DNA of 64,000 nucleotides from Clostridia bacterium (GTDB lineage: Bacteria > Bacillota > Clostridia > Oscillospirales > CAG-272). Of this stretch, positions 1 through 64,000 are shown one piece after another (the stretch's first letter is position 1; the number at the start of each line of letters is the position of its first letter). The translations under genes and the position numbers were made by a program. The notes under the pieces were generated by a model. The model worked only from the letters and a program-made list of their open reading frames with translations, made no database searches and had not been told where the DNA came from. Location: assembly GCA_017416205.1 (NCBI GenBank), contig JAFQDC010000107.1, forward strand, positions 11,345-75,344, given 5' to 3'.

Positions 1-32
1 AATGATTCAATGATCAAGGAGATCGTAGGATT

Positions 33-866
33 ATGAGTAAGGTAATATATGTTTTACCCAACCCCGATAAGAAAATAGCACTGGAGGACTGTGACAGAAT
101 ATGCAGATTCCTTTGCGGCAATGGATTTGAAAGTGAAGTTGTTCCCGTACCACAGGAAAAAGATGATGTTAGCTTTTTATCAAATGCTGACTATCTTGTC
201 GTACTTGGTGGTGACGGTACCATAATTCAGGTAGCACGTGCAACTGTTGGGTTGAATATACCTATTGTCGGAATTAATTACGGTAACGTTGGGTATATGA
301 CAGCAGTATCAAAGGGAGATATGAATCTTCTTTTGAGTATACTGAACGGTGACCATGTGATTCAGGATCGTATGATGCTTGACGTCGATATAATAAAAGA
401 CGATAAGACGGTACGTGTTCTTGCTTTGGCATTGAATGAGGCAGTAGTTTCAAACGGACCTATTCCTCACCTTGTTGAGTTTGAGTTGTATTGTGACGGT
501 AATCTGTGTCAGCACATCCGGTCTGACGGAATGATCATAGCAACTCCTACAGGTTCAAGTGCATATTCAATGTCTGCAGGCGGACCTATAATGGATCCCA
601 GGCTTTCATGTATATGTGCAACTCCCATATGTCCACACCATCTAAATGCAAGACCTGTAATATTTGGTGGAGATTCAATAATAGAGATCAGAAATGCTCG
701 ATGCAGAAATAATTTTATATATCTTTCGGTAGACGGTAAGGAAGTGTTTGAGATCGGCGACGGTGACATTATCAGAATATCCAGAAGCAAGTATTCGGTT
801 CCCATAGTAACTACGGGAGATCGCAGCTTTATGGAGGTTCTTGATACTAAGCTTTCGTCTCATTGA
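33..866 (+). CDS. nadK: NAD+ kinase
   Basis: 277-aa ORF with the GGDGT motif (VVLGGDGTII) and the ATPTGSSAYSMSAGGP motif typical of NAD kinases. Confidence 0.9.
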   Translation: MSKVIYVLPNPDKKIALEDCDRICRFLCGNGFESEVVPVPQEKDDVSFLSNADYLVVLGGDGTIIQVARATVGLNIPIVGINYGNVGYMTAVSKGDMNLLLSILNGDHVIQDRMMLDVDIIKDDKTVRVLALALNEAVVSNGPIPHLVEFELYCDGNLCQHIRSDGMIIATPTGSSAYSMSAGGPIMDPRLSCICATPICPHHLNARPVIFGGDSIIEIRNARCRNNFIYLSVDGKEVFEIGDGDIIRISRSKYSVPIVTTGDRSFMEVLDTKLSSH

Positions 867-888
867 TTAAATAAAAACAGGAGAAATA

Positions 889-1338
889 ATGAAAAGTAAC
901 AGACAGAGTATTATTCTTGACATAATAGATAAGAACGATATTGAGACTCAGGAAGAGTTGATAGAATTTTTGAAAAACGAGGGCCTTAACGTTACTCAGG
1001 CAACTATTTCAAGGGATATCAGAGAGCTTAAGCTTACAAAGGTTACCGCAGATAACGGCAGATATAAATACGTACGTCCGGGTGCGGATGTGGAAGGGCG
1101 CAGCTATTACAGCACGTCGATATCTGGCTCTGTTATCAGCGTTGACTGCGCAGGCAATCTTGTTATCGTCAAGACGTATCCCGGTATGGCGCAGGCAGTG
1201 GCCGCATGTATGGATTCTCACAGTATCAGCGGCGTTATGGGCTGTGTTGCAGGCGATGATACAATATTTGTAGCCGTAAAAACACCTGAGGGTGCTGTGA
1301 ATGCAGCCAAAGAGATCAGACGCTTTTTCAGCGTTTGA
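889..1338 (+). CDS. argR: arginine repressor
   Basis: 149 aa. N-terminal winged HTH (QATISRDIRELKL) and C-terminal oligomerisation/arginine-binding region (GCVAGDDTIFV). Sits in the conserved nadK-argR-recN order. Confidence 0.9.
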   Translation: MKSNRQSIILDIIDKNDIETQEELIEFLKNEGLNVTQATISRDIRELKLTKVTADNGRYKYVRPGADVEGRSYYSTSISGSVISVDCAGNLVIVKTYPGMAQAVAACMDSHSISGVMGCVAGDDTIFVAVKTPEGAVNAAKEIRRFFSV

Positions 1339-1371
1339 GATAATCAAATAAAGAAAGACAGGTGACAGAAA

Positions 1372-3036
1372 TTGCTGAAAGCACTGTCTATTCAAAATAT
1401 TGCAGTAGCAAAAAATCTGAATATAGATTTTTTTGACGGCTTTTCTGTTTTAACGGGAAAGACCGGTGCGGGTAAATCTGTAATAATCGACAGTATAGCA
1501 CTACTGCTCGGTTCTAAAGGACAGAGGGATCTTATCAGACAAGGAGAAAAGTCCGCCTCGGTTTGCGCAGTTTTTGACGGTGAGCCAGGTGTTTTCCCCT
1601 TTGATGAAAACGGTGAACTTACGATTGAGCGAACTCTTACTCAGGACGGCAGAAGTACAGCCAGGATCAACGGAAAAAGTGTGTCTTTGGCTGTTATGAA
1701 GGAAACTGCGGTAAAGCTGTTATCTTTGCACGGACAAAACGATACTGTGTCGCTTTATGACAGAGGAGAGCATATTATTCTTCTTGATGAATATGCCGAT
1801 ACCGTGCAGGATGTTGAAGTCTATTCAAAAATTTATGCAGATCTTTTAGCAAAGAAGAATGAAATATCCGATCTTGAGAAGTCTCTTGATGACAGATCTA
1901 TGATGACGGATATTCTAAAATATCAGATAGCAGATATTGAAAAAGCGAGAATTACTGATCCTTCAGAGGAAGAAAAGCTTGAGAAGTTGAGAACCAAGAT
2001 AAAGAGTATCGAGTTTGTAATAAAGAATGCAAATCTCGTATACCGCGCTCTTGCCCCGAGTGAAAAGGGTGCATCTTGCGCATATCTTCTTGACAGAGCT
2101 GCAGCTGCTTTAAGACAGCTTTCCGACGTAATGGAAAATGCTGAAGAGCTTGCAATGAAGCTCGAAGAGTATCGAATCGAGATAGTTGATATTGCAGAGC
2201 AGGCAAAGGACGTTATAGACGCCGATGATATAGGTGATCCCGAAAAGCAGCTTGATATCATCGAATCACGACTTGCCACCTTTTCACGCTTGAAAAAGAA
2301 ATATGGCGGAACTCTTGAGGATGTCATCGCTTTCAGAGACGATGCTAAAAGAAAGCTTCGCGATCTTGAGGGCGGAGAGGACAGGATGGAAGAGCTGAGA
2401 GCTGAATATAGGCTCATAGCAAAAAAAGCTCAGGCAGCTGCTGATATAATAAGCGAAAAAAGAAGAGAAGCGGGAAAGCGACTCTCAGAAGAGGTTATGG
2501 AGGCACTTAAAAGCCTTGATATGCCGAAGGTTAGGTTTTTTGTTGATATCAGAAAAACTACCGGAGAGGATAAATTCAATTCCCGCGGAACGGATGAAGT
2601 GGACTTTACCGTTATCACTAACCCCGGAGAAGAAGCACAGCCCCTTCACAAGATTGCTTCAGGTGGTGAGCTTTCACGTATAATGCTTGCGTTGAAGTGT
2701 GCTGAGACAAAAAAGTCACAGCAGTCCACAGTTATTTTTGATGAGATTGATACGGGAGTTTCAGGCGGAACAGCTGAGCGAATCGGAATTAAGCTTGAAT
2801 CCCTTTCTGAAAATATACAGGTAATTTGCGTTACTCATTCGGCACAGGTTTCTGCTCATGCCCATAATCATTATCTTATAGAGAAGAATGAGGTTGGCGG
2901 CAGAATGGAAAGCTCTGTGAGAGTTCTTGACGGCGAGGAGAGAATTTCTGAGCTTGCAAGGATCATCGGAGGCATCAACGTTACCGAAGCACAGTACAGT
3001 GCTGCACGCGAGTTACTAAATAAAGTTTATAATTAA
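1372..3036 (+). CDS. recN: DNA repair protein RecN
   Basis: 554 aa with a TTG start. Walker A GKTGAGKS, a long central coiled coil, the SMC/ABC signature SGGELSRIMLAL and Walker B VIFDEID. Confidence 0.9.
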   Translation: MLKALSIQNIAVAKNLNIDFFDGFSVLTGKTGAGKSVIIDSIALLLGSKGQRDLIRQGEKSASVCAVFDGEPGVFPFDENGELTIERTLTQDGRSTARINGKSVSLAVMKETAVKLLSLHGQNDTVSLYDRGEHIILLDEYADTVQDVEVYSKIYADLLAKKNEISDLEKSLDDRSMMTDILKYQIADIEKARITDPSEEEKLEKLRTKIKSIEFVIKNANLVYRALAPSEKGASCAYLLDRAAAALRQLSDVMENAEELAMKLEEYRIEIVDIAEQAKDVIDADDIGDPEKQLDIIESRLATFSRLKKKYGGTLEDVIAFRDDAKRKLRDLEGGEDRMEELRAEYRLIAKKAQAAADIISEKRREAGKRLSEEVMEALKSLDMPKVRFFVDIRKTTGEDKFNSRGTDEVDFTVITNPGEEAQPLHKIASGGELSRIMLALKCAETKKSQQSTVIFDEIDTGVSGGTAERIGIKLESLSENIQVICVTHSAQVSAHAHNHYLIEKNEVGGRMESSVRVLDGEERISELARIIGGINVTEAQYSAARELLNKVYN

Positions 3037-3081
3037 TCATATATATGTAAAGGAGAACGGCATTAGCCGTAAAAAAAGAAA

Positions 3082-4308
3082 ATGAGCTTGTATCAGGAAT
3101 TTATTGACAGAGGAATGCTTGCGCAGGTCACAAATGAGGAAAAGGTAAAGGACCTGCTTGATAACAAGAATATCACATTCTATATTGGATTTGACCCTAC
3201 AGCTGACAGCCTTCATATCGGTCACTTCATTCAGATGAAGGTTATGGCGCATATGCAGAAGGCAGGCCACAGACCCATCGCGATCTTTGGTGGCGGTACT
3301 GCAATGGTAGGCGACCCCTCCGGTAAGAATGATATGAGAAAGATGCTTACTAAGGAAGAGATCGCTCATAATATTGACAATTTCAAGCTTCAGATGGCAA
3401 AGTTTATCGATACTTCTGACGGTAAAGCAATATTCGTTAATAACGGAGATTGGCTTCTCGATCTGAATTATATCGATTTCCTTCGTGAGGTTGGACCTCA
3501 CTTCACAGTTAACCGTATGCTTGCAGCAGAATGCTACAAGTCCAGAATGGAAAAGGGGCTTACCTTCCTTGAGTTTAACTATATGATTATGCAGTCTTAC
3601 GACTTCTTCCGCCTTAATCAGGATTACGGATGTATTCTCGAAACGGGCGGAGACGACCAGTGGTCCAATATCATCGGTGGTGTTGAGCTTGTACGCCGTA
3701 AGACAGGTAAGGAAGTATACGGACTTACATTTAATCTTCTTCTTACAAGTGAAGGAAAGAAGATGGGTAAGACAGAGAAGGGTGCCCTTTGGCTTGACCC
3801 TGAGAAGACACCTCCTTACGATTTCTTCCAGTACTGGAGAAACATTGACGATGCTGACGTTATTAAGTGCATGAAGATGCTTACATTTATGGATCTTTCC
3901 GAGATCGCTGAATATGAGAAGCTTGAGGGCGCAGAGCTCAATCGTGCAAAGGAGCGTCTCGCTTGGGAGGTTACTAATATTATTCACGGCAAGGAAGAGG
4001 CTGATAAGGCGCTTGAGGCTGCAAAGGCAGTATTTGCCTCCGGCGGTGTATCTGCAGATATGCCTACTACCACACTTACAGCAGAGGACTTTACAGACGG
4101 AAAGATACTTGTTTCCGATATGCTTGTTAAGTCAAAGCTTGCTCCCTCCAAGGGTGAGGCTAAGCGTATCATCACAGGCGGCGGTGTATTTGTTGGCGAC
4201 GTTAAGGCAGAAGGCTTTAACGCATTTGTAAATGAATCCGATATCGGTGATGACGGTATAATTGTTAAGAAGGGTAAAAAGACCTTCCACAGATTTATTA
4301 AAGGCTGA
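3082..4308 (+). CDS. tyrS: tyrosine--tRNA ligase
   Basis: 408 aa. Class I HIGH motif (SLHIGHF), KMSKS-type motif (KMGKT) and a C-terminal S4-like domain. Confidence 0.95.
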
Positions 4309-4979
4309 TGTATAAGTATTTGCTGTTTGATGCAGATAACACTTTGCTCGACTTTGACCTTGCGGAGGCACAGGCTCTGAAGGAGACCTTGAGCTTGTGC
4401 CCTCTGGGGTTTAACGATGAGATCCATAAAAGGTATCACGTAATTAACGACCTTGAATGGAAAAAGCTTGAGCGCGGTGAAACAACGCGCGAGAAGCTTC
4501 GTATCGACAGATTTGCAAATCTTTATAACGAATTTGGAATGGACGGAGAGCGGTACGGTTCATCTACTGCCGATATTTATACAGAAAGGCTTTCCAAGCA
4601 AGGACAGCTTATTGATGGAGCAGAGGAAGTACTCCGAACTCTTTCAAAAAAGTACAGATGCTTTATCGTAACTAACGGTATAACTGAGGTACAGCGTTCG
4701 AGAATGGATAAGACTCCGCTTCTTCAGTTTATTGAGCATTCCTTTATTTCTCAGGAAATGGGATGTGCAAAGCCTTCTCGGGTGTTCTTTGATAAGGTAA
4801 TGGAGCATATAGGAGATGATGATATTTCTGCATATCTTATTATAGGAGATTCATTGACTTCTGATATAAAGGGTGCTTACGATATAGGAATGGACTCTGT
4901 GTGGTACAGTAACGGTAAAAGCGATATGCCTACCTATTGTATTGAAAATCTCTTTGAGCTTTATGATATACTCTTATAA
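4308..4979 (+). CDS. HAD-superfamily hydrolase (YjjG/YfnB-like nucleotidase subfamily)
   Basis: 223 aa. HAD motif I at the N-terminus (LLFDADNTLLDF) and a late GDS..SDI motif. Its start overlaps the tyrS stop (TGATG). Confidence 0.7.
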   Translation: MYKYLLFDADNTLLDFDLAEAQALKETLSLCPLGFNDEIHKRYHVINDLEWKKLERGETTREKLRIDRFANLYNEFGMDGERYGSSTADIYTERLSKQGQLIDGAEEVLRTLSKKYRCFIVTNGITEVQRSRMDKTPLLQFIEHSFISQEMGCAKPSRVFFDKVMEHIGDDDISAYLIIGDSLTSDIKGAYDIGMDSVWYSNGKSDMPTYCIENLFELYDILL

Positions 4980-4999
4980 ATTCAGAAAGGTAATGTGCT

Positions 5000-5902
5000 A
5001 TGTATAAGGATATTATTGAATTTCTCTGCGATGCAGAGGTTCCATATATTAAAAATGAGCTTTTAACGCGACATACTACCTTTCGTATTGGTGGAGCAGC
5101 AGATCTGTTTATAACTCCAAAGGATGCAGACAGCTTAAAGGATGTATATGATCTTTGCAAGCGTTCTGGACATAAGGTATATGTTCTCGGAAGAGGAAGT
5201 AACGTTGTGTTCAGTGATGATGGATACAAAGGTATCGTTATTTCAACGGAGAATCTTTCATCTGTCAGAATAGAGGGAAATACTCTTTATGCAGAATGCG
5301 GTGCTTCTTTCACACAGATTGCAGTTGCGGCGCGTGATGCTTCTCTTGCAGGGCTTGAATTTGCATATGGTATTCCCGGCTCGGTTGGCGGCGCTGTATT
5401 CATGAATGCGGGAGCATACGGAGGTCAGGTCTCCGATTGTCTTTCCCAGAGCACTGCTTTTGATCCTGTTGAGAATAAAGTTGTTCTCACATATGGAGAT
5501 GATCACGAGTTCGGCTACAGAACAAGCATTTATAAAAAGAATCCCGAAAGGATCATTCTTTCCGCCGAGTTTGAATTAAAGCCTGGAGATTTTGATTCAA
5601 TTAAAGCAACTATGGATGATTTTATGGGACGCAGACGCTCAAAACAGCCTCTTGAATATCCCTCAGCAGGAAGCGTTTTCAAGCGCCCTGAGGGTCATTT
5701 TGTAGGCCAGATGGTTGAAGAGCTTGGCCTTAAGGGGTATTCTGTGGGTGGTGCTCAGGTCTCTGAAAAACATGCAGGCTTTATAATCAATAAAGGTGGT
5801 GCAACAGCGTCAAACGTTGCTGAACTCATAGGTATAATAAAGGAAAAAGTCAATAAAGCTTATAATGTTGAGCTTGAATGTGAAGTGATTTTTGTACAAT
5901 GA
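5000..5902 (+). CDS. murB: UDP-N-acetylenolpyruvoylglucosamine reductase
   Basis: 300 aa. FAD-binding N-terminal region (TFRIGGAADLF, GRGSNV) and a typical MurB C-terminus (PSAGSVFKRP...GGAQVSEKHAGFIIN). Confidence 0.9.
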   Translation: MYKDIIEFLCDAEVPYIKNELLTRHTTFRIGGAADLFITPKDADSLKDVYDLCKRSGHKVYVLGRGSNVVFSDDGYKGIVISTENLSSVRIEGNTLYAECGASFTQIAVAARDASLAGLEFAYGIPGSVGGAVFMNAGAYGGQVSDCLSQSTAFDPVENKVVLTYGDDHEFGYRTSIYKKNPERIILSAEFELKPGDFDSIKATMDDFMGRRRSKQPLEYPSAGSVFKRPEGHFVGQMVEELGLKGYSVGGAQVSEKHAGFIINKGGATASNVAELIGIIKEKVNKAYNVELECEVIFVQ

Positions 5903-6636
5903 GTGAGTCATATTCAAAAAATGCAAAAAGTGTTTTGCTGGAAAGCGTGGAAAAGCATAAGAAATGCTGCAGCCGTATCTACAATGATATACTTTCACTT
6001 GCATCAATAAAAGATATTGATGCAAGGCTTGATCTGCTTGAGCGGTCGTTTCGTTTTTTGAAGTGCGGTTCTTGCTTCGGTGTTTTGCTTAGAGCATTAT
6101 TTATAATTTCCGGAAATGTTACCGATCCTGCGAAATCATATCACCTTGAACTTTCCTTTGAAAGCGAAGCGGAAAGAAATTTTTGTAGAGATAAGCTTTC
6201 CGAAAACGGGATAGATATGAAGGAAACCAAAAGAAAAAACAGATATCTCCTGTACGTAAAGGACAGTACGCAAATAGAGGATTTCTTTGCAGTTATGGGA
6301 GCTAATACTCTTGCCTTTGATCTTATGAATTCAAAGATACTCAGAGAGGTAAGAGGAGATGCAAACAGACAAATGAACTGTGATATGGCAAATATCAAAA
6401 AGACGTTGTCTGCTGCAGGGAAGCATATAGAGATAATTGCCGAAATGAAAGAGAAAGGTACTTTTATCAGGTTACCTGCAGATCTCAGAGAAACGGCAGA
6501 AATACGTTTTGCAAACGATCAGGCATCGATGGCGGAGCTTGGCCGATATCATAATCCGCCAATTTCCAAGTCCGGCGTAAAGCATAGGCTGGACAAGCTC
6601 GTTGATTTTTACGAGGACATTAAAAATAAAGAATAA
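5899..6636 (+). CDS. whiA: DNA-binding protein WhiA (short form)
   Basis: 245 aa. Degenerate LAGLIDADG-like core (RALFIISGNVTDP...YHLEL) and a C-terminal HTH (SMAELG....PISKSGVKHRLDKL). Start overlaps the murB stop (ATGA). Confidence 0.7.
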   Translation: MSESYSKNAKSVLLESVEKHKKCCSRIYNDILSLASIKDIDARLDLLERSFRFLKCGSCFGVLLRALFIISGNVTDPAKSYHLELSFESEAERNFCRDKLSENGIDMKETKRKNRYLLYVKDSTQIEDFFAVMGANTLAFDLMNSKILREVRGDANRQMNCDMANIKKTLSAAGKHIEIIAEMKEKGTFIRLPADLRETAEIRFANDQASMAELGRYHNPPISKSGVKHRLDKLVDFYEDIKNKE

Positions 6637-6654
6637 AGAGAAAGGGGTGCGGCA

Positions 6655-9600
6655 GTGTCCGATTTTGTACATCTTCATTTGCATAGCGAATATAGCTTGC
6701 TTGACGGCGCGTGCCGCATTTCCGATATACCTAAAGCTTGTAAAGCAGCAGGACATACTGCCTGTGCAATAACAGATCATGGCGTAATGTATGGTGCAGT
6801 TGCTTTTTATAAGGCATGTAAAAAAGAAGGCATAAAACCTATTATTGGCTGTGAGGTATACGTTGCAAACGGATCACGCTTTACAAAAGAGAATAATACA
6901 AGATACGGTCATTCGAGCCACCTTGTTCTTTTGTGTAAAAACGAGGTAGGCTACAAGAATCTCATTTATATGGTATCGGAAGGATTTATCAGCGGCTTTT
7001 ATTCAAAGCCAAGAATCGATATGGATCTTCTCAGGGAGCATAGTGAGGGCCTTGTGGCGCTTTCTGCATGTCTCGGAGGATATATTCCTAAGCTGATATG
7101 TGCCGGTGACTATGACGGAGCAAATGATTATGCCCGTGAAATGAAGTCAATCTTCGGTGATGATTTTTATCTTGAGATACAGGATCATGGCATTGCTGAT
7201 CAGCAAACTGTAAATGAAGCTCTTTTGAAAATGTCAGAGGAGCTTGAGATTCCTCTCGTTGCAACGAATGACGTACACTATCTGAATAGAGAGGACAGTG
7301 AGGCCCAGGCTGTTCTTATGTGTATTCAGACAGGGAACGTAATAACAGACGGCAGACCTATCGGATTTGAAACTGATGAGTTTTATTATAAATCCACAAA
7401 GGAAATGGAAGAGCTGTTTTCAAAATATCCCGAAGCCATTGAAAATACGACAAGAATTGCAGAAAAATGCAGCTTTGACTTTGAATTTGGGCACATATAT
7501 CTGCCTTCTTATAATTGTCCTGATAATTTGACTCCCGAGGAATACCTTGAGAGCATAACCTATAATGGATTCGAAAAGCGTATAGCTGATGGATTTATAA
7601 CATTTTCAAAGAATAAAAGGGAAGAGTATATAAAAAGAATTGATTATGAGCTTTCTGTGATAGCAAAGATGGGTTATAGTCAGTACTTTTTGATAGTATG
7701 GGATTTTGTTCATTATTCAAAATCTCAAAAAATTCCAGTAGGTCCCGGAAGAGGTAGCGGCGCAGGAAGCCTTGTGGCATACCTTATCGGTATTACCGAT
7801 ATTGACCCTATGGAGTTTGATCTTCTCTTTGAGAGATTTCTTAATCCCGAACGAGTCAGTATGCCTGACTTTGACATTGATTTTTGCTATGACAGGCGTG
7901 ATGAGGCCATTGATTACGTACGCGAAAAGTACGGAGAGGATCATACGGCACAGATCATCACCTTTGGAACGATGGCTGCAAGGGCTGTCGTCCGTGACGT
8001 CGGACGAGCACTTGGAATGCCGTACAGTGACGTTGATAACGTAGCAAAGCTTATTCCGAGAGAATTGAATATTACACTTGATGAAGCGTTAAAGACCAAA
8101 GAGCTTCACGAGATGTATATTTCTTCACATGAAACAAGAAAACTGATCGATCTCAGCCGTTCACTTGAGGGTATGCCTCGTCATGCGTCAACTCACGCAG
8201 CCGGTGTTGTCATAACCGAAAGATGTCTTACAGATCATGTTCCCCTTGCAAAAAACAACGGTATTACTGTAACCCAGTTTGATATGAATACCGTTGCAGA
8301 GCTTGGACTTTTAAAGTTTGATTTCCTTGCGCTGAGATATTTAACTATAATAGATGCTGCTGAAAAGCAGATCAAGGAAGCTGTTCCTGATTTTTCGATA
8401 GCTACAGTACCGTTTGATGATAAGGCGACCTATAATCTTATATCAAGAGGAGCAACAGACGGAGTTTTCCAGCTTGAATCTGCAGGTATGAAGCAGATGC
8501 TTACCCAGCTGAGACCCGACAGGCTTGAGGATATTATTGCAGCTATAGCGCTTTACAGACCGGGTCCTATGAGCTCAATACCTAAATATATTGAGGCACG
8601 TCACGGCGGTAAAAGAGAAAAGTATCCCTCACCCCTGCTCGAAGCAATACTTGAACCGACGTACGGTTGCATTGTATATCAGGAGCAGGTAATGCAGATA
8701 TTCCGTGATATCGCTGGCTATTCGTTGGGACATGCAGATATAGTCAGAAGGGCTATTTCAAAAAAGCATGCAGATGAATTGATGCGTGAGCGAGATGCAT
8801 TTATTGACGGTGCTTCTGAAAGAGGACTTACGATTGATGAAGCGCAGAAGCTGTTTGATGATATTGCAGATTTTGCAAATTACGCATTTAATAAGAGCCA
8901 CGCCGCGGCGTATGCGGTTACCTCATACAGAACAGCATATCTTAAAGCTCATTATGATCTTGAATACAATTGCGCTCTTATTACTTCAGTACTCGGCAGT
9001 CCCGATAAGATTTCTGAGTATCTTGCCGAATGTAAAAAGCGCGGTATAAAAGTGCTTTGTCCCGATGTTAATAAAAGTAAAGCGGATTTCAGAGCAGAAA
9101 ACGGTGCTATCAGATTCGGTCTTGCGGCTCTGAAGAATATCGGTGTGTCATTTATCGATCAGATGGTGCACGAAAGAGAACTTAACGGCAATTTTTCTGA
9201 CTTTGACGATTTTGTTTCCCGTATGAAAAAACAGGGAATGAATAAACGTCAGCTTGAGGCACTGATCAAATCTGGTGCCCTTGACAGCTTCGGTATCAAA
9301 AGAAGTCAGATGCTGGCGGTTTACGAATCTATAATGGAAAGCTCCTCTTCATCACAGCTTGAGGGTCAGCTTGACTTTTTCTCGGTAGTATCCGAAGAAG
9401 AGTTAAAGGTGCCAAAAACAGAGTTTCCCGATATAGTTGAGTTTTCCAATGCAGATAAGCTCAGAATGGAAAAGGAAGTCAGCGGAATGTTTTTGTCGGG
9501 ACATCCTCTTGACGATTATAGCGAGAACGTTGAGTATATTTCTCCGGATAAAATATCTGAGATAATCGGCTCTTTTCAGGAAGATAACGAAAGCTTTGGG

Positions 9601-10167
9601 AAATTCAGAGATAATCAGATTGTTTGTATTTGTGCGACAGTTTCGTCAAGAACAAATAAAACGACAAAGAACGATGAAACAATGGCTTTCGTCACTGTTG
9701 AGGATTCAACCGCATCTATGGAGATCATAGTATTTCCAAAGCTGTTTTCCGAGTTTTCTCATTTATTTATTAAAGACAATCCTGTTGCACTTATCGGAAG
9801 ACTATCCGTAAAGGATGACGATGAGCCGAAGCTTTTGCTTTCCGATGCTTGTTCTCTTGAAGTAAATGGTATGACACCAATGATGCCGCGCTCAAGAGCA
9901 AAGCAAAAAGATAGTTCAAAGAAAACCGCTGTGACAACTGATCCGAAAAAGCTGAAGCTTTATCTGAGAGTGCCTTCGCTGGATTCTCCTGAATTTAGGC
10001 GTGTCAGTGCATTTCTTTCAATTTTTAACGGAACAGTTCCAGTTGTTATATATGATGCAAGAACCGCTAAAGCATCTGCTCTGAAGGGGGCAGGTGCCCT
10101 CGTTACTGAGTTTACTGTAAAGGAATTACAGGAGATTCTTGGTGAGGAATCGGTAATCATAAAATAG
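6655..10167 (+). CDS. dnaE: DNA polymerase III alpha subunit (DnaE type)
   Basis: 1170 aa with a GTG start after AAAGGGGTG. N-terminal PHP domain (FVHLHLHSEYSLLDG), polymerase core (GPGRGSGAGSLVAYLIGITDIDP) and C-terminal OB fold. Confidence 0.95.
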   Translation: MSDFVHLHLHSEYSLLDGACRISDIPKACKAAGHTACAITDHGVMYGAVAFYKACKKEGIKPIIGCEVYVANGSRFTKENNTRYGHSSHLVLLCKNEVGYKNLIYMVSEGFISGFYSKPRIDMDLLREHSEGLVALSACLGGYIPKLICAGDYDGANDYAREMKSIFGDDFYLEIQDHGIADQQTVNEALLKMSEELEIPLVATNDVHYLNREDSEAQAVLMCIQTGNVITDGRPIGFETDEFYYKSTKEMEELFSKYPEAIENTTRIAEKCSFDFEFGHIYLPSYNCPDNLTPEEYLESITYNGFEKRIADGFITFSKNKREEYIKRIDYELSVIAKMGYSQYFLIVWDFVHYSKSQKIPVGPGRGSGAGSLVAYLIGITDIDPMEFDLLFERFLNPERVSMPDFDIDFCYDRRDEAIDYVREKYGEDHTAQIITFGTMAARAVVRDVGRALGMPYSDVDNVAKLIPRELNITLDEALKTKELHEMYISSHETRKLIDLSRSLEGMPRHASTHAAGVVITERCLTDHVPLAKNNGITVTQFDMNTVAELGLLKFDFLALRYLTIIDAAEKQIKEAVPDFSIATVPFDDKATYNLISRGATDGVFQLESAGMKQMLTQLRPDRLEDIIAAIALYRPGPMSSIPKYIEARHGGKREKYPSPLLEAILEPTYGCIVYQEQVMQIFRDIAGYSLGHADIVRRAISKKHADELMRERDAFIDGASERGLTIDEAQKLFDDIADFANYAFNKSHAAAYAVTSYRTAYLKAHYDLEYNCALITSVLGSPDKISEYLAECKKRGIKVLCPDVNKSKADFRAENGAIRFGLAALKNIGVSFIDQMVHERELNGNFSDFDDFVSRMKKQGMNKRQLEALIKSGALDSFGIKRSQMLAVYESIMESSSSSQLEGQLDFFSVVSEEELKVPKTEFPDIVEFSNADKLRMEKEVSGMFLSGHPLDDYSENVEYISPDKISEIIGSFQEDNESFGKFRDNQIVCICATVSSRTNKTTKNDETMAFVTVEDSTASMEIIVFPKLFSEFSHLFIKDNPVALIGRLSVKDDDEPKLLLSDACSLEVNGMTPMMPRSRAKQKDSSKKTAVTTDPKKLKLYLRVPSLDSPEFRRVSAFLSIFNGTVPVVIYDARTAKASALKGAGALVTEFTVKELQEILGEESVIIK

Positions 10168-10248
10168 AATTTGTAAACTTTTCCTCTCTTAATGATGGGT
10201 TCATAATTGAGGGGTACAATCAAAGTAGTACACATGATGGAGGTAATT

Positions 10249-12834
10249 ATGTCCGAAATCAATAAAAAGATTGAAAAGGGCAGTCCCGAGCAGATCGAGA
10301 AGCGTGAAAAGATCATCGCTATTCTCAAAAGGATCGGTAAGATAACGCTCAGAGTATTGTCCTATGTAATGAACGTAGTATTGACAATAATGCTTATCGG
10401 TGCTACCTGCGGTATAATCGTCGGTACAGTATTTTGTATATATATAGGTAATTACGTTGATCCTGAGCTTGAGTCTTCATTGTTTGCAACCGCAAGCTCC
10501 GATACTACAACTCGCCTTTACTATATGGATTATGAGGACGAAGAAGCCAGAATGAATGAGGACGGCACTCCCGTCGAAATCGAGGATCAGCGCCTTTACA
10601 GTACCGATAACAGTATTTGGGTATCGTATGAGCAGATGCCTGATGATCTTATTGATGCCTTTACGTCTGTTGAGGACCACAGATTCTTCCAGCATAACGG
10701 TGTTGACTGGTTTAGAACCGGACGCGCTGTTTTTGAGTATTTTTTTGGTAAGGGAGATTTTGGCGGATCCACTATTACTCAGCAGCTTGTAAAGAACCTT
10801 ACGGGTGATAATGAAAACTCTGTTCAGCGAAAGATTCAGGAAATATTCCGAGCACTGCATCTTGAAAAAGAGATGAGCAAGGAAGATATTCTTGAAATGT
10901 ATCTGAATATCGTTTTCCTTGGCAACAATTGCTACGGAGTTCAGGCTGCTGCCAACACTTATTTTGATAAGGACGTAAGCGAGCTTACTCTTGTTGAATG
11001 TGCATCTCTTGCGGCAATTGTAAAGAACCCTTCTCAGTACGAGCCCGTTTATCACGACGTATTCTTTAAAGAAAATGCTGAGGGAGAAATGGAAGAAGCA
11101 GGCAACCGTGCCCGCCGTCAGACCGTTCTTTATACTATGAATCTTCACGGTAAGATCACAGAAGCTGAGATGGATGATGCCTGGGACACAGAGCTTGTTA
11201 TTTCAGGTATGACCGATAATGAAGATAAGGATAACGAGAAGCGTGAAAACGTGAATTCATGGTATACAGACGCAGTTATCGAAGACGTTCAGAATGCACT
11301 TATTAAGGAATACGGTTACTCTGAGTATGTGGCAAGCCTTATGATCTATACAGGCGGTCTTCAGATATATACATGTATGGATCCCGAGGTTCAGGGAGTT
11401 ATTGATGAGGTTTATCAGAACGATGATAAGGAATCAGGTTATTTCCCTCATGCAACAGACGGCCTTCAGCCTGAATCCGCTATAGTTATCATAGATCCCT
11501 ATACAGGTGATGTGCTTGGACTTGCAGGTGGCCGCGGTGAAAAGACTCAGAGCAGAATCCTTAACCGTGCGACTCAGGCAAAGCGCCCCTGCGGATCAAG
11601 CATCAAGCCTATTTCCGTATACGCACCTGCAATAGATACCGGTATCGCTACTATGGGTAGCGTGTATGACGATGCACCCGTAACGACAGTTAATGACGGT
11701 ACAATGTGGCCTCATAATCTTCCTGATGTATACAATGGTTATACAACGGTACAGGATGCACTCAGAAGATCGGTAAATACCTGCGCTGTAAAGATAATCC
11801 GTGACGTAGGACTTGAGTATTCCTTTGACTTTATGAAGAATACTCTCAATATGAACAGCCTTATTGAATCATATACAACTGCAAGCGGATATACTGTCAG
11901 CGATATTGGCGAAGCCCCTCTTGCTCTTGGACAGTTCTCTTACGGTATTACACTTTGGGAGCTTACTGCAGCATACGGAATGTTCCCCAATGAGGGTATT
12001 TATTGTAAGTCCAGACTGTGGTATGAGGTTCGCGACAATGAAGGAAACGTTATCCTCAAGAATGAGCCTGAGTATGAAATGGCCATAAGTGAGGAAAGTG
12101 CCGGCATTATGACAAAAATGATGCAGAACGTTGTTTCCACAGGTACTGGTACGGCTATTACCGTTGATTCAATGATCGACGTTGCGGCAAAGACCGGTAC
12201 CACCACTGCTGACTTTGACAGAACCTTTATCGGTTTTACTCCTTATTACGTTGGCGGTTGCTGGTTTGGTTATGACATGAATCAGGCACTCTCCGATTTT
12301 GGAACAAGCCCCGCGCTTATCGTATGGGACAAGATAATGACTATCCTTCACGAAAAGATCGCGGCAAGGGCAGCAGCGAACGGCGAGACTGTAAAGACAT
12401 TCGAGTTTTCTGAGGATCTTATAGAAGTTACCTACTGTAAAGATTCAGGTATGCTTCTCGGAGATGCGTGTGCCCATGACCCCAGAGGCTCAAGAAGCGA
12501 AAAAGGATTCTTTACTGCTGAGACTGCTCCGTCTCAGACCTGTGATGTTCACGTTCTTGTGGATTATGATAAGGTTACCGGCGCTATTGCAACTGATAAG
12601 TGCCCCGAAGCTAATCTCAAAAAAGTCGCTCTTATTAAAAACGAAGGAAGATCATTTAACACTTATGTAAACATAACCGATGCACAGTATGTTTATAGAG
12701 AACTGGGTGATATTAATAAGTATCCTACTTATAACGGATATCCTTATTTTTACTATCTGATACCTGAAAAAGTATATGTTGGAAGGACAGGAACGGGTAG
12801 GCAGTTTAACTGTGCTTGTACGGAACACCAGTAA
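10249..12834 (+). CDS. class A penicillin-binding protein (transglycosylase/transpeptidase, PBP1A family)
   Basis: N-terminal TM anchor, GT51 motifs (EDHRFFQHNGVD, GGSTITQQL, RKIQE) and transpeptidase SxxK (GSSIKP) and KTGT motifs. I prefer the ATG at 10249, 5 nt after a GGAGG, over the TTG at 10207 listed in the ORF track. Confidence 0.9.
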   Translation: MSEINKKIEKGSPEQIEKREKIIAILKRIGKITLRVLSYVMNVVLTIMLIGATCGIIVGTVFCIYIGNYVDPELESSLFATASSDTTTRLYYMDYEDEEARMNEDGTPVEIEDQRLYSTDNSIWVSYEQMPDDLIDAFTSVEDHRFFQHNGVDWFRTGRAVFEYFFGKGDFGGSTITQQLVKNLTGDNENSVQRKIQEIFRALHLEKEMSKEDILEMYLNIVFLGNNCYGVQAAANTYFDKDVSELTLVECASLAAIVKNPSQYEPVYHDVFFKENAEGEMEEAGNRARRQTVLYTMNLHGKITEAEMDDAWDTELVISGMTDNEDKDNEKRENVNSWYTDAVIEDVQNALIKEYGYSEYVASLMIYTGGLQIYTCMDPEVQGVIDEVYQNDDKESGYFPHATDGLQPESAIVIIDPYTGDVLGLAGGRGEKTQSRILNRATQAKRPCGSSIKPISVYAPAIDTGIATMGSVYDDAPVTTVNDGTMWPHNLPDVYNGYTTVQDALRRSVNTCAVKIIRDVGLEYSFDFMKNTLNMNSLIESYTTASGYTVSDIGEAPLALGQFSYGITLWELTAAYGMFPNEGIYCKSRLWYEVRDNEGNVILKNEPEYEMAISEESAGIMTKMMQNVVSTGTGTAITVDSMIDVAAKTGTTTADFDRTFIGFTPYYVGGCWFGYDMNQALSDFGTSPALIVWDKIMTILHEKIAARAAANGETVKTFEFSEDLIEVTYCKDSGMLLGDACAHDPRGSRSEKGFFTAETAPSQTCDVHVLVDYDKVTGAIATDKCPEANLKKVALIKNEGRSFNTYVNITDAQYVYRELGDINKYPTYNGYPYFYYLIPEKVYVGRTGTGRQFNCACTEHQ

Positions 12835-12849
12835 TAAGAATAATTATAA

Positions 12850-12884
12850 AAATCACCTCATATGTAATTATGAGGTGATTTTTT
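12850..12884 (+). terminator. Rho-independent terminator after the PBP gene
   Basis: Stem AATCACCTCAT / ATGAGGTGATT followed by a T-run. Confidence 0.75.
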
Positions 12885-13400
12885 ATGTTTAGAAGAGTCA
12901 GGCAATACATTTGTATGTTACCAAATAGAATTGGCAGAAAAGATTTTGTGTTTGTTCTGATACCTGCAGTTGTTTTTATAGCATCGTTGATAGTCAGGTT
13001 ATCTACCGGTGGGACGTATCTTATTTACAGTGCACTTGATTCTAAAGGGATATTTCCCGACAATGTGAGCTATACCATTTTATATGCTGTAAGAACTGTG
13101 CTTCTTGGTCTGATAGCGGCATATTTACTATGCTTTTGCAGAGAACAGCGGGGTTACTTGAACACAATTTTGCCTTTGACAATTGCATGCGTGATGTTTG
13201 TTCTTGAATACAGAATGATATTTGGTGGTGTAAGCCTTATATTGAGCATTGTGTTTTCTTTAGCAGTACCAATACTTACGCTATTATCTATTATCAGAAC
13301 ATATATAATAAAACTTTGGATCTTTGTTTTATGGATAATATTTGCAGTATTACAAGCAGTTCTGTTTGTTCAGTTAATATCACTGTCAATGTACATATGA
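12885..13400 (+). CDS. hypothetical polytopic membrane protein
   Basis: 171 aa with about five hydrophobic helices and no recognisable motif. Starts immediately after the terminator T-run. Confidence 0.45.
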   Translation: MFRRVRQYICMLPNRIGRKDFVFVLIPAVVFIASLIVRLSTGGTYLIYSALDSKGIFPDNVSYTILYAVRTVLLGLIAAYLLCFCREQRGYLNTILPLTIACVMFVLEYRMIFGGVSLILSIVFSLAVPILTLLSIIRTYIIKLWIFVLWIIFAVLQAVLFVQLISLSMYI

Positions 13401-13427
13401 TAATTTGTAACAATATTTTTAATTATC

Positions 13428-13456
13428 TTGACAAAAGGGGAAAGGAAGAGTATACT
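13428..13456 (+). promoter_or_regulatory. sigma-A type promoter
   Basis: TTGACA, 17 nt, TATACT, located about 30 nt upstream of the 13487 ORF. Confidence 0.6.
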
Positions 13457-13486
13457 TATTGTAGTAATTTATGGAGGTATTGACCA

Positions 13487-14053
13487 ATGAACAAAATTAA
13501 GATTCTTTGCCTTTTTCTTGCTGTAATTCTCGTACTTCCCGTTATGGCTTCCTGCACAGGTAGCAAGATAACTTCTACAGTTACTCTTACTTTCCGTGTT
13601 CCTACTGAGGAAGTTGATGAGGACGGCAACGTTAAGTACGATGTTAAGTTTACTGATAAGATCACAGTTGAAGGAACATCAAACAATAAGCCTAATGTTC
13701 TTCAGGCTGTGCAGTTGGCTTTTGCTGAGTACGAGATCGACTATGAGCTTTCAAAGGATGGCACCTATATTGCAAGTGCATTCGGTTTGATGGAGCAGGA
13801 AAGAACTGACGCTGAAAAGGGTTACTTCGATTTCTGGGAGTGCAAAATCAACGGACAGCTTTCTGACGCAGGTCGTCAGAGTGTAACAGAGATCTATGAG
13901 AATGACGAGATCGTCTTCACATGGACATCTGACTACAAGACCAGACAGGATACAGCTGCAGTTCAGACAACTGACCCCAACGCTGATACAACAGGTATCG
14001 TTCATAGCGATGACACAACAGTTCCTGTTGACTCCGCAGAAGAGGTTGCTTAA
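13487..14053 (+). CDS. lipoprotein with a DUF4430-like domain
   Basis: 188 aa. Signal peptide with lipobox (VMASC). The middle region (FDFWECKINGQLSDAG....YENDEIVFTW) resembles the DUF4430 fold family. Confidence 0.55.
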   Translation: MNKIKILCLFLAVILVLPVMASCTGSKITSTVTLTFRVPTEEVDEDGNVKYDVKFTDKITVEGTSNNKPNVLQAVQLAFAEYEIDYELSKDGTYIASAFGLMEQERTDAEKGYFDFWECKINGQLSDAGRQSVTEIYENDEIVFTWTSDYKTRQDTAAVQTTDPNADTTGIVHSDDTTVPVDSAEEVA

Positions 14054-14070
14054 TTCAATATTCAAAAATT

Positions 14071-14102
14071 AAGAAGCAGACGTTATGTCTGCTTCTTTTT
14101 TT
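14071..14102 (+). terminator. Rho-independent terminator
   Basis: AAGAAGCAGAC gtta GTCTGCTTCTT followed by a T-run. Confidence 0.8.
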
Positions 14103-14163
14103 GCATATTTTAGTACTCCTAGAATATAATGTTATGACCAATATTATGGAGGATATAACGATT

Positions 14164-15672
14164 ATGAATTCAAGGGAAATATACAAGGATATTGCAGCCC
14201 GTACCGGTGGAGATATCTATATTGGAGTGGTGGGGCCTGTAAGAAGCGGAAAATCTACTTTTATAAAGAGATTTATGGAAACTGCGGTAATACCCAACAT
14301 TAAAGGGGAGTACGAAAAGAAACGGGCATCTGATGAGCTGCCTCAAAGCGCCGACGGCAAAACTGTTATGACTGCTGAACCTAAATTCGTTCCTGATGAA
14401 GCCGTTACTGTAACATTTTCCGAGGGAAGTAATATAAAAATGCGTATGGTAGATTGCGTAGGCTATATTATTCCCGGAGTGCTTGGCACAACTGAGGAAG
14501 GTGTGGATAGAATGATCAAAACTCCTTGGTCTGATGAACCAATGAGCTTTGAGGCAGCAGCAGAGCAGGGAACACTTAAGGTTATGCGTGATCATTCAAC
14601 TGTGGGGATAATCGTGACAAGCGACGGAACAATTGGAGAAATTGATAGAGAAAGCTACGTAGAGGCAGAAGAACGTATTGTAAATGAGCTCAAGGAAATC
14701 GGAAAGCCTTTTGTACTGGTTCTGAATTCAAGCAGACCAGACTCGTCTGCGTCTGAGGAGCTGGCACTGAAGCTTGAGAAAAAGTATTCGTGTCCTGTAG
14801 CTTTGCTTAATTGTCTTGAGCTTGATACCGACGACATTGAAGGAATTATTGAAATGCTTTTATATGAGTTTCCAGTTGCAGAAATTGATGTAAGTCTGCC
14901 GCAATGGCTGTCTGCCTTACCTGATAGTCACGAGCTGTCTGATACTGTACTTAAATGTATAAGATCTGCCGCATATAATATTAAGCATCTAAGCGATATG
15001 CGCAAATTCGTGTCATCTCTCGAAGCGGAATTGAAAGACAGCATCAGTAATCTTCCCTCAGAATATACTGTCCCTGTCAGTGTTAAGTCTTCTGATCTTT
15101 CTTCAGGAATAGCTTCTGTAGAGATAAAGCTTCCTGAATCAATTTATTATAATATTATAAACGATCTTACAGGGCTCAGCATATCAGGACGGGGAGAACT
15201 TATAACAGCACTTATGGAACTGAGTAAGATCAGAAGAGAATATGAAAAATACAGTGAAGCGATGGCGCAGCTTGAGGAGCGAGGATACGGTATTGTAATG
15301 CCAAAAATATCAGATCTTGAGCTTTGCGAGCCGGAGGTTATCAAGAGCTCAGGCTCATATGGAGTTAAGATAAGAGCGACTGCTGATAGTATTCATATGA
15401 TCAAAGCTAATATTGAAACTGAAATAAATCCAATAGTAGGCACACAGGATCAGGCAGAGGAGATTATTCAGCGGCTTGTTAATGAATATGAAGAGGAGCC
15501 CGCCAAAATATGGGAATCAAATATATTTGGAAAAAGCTTATACGAGCTTGTAAACGACGGACTCGATGCAAAAATAAATCATCTGTCGGAAGAATCGAGA
15601 GAAAAGCTGTCGGAGACGCTTTCAAGAATAATAAATGAAAGCTCAAATGGTTTGATTTGTATTCTTTTATAA
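14164..15672 (+). CDS. spoIVA: stage IV sporulation protein A (spore coat morphogenetic ATPase)
   Basis: Walker A GPVRSGKST near the N-terminus (IYIGVVGPVRSGKSTFIKRFME), with length and sequence typical of SpoIVA. I prefer the ATG at 14164, preceded by GGAGG, over the upstream TTG at 14101. Confidence 0.9.
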   Translation: MNSREIYKDIAARTGGDIYIGVVGPVRSGKSTFIKRFMETAVIPNIKGEYEKKRASDELPQSADGKTVMTAEPKFVPDEAVTVTFSEGSNIKMRMVDCVGYIIPGVLGTTEEGVDRMIKTPWSDEPMSFEAAAEQGTLKVMRDHSTVGIIVTSDGTIGEIDRESYVEAEERIVNELKEIGKPFVLVLNSSRPDSSASEELALKLEKKYSCPVALLNCLELDTDDIEGIIEMLLYEFPVAEIDVSLPQWLSALPDSHELSDTVLKCIRSAAYNIKHLSDMRKFVSSLEAELKDSISNLPSEYTVPVSVKSSDLSSGIASVEIKLPESIYYNIINDLTGLSISGRGELITALMELSKIRREYEKYSEAMAQLEERGYGIVMPKISDLELCEPEVIKSSGSYGVKIRATADSIHMIKANIETEINPIVGTQDQAEEIIQRLVNEYEEEPAKIWESNIFGKSLYELVNDGLDAKINHLSEESREKLSETLSRIINESSNGLICILL

Positions 15673-15677
15673 ATAAC

Positions 15678-15706
15678 AAAAAAAGTCTCGATTACGAGAC
15701 TTTTTT
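15678..15706. terminator. bidirectional terminator between convergent genes
   Basis: A-run, AGTCTCG atta CGAGACT, T-run. Confidence 0.75.
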
Positions 15707-15707
15707 G

Positions 15708-16070
15708 TTATTCGTTTATAAACCGTTCGATTGCAGAGATAGACTCATCACTGATTACATGCTCCATTTTGCAGGCATCCTCAGATGCAGTATCATTAGA
15801 TACGCCAAGTGATATAAGAAACTTTGTCAAAAGGTTATGTCGATTGTATATTTTTTCCGCTAGTTCACGTCCTTCTTCAGTCAGAAAAAGATAACCGTCA
15901 TGATCAGATACAACATAACCTCCGTTTTTCAAAAGACCGATAGCGCGGCTGACGCTGGGCTTTGAGTATCCCATATATTCTCCAACATCAACAGAACGCA
16001 CAAATTGATTTTTCTTTGAGAGAATAAGTATGGTTTCAAGATACATCTCTCCAGATTCCTGTATGTGCAT
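15708..16070 (-). CDS. DtxR/MntR-family metal-dependent transcriptional regulator
   Basis: 120 aa. N-terminal wHTH (ESGEMYLETI...YSKPSVSRAIGLLKNGGYV) and a dimerisation helix region (HNLLTKFL). Confidence 0.8.
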   Translation of the reverse strand: MHIQESGEMYLETILILSKKNQFVRSVDVGEYMGYSKPSVSRAIGLLKNGGYVVSDHDGYLFLTEEGRELAEKIYNRHNLLTKFLISLGVSNDTASEDACKMEHVISDESISAIERFINE

Positions 16071-16166
16071 AATTACCTCATTGCATTGATTTTCTATAGT
16101 TTATCATACTTTTATGTTATTTTCAAGGGAGAAATAGCAACATATTGTAAATAAATAATTATGTTA

Positions 16167-16727
16167 TCATATAAACAATGGACGTGACTGCCTGTCGTTC
16201 ATTGCGTCTGTAAATGAGGATGTAAGTCGCGAAAAGTCTGCAACAAGGGAATGAGGCTTTTTCAGAATGTCGTCCTGCCTCATTGGGACGAAATAAATAT
16301 TTTTGCGGTTCAGCAGAGTTCCTATATTACATAGATTTGCGGACATTGCATCATTTGATGCAAGAGCTATAAGAAGTTTACGGTTTTGTCTTAGGTGAGC
16401 TTTGGCACTCATCGTTACGGCGGTATCGGTTATTCCATGGGCGATCTTTGCAAGCGTATTTCCCGTGCATGGGGCGATAACAAGCATTTCCAAAGGTCGC
16501 GCCGGTCCGAATGGTTCTGCATCCTTTATCGTATGTATTACTTTGTTATGGCATAGGTCTTCAAGCTCGCAAATAAGATCATGTGCTTTTCCGAATCTTG
16601 TGTCCGTATTATAAACGTTTTCGCTCATGATCGGAACAATTTCAGGTTCTGTTTTTATTAATTCTTTAAGGGTTTCAATTGAAGCCTTATGTGTACAGAA
16701 AGAGCCAGTAAGTGCATATCCGATCAT
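16167..16727 (-). CDS. dpaB: dipicolinate synthase subunit B
   Basis: 186-aa flavoprotein-like protein (GYALTGSFCT...). Its start overlaps the stop of the upstream DpaA-like gene by 1 nt. Confidence 0.85.
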   Translation of the reverse strand: MIGYALTGSFCTHKASIETLKELIKTEPEIVPIMSENVYNTDTRFGKAHDLICELEDLCHNKVIHTIKDAEPFGPARPLEMLVIAPCTGNTLAKIAHGITDTAVTMSAKAHLRQNRKLLIALASNDAMSANLCNIGTLLNRKNIYFVPMRQDDILKKPHSLVADFSRLTSSFTDAMNDRQSRPLFI

Positions 16728-17584
16728 TAGTTTAATCCTCCTATTGAATCCATTATATAAGTTATGGTTTTATATATTATCATTCCTGATGTATCAGGAA
16801 AATATCTTCCGGGAAGTGATAATGCGCTTATATATCTTTCGTTCAGCGATTTTTTCGCATCTTCACTAAGTCCACCCGGCGAAGATGCAAGCTCAATATA
16901 CTTCTTACAGCTCCAATATTTGATCTGATTATCGTTCAAAATATTGGTAGGGACCGTGTTAAAACAGATATCACAGGTTACTGGGGAGTTACAGAACTCT
17001 TTCATAGACACCACATTGTAGCCTTCGCACTCTGCGAGTACCAATGACTTTTCGCTTCTTGAAACTACGGTAACGCTTCCTCCAAGAGATTTCAGATTCT
17101 TAGACAAGAGCTTTCCTATTCGTCCATAACCAATAACTACGTAATGGGAGTTGTGTACTGTATTTTCCGAGCTTTCCATAGTAATAAGTATTGCGCCTTC
17201 AGCAGTGGGAATAGCGTTATACATATTGAATCTTTCGTTCTCTCCGTAATCAAATAGCTTGTGTCCGTATTCTTTCGCAATATGCCTGTGCAGATCCGAT
17301 AATTTGGCACCAAATATAATACTACTGCATGGAAGCGATGAAAACAGTGCTTCCGCACTCAGATCATCAGTTCCGTTAAGTATTCCGTTTTTATCAAAAG
17401 ACGGTATAGGAAGAACAACAATATCAGTTCTTACGGTTTCTGAAAGAGCATTGATTATTTTAGATGTTTTCGGAACTGCCGATGTATTACGATATATGTA
17501 ACTTTCAAATTTATCTGACAGCATATCTGCGAGTATCACCATTCTCCTGTCGCCGCCGATCACAAGTGATGATTTTCTTTTCAT
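16727..17584 (-). CDS. dpaA: dipicolinate synthase subunit A
   Basis: 285 aa. Rossmann motif VVIGYGRIGK and pairing with dpaB. Confidence 0.85.
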   Translation of the reverse strand: MKRKSSLVIGGDRRMVILADMLSDKFESYIYRNTSAVPKTSKIINALSETVRTDIVVLPIPSFDKNGILNGTDDLSAEALFSSLPCSSIIFGAKLSDLHRHIAKEYGHKLFDYGENERFNMYNAIPTAEGAILITMESSENTVHNSHYVVIGYGRIGKLLSKNLKSLGGSVTVVSRSEKSLVLAECEGYNVVSMKEFCNSPVTCDICFNTVPTNILNDNQIKYWSCKKYIELASSPGGLSEDAKKSLNERYISALSLPGRYFPDTSGMIIYKTITYIMDSIGGLN

Positions 17585-17708
17585 ATCATATCTCCTAAAT
17601 AGTGTTTATGTTAATAATATATGCAATTCAACAGATATTGATATATTCTACACATATGTACATTAACCGTTTCATATACTGTACTACTTCAGTTATGTGA
17701 GGGAGTGT

Positions 17709-18017
17709 ATGTCACAAAGATACCAAAGTGATCATTTTAAAAGCGAATTTATAGCAAAGGAAAGAAGCATCATATTAGGTGAATATATAAAAGAAACGGG
17801 TGCTACAGTGCGTGAAACGGCAAAAGAATACGGGATAAGCAAATCCACGGTACATAAGGATGTAACTGAGAGATTGTTCTCTGTGAACAAGGGGTTATAC
17901 GAAGACGTAAAATCAGTTCTCATGAAGAATAAAGCGGAAAGACATATACGTGGCGGGAATGCTACAAAAGAAAAATACAGAGAAATAAGAACGGTAAAAG
18001 AAAAAAAGGTCCGATAG
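17709..18017 (+). CDS. spoIIID: sporulation transcriptional regulator SpoIIID
   Basis: HTH region TVRETAKEYGISKSTVHKDVTERL followed by RHIRGGNATKEKY, as in SpoIIID. The start is ambiguous between ATG 17709 and GTG 17697. Confidence 0.85.
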   Translation: MSQRYQSDHFKSEFIAKERSIILGEYIKETGATVRETAKEYGISKSTVHKDVTERLFSVNKGLYEDVKSVLMKNKAERHIRGGNATKEKYREIRTVKEKKVR

Positions 18018-18029
18018 GACCTTTTTTCT

Positions 18030-19538
18030 TTACCCAAGAAGCGCAAGGAGCTTATAGTTCTCCTTGAGAGCAGGGTATATAGATTTGTATATTTCGTAGT
18101 ATTTTTCATACTGAGCATTGGCTTCAGGATCGTATGAAAGCCTTGACTTATCACGTACAGCGATTCTGCAGCCTTCCTCAACTGATGAATAAATACCTGC
18201 TGCGCATCCGCCGAGAATCGCAGCTCCTAGAGCAGGACCCTCATCAGACTCCATCGTTTTTACGTTGATTCCGAAAGAATCTGAAAGGATCTTTCTCCAA
18301 AGAGGACTCTTGGCACCGCCGCCGCAAAGTGCCATATCGTCAGTTTCAACACCCATTTCGCGAAGAACGCTGAGACAGTCGCAAAGGGAATAAGCAACTC
18401 CTTCAAGGACTGCTCTTGCCATATGCGCCTTTGTATGTATTGCAGAAAGACCGAAGAAAACACCGCGCGCGTTTGTATCCAGAACAGGTGTACGCTCTCC
18501 CATAAGATAAGGAAGATATAGAAGTCTGTCAGCTCCGATACTGATCTTTTCAGCTTCTGCGTCAATTTCCTTGTAGGAAAGATTCTCGGCAATATTATGC
18601 TTGAACCAGTTAAGAGAAAGTCCTGCAGCCTGTGTAACACCCATTACGTGCCACTGACCGGGAACAGCTGTACAGAAGGTATGAACACGTCCTGCCTTGT
18701 CAATAACGGGGGATTCCATATGTGCAAATACTACGCCGCTTGTTCCTACGGTAGTGAAAGCTTTTCCGCATTCAACAACGCCGGTACCTACAGCCGCTGC
18801 TGCATTATCTCCGGCACCGCCCGCTACGGGAATGCCTACGGGAAGACCGGTGAGAGAAGCCGCATCCTCAGTAATATGACCTGTGACATCGGGACTCTCA
18901 TATACCTTTGCGAGAAGGGATTTATCAATTCCGAGCTTTTCAAGAACCTCATCGCTCCAGCATCTGCCCGGAATATCAAGAAGCTGCATACCTGAAGCAT
19001 CGGAAACTTCGGTTGCAAATTCCCCTGTGAGCATATATCTGATATAGTCCTTTGGAAGAAGTATGTGAGCACATTTTGCATAATTCTCAGGCTCGTGATT
19101 CTTTACCCACATAATTTTTGATGCCGTAAATCCTGCAAGAGCAGGGTTTGCTGTTATCTCAATAAGCCTGTCGTGTCCTACAAGCTCTTCGATCTGCTTA
19201 CATTCCTCTGCAGTTCTTGAATCACACCAAATGATCGAACGACGGATAACGTTGCAATCAGAGTCAAGCATTACGAGACCGTGCATCTGTCCGGAAAGTC
19301 CGATACCGGCAATGTCTCCGTCAACTGCTGCGGGACAGATTTCCCTGAGTGTTTTGCAAACTGCATTCCACCAATCAGCAGGTTCCTGTTCAGCCCAACC
19401 ATTTTGAGGCTGATAAAGAGGGTATTCTGCAGTTGCTGATGCAATAACGTTTCCTTCAGTATCAAAAAGGGCGCTTTTTGTACCTGAAGTACCGATGTCA
19501 ATGCCTATTAAATACTTTTTATTCACAGCAGACCTCAT
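18030..19538 (-). CDS. xylB: xylulokinase
   Basis: 502-aa FGGY kinase (IGIDIGTSGTK..., GGGAKSPLW). Overlaps the xylA stop by 1 nt. Confidence 0.9.
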   Translation of the reverse strand: MRSAVNKKYLIGIDIGTSGTKSALFDTEGNVIASATAEYPLYQPQNGWAEQEPADWWNAVCKTLREICPAAVDGDIAGIGLSGQMHGLVMLDSDCNVIRRSIIWCDSRTAEECKQIEELVGHDRLIEITANPALAGFTASKIMWVKNHEPENYAKCAHILLPKDYIRYMLTGEFATEVSDASGMQLLDIPGRCWSDEVLEKLGIDKSLLAKVYESPDVTGHITEDAASLTGLPVGIPVAGGAGDNAAAAVGTGVVECGKAFTTVGTSGVVFAHMESPVIDKAGRVHTFCTAVPGQWHVMGVTQAAGLSLNWFKHNIAENLSYKEIDAEAEKISIGADRLLYLPYLMGERTPVLDTNARGVFFGLSAIHTKAHMARAVLEGVAYSLCDCLSVLREMGVETDDMALCGGGAKSPLWRKILSDSFGINVKTMESDEGPALGAAILGGCAAGIYSSVEEGCRIAVRDKSRLSYDPEANAQYEKYYEIYKSIYPALKENYKLLALLG

Positions 19539-20851
19539 TAACCGAAGATCACAGAGTTTACAACGCTCTCAAGGTATTCCTGTCTGCCGCTTCCGGGCTT
19601 TACGTCATCCTCAAGAGAGAGTGCGTACTCGCTGAGTGATTCAAGAGTAGCTGTGCCGTTAATAATATCAAGACCAATGCCGGAATTATAAGAAGAATAT
19701 CTTTCTTCAACGAAGGCATCGATTCTTCCGTCTTCAATGAGCTTGATTGCGTTTCTGAGACCAAGTGCAAATGCATCCATACCTGCAATGTGAGCAAGGA
19801 ATATATCCTCGATGGTGTTGGAGCCACGACGGGTCTTTGCGTCAAAGTTAAGACCGCCGTTTACAAGGCCGCCTGCCTTTACGATCTCGTACATTGCGTA
19901 TGTAGTATCATAAACGTTTGTGGGGAACTGGTCTGTATCCCAACCGAGGTGGTTATCACCCTGATTTGCGTCAACAGAGCCGAGGATACCGTTATCGCGA
20001 CAGATACGAAGCTCGTGCTCAAAGGTGTGGCCCGCAAGAGTGGCGTGGTTTGCTTCGATGTTAAGCTTGAAATCCTTAAGAAGATCGTACTTGTGGAGGA
20101 AACCGAGAACTGTAGCCGCATCAAAATCGTACTGATGCTTTGTAGGCTCCTTAGGCTTAGGCTCAATGAAGAAGTCGCCGGTGAAGCCCTTAGAGCGAGC
20201 ATATGCTACAGCCATCTTGAGAAGGCGTGCGTAGTTATCAATCTCAAATCCTATCTTTGTATTGAGGAGAGTCTCATAACCCTCACGGCCACCCCAGAAT
20301 ACGTAGCCCGAGCCACCGAGCTCGATTGTGATATCAATAGCCTTCTTTACCTGCGCTGCAGCATATGCAAATGCGTCAGCGTAAGGGCTTGTTGCGGCAC
20401 CGTGCATATAACGTGCTCTTGAGAAGCAGTTTGCAGTGCCCCAAAGAAGCTTAATGCCGTACTTTGTCATCTGCTCCTTGATAATGGGAACGATAACGTC
20501 AAGATTCTTCTGGAATTCACAAAGATTTGCGCCCTCGGGAGCAATATCTCTGTCATGGAAGCAGAAGTACTCGATACCAAGCTTATGCATCATTTCAAAG
20601 CCTGCGTATACCTTCTGCTTGTATATCTCCATAGGATCATTACCGCCAAAGGACTTATCAATTGTGCCTATACCGAACATATCGGTTCCGTCAGCGCAAA
20701 GAGTATGCCAGTAGCACATAGAAAACTTAAGATGCTCAGCCATAGTCTTGCCTGCAATTACTTCATCCTTGTTATAATACTTAAATGCAAGGGGATTCTT
20801 GGATTCAGGACCCTCATAGTTAATTACGGGAATGTTGAAAAGTTCGCTCAT
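19538..20851 (-). CDS. xylA: xylose isomerase
   Basis: 437 aa with the characteristic [31 protein letters not shown] and WDTDQFP motifs. Confidence 0.95.
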
Positions 20852-20923
20852 AATAGTATCCTTTCAAAATATTTATTGTAATTATTGTAACATAGATACC
20901 GGTTGATTTCAACAGAAATTTAT

Positions 20924-21778
20924 TTATCTCTTGAGAACAGCTTGGTCTTTGGCAGGACTGGCTCTACCGGCAATATCCGGAGCTCTGCGTTCAAGGGCTG
21001 CAAAGGATATTTCAATATCCTCGCGAGCTTCATGCTCACTGAAGCAGCCTACGGTTACCATATCGCAATCACGGATAGTAGCCCAGTTGAAGTTTAGTCC
21101 TACGAAGGGAGTAGTTCTGCCTGCCGCCATTGACTTGATAGTCATAACAGGTTTTTTTGCATTTCTGATAATGCTGTTAACGGCTTCTACCTCCACCTGC
21201 ATAAGAAAGCCCATACAGTTATATATCTGTATGTACGTTTCAACGTCATAACCGTTTTCGTCGGAATATATAACGAGCTCGGGCATATGTGCAGAAACTC
21301 CGGGGATCATTCCGGCGTCGCGGATCATTTTTGTATAGTCATCAAGTCTGTCAATGGTACGTGTCCTTTTGCAAACGAGCTGCTCTGCGGAATAGTGGTG
21401 AATAAGGCAGAATTTTGCGCCTCTTTGTGCTGATTCTTTGATAGCTCGCTCAGCATCACGGCGGCCTTCAGCTGAATCATCAACGTTAACGATGGGGGTA
21501 TCCACCATGATCATTTCATGGCCTGTTTTTTCTTGTGCAAGGAGAACAGCCTTATGAATATGGGGAGCCTGATCAAAGGGGGCCATAACGGTATCTATGC
21601 CGTGTTCAAGGAAAGTTTCAAGCATAGGGAGCATGGACTCGGGCTCGCGATACCTATTTTTTATCATATTATCGGCCGAGGGTGTTCTGTGACTATAGCC
21701 TGCGACCCAGTTGGTTCCGACAATCATTCTGGAAACGGAAAGTCCGCCAACCTCAGTTCTCGGGAATTGTTTTTTCAT
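20924..21778 (-). CDS. hypothetical protein (possibly TIM-barrel/aldo-keto-reductase-like)
   Basis: 284 aa. Coding potential is clear, but only the N-terminus (LSVSRMIVGTNW) weakly recalls AKR-type barrels. No family recognised. Confidence 0.4.
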   Translation of the reverse strand: MKKQFPRTEVGGLSVSRMIVGTNWVAGYSHRTPSADNMIKNRYREPESMLPMLETFLEHGIDTVMAPFDQAPHIHKAVLLAQEKTGHEMIMVDTPIVNVDDSAEGRRDAERAIKESAQRGAKFCLIHHYSAEQLVCKRTRTIDRLDDYTKMIRDAGMIPGVSAHMPELVIYSDENGYDVETYIQIYNCMGFLMQVEVEAVNSIIRNAKKPVMTIKSMAAGRTTPFVGLNFNWATIRDCDMVTVGCFSEHEAREDIEISFAALERRAPDIAGRASPAKDQAVLKR

Positions 21779-21790
21779 ATGAACCTCTTT

Positions 21791-21824
21791 TAATAAAGGG
21801 CATCCTTGCGGATGCCCCTTTTAA
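21791..21824 (-). terminator. terminator downstream of ackA
   Basis: GGGCATCC ttgc GGATGCCC hairpin with T-rich flanks on both strands. Confidence 0.65.
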
Positions 21825-21830
21825 TTATGA

Positions 21831-23033
21831 TCAAAGAGCAGAAACGAGCGCTTCTGTATCGCGAGCGATCATAAGCTCTTCGTTTGTGGGGATAAGGTAA
21901 ACCTTAACCTTGGAGTCTTCTGTGGAAAGCTCAACGATGTCAGACTGGTGATGAGCTGCAGCGTTGACTTCCTTGTTGATCTTGATTCCGTAGTATTCCA
22001 TGTCTGAGCATACTCTTTCACGGAGTTCAGTATTGTTCTCACCCATACCTGCTGTGAATACAACTGCATCAAGTCCGTTCATGGAAGCAGCGTAAGAGCC
22101 GATGAACTTCTTGATCTGGTATGCGAGAGTAGAAGCTGTGAGGTAAGCTCTCTCGTTGCCCTCAAGGATTGCAGCCTCGATGTCACGGCTGTCGGAGGAA
22201 ATGCCGGAGAGACCCTCAAATCCGCACTTCTTGTTCATGAAGTCGCTCATTTCATCGGGAGTCATGCCTGTCTTCTTCATAACGTAAGTTACAACAGCGG
22301 GGTCGATATCACCGCAACGTGTACCCATCATAACGCCTGCGAGAGGAGTCATACCCATAGAAGTGTCTACGCACTTACCGTCTTTAACGGCGGTGATGGA
22401 GGAACCGTTACCGATGTGACATGTAACGATATGTGTACCCTCTGTTTTGCCGAGGATCTTGCACATCTCAGCAGCTACGAAGCGATGGCTTGTACCATGA
22501 GCACCGAAACGACGGATGGAAAGCTCCTGGCACATCTCGTAGGGAAGGGCATATGTATATGCCTGGGGAGCCATAGACTGATGGAATGCTGTATCAAATA
22601 CAAGAACCTGAGGAACGCCGGGCATAGCCTTTGTGCAACCCTCGATACCCATAAGGTGTGCGGGTGTGTGAAGAGGAGCAAGGTCTACACAGTTAGAGAG
22701 CTTTGCAATAACTTCATCGTTTACTAGAACGGATTCAGAGAAGTATGTTCCGCCATGGACAACTCTGTGTCCAACAGCCTCGATCTCAGACATATCAGCG
22801 ATGCAACCGAACTCTTTATCGGTGAGGTAGTCGATAACGATACCTGTAGCAACTGCGTGGTCGGGCATGGGGATCTCTTTCTTGATCTTATCTCCGTTTG
22901 CGAGCTTATGCTCAATGCGACCGTCAAGACCGATTCTCTCGCAGATACCCTTTGCGAGAACTGCTTCTGTAACAGTATCAAAAAGCTGATACTTAAGGGA
23001 GGAGCTGCCTGCGTTAACAACAAGAACCTTCAT
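21831..23033 (-). CDS. ackA: acetate kinase
   Basis: 400 aa. MKVLVVNAGSSSLKYQLF N-terminus, VGHRVVHGG and FTAGMGEN motifs. Confidence 0.95.
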   Translation of the reverse strand: MKVLVVNAGSSSLKYQLFDTVTEAVLAKGICERIGLDGRIEHKLANGDKIKKEIPMPDHAVATGIVIDYLTDKEFGCIADMSEIEAVGHRVVHGGTYFSESVLVNDEVIAKLSNCVDLAPLHTPAHLMGIEGCTKAMPGVPQVLVFDTAFHQSMAPQAYTYALPYEMCQELSIRRFGAHGTSHRFVAAEMCKILGKTEGTHIVTCHIGNGSSITAVKDGKCVDTSMGMTPLAGVMMGTRCGDIDPAVVTYVMKKTGMTPDEMSDFMNKKCGFEGLSGISSDSRDIEAAILEGNERAYLTASTLAYQIKKFIGSYAASMNGLDAVVFTAGMGENNTELRERVCSDMEYYGIKINKEVNAAAHHQSDIVELSTEDSKVKVYLIPTNEELMIARDTEALVSAL

Positions 23034-23071
23034 AGTTTATAAAATTCCTTTCAAAGAAAAAAATTAATTAT

Positions 23072-23100
23072 TTGACATTTGCTGTGCATTGATATAGAAT
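23072..23100 (+). promoter_or_regulatory. sigma-A type promoter
   Basis: TTGACA, 17 nt, TAGAAT, upstream of the 23179 ORF. Confidence 0.55.
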
Positions 23101-23178
23101 ATTAAAGTAGACGCACAACATAATAATTATATATCATGTTATTTATAAATACAATAGTTTTTTGGGGATTTTTTAAAA

Positions 23179-24240
23179 ATGAAGAAGATTTCGGCAGTAA
23201 TATGTGAGCTTAATCCTTTACATAGCGGTCACAGGCATATTTTCGGCGAAGCCAAAAAATGCAGCGACGTTCTGATAGCAGTAATGAGCGGAAATTTCGT
23301 ACAGCGTGGCGAAACTGCGGTGTATGATAAATATAAAAGAGCGAAAAGTGCTATTTCGGCAGGTGCAGATATTGTTCTTGAATTGCCATTTCCGTTTTCT
23401 TCGTCAAGCGCAGAATATTTTGCCCGTGCCGGAGTGCATATTGCAGAGTCTGTCGGTGCCGATACACTGTATTTCGGCAGTGAATGCGGAGATGTTGAGA
23501 TTCTCAGAAAATGCGCCGAAGTAATGAACAGTGAAGAATACAGAACGGCAATGACTGTAGGCAGAAGTGCAGAGCTGAGATCTCTTTATCTTAAAGAAAA
23601 TATTCCCGATTTACCTCCTTCTGTATTGGAGTCTCCTAATGATATACTCGGTGTTGAGTATTGCAGATTTGCAAGTATTGATACCGTTGCCGTTAAGCGG
23701 ATAAGTACAGAAAGTGCTTCTTCAATACGTATGCGCAGATTGAAGGATGAAAATTCAGATATGCTTGACCCAACAAGGCTGTTTCAGCTTGAATACAACA
23801 AATTCAGAACTCAGAGAAGTGTAGATCCTGATATTGCAGAATGCACCGGCGGTGTAGGCGAACGTCTATATAATAACGCTTTCAAAACCCCAAATTATTC
23901 CGAATGGATAGAAGCTGTTAAAACCAAGCAGTACACAAACGCAAGGCTCAGAAGAGCAGCTTTGTTTTACTTGTGTGGAGTAAGCGAAGATGATATTAGG
24001 GAAAAGCCATATTTCACAAGGTTATTGGCTGTAAATTCTAACGGAATAGATTATCTTTCTGGTATCAAAAAATGCTGTGATTTTCCTATAATTACAAGCG
24101 CCCGTGAAAGAAAGAATCTTTCCGAGAAAGCTTTAAAGCAGTATCTTCTTTCAGAGTTTGCTGATACTGTATATTCGCTTTGTCTGGGAGAAACAGATCC
24201 ATGTTTGTTTTCGAGGATTCCGCCTGTTGTTAATAGGTAA
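23179..24240 (+). CDS. tmcAL: nucleotidyltransferase of the UPF0348/YlbM family (tRNA-Met cytidine acetate ligase TmcAL-like)
   Basis: 353 aa. N-terminal ICELNPLHSGH nucleotidyltransferase motif and an overall YlbM-like layout. Confidence 0.75.
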   Translation: MKKISAVICELNPLHSGHRHIFGEAKKCSDVLIAVMSGNFVQRGETAVYDKYKRAKSAISAGADIVLELPFPFSSSSAEYFARAGVHIAESVGADTLYFGSECGDVEILRKCAEVMNSEEYRTAMTVGRSAELRSLYLKENIPDLPPSVLESPNDILGVEYCRFASIDTVAVKRISTESASSIRMRRLKDENSDMLDPTRLFQLEYNKFRTQRSVDPDIAECTGGVGERLYNNAFKTPNYSEWIEAVKTKQYTNARLRRAALFYLCGVSEDDIREKPYFTRLLAVNSNGIDYLSGIKKCCDFPIITSARERKNLSEKALKQYLLSEFADTVYSLCLGETDPCLFSRIPPVVNR

Positions 24241-24288
24241 ACTGCACAAAAAACATTTAAATTATAGCACTGTTTGTTGCAATTTTCA

Positions 24289-24317
24289 TTGACAAACAGT
24301 GCTTTCGTATTTATAAT
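24289..24317 (+). promoter_or_regulatory. consensus sigma-A promoter of the sugar operon
   Basis: TTGACA, 17 nt, TATAAT. The -35 lies inside a 12-bp perfect inverted repeat (24266-24277 / 24292-24303). Confidence 0.7.
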
Positions 24318-24345
24318 AGTAGTAACTGAGCAAAGGAGACTTTGT

Positions 24346-25653
24346 ATGTATATAGGTATAGATCTTGGTACGACAGGCTGTAAGACCGTGCTTTTTGACG
24401 GCGATGGTCGAGCGTTATGTGAGTATAACAAAGAATATGAGCTGATATTTAAGGGAACCTTCGTGGAGCAGGATGCCAATGATTGGTGGAGGCTTGTTCT
24501 TGATGGAATGAAGCACGTTGTTTCCGAAAGCGGAATTAGTGATATTCGCGGCATTTCCGTAAGTACTCAGGGGATTTCATTCGTTCCCGTTGATAAGGAT
24601 GGAAACACTCTTTATAATGCTATCAGCTGGCTTGATATGAGAGCTGAAAGGGAATGTGAAGAGCTTATTGAAAGATTTGGGCACAAGACTGTTTTTGATA
24701 TTACGGGAAAGCATTGTCTTTGTGATTACTCGCTTCCTAAGATCCGTTGGTTTACAGATAATTGCAAGAACGTACTTGAGGATACCTGGAAGATCCTTTT
24801 CCCACTTGACTATCTTAATTTAAAGCTTTGCGGAAACGCTGTCACCGATTATACAATTGCCGGCGGATCTATGCTTTATGACATTCACAATAAGGAATGG
24901 CATAAGGAATTACTGGATTTTGCAGGTATAACTGAGGATATACTTCCCAAAGTTTTGCCTATGGGTAGCGATATCGGAGCCCTTCTTCCTGCAGTTTCTG
25001 AAGAGGTAGGCATTACAGGCGAGTGCAGAGTGTATCTTGGCGGTCAGGATCAGAAGCTTGCAGCCATCGGTGCAGGTATTGGCGGTGACGTATGTACCGT
25101 CTCATTCGGTACTGCTACGGCGATATCACGACTTGCAGATAGATTTGAATTTGATAAAAACAGTTCAGTTACTCTTTTCAGATTTGATGATGAAAAATAC
25201 ATAAGAGAAGTGGCGCTTATGACAACAGGCGCTGCCCTCAGATGGCTTACAAGAACCCTTTACGGCGGTATTTCTTACAGAGAAATGGATACACTTGCGG
25301 CTGAAAGCGAGCCCGGAGCAAACGGGGTTAAGTTCAAGTGTGATCTTTCTGTGGGGGGCGTGATTTCAGGTATTACGCTTTCTACAAAAGCATCAGATAT
25401 CGTTTATGCTTTATACGAGGGAGTTGCTGAGGATATTGCAGCGGCTGTCAGTCAGCTTGGAGGAGCTTCCTGCCTTAAGGTTTTTGGCGGTGGTGCGAAA
25501 AGCGAGATATGGTGCTCAATTGTATCAAGAGTATGCAATATTCCCGTTGAGATATTGAGTATCCCCGAGACCGCCTCTCTCGGTGCTGCGATTCTCGCTT
25601 CCAATGGTGCAATTGCACCGGCTGCAGTTAAAAAGGTATTGACTGATTTTTAA
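24346..25653 (+). CDS. FGGY-family carbohydrate kinase
   Basis: MYIGIDLGTTGCK start after AAAGGAG, and a C-terminal GGGAKSEIW motif. I prefer ATG 24346 over the ORF-track start at 24274. Confidence 0.85.
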   Translation: MYIGIDLGTTGCKTVLFDGDGRALCEYNKEYELIFKGTFVEQDANDWWRLVLDGMKHVVSESGISDIRGISVSTQGISFVPVDKDGNTLYNAISWLDMRAERECEELIERFGHKTVFDITGKHCLCDYSLPKIRWFTDNCKNVLEDTWKILFPLDYLNLKLCGNAVTDYTIAGGSMLYDIHNKEWHKELLDFAGITEDILPKVLPMGSDIGALLPAVSEEVGITGECRVYLGGQDQKLAAIGAGIGGDVCTVSFGTATAISRLADRFEFDKNSSVTLFRFDDEKYIREVALMTTGAALRWLTRTLYGGISYREMDTLAAESEPGANGVKFKCDLSVGGVISGITLSTKASDIVYALYEGVAEDIAAAVSQLGGASCLKVFGGGAKSEIWCSIVSRVCNIPVEILSIPETASLGAAILASNGAIAPAAVKKVLTDF

Positions 25654-25676
25654 AATTAAATTGTAAGGAGATATAT

Positions 25677-26609
25677 ATGTTCAAATTTGATCCCGCACCT
25701 TTCGTGCCGTATAAGAACCGTGAGGTTCTTGAAAGATGCAGAAACATCAAGCGCGAGGATATGGAGAAGCATCCTAATCCAAACTTCCGTATCCACCTTG
25801 TCCCTTCCTGTGAGGGAATTTGGGTTGGAGATATGGTATCGAGGATCATGCGCTCCGATATTCTTGACGAAAAATGCGTAATGATTCTTCCTAATCCCTG
25901 CCCAACGATTTATCTTGCGGTAGCTGAGTCCATCAATAAGCTCAACGTAAACTGCCGCAATCTTCACATTTTCATGATGGATGAATGGGCAGATCAGGAC
26001 GGAAATATCGCTCCTCTTGATTATACTGCAGGCTTTGCGCACAGCAATATGAAGTATTTCTATTCTGCGATCAGAGAGGATCTTCGTCCTCCTCTCAGCC
26101 AAGTGCACTATCCCACCAATGAGAATGTAAATTGCTATTCCGACCTTATTGAGGAATGCGGTGACGGCGGTGCAGATATATGCTACTCCGGTCCCGGTTG
26201 GACAGGCCACATAGCATTTATTGACCCTCTGACTCCCGAATTCGGTTGCCCTCCTATAGATGAGTATCTTCAGATGGGTGCACGTATTGTTACACTTAAT
26301 CCCATGACGATCCTTCAGAATTCTCTTCACGGATGCTTTGGATGCTCAGGTGATATTGCAAACGTACCTCCAAAGGCTTTCACAATAGGTCCCCGCGATA
26401 TCAAGAATTCAAAGAACAGACTCGAAATGCATGATCTTACCACTATGGGTACGTATTCCTCGTGGCTTAGAATGACATCCCGTCTTGTTCTTTACGGAGA
26501 GGTAACTCCTCTTGTCCCTTCATCCATACTTCAGCTTATGGATACCGATGTGTATGTTACCGAGGCTATTGCGCAGCCCTTTGGCTGTGAAGAGCTTGTC
26601 GGATACTGA
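25677..26609 (+). CDS. NagB/6-phosphogluconolactonase-superfamily protein (glucosamine-6-P deaminase-like), copy 1
   Basis: 310 aa. The FMMDEW motif aligns with the NagB (F/L)DEY motif. It is longer than canonical NagB. Tandem paralogue of the next gene. Confidence 0.6.
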   Translation: MFKFDPAPFVPYKNREVLERCRNIKREDMEKHPNPNFRIHLVPSCEGIWVGDMVSRIMRSDILDEKCVMILPNPCPTIYLAVAESINKLNVNCRNLHIFMMDEWADQDGNIAPLDYTAGFAHSNMKYFYSAIREDLRPPLSQVHYPTNENVNCYSDLIEECGDGGADICYSGPGWTGHIAFIDPLTPEFGCPPIDEYLQMGARIVTLNPMTILQNSLHGCFGCSGDIANVPPKAFTIGPRDIKNSKNRLEMHDLTTMGTYSSWLRMTSRLVLYGEVTPLVPSSILQLMDTDVYVTEAIAQPFGCEELVGY

Positions 26610-26636
26610 TACTTTACTAACTTAAGGAGAAAAACT

Positions 26637-27569
26637 ATGTTTACTTTTGAGCCCGCACCGTTCGTGCCTTATAAGAATAAAGAGGTTCTTGAAAGATGCA
26701 GAAACATTAAACGTGAGGATATGGAAAAGCATCCTAACCCCAATTTCCGTATTCATATCACACCTGCAGTCGGTGGTATTTGGGTAGGCGATATGGTCGC
26801 AAGAATCGTTCGCTCAGATCTTATGAATGAGAAGTGTGTTATGATCCTTCCTAACCCTTGTCCCGTAGACTATATGGCAGTAGCTGAGTCTATTAACAGA
26901 CTTAACGTTAACTGCCGTAACCTTTACGTGTTTATGATGGACGAGTGGGCTGACCAGGACGGAAATATTGCTCCTCTTGATTACAAAGCAGGCTTTGCTC
27001 ATTCAAATCTTAAGTATTTCTACGGATCTATTCGCGAGGATCTTCGTCCTCCTCTTGATCATTTTGTATATCCCACAAATGAAAACTGCAAGGATTATTC
27101 CAAGCTCATCGCTGAGTGCGGTGGCGGCGGTGCCGACATTTGCTATTCCGGTCCGGGATGGGCAGGCCATATTGCATTTATCGATCCCGACACACCCGAG
27201 TTTGGTTGTCCTCCCATTGAAGAATATCTTGAGATGGAGGCTCGCATCGTAACTCTTAATCCTATGACTATTCTTCAGAACTCTCTCCACGGTTGTTTTG
27301 GTTGCTCCGGTGATATTGCAAACGTACCTCCCAAGGCATTTACAATCGGACCTGTTGACGTAAAGAATTCTAAGAACCGTTTTGAGATGCATACACTTAC
27401 GACTATGGGTACGTACTCCTCCTGGCAGAGAATGGTTTCCCGTCTCGTTCTTTACGGAGAGGTTACACCTCAGGTTCCTTCTTCCATCCTTCAGCTTATG
27501 GACACAGACGTATACGTAACTGAAGACATTGCAGCGCCCATCAAGGTTGATGAGCTTGTAGGATATTAA
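26637..27569 (+). CDS. NagB/6-phosphogluconolactonase-superfamily protein, copy 2
   Basis: 310 aa, colinear with copy 1 without gaps. A large majority of residues are identical by eye. Confidence 0.6.
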   Translation: MFTFEPAPFVPYKNKEVLERCRNIKREDMEKHPNPNFRIHITPAVGGIWVGDMVARIVRSDLMNEKCVMILPNPCPVDYMAVAESINRLNVNCRNLYVFMMDEWADQDGNIAPLDYKAGFAHSNLKYFYGSIREDLRPPLDHFVYPTNENCKDYSKLIAECGGGGADICYSGPGWAGHIAFIDPDTPEFGCPPIEEYLEMEARIVTLNPMTILQNSLHGCFGCSGDIANVPPKAFTIGPVDVKNSKNRFEMHTLTTMGTYSSWQRMVSRLVLYGEVTPQVPSSILQLMDTDVYVTEDIAAPIKVDELVGY

Positions 27570-27571
27570 TA

Positions 27572-28651
27572 ATGAATTATACTATTTACGGTACGGTTGT
27601 CAGTGGAGACCAGGTGATCTCCTCCGGCGCCGTAGCCGTTGAAAACGGAAAGATCATATATTGCGGCACCCGTGCTGATGCTCCTGACTGTGGCGAGATT
27701 TTTGACTTTGGTGACGGGCTTATAGTTCCCGGATTTATTGATATCCATTGCCACGCAGGAAATGATAAATGGTTCTATGAGGATCCTGTCGCTTGTGCTG
27801 AGTATCACCTTGCTCACGGAACAACAAGCATGTGCGCAACTCTGTACCGCGATATGACAATTGATGAGACCGTCAAGGCAATCGCGGATATTCGAAGTGC
27901 TATGAACAGCTGTAAGAATATTATAGGTGTACACCTTGAAGGACCGTATCTTAATCCCAGATACGGCTCTATGATGCAGAGCGGCGAGGTCGTTGCCGAT
28001 CCTGCCGATTATATGAGGCTTTTTGCTGATGACACTGTTGTTCATGTAAGCTTTGCCCCCGAGGTCAAGGGTACTGATAAGCTTTTAAAGATACTGAATG
28101 AAAAGGGAATCGTACCTGCTATCGGACACAGTATGGCTTCATATGATCAGGTAAAAGCGGCTGTTGACGGTGGAGTTAAAAACGTTACTCATTTGTTTGA
28201 CGCTACCGGCGCTTCTATATCACCTACAAGATGGGACGGTACCATTGAAGTCGATTTTAATGCGGCTGCTTTGCTTTGCGACGGTATTACATACGAGATA
28301 ATATGTGATAAGGACGGAGTTCACGTTCGCCCCGAAATGCTCAGACTTGCGGCAAAGACTGTTGGTATAGATAACCTTATCGGTATCACAGATGCCTGTG
28401 CCGACGGGGAAGAGGGAAGCGACGTAAATATTGTAAACGGTGAGTTGACAGGCTCAAAGCTTACAATGAACAAAGTCTTTAAGAACTTTGTTAACGTTGG
28501 TTTCACACTCTGTGATGCTGTGAAGTTCACTTCTTCGAATGCAGCCCGACTTATGGGCCTTTACGGCAAGGGCTCTATTTCAGTGGGTATGGATGCCGAT
28601 ATTACCGTACTCGACAAGGATTATAACGTATTAAAGGTTTTTAAAGCCTGA
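27572..28651 (+). CDS. amidohydrolase, N-acetylglucosamine-6-phosphate deacetylase (NagA)-like
   Basis: 359 aa. Metal-binding GFIDIHCH, HLEGPYLNP, GHS and THLFD motifs in NagA order. Confidence 0.75.
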   Translation: MNYTIYGTVVSGDQVISSGAVAVENGKIIYCGTRADAPDCGEIFDFGDGLIVPGFIDIHCHAGNDKWFYEDPVACAEYHLAHGTTSMCATLYRDMTIDETVKAIADIRSAMNSCKNIIGVHLEGPYLNPRYGSMMQSGEVVADPADYMRLFADDTVVHVSFAPEVKGTDKLLKILNEKGIVPAIGHSMASYDQVKAAVDGGVKNVTHLFDATGASISPTRWDGTIEVDFNAAALLCDGITYEIICDKDGVHVRPEMLRLAAKTVGIDNLIGITDACADGEEGSDVNIVNGELTGSKLTMNKVFKNFVNVGFTLCDAVKFTSSNAARLMGLYGKGSISVGMDADITVLDKDYNVLKVFKA

Positions 28652-28682
28652 ATTAATAATTACAAAAAGAAGGTGCATTTTT

Positions 28683-29951
28683 ATGCTTAAAGCCGGAATA
28701 GCAATCAGAGACATCTCTCCAAAGCCCGGTGTTGAAATGGCAGGTTATCCTCACTGTCCCCGTCCCAATATAGGAGTACACGATCCTCTTTACTGCGTTG
28801 CTCTCCATCTTGATAACGGACACGACAGTATTACTATGCTTACTTTTGATCTTCTTTATTTCGGTAAGAAGTATTGTAAGATGATGCGTGATAAGTTTGG
28901 CGGAAAGATTATGTTTACGTCAAGCCATACTCACTCAGGTCCTTGGTGCTCAACTCCTCTTGCTTCTGAAATTGCAGAGGGACTTGATAATGATCCCACA
29001 TACATAGCTCAGCTCCTTCCTCTTGTTGAAGAGTGTATAACCGAAGCAAGAAGCAATTTGTTCGATGCTAAGATCGCAACAGGCATCGGTCATTGCGGTA
29101 AAGAGCAGGGCGTTGGCGGTAATCGCCGTGTGAAGAATGGTCTTCAGGATGATTCCGTTAACGTAATTTGTGTAAAGGATATGAATGATACAGTCAGAGG
29201 TATTCTTCTCAATTATGCTCTTCATCCCACGTTCCTTCACGCAGAAAGCCTTTGGGTAACTGCTGATTATCCCGGATATATCCGCAGATTCCTTAAATTT
29301 GCTTATCCCGAAGCTCACTTTATGTTTGCTCAGGGTACAAGCGGAAATCAGTCCTCAAGATATCATAGAGTAGGACAGAATTTCGAAGAAGCTGCAAGAG
29401 TTGGTGCGACTCTTGGCGTCGAGGTATTCCATACCATCAATAAGATGGAGTTTACCGATGAGATCGAATTCGAGTGGAAATCTACGGAAGTTGAACTTCC
29501 TATCAGAACATATCCGCCTCTTGAAAAGGCAAGAGCAGATATGGAAGCTGCAAGAAAGCGCTTCGCTGAAATGCCTGATGATGACTATATTGCAAAGAGA
29601 AATGCTGAGCTTGATATGTTCGGTCGTGAAAATGAGTTCTATTATGCAGAGCAGTTTGAGCAGACAGGACACGTGACTGAGGGCGAGCTTCCTTGTGAGG
29701 TTATGACACTGAAGCTTGGTGATACTCTCATTTGTGCAATGCAAGGTGAGATATTCGTTGAATACGGTCTCGATCTTAAGGCTTCTTCTCCCTGCGAAAA
29801 AACTTTTGTGTTTGAAGTAACCAACGGTTCACTTCCCGGATATATTTTCACAAATGAAGCATTTGATGAAGGCGGATACGAGGTAGGTACCTCCGTGTTT
29901 ACAAGAGAAGCCGGAGAAGTTCTTATTGATGCTATCAAATCTCTGTTCTGA
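28683..29951 (+). CDS. neutral/alkaline ceramidase-like N-terminal-domain hydrolase (function unknown)
   Basis: 422 aa. ISPKPGVEMAGY... and SSHTHSGP motifs resemble the bacterial ceramidase-like family. Assignment by recollection only. Confidence 0.45.
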   Translation: MLKAGIAIRDISPKPGVEMAGYPHCPRPNIGVHDPLYCVALHLDNGHDSITMLTFDLLYFGKKYCKMMRDKFGGKIMFTSSHTHSGPWCSTPLASEIAEGLDNDPTYIAQLLPLVEECITEARSNLFDAKIATGIGHCGKEQGVGGNRRVKNGLQDDSVNVICVKDMNDTVRGILLNYALHPTFLHAESLWVTADYPGYIRRFLKFAYPEAHFMFAQGTSGNQSSRYHRVGQNFEEAARVGATLGVEVFHTINKMEFTDEIEFEWKSTEVELPIRTYPPLEKARADMEAARKRFAEMPDDDYIAKRNAELDMFGRENEFYYAEQFEQTGHVTEGELPCEVMTLKLGDTLICAMQGEIFVEYGLDLKASSPCEKTFVFEVTNGSLPGYIFTNEAFDEGGYEVGTSVFTREAGEVLIDAIKSLF

Positions 29952-29966
29952 TTAAGGAGAACAAAT

Positions 29967-30755
29967 ATGAATATTATTGACAGATTCAGACTTGACGGTA
30001 AGGTTGCTCTTGTTACCGGCGGTTCCGGATGGTACGGAACTCAGATGGTTCTTGCACTTGCGCAGGCAGGCGCTACCGTTTGCTGTGCTTCAAGAAATCT
30101 AGAAAACTGTAAGAAGTTTACCGATGAGCTTAACGCACAGGGATATGATAAGGTCTACGCCGATTCATACGATCAGGCAGACGAGGAAAGCATAAAAGCT
30201 TTGCTTGCAAGAATGGTTGAAAGAGACGGCAAGGTAGATATTCTTGTTAATAACTCTGTTCTTCGTCCCATGCACGAGTATGATGATCCTCTTGAGAACT
30301 TTGCAAAATCAATGGAAGTTAATGCTACCGGCCTTTTTGCGATCACCAGAGCATTCGGTGATCAGATGGAAAAGAACGGCGGTGGAAGCATTATCAATAT
30401 CGGTTCTTATATGGGTATCTGCGGCTCCAATCCTTATCTCTACGAGGATGACCCGTCAATGGATGCAGTCGGATCTCCCGATTATTTCTTCCACAAGGGC
30501 GGTATGGTAAATCTTACAAGACTTATCGCTGCTCGCTACGGACATGCAAACGTAAGAGTTAACTGTCTTAATCTCGGCGGACTCTTTAATCATCAGCCCG
30601 AGGGATTTCTTGAGAGATATGCAAAAATGAATTATCTCGGAAGAATGGCAAACGAGACAGATATTCAGGGCGTTCTTGTTTTCCTTGCATCTGATGCTTC
30701 CGCATATATTACAGGCACATCCATCAACGTAGACGGTGGTTACACCGCAAGATAA
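29967..30755 (+). CDS. SDR-family oxidoreductase
   Basis: 262 aa. Glycine-rich VTGGSGWYG motif, NNS motif and a classical SDR C-terminus (ITGTSINVDGGYT). Confidence 0.85.
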   Translation: MNIIDRFRLDGKVALVTGGSGWYGTQMVLALAQAGATVCCASRNLENCKKFTDELNAQGYDKVYADSYDQADEESIKALLARMVERDGKVDILVNNSVLRPMHEYDDPLENFAKSMEVNATGLFAITRAFGDQMEKNGGGSIINIGSYMGICGSNPYLYEDDPSMDAVGSPDYFFHKGGMVNLTRLIAARYGHANVRVNCLNLGGLFNHQPEGFLERYAKMNYLGRMANETDIQGVLVFLASDASAYITGTSINVDGGYTAR

Positions 30756-30770
30756 CGTTTGAGGTGTTAT

Positions 30771-31556
30771 ATGGAATTTCATATGAGAAACAGCAGGGTC
30801 CTCAGAAAAATGAGGGAAGGCAAGGTTGCCACCTGCACAAAGATTAATCTTTCTGATCTCAGAAACTGCGAGATCGCTGCTATGTGCGGCTTTGACTGCA
30901 TATGGGTAGATATGGAGCATATTCCGAACGATTTCGCATTTATAGAAAACTCTGTCAGAGCTGCCAAGAATTTTGACGTTGATGTGCTTTGCAGAGTTGC
31001 CAAGGGCGGTTATAATGACCTTATTCGTCCTCTTGAGGCTGATTGCGCAGGTATTATGGTGCCTCATCTTATGAGCCTTGAGGAAGCAAAAAAAATAGTT
31101 TATTTCACAAAATTCCATCCTGTCGGAAGACGTCCCATAGACGGCGGAAATGCTGACGGTATGTATTGTCTTGTGGAAGAGCAGGAATATATCAAGACTG
31201 CGAACGAAGAACGCTTTGTAATCGTTCAGATAGAGGATCCCGAGCCTCTTGATGAGCTTGAGGAGATTTGTGCTCTTCCCGGAATTGATATGATATTCTT
31301 CGGCCCTGCTGATTTCAGCCAGGGTATAGGTAAGCCCTATATCTGTGATGATCCTTTGGTTCTTGAAATTAAAAAGCGTGTTGCAGAATGTGCTCGTAGG
31401 CACGGAAAATGGGCAGGTACTGTTGGTGGTACCGGCAACTTTGACTCTCTTGTTGAAATGGGATATACATTTATTTCAGTTGGTGCTGACGTTGTAGGTC
31501 TGTGGGATTATTATCTCAATATATCCAAGCAGATAAGTGGGAAGGATATCAAATAA
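30771..31556 (+). CDS. HpcH/HpaI-family aldolase (2-keto-3-deoxy-acid aldolase type)
   Basis: About 261 aa. GFDCIWVDMEH, VQIEDPE and FFGPADFS motifs typical of HpcH/HpaI aldolases. The start is ambiguous (30759, 30771 or 30783). Confidence 0.75.
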   Translation: MEFHMRNSRVLRKMREGKVATCTKINLSDLRNCEIAAMCGFDCIWVDMEHIPNDFAFIENSVRAAKNFDVDVLCRVAKGGYNDLIRPLEADCAGIMVPHLMSLEEAKKIVYFTKFHPVGRRPIDGGNADGMYCLVEEQEYIKTANEERFVIVQIEDPEPLDELEEICALPGIDMIFFGPADFSQGIGKPYICDDPLVLEIKKRVAECARRHGKWAGTVGGTGNFDSLVEMGYTFISVGADVVGLWDYYLNISKQISGKDIK

Positions 31557-32494
31557 TGAAATACACAACTGTTTTGGGTAAAAAAGTTTCAAAGATGTCT
31601 CTTGGAACCGTGCAGTTCGGTCTTCATTACGGTATTGCCAACGATGTCGGTAAGCCCGAAGAGTCCCAAAGTGCCGATATGATGAATTATGCTTTAAAAA
31701 ACGGTGTAACAAGCATTGATACGGCACGTGCATACGGAGATTCAGAAGAGATAATCGGAAGATTCTTTAAGGGATACAGCGGAGAGATTCCTTTTATATC
31801 TACCAAAGTTCCTCCATATCAGAATATTGATGATATCGCGGGACTTGAGAAGCATATCATTGAAAGTGTTGAAACCTCTCTTCAATGTCTTGGTCTGCAT
31901 AAGGTTGACAACATAATGCTTCATAATGGTGTCAGTCTTACAATAAACGGTGACAGGACTGCCAAGATCATGGGAGACCTTATAAAGCGCGGTTATTGCG
32001 ATATGGTAGGCGCTTCTGTGTATAACGCCTCGGAGATCGATAAAATGCTTTCTTATGAGCAGTATACCGTAACACAGATCCCCATGAGTATTTTTGATCA
32101 GCGTCTTATCAATACGGGATATGTGGACAAGCTTTCCAAGCGAGAATATACGGTTTTTGTCAGAAGCGTATTTTTACAGGGACTCTTCTTTTTGGATCCT
32201 GAGAAGATCACCGATCCGATACTCCTTGAGCATGCTTGCCCCGGAATATTAAAGCTTCGTGACCTTGCTGAAAAAGAGGGAATGAGTATTGCTGAGATGG
32301 CAATTTCATTTTTACGCGATTATCCCGGAGTTACAAGCCTTGTGCTTGGCTCTGATAACGTAGACCAGGTAAGCTCAAACATTCACTATTTTGATGCCCA
32401 TCCTCTTAGCGAGGAAACAAACAGTATTTTGAAAAAAACATTCGCAGACGTGAACATACCCGAGATCATGAAGGTGCTTTCACGTCCCAAGTAA
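31556..32494 (+). CDS. aldo/keto reductase
   Basis: MKYTTVLGKKVSKMSLGTVQFG N-terminus and IDTARAYGDSEE motif. The ATG overlaps the stop of the aldolase gene (TAATG). Confidence 0.85.
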   Translation: MKYTTVLGKKVSKMSLGTVQFGLHYGIANDVGKPEESQSADMMNYALKNGVTSIDTARAYGDSEEIIGRFFKGYSGEIPFISTKVPPYQNIDDIAGLEKHIIESVETSLQCLGLHKVDNIMLHNGVSLTINGDRTAKIMGDLIKRGYCDMVGASVYNASEIDKMLSYEQYTVTQIPMSIFDQRLINTGYVDKLSKREYTVFVRSVFLQGLFFLDPEKITDPILLEHACPGILKLRDLAEKEGMSIAEMAISFLRDYPGVTSLVLGSDNVDQVSSNIHYFDAHPLSEETNSILKKTFADVNIPEIMKVLSRPK

Positions 32495-32507
32495 ACGAGG
32501 TAGCATT

Positions 32508-33473
32508 ATGTCTAATTTTCCTCTTGGTGATAAAGAAATTAAGATCGGTATCCTCGGAATGACTGAAGGTAACGGTCACCCTTATTCATGGAGCGCTATT
32601 TTTAACGGATATAACTGGGATTATATGAAGGATTGTCCCTTTCCTGTGATTCCCCAGTATCTTTCAAAGCAGCCTCCTGAAACCTTTGGTATTCCCGGTG
32701 CAAAGATTACACATATCTGCTGTACAGGATATGCTGAACGAGAAATGGCTGAGCATATGGCAAAGGCTTCAAACATTCCAAACGTAGTTGATGATCCTCT
32801 TGAAATGCTTGGTCAGGTTGATGCTGTCATTTGTGCAACAGATGTTGGCGACGAGCATATAGAGCGCTGCAAGCCCTTCCTTGATGCAGGACTTCCTATG
32901 TTTATAGACAAGCCTCTTATCAACAAGGAAGAAGATCTTAAAACATTCGTAAAATGGAGGAAAGAGGGTAAAAAGTTTATTACCTGCTCAAGTCTTCGTT
33001 TTGCAAAGGAGTATACTCCATACCACGGTTCAACATATGAGTTTGGTAAGCTTATGTATATCTGTTCTCCTATGTCAAAGAAATGGGAGACTTATGGTAT
33101 ACATGCCCTTGAGCAAATGTATCCCATTCTCGGTCCCGGCTTTGTTTCTGTTCAGAATACGGGAACGTTTGAGCGTACTCACGTGCATTTGGTTCATAAG
33201 AGCGGATGCAGAGTTGATATTCCACAGGGAATCGGAATGGCAGGTGCCGGAATCCTTCTTATAGGAAGCGCGGGAAGCGCGTATCTGAACTCTATGGATT
33301 CATATTTTGATTTCAAAACTCAGCTCGTAAAGTTTGTTCATTGGCTCAGAACGGGCGAGGAGCCTTTCCCCTTTGAAGAAACTGTTGAGCTTATGAAGAT
33401 GGTCGTTGCAGGTCTCAGAAGCCGTGAGGAAGGCGGAAGAGTTGTAATGCTCGACGAGATCAATATTGATTAA
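32508..33473 (+). CDS. Gfo/Idh/MocA-like oxidoreductase
   Basis: 321 aa. N-terminal Rossmann-like IKIGILGMTEGNGHPYSW. Last gene of the operon. Confidence 0.6.
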   Translation: MSNFPLGDKEIKIGILGMTEGNGHPYSWSAIFNGYNWDYMKDCPFPVIPQYLSKQPPETFGIPGAKITHICCTGYAEREMAEHMAKASNIPNVVDDPLEMLGQVDAVICATDVGDEHIERCKPFLDAGLPMFIDKPLINKEEDLKTFVKWRKEGKKFITCSSLRFAKEYTPYHGSTYEFGKLMYICSPMSKKWETYGIHALEQMYPILGPGFVSVQNTGTFERTHVHLVHKSGCRVDIPQGIGMAGAGILLIGSAGSAYLNSMDSYFDFKTQLVKFVHWLRTGEEPFPFEETVELMKMVVAGLRSREEGGRVVMLDEINID

Positions 33474-33474
33474 C

Positions 33475-33509
33475 AAAAAAGTGATGCGGTGACCCGCATC
33501 ACTTTTTTT
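33475..33509. terminator. bidirectional terminator
   Basis: A-run, GTGATGCGG tgac CCGCATCAC, T-run, between convergent genes. Confidence 0.85.
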
Positions 33510-33514
33510 ATATT

Positions 33515-34939
33515 TTAATGCCTCTTTTTCAGTCGGAAGAAAAGTCTTGCGAGGGCTTTTGCGTTGAATGGCACCAGAGGATATAAATAATTTCTTTTTC
33601 CGTTTACGGTTTTGTTCGTTGCAACAAGAATGAAAGTAATAATGATTCCCGAGAGCAATCCCCACAGACCGAATAAAGCTGTAAGAAGCAAGGTGAGCAT
33701 TCTCATATATTTAAATGCGTATCCAAGCTCGTAGGATGATTGAGTGAAGTTCGTTATTGCTACAAATGCCATATAAAGAATTACGTCGGGACACAGCCAG
33801 CCTACTTGTACTGCAAAATCTCCGAGGAGAAGACCTCCCACGACTGAAAGGGAGTTTGACAAAGTGCTTGGTGTGTTAAGTGACGCCAGCTTCAGGCCGT
33901 CAAGCACAAACTCGGTCAAAAATAGCTGAACGATTATCGGAAGCTGTCCCGGATCCTTTGGGATAACAAAGCTCATCCATTGCGGAAGTGAGCTTTCGTA
34001 TTGTAAGAGAAGATACCACAAAGGAGTAATTATAACTGTAAGCCAGAATATTATATGCCTGATTATACGCAGATACGTTCCGGTCAGCGGAGGAAAATAA
34101 TAATCGTCTGTTTCCTGAAGAAAGTCAAAAATAGAAGTCGGAAAGAGCATTGCTTCCGGGCTGTTGTCGCATATAAGGACAACGCCTCCTTCAAGAATGG
34201 TTGCAGCAACTGCATCAGGCCGCTCTGTTGTTCTTATTTTTGGAAATGGGTTGTACCATTTTTGATTTATCAGAGTTTCAGCGACACTTCTGTGTCCCAT
34301 CACAAGGGAATGACATTTCATATTACTTATGCGGTTTGTAAGCTCGTTAACATAATCACTGTCAGCTTCTCCCTCAATATAACAAAGTGCCATATCGGTA
34401 CGGGTTTGTGTTCCCGCAGTAAGATATTTGATACGAAGCTTTGGGTCGCGTATCCTACGACGTATCATCGCAGTATTGAATATCATCGTTTCCACAAAAC
34501 CGTCACGGCTTCCTCGCATGACTCTGTCATTTTCGGGCTCAGACGTGGTTCTTGCAGGATACGTGCGCATATCGATAACAAGGGCATTTGGACCAAAGCC
34601 TTCGCAAAGAAACGCCGTACAACCCGAAAGAACAGCAACAGTAAGCGCATCGATACTGTTCTGAACGTCGACCTCAACGGCAGGAAGGGAAGTGTCTGCA
34701 AACTGCTTTGCGGCATCTCTGCTTTTGTCGCCAAGATCTTTAACGGAAAACAGATGCATCATAAGCTTTTGCATTGACTCAGCTTTAATGAATCCGTCAA
34801 CGTAGTACATAACGCACTTTGTATTCGCAATATTCAGTGTTCTTTTGATCAGATCGAAGTTTTCATCACACTTAAGGATATTATCCATTTCTGTGACGTT
34901 CTTCTCAAAATCATTACTTAATATATCTCTATTAACCAT
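33515..34939 (-). CDS. GerA-family spore germination protein / SpoVAF-like
   Basis: 474 aa. Soluble N-terminal domain plus a C-terminal block of TM helices, typical of GerAA/SpoVAF. No adjacent GerAB or GerAC genes. Confidence 0.7.
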   Translation of the reverse strand: MVNRDILSNDFEKNVTEMDNILKCDENFDLIKRTLNIANTKCVMYYVDGFIKAESMQKLMMHLFSVKDLGDKSRDAAKQFADTSLPAVEVDVQNSIDALTVAVLSGCTAFLCEGFGPNALVIDMRTYPARTTSEPENDRVMRGSRDGFVETMIFNTAMIRRRIRDPKLRIKYLTAGTQTRTDMALCYIEGEADSDYVNELTNRISNMKCHSLVMGHRSVAETLINQKWYNPFPKIRTTERPDAVAATILEGGVVLICDNSPEAMLFPTSIFDFLQETDDYYFPPLTGTYLRIIRHIIFWLTVIITPLWYLLLQYESSLPQWMSFVIPKDPGQLPIIVQLFLTEFVLDGLKLASLNTPSTLSNSLSVVGGLLLGDFAVQVGWLCPDVILYMAFVAITNFTQSSYELGYAFKYMRMLTLLLTALFGLWGLLSGIIITFILVATNKTVNGKRNYLYPLVPFNAKALARLFFRLKKRH

Positions 34940-35030
34940 AAATGCCCCTTTTTGCTGTTTACGGTTAGTATTTGCAAAAATATGATAATTATGTAAAAAG
35001 GAACGGTGAATTCACTGTTCCCAATAATTA

Positions 35031-35627
35031 TTAATAATATCTGATACTTGCGACTACCTTGCCGAGAATCCGAACGTGGTCTGTAAAAATAGGCTCGTAT
35101 TCATCATTTTCGGGCTGAAGTCGGAATTTTCCGTCCTCAGCATAAAAGGTTTTAACGGTAGCTTCGTCATCAATAAGAGCAACAATGATCTCTCCGTTAT
35201 ACGCAACGTCACAGCGCTCAACAATAACTGTATCGCCGTCAAGGATTCCCGCATTGATCATACTTCTGCCGCGAACCTTAAGCGCAAAAAGGGAAGAGGA
35301 GTTGAATCTTCTGCCTTCGGGAGAAAAGGTAACAAACCCGTCGTTATCCTCATAAGCAAAGATGGGTGAGCCCGCGGTAACCTTTCCTATAACGGGTACT
35401 CTGTACACCGGGGTATCGTCAACAGGGCGAAGAGAGCGACTCTTTGAAGCATCCTTTCTGAGGTATCCCTTGTCACAAAGCTTTTCTATATAGTTGTATA
35501 CAGTAGCGGTACTGCCGATACCCATCGCCGCTCTTATGTCACGAACGCTTGGTGAATAGCCGGTTTCCTCGAACTGACGTGTTATGTAATCAAATATTTC
35601 TTTTTCACGGGGGGTGAGCTGTTCCAT
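35031..35627 (-). CDS. lexA: LexA repressor
   Basis: 198 aa. N-terminal wHTH, an AG cleavage site (GKVTAGSP), catalytic Ser (RGRSM) and Lys (TVKTF). Confidence 0.95.
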   Translation of the reverse strand: MEQLTPREKEIFDYITRQFEETGYSPSVRDIRAAMGIGSTATVYNYIEKLCDKGYLRKDASKSRSLRPVDDTPVYRVPVIGKVTAGSPIFAYEDNDGFVTFSPEGRRFNSSSLFALKVRGRSMINAGILDGDTVIVERCDVAYNGEIIVALIDDEATVKTFYAEDGKFRLQPENDEYEPIFTDHVRILGKVVASIRYY

Positions 35628-35643
35628 ATTTACCTCCGATTAT

Positions 35644-35655
35644 AAACAAATGTTT
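35644..35655. promoter_or_regulatory. candidate LexA (Cheo-type) box
   Basis: AAACAAATGTTT lies 17 nt upstream of the lexA start. It fits GAAC-N4-GTTC with one change in each half-site. Confidence 0.45.
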
Positions 35656-35790
35656 TTATTATTATAACATCTGAATCTGTAAAAGTAAATATGAAAAACA
35701 AATTTAATTGGTGGATAATACTTAAAACTATTCAGGCGTTGCATTTTCATATATTTAACACATTTTTAAAACAAATATTTATTACACCTA

Positions 35791-35819
35791 TTGCAAAAGT
35801 TTTGTATTGATGATAGAAT
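35791..35819 (+). promoter_or_regulatory. sigma-A type promoter for PEPCK
   Basis: TTGCAA, 17 nt, TAGAAT. Confidence 0.55.
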
Positions 35820-35873
35820 ATATTCAGCAAAATATGGATTAAATTTTGTTAATCTTTAAAAGGAGATAATAAT

Positions 35874-37652
35874 ATGACCAACAACAAGTATGTTCTTTCC
35901 TGGATCGAAGAGATGGCTGCTATTACAAAGCCTGATAAGATCGTATGGATTGACGGAACAGAAGAACAGGCTGAGGCTCTCCGTGCTGAGGCTTGCTCCA
36001 CAGGCGAGATGCAGAAGCTCAATGAGGAGCTCCTTCCCAACTGCTACCTCCACCGCACCGCAGTAAACGACGTTGCTCGTGTTGAGGGCAGAACCTATAT
36101 CTGCACACCTACAAAGGAAGAAGCAGGTAACATCAATAACTGGATGGATCCCGAAGAGATGTATGCTAAGCTCTACAAGCTCTACACAGGAGCTATGCAG
36201 GGCAGAACTATGTATGTTATCCCCTATTCCATGGGCGTAGTTGGCTCTGACTTTGCTAAGTACGGTATCGAGCTTACAGACTCTATCTACGTTGTTCTCA
36301 ATATGCTTATCATGACACGTGTAGGCACTAATGTTCTTGAAGCTCTCGGCGATAGCCCTGATTACATCAAGGGTCTCCACGCTAAGGCTGATATCGACGA
36401 AGAGAACCGTTATATCGTTCATTTCCCTCAGGACAATACAATCATGTCCGTTAACTCCGGATACGGCGGAAACGTTCTTCTCGGTAAGAAGTGCTTCGCT
36501 CTCAGAATTGCTTCCTATCTTGGCCGTAAGGAAGGCTGGATGGCAGAGCATATGCTCATCCTCGGTCTTGAGAATCCCGAAGGCGAGATCAAGTATATTT
36601 CTGCTGCATTCCCCTCTGCTTGCGGTAAGACAAACCTCGCAATGCTCATTCCTCCCGAGATCTTCAAGAAGCAGGGATATAAGGTTTGGTGCGTAGGCGA
36701 CGATATCGCATGGCTCCGTGTTGGTAAGGATGGCAGACTTTGGGCTGTTAACCCCGAGAACGGCTTCTTCGGCGTTGCTCCCGGTACAAACGACAAGTCC
36801 AACCCCAATGCTCTTGCAACAACTATGCGTGATACTATCTTCACAAACGTTGTTCATGATCTTGATAACAATACAGTTTGGTGGGAAGGCCTTAACGATA
36901 ATCCTCCCGCAAACGCTATTGACTGGAGAGGTAATCCCTGGGATATCTCTAAGTATGACAAGAACAACAAGGCAGCTACAGCAGGTGCTCATCCCAACTC
37001 CCGTTTCACAGCTCTTGCAAAGAACTGCCCCTGCATCTCTTCTGAGTTTGACAGCATTACAGGTGTTCCGATCTCTGCTATCGTATTCGGCGGCAGACGT
37101 GCTAAGACTGCTCCTCTGGTATACCAGTCCTTCAACTGGCAGCACGGTTCATTCGTTGGTTCCATCATGGCATCCGAGACAACAGCAGCTGCAGCAGGCG
37201 CTGTAGGCGTTGTTCGTCGTGACCCCATGGCTATGCGTCCCTTCGTTGGCTACAACATGGGTGACTACTGGAAGCACTGGCTCGATATGGGCAAGGTTAT
37301 CCCCAATGCACCCAAGATCTTCCACGTTAACTGGTTCCGTACCGATGCTGACGGTCACTTCATTTGGCCCGGATTCGGTGACAACATGAGAGTTCTTAAC
37401 TGGATCATCGACCGTTGCGAGGATAAGGTTGACGCTGTTGAGACTGCTATCGGTTATGTTCCTAAGGCTGAGGACATCAACATCGAGGGTCTCGATATCT
37501 CCATTGATACTATCCGCGAGCTTCTTACAGTAGACGTTGAGTCCTGGAAGGAAGATGTTCAGAACATCAAGGAGTTCTACGCTCTTGTTGGCGATCACGT
37601 TCCTGCAGAGATGCATGAAGAGCTTGCAGCTCTCGAGGCAAGACTCGGCTAA
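35874..37652 (+). CDS. pck: phosphoenolpyruvate carboxykinase (GTP)
   Basis: 592 aa. PEPCK-GTP kinase-1a motif FPSACGKTN, with the WMAEHM and GDDIAW motifs. Confidence 0.95.
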   Translation: MTNNKYVLSWIEEMAAITKPDKIVWIDGTEEQAEALRAEACSTGEMQKLNEELLPNCYLHRTAVNDVARVEGRTYICTPTKEEAGNINNWMDPEEMYAKLYKLYTGAMQGRTMYVIPYSMGVVGSDFAKYGIELTDSIYVVLNMLIMTRVGTNVLEALGDSPDYIKGLHAKADIDEENRYIVHFPQDNTIMSVNSGYGGNVLLGKKCFALRIASYLGRKEGWMAEHMLILGLENPEGEIKYISAAFPSACGKTNLAMLIPPEIFKKQGYKVWCVGDDIAWLRVGKDGRLWAVNPENGFFGVAPGTNDKSNPNALATTMRDTIFTNVVHDLDNNTVWWEGLNDNPPANAIDWRGNPWDISKYDKNNKAATAGAHPNSRFTALAKNCPCISSEFDSITGVPISAIVFGGRRAKTAPLVYQSFNWQHGSFVGSIMASETTAAAAGAVGVVRRDPMAMRPFVGYNMGDYWKHWLDMGKVIPNAPKIFHVNWFRTDADGHFIWPGFGDNMRVLNWIIDRCEDKVDAVETAIGYVPKAEDINIEGLDISIDTIRELLTVDVESWKEDVQNIKEFYALVGDHVPAEMHEELAALEARLG

Positions 37653-37668
37653 TAAACAGTTTTACGAT

Positions 37669-37699
37669 AAAACCCACCGCGAATGCGGTGGGTTTTGTT
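37669..37699 (+). terminator. Rho-independent terminator
   Basis: AACCCACCGC gaat GCGGTGGGTT followed by TTTGTT. Confidence 0.8.
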
Positions 37700-37733
37700 A
37701 GTTATATTTATTTACTATTATGTGTGGACCTAA

Positions 37734-37961
37734 TTATTTCAATCTTGATATTGGAATTACAATATTGGTAAGTAAGGATACGAGAATTGCAAGGATACCG
37801 ATTATAAGAATAAGCACGCCGTAAACTTCTGAATGAAACGCGATGCCGAGCCACAATGCGGCATATCCCGCGAGCGAGAAAAGACATCTCAAAAGAAGGC
37901 CGAAGTTTTTGAAAAATCCGCCCTTATCATTTCTTTTTCTTCGATTTGTTTTCTTTTTCAT
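37734..37961 (-). CDS. small membrane protein with a strongly basic N-terminus
   Basis: 75 aa from the ATG preceded by GGGAGG (MKKKTNRRKRNDKGG...), followed by two TM helices. Confidence 0.4.
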   Translation of the reverse strand: MKKKTNRRKRNDKGGFFKNFGLLLRCLFSLAGYAALWLGIAFHSEVYGVLILIIGILAILVSLLTNIVIPISRLK

Positions 37962-37974
37962 TTTGTCCTCCCTT

Positions 37975-38280
37975 TTACCGGCCAATCGTTATAAGGTTGT
38001 ATTCCAAAAGTGCAAGAAATATTCCAAGTGCAATCTGAACGAGCAGGGAAGCCCATACGCCTATACCGAACTGGAATTTCTCGAAAAAAGACGTCTTGTG
38101 TCTGAATACGTACATACCAACTATACCGCCAAGAGCACCGCCTAAGGAAATGAAGGAAAGCAGTACAGATTCCGGTATTCTGCGTCCACGGTCTCGCATT
38201 GATGTGATTTTGTCTTTGGCAAATAATATTACAGTGATCACACTGATTATTGCCGTTACTATTAAATAATATTTCAGCAT
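37975..38280 (-). CDS. DUF1294-family membrane protein
   Basis: 101 aa. RIPESVLL..SLGGALGG..GMYVFRHKT motif characteristic of DUF1294. GGAGGTG RBS. Confidence 0.7.
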   Translation of the reverse strand: MLKYYLIVTAIISVITVILFAKDKITSMRDRGRRIPESVLLSFISLGGALGGIVGMYVFRHKTSFFEKFQFGIGVWASLLVQIALGIFLALLEYNLITIGR

Positions 38281-38419
38281 ATCGCACCTCCGTTTTTAAT
38301 ATGCTAACACGATTTTACTTTCTTGTCAATTTTCTTTTTACAAAAATGCAAAAATTTGTTGATGTCTCGTTGAAAATGTGATATCATATATCTTGTTGAT
38401 AAACATTGCGAGGTGTACC

Positions 38420-39901
38420 ATGAAAGTAGGCTTTGATAACAGCGAATATATGTCGATCCAGTCGGAATGCATAAGAGAACGCATTTCTCAGTTTGGCGGC
38501 AAGCTCTATCTTGAGTTTGGCGGCAAGCTCTTTGACGATTTCCATGCATCCCGTGTTCTTCCCGGTTTTGAGCCTGATTCCAAGATCAGAATGCTTGCAA
38601 CTATGAAGGATGAGGCAGAGATCGTTGTTGTTATTAATGCAGAGGATATTGAAAAGAATAAGATAAGAGGAGATCTCGGTATAACATACGATGACGACGT
38701 GCTTCGTCTTATAGATGCTTTCCGTACTATGGGATTTTACGTTGGCAGCGTCGTAATCACAAGATATCAGTCTCAGCCCGGTGCCGATCTTTTCAGAGAA
38801 AAGCTTAAAAGCTTCGGTATTAAGAGCTTTCTTCATTATTCTATTCCCGGATATCCTTCAGATATTGCAAAGATCGTAAGCGAAAACGGATACGGCAAAA
38901 ACGATTATATAGAAACAGAGCGTCCTCTTGTTGTTGTCACTGCTCCCGGACCTGGAAGCGGTAAGATGGCTGTGTGTCTTTCTCAGCTTTATCATGAAAA
39001 TAAGCGCGGCATCAAAGCAGGATATGCAAAGTTTGAGACATTCCCAATCTGGAACCTTGCTCTCAAGCATCCCGTTAACGTTGCATATGAATCAGCAACA
39101 GCCGATCTTGACGACGTTAATATGATCGACCCCTTCCACCTTGAGGCGTACGGTACAACTGCAGTAAACTATAACCGTGACGTGGAAATTTTCCCTGTGC
39201 TTCGTGCAATGATGGAAAAAATGCTTGGAGAATGCCCTTATAAGTCTCCTACAGATATGGGAGTAAATATGGCAGGCTTCTGCATATTTGATGATGAAGC
39301 TGTCAGGGAAGCTGCAAATATGGAAATTCTCCGCAGATATTATGCTGCAGCCCAGGATTTTGCAAAGCTTTCCGGCTCCGAAGCCCTTGTTAACAAACAT
39401 GAGCTTATTATGCAGCAGGCACGCGTTTCAAAGGATCTTAACCCTGCGATTGCTGCTTCTCTTGAAAAGGAAGAGAATACAGGATATCCTGCTGGAGCAA
39501 TGGTCCTTAATGACGGATCTATAATTACGGGTAAGACCAGTGATCTTCTCGGAGCATCAGCAGCTCTTCTTCTCAATGCAGTGAAGAAGCTTGCAGGAAT
39601 TCCCGACGAGGTATATCTTATCAGTGCTGAGATTCTTGAGCCTATCTGCAGTATGAAAACTGCACTGCTCGGAAGCCGCAATCCAAGACTTCATTCCGAT
39701 GAGGTACTTATTGCGTTGGCGGCAAGCTCAGTAAAGAACGAGGATGCAAAACGTGCAATGGAAGCAATTCCGCTTCTTAAGGATTGCGATGCTCATTTTT
39801 CAGTTATCATATCCTCAGTTGACGAAAAGACGTATAAAAAGCTTGGAATCAACGTTACCTGTGAACCGAAATACGAGCACAGAACACTTTATCATAAATA
39901 A
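38420..39901 (+). CDS. DUF1846 / UPF0371-family protein
   Basis: 493 aa starting MKVGFDNSEYMSIQSE... The LEFGGKLFDD and APGPGSGKMA motifs are as I recall for UPF0371. Confidence 0.7.
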   Translation: MKVGFDNSEYMSIQSECIRERISQFGGKLYLEFGGKLFDDFHASRVLPGFEPDSKIRMLATMKDEAEIVVVINAEDIEKNKIRGDLGITYDDDVLRLIDAFRTMGFYVGSVVITRYQSQPGADLFREKLKSFGIKSFLHYSIPGYPSDIAKIVSENGYGKNDYIETERPLVVVTAPGPGSGKMAVCLSQLYHENKRGIKAGYAKFETFPIWNLALKHPVNVAYESATADLDDVNMIDPFHLEAYGTTAVNYNRDVEIFPVLRAMMEKMLGECPYKSPTDMGVNMAGFCIFDDEAVREAANMEILRRYYAAAQDFAKLSGSEALVNKHELIMQQARVSKDLNPAIAASLEKEENTGYPAGAMVLNDGSIITGKTSDLLGASAALLLNAVKKLAGIPDEVYLISAEILEPICSMKTALLGSRNPRLHSDEVLIALAASSVKNEDAKRAMEAIPLLKDCDAHFSVIISSVDEKTYKKLGINVTCEPKYEHRTLYHK

Positions 39902-39907
39902 GAGTAA

Positions 39908-39934
39908 GAAAAACCGCCTGTGTGGCGGTTTTTC
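39908..39934 (+). terminator. Rho-independent terminator
   Basis: AACCGCC tgtgt GGCGGTT followed by TTTCCTGTTTTT. Confidence 0.7.
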
Positions 39935-40017
39935 CTGTTTTTCCCTTGAAATATATTATAAATATGGTATAATTATCTTAACGGTGTAACCGAATTTTGT
40001 GCGTTTAGAGGTATATT

Positions 40018-41790
40018 ATGATTTTGACACATAACAGGGATAGCGAATATCAGATCATTTATCCCCAGAATCCCACACCTTCTGAAAAATATGCAGTTGC
40101 AGAACTGAAAAAGTATTTGTTTAAGATTACCGGCGCTATGATTCCTGAGTTTCAGGATAACCGTCACGAGGAAGAAAAGGAGATCATTGTTGGTTTCACA
40201 TCCCGCGGCGGATATACCGATGCTGAAAAAGAGGAGCTTGGTAAGGAAGGCTTTATAATCAAAACTGTTGATGAGAAGATATACATTATAGGTAGCGGTG
40301 TACGAGGTGCACTCTACGGTGTATATTCTTTCCTTGAGGAATACTGCGGATGCAGATTCTACACTAATGATTTTGAAAAGGTTCCCGTAAACCGTGAGCT
40401 TGAGATCCCTGCTATTGAGTATAACAAACAGGTTCCTCAGTTCTTCTACAGAAATCCTTACTGGAAGTCTGTAGGTGATGTTGGTATCGCTGCAAAGCTC
40501 AAGATCAACGGTTGCCACGGTCGTGAGCGTTTCCCTGATTATCTCGGCGGCGACGTAAACTATCAGGGCGGATTTGAGCATACGATCGGCTGGCTTTCCG
40601 GTCAGTGTCCTTATGGTGAGAGAGCCTGGGTACAGCCCTGCCTTTCAGACGAGAATGTTTATCAGACTGTTATCGGCAATATCCGCAATATGCTGAAGGA
40701 GCATCCTGATGCAAGTCTTATTTCCATTACTCAGAATGACGGTGATACAGGTGCTTGTAAGTGTGATAAGTGCCGCCCCATCAACGAGGCTGAGGAGAGC
40801 GGAATGGGAACTATGCTTAAGTTCGTGAACCGTATTGCTGAAGAGCTTGAGCCTGAGTATCCCGATGTTCTCTTTGATACATTTGCTTACAGATTTACAC
40901 GTAAGCCTCCCAAGACTATCCGTCCCAGAAAGAACGTTGTTGTAAGACTTTGTTCTATTGAATGCTGCTTCCGTCATCCTCTTTCAGACTGCGATATAAC
41001 CCCCGGTCACGATGACGTTGAGCGTAGCTTTGCTATAGATCTCAAGGAATGGAGCGAGGTTGCACCTAACCTTACTATCTGGAACTATACAACAAACTTT
41101 ACAAACTTCTCAGTTCTTTTCCCCAATATCGAAACCTGGAGAAAAAATGCTCGTTTCTTTGCAGAGCATAAGGCAAAGGGTCTCTTTGAGCAGGGTAACT
41201 ATGCTTCTCTCAACGGTGAGTTTGGTGAGCTTAAGGGTTATATGCTTGCGCGTACGTGCTGGGATCCTTATATGTCCGAAGAGAAGTACGTTGAGTATAT
41301 CAAGGAGTTCATTATGGACTTCTACGGACCCGGCGGAAATCATATGATGGATTACCTCAAGATGGTTCTTGATAATTCCAAGGAAGCTCATCTCGGTATC
41401 TATTATGATACAATCACAAATTATCTTTGGATCAAGGACTGTGAAACAAAGCTTGAGGGCCAGTGGGAGTTTATCCTCCGTGCAAATCAGATGTTCGATG
41501 CAATGGAAGAGGCTGCAGAAACTGACGTTCAGCTTGCAAATATCCGCCGTACAAGAATCCACCTTCTCGATTATATTGACTTTACTATCCGCGATGAAAG
41601 AGAAGCGGCTGAAACTGAAGAGCAGAAGGCAGAGCTTACAGAGCAGCTTCACGAAAATCAGAAAAAGCGCTTCGATTATATGAGAAAGTATAACGTTACT
41701 CATAACCACGAATTCCACGATATAGACTCACTTAGCGATCCTAACTATGAACAGCACGCTCTTCTTTGGAAGTGCCCCAATGAATTCTGA
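40018..41790 (+). CDS. putative glycoside-hydrolase-like protein (DUF4838-like)
   Basis: 590 aa with no signal peptide. The ITQNDGDTGACKCDKC cysteine motif and overall layout recall DUF4838 proteins. Assignment from memory only. Confidence 0.45.
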   Translation: MILTHNRDSEYQIIYPQNPTPSEKYAVAELKKYLFKITGAMIPEFQDNRHEEEKEIIVGFTSRGGYTDAEKEELGKEGFIIKTVDEKIYIIGSGVRGALYGVYSFLEEYCGCRFYTNDFEKVPVNRELEIPAIEYNKQVPQFFYRNPYWKSVGDVGIAAKLKINGCHGRERFPDYLGGDVNYQGGFEHTIGWLSGQCPYGERAWVQPCLSDENVYQTVIGNIRNMLKEHPDASLISITQNDGDTGACKCDKCRPINEAEESGMGTMLKFVNRIAEELEPEYPDVLFDTFAYRFTRKPPKTIRPRKNVVVRLCSIECCFRHPLSDCDITPGHDDVERSFAIDLKEWSEVAPNLTIWNYTTNFTNFSVLFPNIETWRKNARFFAEHKAKGLFEQGNYASLNGEFGELKGYMLARTCWDPYMSEEKYVEYIKEFIMDFYGPGGNHMMDYLKMVLDNSKEAHLGIYYDTITNYLWIKDCETKLEGQWEFILRANQMFDAMEEAAETDVQLANIRRTRIHLLDYIDFTIRDEREAAETEEQKAELTEQLHENQKKRFDYMRKYNVTHNHEFHDIDSLSDPNYEQHALLWKCPNEF

Positions 41791-41807
41791 TAACTAAGGA
41801 GATAATT

Positions 41808-42770
41808 ATGAAACTTGGTATGATCATGGGCTGTGAGCCCAAGAGCTTTGATGAAGCGAAAGAGCTTGGACTTGACTTTGTCGAGTTTGACCTTAATAAC
41901 CCCGGATACTGGGGACCTATGATGGATGATGTTCTTCCTATTAAGGAGGAGCTGAAGGCTGCCAGTGAGCGTACGGGAATTGAGGTTGGAGCCATCGGCA
42001 GATGGGGAAGTCAGATAATTGCCAAGGACGGCAGCATTGATGAGTGGGAGCTTAATGAAGTAAAGAAAGCAATTGATCTTACTCAGTATCTTGGCGCTCA
42101 TCACTACCTTATGTCCTGTAACTACGTTCCCGAGATTACATATTATCAGAACATCACTTCTGCTATCAATATGTTTAAGATCCTCGTTGAATACGGTAAG
42201 GAAAGAGACGTTACTATCTGTGCCGTTAACTGCCAGATGGGACACAACTATATCCGCACACCCGAGCAGTGGAAGCTTGTCCTTGACGAGGTTCCCGGTC
42301 TTATGATCAAGTATGACCCCTCACATAGCTTCGTTCACGGCGGCGAAAAGGGTGCATATATGCAGGAAGGTCTTGACTGGGGTGATAAATTTGGATATAT
42401 CCACGTTAAAGGTGTAATCCAGGCAGGTGATTCTCAGGAGGTTGAGACCTGGAAGAATTTCCATCTTATGAGAAAGTACAATCAGATGGCAAATGCTATT
42501 TCCAAGGAAACTGAGGAAGGCAAGAAATTCGCTGAGCTTTTCGCAAAGCTTAACGATGAGATCATTGGTCACGGCTTTAACCACAGAAATTATGATAATC
42601 CTCCTGCGGGTCTTGATGCAATCGACTGGAGAGGATTCATGGCAATTCTTTACAAGTACGGCTTTGACGGTCATCTTTCCATCGAGCCTCATTCTCCATC
42701 CTGGACCGGAGAAAAGGGTGATAAGGGTGTTAAGTACACGATCAAGTATATGAGAGATCTTATGATCTGA
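41808..42770 (+). CDS. sugar phosphate isomerase/epimerase (xylose-isomerase-like TIM barrel)
   Basis: 320 aa. Pattern typical of AP-endonuclease-2/XI-like TIM barrels (DFVEFDL..., HVKG, SIEPH). Confidence 0.7.
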   Translation: MKLGMIMGCEPKSFDEAKELGLDFVEFDLNNPGYWGPMMDDVLPIKEELKAASERTGIEVGAIGRWGSQIIAKDGSIDEWELNEVKKAIDLTQYLGAHHYLMSCNYVPEITYYQNITSAINMFKILVEYGKERDVTICAVNCQMGHNYIRTPEQWKLVLDEVPGLMIKYDPSHSFVHGGEKGAYMQEGLDWGDKFGYIHVKGVIQAGDSQEVETWKNFHLMRKYNQMANAISKETEEGKKFAELFAKLNDEIIGHGFNHRNYDNPPAGLDAIDWRGFMAILYKYGFDGHLSIEPHSPSWTGEKGDKGVKYTIKYMRDLMI

Positions 42771-42774
42771 TATT

Positions 42775-42809
42775 AAAAATGACAGAGCTTACGCTCTGTC
42801 ATTTTTTTC
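42775..42809. terminator. bidirectional terminator shared by convergent genes
   Basis: ATGACAGAGC ttac GCTCTGTCAT flanked by an A-run and a T-run. The last codons of the glycyl-radical enzyme (GRE) gene lie within the hairpin. Confidence 0.8.
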
Positions 42810-44924
42810 TATATTATCAATTATCATATCCTGCCATTCCTTTGAAAGAGTAACAAATCTTGCGCTCCAGCCTGCAATTCTTACAGATAGGGCAGGGTAA
42901 TTCTCGGGATTTTCCTGAGCATCTCGAAGGATTGCAGAATCAGCAACATCGATCTGCATAAAGAATCCTCCAAGCTCGCAAAAGCCTTGTATAAGCCCGC
43001 ATAGAGCATTTAGTCCGTAATCTCCTTTAACATCGTTGGGCAGTAGTCTTATATCAAGGGCTGCACCGTTGGATATCTGAGAAAAATCAGCTTTACAATA
43101 GGAATTAATAATAGCAGTCGCTCCTTGAAATGCCGTTGCAGGTGTGGGATCCATATTGTTTGCAAGTACACTACCTGCTTTTTGTCCGCTTGGAAGAGCA
43201 TATCTGTGTTTTGCCCATCCAATTTGACGTCCAAAAGTGCTGACTCCCGCAGGAAACTTAAAATCAGCCTCAGGTTCCAATTCTTTGCATATATCAGCAA
43301 AGTCTGAAAGAATTTCTCGTACAATTATATCAACCTCGTCATTATCATTACCATAGTATGAAAGCTTCGACAATGCATAATGACGTAATTCCTCAGCATC
43401 CTCCCAATTTGAATCTAGTGCTTTCATGAGATCACTGAAATTAATCTTATTTTCATCCCATACGAGCTTCTTTATAGCATAAAGACTGTTAGCAACATCT
43501 GCAAGTCCGCCGAGATGGGGGGAGAATACAGTATATTCTGTGCCGCCATTTGTGTAAGACAGACCTTTTTCTATACAATTATCCACAAAAAGAGAGATCA
43601 CGGTGCAGGGGACGCTTTCGTTCCACTCGTAAACGACTTCGTCTTTGCTTTTCTGCCGCTCTACGCGGTCTTTGTGTATAGCAGTGATTTGGTCCTTGAG
43701 ATCAGCTATATAGTGATTATATAGTTCTGAAAAAGATTCATATTTTACTTCACCGGAATAGTCGCCGAGAGTTTTTTGCTGTAAGATGGCAAGCGCATCA
43801 AATGGAATATAAGTGAAACGAGTTTTACCGGGTGGCATAACCTCCCAGCACCCATCATTCGCAAAAGATCTCGCTTCTTTCAGCGTGTATCCGTTGTTTT
43901 GAAGAGCGCTTATTACAATGTCTTCGTTATAAATAGCTATAACACCGTTTCCGTGTCGCATCACCTGCGCAACTCTCTCAAGTAGCTTTCGGGGTGTATT
44001 TTTTCCTATTCTTACAGAAATAGGAAAGTCGGAAATTCCAAGCTCTTCAACTATATCAAGAACCAGATATGTTACTTCGTTTGTAATATCATTGCCGTTT
44101 TCGTCACATCCGCTAAGAACTATATTCTGATAATGCTGTGCATCACCGCTGACGTAATTACCTCCTGAAACCCATTCACAGCCTTTTATAAAGAAATGAG
44201 CAAGGAGCTCTCTTGCTTCTGAAAGGGTCAAAATACCATTTTCCAGATCTTTTTTGAGGTAATCACCAAGGAGCATATCTATTCTGCCAATCCCAGGCCA
44301 ATTTCCGCAAAGGCGGCAAAAAGCAAATACTGCCCATATGCTTTGAAGAGCCTCATAGAAGCTTTCAGCGGGTAAGAAGGGGACCTTCGAAAGATTGCGT
44401 GCATTGTTCCTATATCCTTCGCGTTTATTAAGAGCATCAACATAGCGCTCAATCCATATCTTAAACGAATCGATAACAGAGATACAGCTTTCGAGAAATT
44501 CGCGGTTGTCATCATGACATCTGAATAGGCTACTCAGAGCATTTTCTCTTATCCCGTTAATTCCAATATCAAGTGTCTTTTGGTAATTTATCGTAAGGTG
44601 TGATATACCGAGAAAAACGTGCCAGTCATCGATTTTAAAGGGGACCCAATGACTAATAGCATCACCTAACGTAGCTGCACAAGATATCTTCTCACCTTTG
44701 CATATGCGTATTGGCGCATTTTCTGCAATTTCCCTTATAGCTGCATCATATTTTTTTTGTGGAGACAGTGATGCTATTGGGTCAGTTGAAGAAAGATTAA
44801 TACAAGGATTCTTTTTAGTATCAAGACCATATTTATGTTCGTATAATGATTCATACGCAAACCTGCGTGTATCCTCGCTTAATCGTATAGGGCGTTCTTC
44901 GCAAAAAGAAGTATAGAACTTCAT
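42789..44924 (-). CDS. glycyl radical enzyme (pyruvate formate-lyase superfamily), substrate unknown
   Basis: 711 aa. C-terminal glycyl-radical loop LSVRIAGWSARFVTLSKEWQDMII (RVxG[YFW]) and a Cys-loop candidate NDGCWEV. Confidence 0.8.
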   Translation of the reverse strand: MKFYTSFCEERPIRLSEDTRRFAYESLYEHKYGLDTKKNPCINLSSTDPIASLSPQKKYDAAIREIAENAPIRICKGEKISCAATLGDAISHWVPFKIDDWHVFLGISHLTINYQKTLDIGINGIRENALSSLFRCHDDNREFLESCISVIDSFKIWIERYVDALNKREGYRNNARNLSKVPFLPAESFYEALQSIWAVFAFCRLCGNWPGIGRIDMLLGDYLKKDLENGILTLSEARELLAHFFIKGCEWVSGGNYVSGDAQHYQNIVLSGCDENGNDITNEVTYLVLDIVEELGISDFPISVRIGKNTPRKLLERVAQVMRHGNGVIAIYNEDIVISALQNNGYTLKEARSFANDGCWEVMPPGKTRFTYIPFDALAILQQKTLGDYSGEVKYESFSELYNHYIADLKDQITAIHKDRVERQKSKDEVVYEWNESVPCTVISLFVDNCIEKGLSYTNGGTEYTVFSPHLGGLADVANSLYAIKKLVWDENKINFSDLMKALDSNWEDAEELRHYALSKLSYYGNDNDEVDIIVREILSDFADICKELEPEADFKFPAGVSTFGRQIGWAKHRYALPSGQKAGSVLANNMDPTPATAFQGATAIINSYCKADFSQISNGAALDIRLLPNDVKGDYGLNALCGLIQGFCELGGFFMQIDVADSAILRDAQENPENYPALSVRIAGWSARFVTLSKEWQDMIIDNIEKNDRA

Positions 44925-45003
44925 GTATCTAACCTCTCATATAAGTCTATTGTGTTATATGTTAACTATAACATACATATTTCTAGTTTGTCAATAAGCA
45001 TAT

Positions 45004-45039
45004 AAAAAGGTCGGAAGACAATTAGCTTCCGACCTTTTT
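45004..45039. terminator. bidirectional terminator
   Basis: A-run, GGTCGGAAG ... CTTCCGACC, T-run. Confidence 0.8.
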
Positions 45040-45040
45040 A

Positions 45041-45277
45041 TTATCTGATTTCAACAGTAACCTTCATGTCCGCAAGTTTTGCGGCAGCTTTGGTTACGGT
45101 ACGGATAGCTCTAGCAATATTACCGTGCTTTCCGATCACCATTCCCATATCGCTTTCAGCGACTTTGAGAGTTAATGTGACATTGTCGCCGTTGATCTCC
45201 TGGGTAACTTTAACTTCGTCAGGGTTATCAACGATCGATTTTGCCATGTCTTCAAGAAGACGAACAAGATCTATCAT
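45041..45277 (-). CDS. KH-domain RNA-binding protein (YlqC/UPF0109)
   Basis: 78 aa. The GxxG-type motif VIGKHGNIARAIRTV. Sits downstream of rpsP as in the conserved operon. Confidence 0.85.
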   Translation of the reverse strand: MIDLVRLLEDMAKSIVDNPDEVKVTQEINGDNVTLTLKVAESDMGMVIGKHGNIARAIRTVTKAAAKLADMKVTVEIR

Positions 45278-45298
45278 TGACTTCCTCCGGGACTGATA

Positions 45299-45541
45299 TT
45301 ACTCAGCGTCAGAGTAGTTGTCGATGAGAGCCTTTACAGTGTCAGTGGGCTGAGCACCGTTAGCAATCCACTTGTTGATAGCTTCCTTGTTGAGCTTAAC
45401 TGTTGCAGGCTCAGTCATGGGGTTGTAAGTACCAACCTCTTCGATGAAACGACCGTCACGGGGATAACGGGAATCTGCTACTACTACACGGTAAAAGGGA
45501 GCCTTCTTTGCGCCCATTCTTCTAAGTCTGATCTTAACCAT
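45299..45541 (-). CDS. rpsP: 30S ribosomal protein S16
   Basis: [25 protein letters not shown]... The ATG is preceded by GGAGG. The ORF-track start at 45556 is an upstream TTG. Confidence 0.95.
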
Positions 45542-45608
45542 TTTTTCTTCCTCCAAATTAATGTAAATAATTATTTGTTGTTTTATATAAAAATCCGTCA
45601 GAAACTAT

Positions 45609-46940
45609 TTAGAAACCAAACGGCATTTTCATCTTTTTCTTACCTTTTTTACCCATATTGCTGAGCTGCTTGAACATTTTGTTCATCTGCTCATACTGTT
45701 TCATGAGTCTGTTAACCTCTTCAACGCTCGTGCCGCTTCCTTTAGCAATACGCTTACGGCGGGAGCCGTTGATGATATCTGGCTTATCTCTTTCTTTTTG
45801 TGTCATGGAAAGGATGATAGCCTCTGTTTTGGCAAGGGCATTTTCATCAATCTTTGCATCCTTGAGTGCACCGGCATTCATTCCCGGCATCATTGCCATA
45901 ATGCTTTCAAGACTTCCCATATTCTTGAGCTGTCTGAGCTGATCCAAATAATCGGAAAGAGTAAAGGTGTTCTCGCGAAGCTTCTTTTCAAGCTCTGCCG
46001 CCTTCTTTTCATCAATGGCCTGCTCAGCCTTTTCAATAAGGGAAAGCACGTCGCCCATGCCGAGGATACGGGATGCCATTCTGTCAGGGTGGAAGGGCTC
46101 GATTGTATCAAGCTTCTCTCCGGTACCCACAAACTTGATAGGCTTTCCTGTAACGTGTCTTACAGAAAGGGCAGCGCCTCCTCGGGTATCACCGTCAAGC
46201 TTTGTAAGAATGACACCTGTGATATCAAGAAGATCATTAAATGATTTTGAAACGTTAACAGCATCCTGACCAAGCATTGCATCTACAACGAGAAGTATCT
46301 CTGTAGGATTTACTGTTTTCTTTATATCAGAAAGCTCTGCCATCAGAACTTCGTCAACATGGAGTCGGCCGGCGGTATCAAGGAATACCATATCATAGCC
46401 TTTACGCTTTGCGTAGTCAATAGCTTCCTTTGCTATCTTTACAGGGCTTGTATTGCCCATTTCAAAAACGGGGATCCCTGTCTGCTCACCAACTACCTGA
46501 AGCTGTTTGATAGCCGCAGGACGGTAAATATCGCAGGCAACCAGCAAAGGATTCTTGCCTTGCTTTTTATAAAGGGAAGCGAGCTTCGCTGAATGCGTTG
46601 TTTTACCTGCACCCTGAAGACCGCACATCATAATTATTGTAGGAGGATTGGATGCTATCTGAAGCTTTGACTGAGTGCTGCCCATAAGCTTTATGAGTTC
46701 TTCATTTACGATCTTTACGATCTGCTGGGAGGGAACAAGGCTTTCCATGACCTCGGCTCCGACTGCACGCTCAGAAACTTCCTTTACAAAATCCTTCGTT
46801 ACTTTAAAACTAACGTCTGCTTCAAGGAGCGCAAGCTTAATCTCGCGCATTCCTTCCTTTATATCGGCCTCGGTAAGCTTACCTTTGTTACGGAATTTTC
46901 CGAGAGCTTTATTCAGTTTTTCTGAAAGACTGGAAAACAT
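45609..46940 (-). CDS. ffh: signal recognition particle protein Ffh
   Basis: 443 aa. NG domain (GLQGAGKTT, DTAGR, TKLDG) and a Met-rich M domain. Confidence 0.95.
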   Translation of the reverse strand: MFSSLSEKLNKALGKFRNKGKLTEADIKEGMREIKLALLEADVSFKVTKDFVKEVSERAVGAEVMESLVPSQQIVKIVNEELIKLMGSTQSKLQIASNPPTIIMMCGLQGAGKTTHSAKLASLYKKQGKNPLLVACDIYRPAAIKQLQVVGEQTGIPVFEMGNTSPVKIAKEAIDYAKRKGYDMVFLDTAGRLHVDEVLMAELSDIKKTVNPTEILLVVDAMLGQDAVNVSKSFNDLLDITGVILTKLDGDTRGGAALSVRHVTGKPIKFVGTGEKLDTIEPFHPDRMASRILGMGDVLSLIEKAEQAIDEKKAAELEKKLRENTFTLSDYLDQLRQLKNMGSLESIMAMMPGMNAGALKDAKIDENALAKTEAIILSMTQKERDKPDIINGSRRKRIAKGSGTSVEEVNRLMKQYEQMNKMFKQLSNMGKKGKKKMKMPFGF

Positions 46941-46959
46941 CGCTTACCGCACCTTCCTT

Positions 46960-47307
46960 TTATAAATTCAGTTCAGACAGTTCTTTTGCTATCATTTTGA
47001 GTTTTAAAGCACTTTGCTCATCCTTAGCTTCTATGCTGTTAAGTTCTTTTGATATATCAGCGATTTGCCCACGAAGCTCTTCGTATCTGCCTGCAAGCCC
47101 AAGCTTTTCTTCAAGCTCGAGTAGCTCCGCCTCACTTTTTTTAATAGCATCGCGAACTCCCTGGCGTGATATGCCTGATATTTCAGCGATCTCGCTAAGT
47201 GAAAGATCGTCATTATAATATAGCCCTGTGAGCTCTCTTTTTCTATCAGAAAGGATATCTCCGTAGAAGTCAAGCAGAAGGGAAATATGCATATCCTTTT
47301 TGAACAT
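46960..47307 (-). CDS. ylxM: YlxM/UPF0122 putative DNA-binding protein
   Basis: LLLDFYGDILSDRKRE....LSLSEIAEISGISRQGV HTH, located upstream of ffh. I prefer the ATG after GGAGTG. Confidence 0.8.
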   Translation of the reverse strand: MFKKDMHISLLLDFYGDILSDRKRELTGLYYNDDLSLSEIAEISGISRQGVRDAIKKSEAELLELEEKLGLAGRYEELRGQIADISKELNSIEAKDEQSALKLKMIAKELSELNL

Positions 47308-47385
47308 ATAACACTCCAAAAACACTGTAAAGCAAAATGCTTTACAAGTATAACATCAGTTATTTAATTTGTCAATACCTTTTTA

Positions 47386-47420
47386 TAAAAAAATCGGCAG
47401 TAATTTTTACTGCCGATTTT
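47386..47420 (-). terminator. terminator downstream of the 47430-47873 gene (hairpin usable on both strands)
   Basis: ATCGGCAGTA ... TACTGCCGAT with A-run and T-run flanks. Confidence 0.75.
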
Positions 47421-47429
47421 AATGTTAAT

Positions 47430-47873
47430 TTAGGAAAGCTTTGTTACGATAGCCTCAGCCCAACGTACGATTTCTGTACGCTCCTCAAGGGAGATCTTCT
47501 TACCGCCAAAGATTGCAGGACCGCCGTTTACATAATAGATATCATCTGTAAGGACGTTTGTGCCTGCCTCCTTGAGAGTTTCGATTACAGTCTTAAGACC
47601 GGGGTTGCTGTCAAGCTTGGGGCCGTCAACGAAGAGAGCAACGTTATGAGCTCTTGCGGGAGTAAGCTCGCGGCAGAAAAGACGAAGCTTATCGTCGGGA
47701 GAATCCTTAATTGTCATACCGATAAATACAACTCTTTCCTTATCGCAGGGGTATGCGGGGGGAACATCGTTTACAAGGCACTTGAATGCCTCAGCAATTG
47801 CAGTAGCAAAGGTCTTAACCTTAGCCTTCTTTGTAGAGTGCATAACTCTAACTTTTACCTTAGGTGCAGCCAT
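47430..47873 (-). CDS. hypothetical protein (flavodoxin-like fold suspected)
   Basis: 147 aa with a good GGAGGT RBS. The alternating beta/alpha pattern suggests a fold, but no cofactor motif was recognised. Confidence 0.4.
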   Translation of the reverse strand: MAAPKVKVRVMHSTKKAKVKTFATAIAEAFKCLVNDVPPAYPCDKERVVFIGMTIKDSPDDKLRLFCRELTPARAHNVALFVDGPKLDSNPGLKTVIETLKEAGTNVLTDDIYYVNGGPAIFGGKKISLEERTEIVRWAEAIVTKLS

Positions 47874-48018
47874 TTTTTACCTCCAAGTGATCGAAATATT
47901 GTAACGATCGAATATTATGTTACTAAAGAGCATTATAACATACGTATGGTTAAAAAGCAAGACAATATTGAATTAATATATGCAATTTTGTTACATCTCC
48001 AACGGTAACTCCAGTTAA

Positions 48019-48669
48019 TTATCTTATAAACAGCCTTGCAAACTTTTTACTTTTTGCAAGTGTTGCTGCAAGAACAGGACTGCAGATTGCTGTTACGATA
48101 ACCTCGAGAACAAAATTTGTGATTACCATTAGGAACATTGCTCCGAATACGCTGAAAAACGTAGCTTCAGGATCAAAACCAAAGTAGGACTGTCCGTTGA
48201 CCGTCATATTTCTGAAGAATACTGCCATACCGACAAGATATATTGCAGTATTAGTTACAGGTACAATGACAGCCGATGCAAGAGTAGCAGGGAAGACCTT
48301 ATTCTTTGTTATCTTCATAAATGCTTTGTAAATCAAAGCACCGAAAATACCGGCTAGAATACCTTTCATCATACAAACCGCAAATGTCTCAATGGGTTTG
48401 TAACCAAGCATAAGGTTTGTAAAGGCATCGAGACCGAAGAAACCGTAAAGGAAACATACGATTCCAAAGAGAGCGCCGAGAATTGCTCCGCCTCCAATAC
48501 CAAACATTGCACCTGCGATTACAATTGGAACAAGTGCAAGGGTAGGGGCTACAACACCAATCTTAACAAGCATAGTAGCCAAAAGCTGAAGGACTACAAG
48601 CAGTGCGCAAAGTAGAGCGAGTTGAACCATTTTCTGGTTCTTTGAGTGTGTGTCAATTCTATTTGACAT
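48019..48669 (-). CDS. ECF transporter S component (candidate pantothenate-specific PanT by linkage to coaX)
   Basis: 216 aa with about six TM helices and a Gly-rich ECF-S-like pattern. Lies immediately downstream of coaX. GGGAGG RBS. Confidence 0.65.
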   Translation of the reverse strand: MSNRIDTHSKNQKMVQLALLCALLVVLQLLATMLVKIGVVAPTLALVPIVIAGAMFGIGGGAILGALFGIVCFLYGFFGLDAFTNLMLGYKPIETFAVCMMKGILAGIFGALIYKAFMKITKNKVFPATLASAVIVPVTNTAIYLVGMAVFFRNMTVNGQSYFGFDPEATFFSVFGAMFLMVITNFVLEVIVTAICSPVLAATLAKSKKFARLFIR

Positions 48670-48803
48670 AAATAACCTCCCGGGACTTTAACCCGATGTT
48701 GACTTCTGAATAATACATTCAGTAAGTCACATGTAATGAAATATATAATCAAGCCAAAGGCCTAACTATCAAATTTTGTATAATAACAAGAAGTTTTGTA
48801 TAA

Positions 48804-49595
48804 TTAAGAGTGCCTGTTTGAAATATTACAATAGAACAAATGAGCAGCGCCTTTAAGCGTAAGGTCTTTAGCAACCAGAAAGTCATCTCTGCACGCAGGA
48901 AGAATAACCTCAGAAAGCCCTCCCGTTCCTATTACTGCAAGCTTCTCACCGTTTTTACACAATTCTTTGGTTAATGCATTAATGAAACCATCGATAGCAA
49001 AGACATTGCTGTAATACACGCCACTACAGATACTATCATGGGAATTTTTTCCGATAATCGACACAGGAGTATTTAATGTAGTGTCTGATAGGAGCGCAGC
49101 GGATGAATTTAGTGCATTCAATGAAACTGTAGCTCCGGGAATAATAGAAGTTCCTACAAGGCATCCACTTGAATCAACCGCAGTCACTGTAGTTGCAGTA
49201 CCCAGATCGACAACTACGAACGGAGGCTTACGGCAAAGAAATGCAGCTGCAGTGTTTGAAACAATATCAGCTCCAAGCTGAGCTTGCACGTCGATTTTTA
49301 TAGGGAAACCTGTTCGCGTTCCTGAGCCAATAACGAACGGCTTTCTATTACATATTTTAAAAACAGCATTTGAAATACTTTCTGTAATTGAAGGAACTAC
49401 AGATGATATAACTGATGCATTTAATTTATCAAATACAGAATAATCAGAAAGCATCTGTTTAATTAGCAGATAATACTCATCACTTGTGCGAATTGTTGCA
49501 GAAGAAATAGCAAAACTGCAGATCATATTCTCGCAGGAATCGTTAAATACGCCCACCTTGATATTTGTATTGCCTATATCAAAAGCAAGAAGCAA
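48804..49595 (-). CDS. coaX: type III pantothenate kinase
   Basis: LLLAFDIGNTNIKVGVF and VVDLGTATT motifs of the ASKHA-fold CoaX. I prefer the TTG start, 6 nt after GAGGTGG, over the upstream GTG at 49610. Confidence 0.9.
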   Translation of the reverse strand: MLLAFDIGNTNIKVGVFNDSCENMICSFAISSATIRTSDEYYLLIKQMLSDYSVFDKLNASVISSVVPSITESISNAVFKICNRKPFVIGSGTRTGFPIKIDVQAQLGADIVSNTAAAFLCRKPPFVVVDLGTATTVTAVDSSGCLVGTSIIPGATVSLNALNSSAALLSDTTLNTPVSIIGKNSHDSICSGVYYSNVFAIDGFINALTKELCKNGEKLAVIGTGGLSEVILPACRDDFLVAKDLTLKGAAHLFYCNISNRHS

Positions 49596-49644
49596 ACCGG
49601 ACCACCTCACGTTTCTTGTAAAAAAGTATCATTAACCCTTCCCT

Positions 49645-64000: not shown

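Follow-up and report, generated by a model that had tools for sequence, protein, structure and literature searches.

The catabolism of N-acetylglucosamine (GlcNAc) proceeds through NagK or a PTS, NagA and NagB, that is, through a kinase, a deacetylase and a deaminase. Sialic acid is degraded by the products of nanATEK-yhcH with nagBA in E. coli and of the nan cluster with NanOx in Ruminococcus gnavus; here a pyruvate lyase is combined with an amino-sugar kinase, a deacetylase and a deaminase. The glucarate/galactarate and L-rhamnonate routes employ HpcH-family aldolases (GarL, RhmA/YfaU), which split a 2-keto-3-deoxy sugar acid into pyruvate and an aldehyde that is then reduced. In the ong pathway of Pseudoalteromonas for GlcNAc1A (oxidised chitin), an N-acetyl amino-sugar acid is deacetylated and deaminated to a 2-keto-3-deoxy acid, and a kinase is also involved (PMC9537276). 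Unlike the locus described below, this pathway uses the D-aminoacylase OngB, the PLP deaminase OngC, RidA and KdgK.

In a DNA stretch of 64,000 nucleotides (the window) from a rumen Clostridia bacterium, nine genes on the plus strand were confirmed as given in the initial annotation. Judged from their sequences, they form a real, tightly packed catabolic operon with amino-sugar logic, presumably transcribed as one unit. The operon consists of two modules, A (the kinase, both NagB-like proteins, the NagA-like deacetylase and the amidase) and B (the SDR, the aldolase, the aldo/keto reductase and the Gfo-like protein). The features, in window coordinates, are as follows.

24266-24303, plus strand: 12-bp inverted repeat/hairpin overlapping the -35 element of the promoter (RNA fold -18.4 kcal/mol, z -4.15)
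24289-24317, plus strand: sigma-70-type promoter, TTGACA-17-TATAAT
24346-25653, plus strand: FGGY-family sugar kinase, 435 aa (PF00370, 205.7 bits; PF02782, 50.4 bits)
25677-26609, plus strand: long NagB-like protein, copy 1, 310 aa, putative amino-sugar-phosphate deaminase/isomerase (weak nagB NCBIfam match)
26637-27569, plus strand: long NagB-like protein, copy 2, 310 aa, tandem paralogue (84% identity to copy 1)
27572-28651, plus strand: NagA-like metal amidohydrolase, 359 aa, putative N-acetyl-amino-sugar-phosphate deacetylase (TIGR00221, 161.9 bits)
28683-29951, plus strand: ceramidase-fold zinc amidase, 422 aa, catalytic domain only, putative second N-deacylase (assigned by fold)
29967-30755, plus strand: SDR oxidoreductase, 262 aa (PF13561, 127.7 bits)
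30759-31556, plus strand: HpcH/HpaI class II (metal-dependent) pyruvate aldolase, 265 aa (PF03328, 75.2 bits, above the cut-off)
31556-32494, plus strand: aldo/keto reductase (AKR), 312 aa (PF00248, 131.6 bits)
32508-33473, plus strand: divergent Gfo/Idh/MocA-fold oxidoreductase, 321 aa (PF01408, 26.7 bits; cut-off 24)
33475-33508, plus strand: intrinsic terminator (stem of 15 pairs, loop of 4 nt, T-tail)

Between positions 23000 and 34000, the promoter was the sole 12/12 sigma-70 match and the terminator the only strong one, so the bracketing of the nine genes proposed earlier was borne out. Both promoter elements, TTGACA and TATAAT, are conserved among relatives. The kinase gene starts at the ATG at 24346, which is preceded by AAAGGAGA; a start at the TTG of the long ORF (24274) was rejected because it would include the promoter. 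For the AKR gene, the start is the ATG at 31556, which overlaps the HpcH stop codon in TAATG and fits the length of its relatives (311-312 aa). After these corrections, the intergenic distances are, in order, 23, 27, 2, 31, 15, 3, -1 and 13 nt, and the small gaps reported before are thus confirmed. The hairpin at 24266-24303 is followed by TTTCGTATTTAT. It is retained in the related loci L007, L008 and L010, where one A-T pair has undergone a compensatory change to G-C and one pair has become a G.U wobble; no second copy of the site was found elsewhere in the genome. It probably serves the upstream tmcAL-like gene as an intrinsic terminator, although it could also be read as an operator.

The family assignments were clear for FGGY_N/C, Amidohydro_1 (with nagA as the top NCBIfam model), adh_short, HpcH_HpaI and Aldo_ket_red. 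Those to Ceramidase_alk and GFO_IDH_MocA were weak by sequence, and both were confirmed by fold.

The kinase of module A belongs to the FGGY family and not to the ROK or BcrAD types found in GlcNAc catabolism. Both of its domains scored above the Pfam cut-off and no equivalog model was reached: the top NCBIfam model, XylB, gave 283 bits, below its cut-off of 380, and xylulo-, glycerol- and gluconokinases matched about equally in the PDB. No FGGY kinase is known to act on N-acetylhexosamines, which counts against our best explanation.

The two NagB-like proteins are about 50 aa longer than NagB and gave no Pfam match, PF01182 included. Against the nagB model (TIGR00502; cut-off 236.9) they remained far below the threshold, with 27.9 bits for copy 1 and 34.5 bits for copy 2. 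The profile of their family, which numbers at least 3488 homologues at 90% clustering, matched only GlcN6P deaminases in the PDB, and the alignment covers MDEW, GHIAF-IDP and R203. Invariant in the family are the Asp of MDE, the His of GHIAF and the Arg aligned with that of the NagB motif TRIKTL; we take these to be the counterparts of D72, H143 and the phosphate-binding R172 of E. coli NagB. The Asp/His core and this Arg are thereby kept, whereas the position of the NagB Glu (NEP) is occupied by Asp (IDP) and the Lys of VPK lies one residue off. The duplication is also present in L007 and L008, and with a dN/dS of about 0.05 both copies are old and under strong purifying selection.

The NagA-like protein scored below the equivalog cut-off (225.65 bits) of TIGR00221. 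It can be aligned full-length to NagA structures (6fv3), and the metal ligands in DIHCH (HxH), HLEGP (Glu), GHS and THLF are all kept, as is the Asp of TDA; the position of this catalytic Asp is marked by the D-to-A mutant structure 6fv4. It also has an Arg at the position of the Arg in NagA R-x-P-G.

In the case of the amidase, PF04734 gave 19.2 bits, below the gathering cut-off of 32.1. Its AF2 model (pLDDT 93.7) matched only neutral ceramidases in Foldseek (E 6e-25, TMq 0.74-0.76, TMt about 0.5). Like these enzymes (PDB 2zws, 4wgk), it has the catalytic-domain fold with the zinc-site motifs, and the alignment shows SHTHSGP (HxH-S-G-P), LHPT with its His, FAQGTSGN, and the Glu and Tyr positions as matching. 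Unlike them, it has 422 aa instead of 630-670 and no C-terminal domain, its first fold strand lies at its very start, and it is encoded in a cytoplasmic sugar operon. Because the catalytic residues are kept in the NagA- and ceramidase-like proteins and, apart from the Glu-to-Asp change, in the NagB-like ones, we regard the following core of the putative pathway as best supported: phosphorylation by the kinase, two N-deacylations, and a deamination that yields a ketose phosphate.

As regards module B, the closest NCBIfam models for the SDR were of the gluconate 5-dehydrogenase and KduD types, both under their cut-offs. The aldolase matched 2-keto-3-deoxy sugar-acid aldolases in the PDB, and its scores against the GarL, HpaI and RhmA equivalogs were 84-108 bits, compared with cut-offs of 369-441. 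For the Gfo-like protein, a sequence search of the PDB returned no match; its AF2 model (pLDDT 90.3) has the Rossmann plus alpha/beta fold and was similar in Foldseek to inositol dehydrogenases and other GFO enzymes (TMq about 0.7), and DKP (an EKP-type Lys motif) is invariant in its family. Unlike the glucarate/galactarate and L-rhamnonate routes, the operon includes no dehydratase able to yield a 2-keto-3-deoxy acid from a deaminated sugar.

The host genome carries canonical nagA (362 bits) and nagB (270 bits) side by side on another contig, both above the cut-off, while the operon copies reach 158-162 and 28-34 bits, respectively, in the same comparison. Since the true nagA-nagB pair sits elsewhere, the operon is not the ordinary GlcNAc route, from which it also differs by a second amidase and the aldolase/redox module. 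Nor does the operon correspond to the canonical nan set (the lyase NanA, the ROK kinase NanK and the epimerase NanE), its kinase being of the FGGY family. In this 94.7%-complete genome, NanE had no match and no NanA was above the cut-off, the best candidates, both outside the operon, having 130 and 104 bits against 382. The view that the gene set departs from the standard GlcNAc, GalNAc, ManNAc and sialic-acid sets is thus supported, and we found no published description of such an operon or pathway.

Based on the above results, we suggest that the operon probably encodes a cytoplasmic route for an N-acylated amino sugar other than GlcNAc, with two modules whose substrates and order of steps are deduced from the genes. 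In module A, the FGGY kinase would place a phosphate on a terminal hydroxyl of the sugar. The NagA-like deacetylase and the ceramidase-fold amidase would then take off N-acyl groups, which may both sit on one sugar or be alternatives to each other. Aldose-ketose deamination by the long NagB-like proteins would give a ketose phosphate and ammonia. In module B, HpcH may split a 4-hydroxy-2-oxo (2-keto-3-deoxy, ulosonic-type) acid into pyruvate and an aldehyde, and the SDR, AKR and Gfo-like enzymes may set the oxidation state or stereochemistry of the acid or of its aldehyde product. As no dehydratase is present, a role for the aldolase at the start of the route, as a lyase on an ulosonic acid, is no less likely than one at its end; this absence also leaves no chemical link between module B and what module A produces, which counts against the proposed route. 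We slightly prefer the order in which module B precedes module A and would free the N-acyl amino sugar from an acidic precursor (cf. sialate lyase). On the alternative reading, module B deals with a second product.

The NagB-like/NagA-like pair occurs in at least 590 species genomes from several phyla. The core, versions of which are present in hundreds of anaerobic species, was found in Bacillota, Lentisphaerota, Kiritimatiellia, Verrucomicrobiia, Spirochaetes, Actinomycetota and Bacteroidota from guts, rumen, digesters and sediments. Of 80 species loci, 61 have the NagA-like gene next to the NagB-like one, 55 contain a second amidase of the ceramidase-like or creatininase-like kind, and 49 contain an FGGY kinase. 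All four module B genes are present in only seven, and module A stands without module B in most. Elsewhere, the Gfo-like, SDR and AKR genes co-occur with HpcH or a class I DHDPS-family aldolase, and also with other partners. From this gene context, the operon is a combination of two recurrent modules, found separately and together in other genomes. The initial proposal of a single linear route that starts from an N-acyl amino sugar and ends in pyruvate and an aldehyde is therefore not established, the modules being separable.

It is unlikely that the operon is instead a NanE-independent sialic-acid route. HpcH would be the lyase (Neu5Ac/Neu5Gc to pyruvate and ManNAc/ManNGc) and the FGGY enzyme a ManNAc kinase. 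The NagA-like protein would deacetylate ManNAc-6-P, the amidase would take the N-glycolyl variant, and the NagB-like proteins would convert mannosamine-6-P directly to fructose-6-P. The NanE and NanA results agree with this reading, and a C2-epimer substrate would account for a separate, highly conserved NagA/NagB-like pair. Related clusters, other than the operon itself, hold DHDPS/NanA-family aldolases, DUF386 (YhcH/NanQ family), GDSL esterases, a Gfo/NanOx-like enzyme and a CUT1 ABC importer. The minimal form of the cluster, with only DeoR, kinase, amidase, NagB-like and NagA-like genes, would require no downstream enzymes. However, HpcH aldolases are not known as sialate lyases, and the three oxidoreductases are left with no role. 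The SDR and the AKR, like the class II aldolase and the ceramidase-fold enzyme, set the operon apart from sialic-acid catabolism. Moreover, many versions of the cluster add sugar-phosphate isomerases (SIS, TIM-like) and an FSA-type aldolase, which would be unexpected with fructose-6-P as the product, and members of the NagB-like family are also frequent in digesters and sediments and among marine Bacteroidota, settings with little host sialic acid.

Quite improbable, in our opinion, is a doubly N-acylated diamino sugar of microbial envelopes, such as a 5,7-diacetamido nonulosonic acid after lyase cleavage or a 2,3-/2,4-diacetamido sugar. Two amidases and two NagB-like proteins would account for the loss of two acyl and of two amino groups, with the oxidoreductases acting on keto intermediates. 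At least two different N-deacylases are always present, with PIG-L or M20 deacylases employed in other cluster versions, which brings the unrelated deacylase families to five (NagA-like, ceramidase-like, creatininase-like, PIG-L and M20). Sugar aminotransferases lie within related clusters (DegT in L123, Aminotran_3 in L004 and L005), the NagB-like genes repeatedly occur as duplicates or together with a divergent paralogue, and the habitat range is wide. Nevertheless, the nine-gene operon has no aminotransferase, and two NagB-like copies with 84% identity do not indicate different substrates. In addition, the common bacterial nonulosonic acids are 9-deoxy, and their cleavage product would offer no terminal hydroxyl to the FGGY kinase or to the phosphate site that the NagB-like proteins seemingly keep.

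The lowest probability is given to two unrelated pathways on one promoter, where module A would be a self-contained amino-sugar route and module B a non-phosphorylative route from a nitrogen-free sugar acid or deoxy sugar (KDG-, Kdo- or 6-deoxyhexonate-type) to pyruvate and an aldehyde. The long NagB-like gene is missing from 14 of the 18 Clostridia genomes carrying the Gfo-like gene (present in 4), which in one lineage adjoins UxaC and flavoenzymes; the modules could therefore serve different substrates. This would also agree with the rarity of the complete module B noted above and with a relative that has TIM-like, SIS, YjbQ and another Gfo gene at the same chromosomal site, but where module B lacks the long NagB-like gene it usually still lies beside NagA-like, ceramidase-like, PIG-L, DegT and, in some genomes, distant NagB-fold genes, a neutral sugar route would call for a dehydratase or lactonase that the operon does not have, and the nine-gene order is conserved in L007, L008, L009 and L014 and partly in L013.

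It is conceivable, though unlikely, that the core and its aldolase-redox partners represent the missing pathway by which an abundant but overlooked sugar of microbial envelopes is catabolised. Candidates could be a bacterial nonulosonic acid, a di-N-acyl diamino sugar or an N-acetyl-hexosaminuronic acid (e.g., the talosaminuronic acid of methanogen pseudomurein). If so, three activities would be new: a soluble ceramidase-fold sugar N-deacylase, an amino-sugar-phosphate deaminase family and an FGGY N-acyl-amino-sugar kinase. At least three families of the operon (long NagB-like, cytoplasmic ceramidase-fold amidase and divergent Gfo-like) have no studied member in such a setting. The identity of the substrate would fill a gap in the recycling of nitrogen-bearing sugars by anaerobic communities, and would correct the labels "hypothetical protein" and "glucosamine-6-phosphate deaminase" on named homologues.

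No transporter or regulator was found within or beside the nine genes, whose neighbours are the tmcAL-like gene (HIGH_NTase1) and ackA upstream and gerA and lexA downstream. The initial annotation, which had stated this, was right for the locus but not beyond this lineage. The neighbourhood search it had proposed revealed DeoR, LacI or ROK regulators and CUT1 or CUT2 ABC importers at related loci, DeoR regulators and ABC sugar importers often adjoining the NagB-like/NagA-like pair, which speaks for a catabolic function. A search of the host genome for orthologues of these cluster-linked DeoR or ABC genes gave no clear candidate, and this, like their absence from the locus, counts against our explanation. 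It should be noted that LexA (35031-35627), downstream of the operon, is a transcription factor, but the SOS one.

The nine plus-strand genes proposed by the initial annotation for 24266–33509 were recovered by gene and domain analysis of the window, and a scan of 23000–34000 returned the single perfect promoter and single strong terminator said to bracket them:

24289–24317, + strand, promoter TTGACA-17-TATAAT, the sole perfect match in the scan
Gene 1, + strand, FGGY kinase, start corrected to ATG 24346
Genes 2 and 3, + strand, two 310-aa proteins (long NagB-like), no Pfam match, weak NCBIfam nagB matches
Gene 4, + strand, Amidohydro_1 protein (NagA-like), nagA being the top-scoring model
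Gene 5, + strand, ceramidase-like protein, N-terminal ceramidase domain match below threshold
Gene 6, + strand, SDR
Gene 7, + strand, HpcH/HpaI aldolase
Gene 8, + strand, aldo/keto reductase (AKR), start corrected to ATG 31556
Gene 9, + strand, Gfo/Idh/MocA-like protein (Gfo-like), borderline GFO_IDH_MocA match
33475–33508, + strand, terminator of 15 pairs with a T-tail, the sole strong one in the scan

The kinase start lies 3′ of AAAGGAGA; a longer ORF from TTG 24274 was rejected because the promoter would fall inside it. The AKR start overlaps the aldolase stop codon as TAATG and fits the AKR length in relatives (311–312 aa). With the corrected starts, the intergenic distances are 23, 27, 2, 31, 15, 3, −1 and 13 nt. 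The predicted operon is flanked by a tmcAL-like nucleotidyltransferase gene and ackA upstream and by gerA and lexA downstream, and neither a permease nor a dedicated regulator is encoded in it or in its flanks, as had been claimed. Genes 1–5 are referred to as module A and genes 6–9 as module B.

Database names of the long NagB-like family are limited to "hypothetical protein" or generic deaminase labels. The only solved structures matched by the family profile were glucosamine-6-phosphate deaminases (E 2e-7 to 7e-3). In the alignment with NagB, MDEW corresponds to MDEY and GHIAFIDP to GHIAFNEP, and the invariant R203 of the family pairs with the Arg of NagB TRIKTL. We take the aligned residues to be catalytic Asp72 and His143 and phosphate-binding Arg172 of E. 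coli NagB; the position that is presumably Glu148 is Asp in the family. Based on this conservation, a phosphorylated α-amino aldose is plausibly still the substrate. Deamination of an aminoaldonate was rejected, since NagB chemistry requires an α-amino aldehyde. The tandem copies are close to saturation at synonymous sites (pS 0.72; dN/dS about 0.05), and each clusters with the corresponding copy of L007 and L008, two related clusters in other genomes, so the duplication is older than these species. A separate, independent duplication was found in L012, and in some lineages the long protein is paired with a far more divergent paralogue.

The alignment of the NagA-like protein to NagA structures covers its full length. 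HxH, two His, the Glu of HLEGP and the catalytic Asp are all retained, the D-to-A mutant entry 6fv4 showing which Asp is catalytic. The predicted model of the ceramidase-like protein (pLDDT 93.7) matched only neutral ceramidases (E 6e-25, TMq 0.74–0.76), over the catalytic domain alone; SHTHSGP, LHPT, FAQGTSGN and later Glu and Tyr positions align. Given a soluble, truncated protein encoded among sugar genes, a lipid ceramidase was ruled out. Judging by its predicted model (pLDDT 90.3; TMq about 0.7 against inositol dehydrogenases, KanD2, NanOx and YjhC), the last gene product has a genuine yet divergent Gfo/Idh/MocA fold; the DKP motif is invariant in its family. The HpcH, SDR, AKR and kinase proteins are ordinary superfamily members, none of which reached an equivalog cut-off.

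The operon is distinct from the housekeeping amino-sugar genes. On another contig of the 2.34 Mb assembly, canonical copies of nagA and nagB adjoin each other and score above the curated cut-offs (362 and 270 bits, respectively); the operon proteins score 158–162 bits against the nagA model and 28–34 bits against the nagB model. An ordinary GlcNAc operon was therefore ruled out. In the same genome (94.7% complete) NanE had no match and NanA nothing above cut-off, which agrees with the mismatch to standard routes claimed earlier. Also encoded in the genome, on two contigs (C98:4196-9251 and C37:560-2787), are three BNR_2 (sialidase-like) proteins of about 372–394 aa that look cytoplasmic; a tandem pair of them adjoins genes for a Gfo-type oxidoreductase and a xylose-isomerase-like TIM barrel, and the third lies beside an AKR-like gene.

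A homologue search with the NagB-like protein gave at least 3488 matches at E ≤ 0.001, and scanning one genome per species gave at least 590 loci in Bacillota, Lentisphaerota, Kiritimatiellia, Verrucomicrobiia, Spirochaetes, Actinomycetota and Bacteroidota. The gene content of the 80 best loci was as follows:

NagA-like gene adjoining the NagB-like gene, 61/80
Second amidase (ceramidase-like or creatininase-like), 55/80
FGGY kinase, 49/80
TIM-like isomerase, 23/80
KpsF/GutQ-type single-SIS protein, 17/80
YjbQ-family protein, 16/80
DeoR regulator, 16/80
CUT2 ABC ATPase, 15/80
All four module B genes, 7/80

L007, L008, L009 and L014 keep the nine-gene order and L013 keeps part of it (all Oscillospiraceae/Avispirillum relatives), and a minimal form comprises DeoR, kinase, creatininase-like, NagB-like and NagA-like genes. 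An M20 deacylase gene adjoins the NagB-like gene in one complete genome, and PIG-L and a DegT aminotransferase are added in another lineage. Other versions include DHDPS-family aldolases, DUF386, GDSL esterases, an FSA-type aldolase and two homologous 150-aa proteins. The genome-context search suggested by the initial annotation also recovered LacI, ROK or DeoR regulators, a CUT1 importer and a CUT2 ABC transporter in related clusters; the associated binding proteins are of generic ribose, xylose or galactofuranose types only, far under cut-off. No convincing orthologues of the cluster-linked DeoR, CUT2 ABC, TIM-like, SIS, YjbQ or creatininase proteins were found in the window's genome. Glycoside hydrolases beside the related clusters were discarded as a pointer to the sugar, being of mixed types at different loci: GH20, GH78 and GH39 at one and a GH36-like protein at another, besides several large proteins unrelated to one another.

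In Gram-positive anaerobes (L088, L012, L017, L018, L037, L139 and others), three proteins repeatedly occur together next to the amino-sugar core: a TIM-like protein of archaeal type, a KpsF/GutQ-like protein with a single SIS and no CBS domains, and a long YjbQ/UPF0047 protein (about 206 aa). At times they are accompanied by a ribulose-phosphate epimerase and an FSA-type aldolase. Mutual exclusion of SIS/TIM and module B was ruled out by L017, which carries both. The adjacent proteins of about 150 aa (L004/L005, L025, L026, L029, L032, L033, L036, L052, L080, L087, L123) had no match in Pfam, NCBIfam or PDB; they are mutually homologous (hhalign 96.6%), one has the cysteine pattern CPSKG...YCGHC...CC, and the pair is absent from the window's genome though recurrent in related clusters. 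Two of these loci come from cultured organisms, L052 from Anaerobacterium chartisolvens DSM 27016 and L080 from Maribellus sp. CM-23. No corrinoid protein lies near the pairs of URO-D-like proteins that end aldolase/redox/amino-sugar clusters in L004/L005 and in three loci of Clostridia genus g53 (L123, L126 and L127).

Evenly sampling 399 Clostridia species gave 23 with the long NagB-like gene, 18 with the Gfo-like gene and 4 with both. Without the former, the Gfo-like gene is usually still accompanied by SDR, AKR, DHDPS or HpcH aldolase, NagA-like, ceramidase-like and distant NagB-fold genes; in one family it instead adjoins UxaC and flavoenzymes. The NagB-like gene occurs in 16/24 other species of the window's own genus and in none of the 16 other sampled families of the order. 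From this occurrence, the modules are mobile and patchy.

Based on the above results, the best-supported core that we infer is phosphorylation, N-deacylation and NagB-type deamination. The sugar would be phosphorylated at the expense of ATP, one or two N-acyl groups would be taken off by two different metallo-amidases, and the NagB-type step would yield a ketose phosphate. N-acyl amines appear central to the pathway, since five unrelated deacylase families alternate across cluster versions. The SIS, TIM-like and FSA-type genes of many versions suggest a ketose phosphate other than plain fructose-6-P. Of the earlier proposed route to pyruvate and an aldehyde, the amino-sugar core is supported, but the deaminated sugar cannot directly feed HpcH because a dehydratase is absent. 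HpcH and DHDPS-family aldolases replace each other within module B, which points to a putative pyruvate lyase whose substrate would be an ulosonic or 2-keto-3-deoxy acid; this interchange and the lack of a dehydratase slightly favour a sialate-lyase-like first step. The SDR, AKR and Gfo-like enzymes would act on the acid substrate of HpcH or on its aldehyde product. Together with the SIS, TIM-like and FSA-type genes, the separability of modules A and B speaks against a simple story; substrate identity and step order are as we infer them here.

Full-text literature searches turned up no publication on this cluster. The closest characterised logic is that of the nagAB, nan and ong pathways, but the enzymes differ in all three; those of ong, which serves oxidised chitin, belong to families other than the ones in this operon (PMC9537276).

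A further feature overlaps the −35 element of the operon promoter:

24266–24303, 12-bp inverted repeat AGCACTGTTTGT...ACAAACAGTGCT

Its RNA fold (−18.4 kcal/mol, z −4.15) is followed by a T-rich run. We consider it mainly to terminate the tmcAL-like gene upstream, as an RNA hairpin fits better than a protein operator: in L007 and L010 both arms are altered together (A-T to G-C), and the change in L008 leaves only a G.U pair. The operator reading is less favoured, a whole-genome search having found no second paired copy of the half-site. The gene ended by this probable terminator encodes a HIGH nucleotidyltransferase (23179–24240, 353 aa, under equivalog cut-offs) divergent from ackA (21831–23033). 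Seven related genomes likewise have these two genes ahead of the sugar operon, which indicates a conserved chromosomal spot with varying downstream modules; at this locus one relative carries kinase, NagB-like, NagA-like and ceramidase-like genes, then TIM-like, SIS, YjbQ and Gfo genes. Between ackA and xylA, a 284-aa protein (20924–21778) without a Pfam match has homologues in the same position in L007, L008 and L010.
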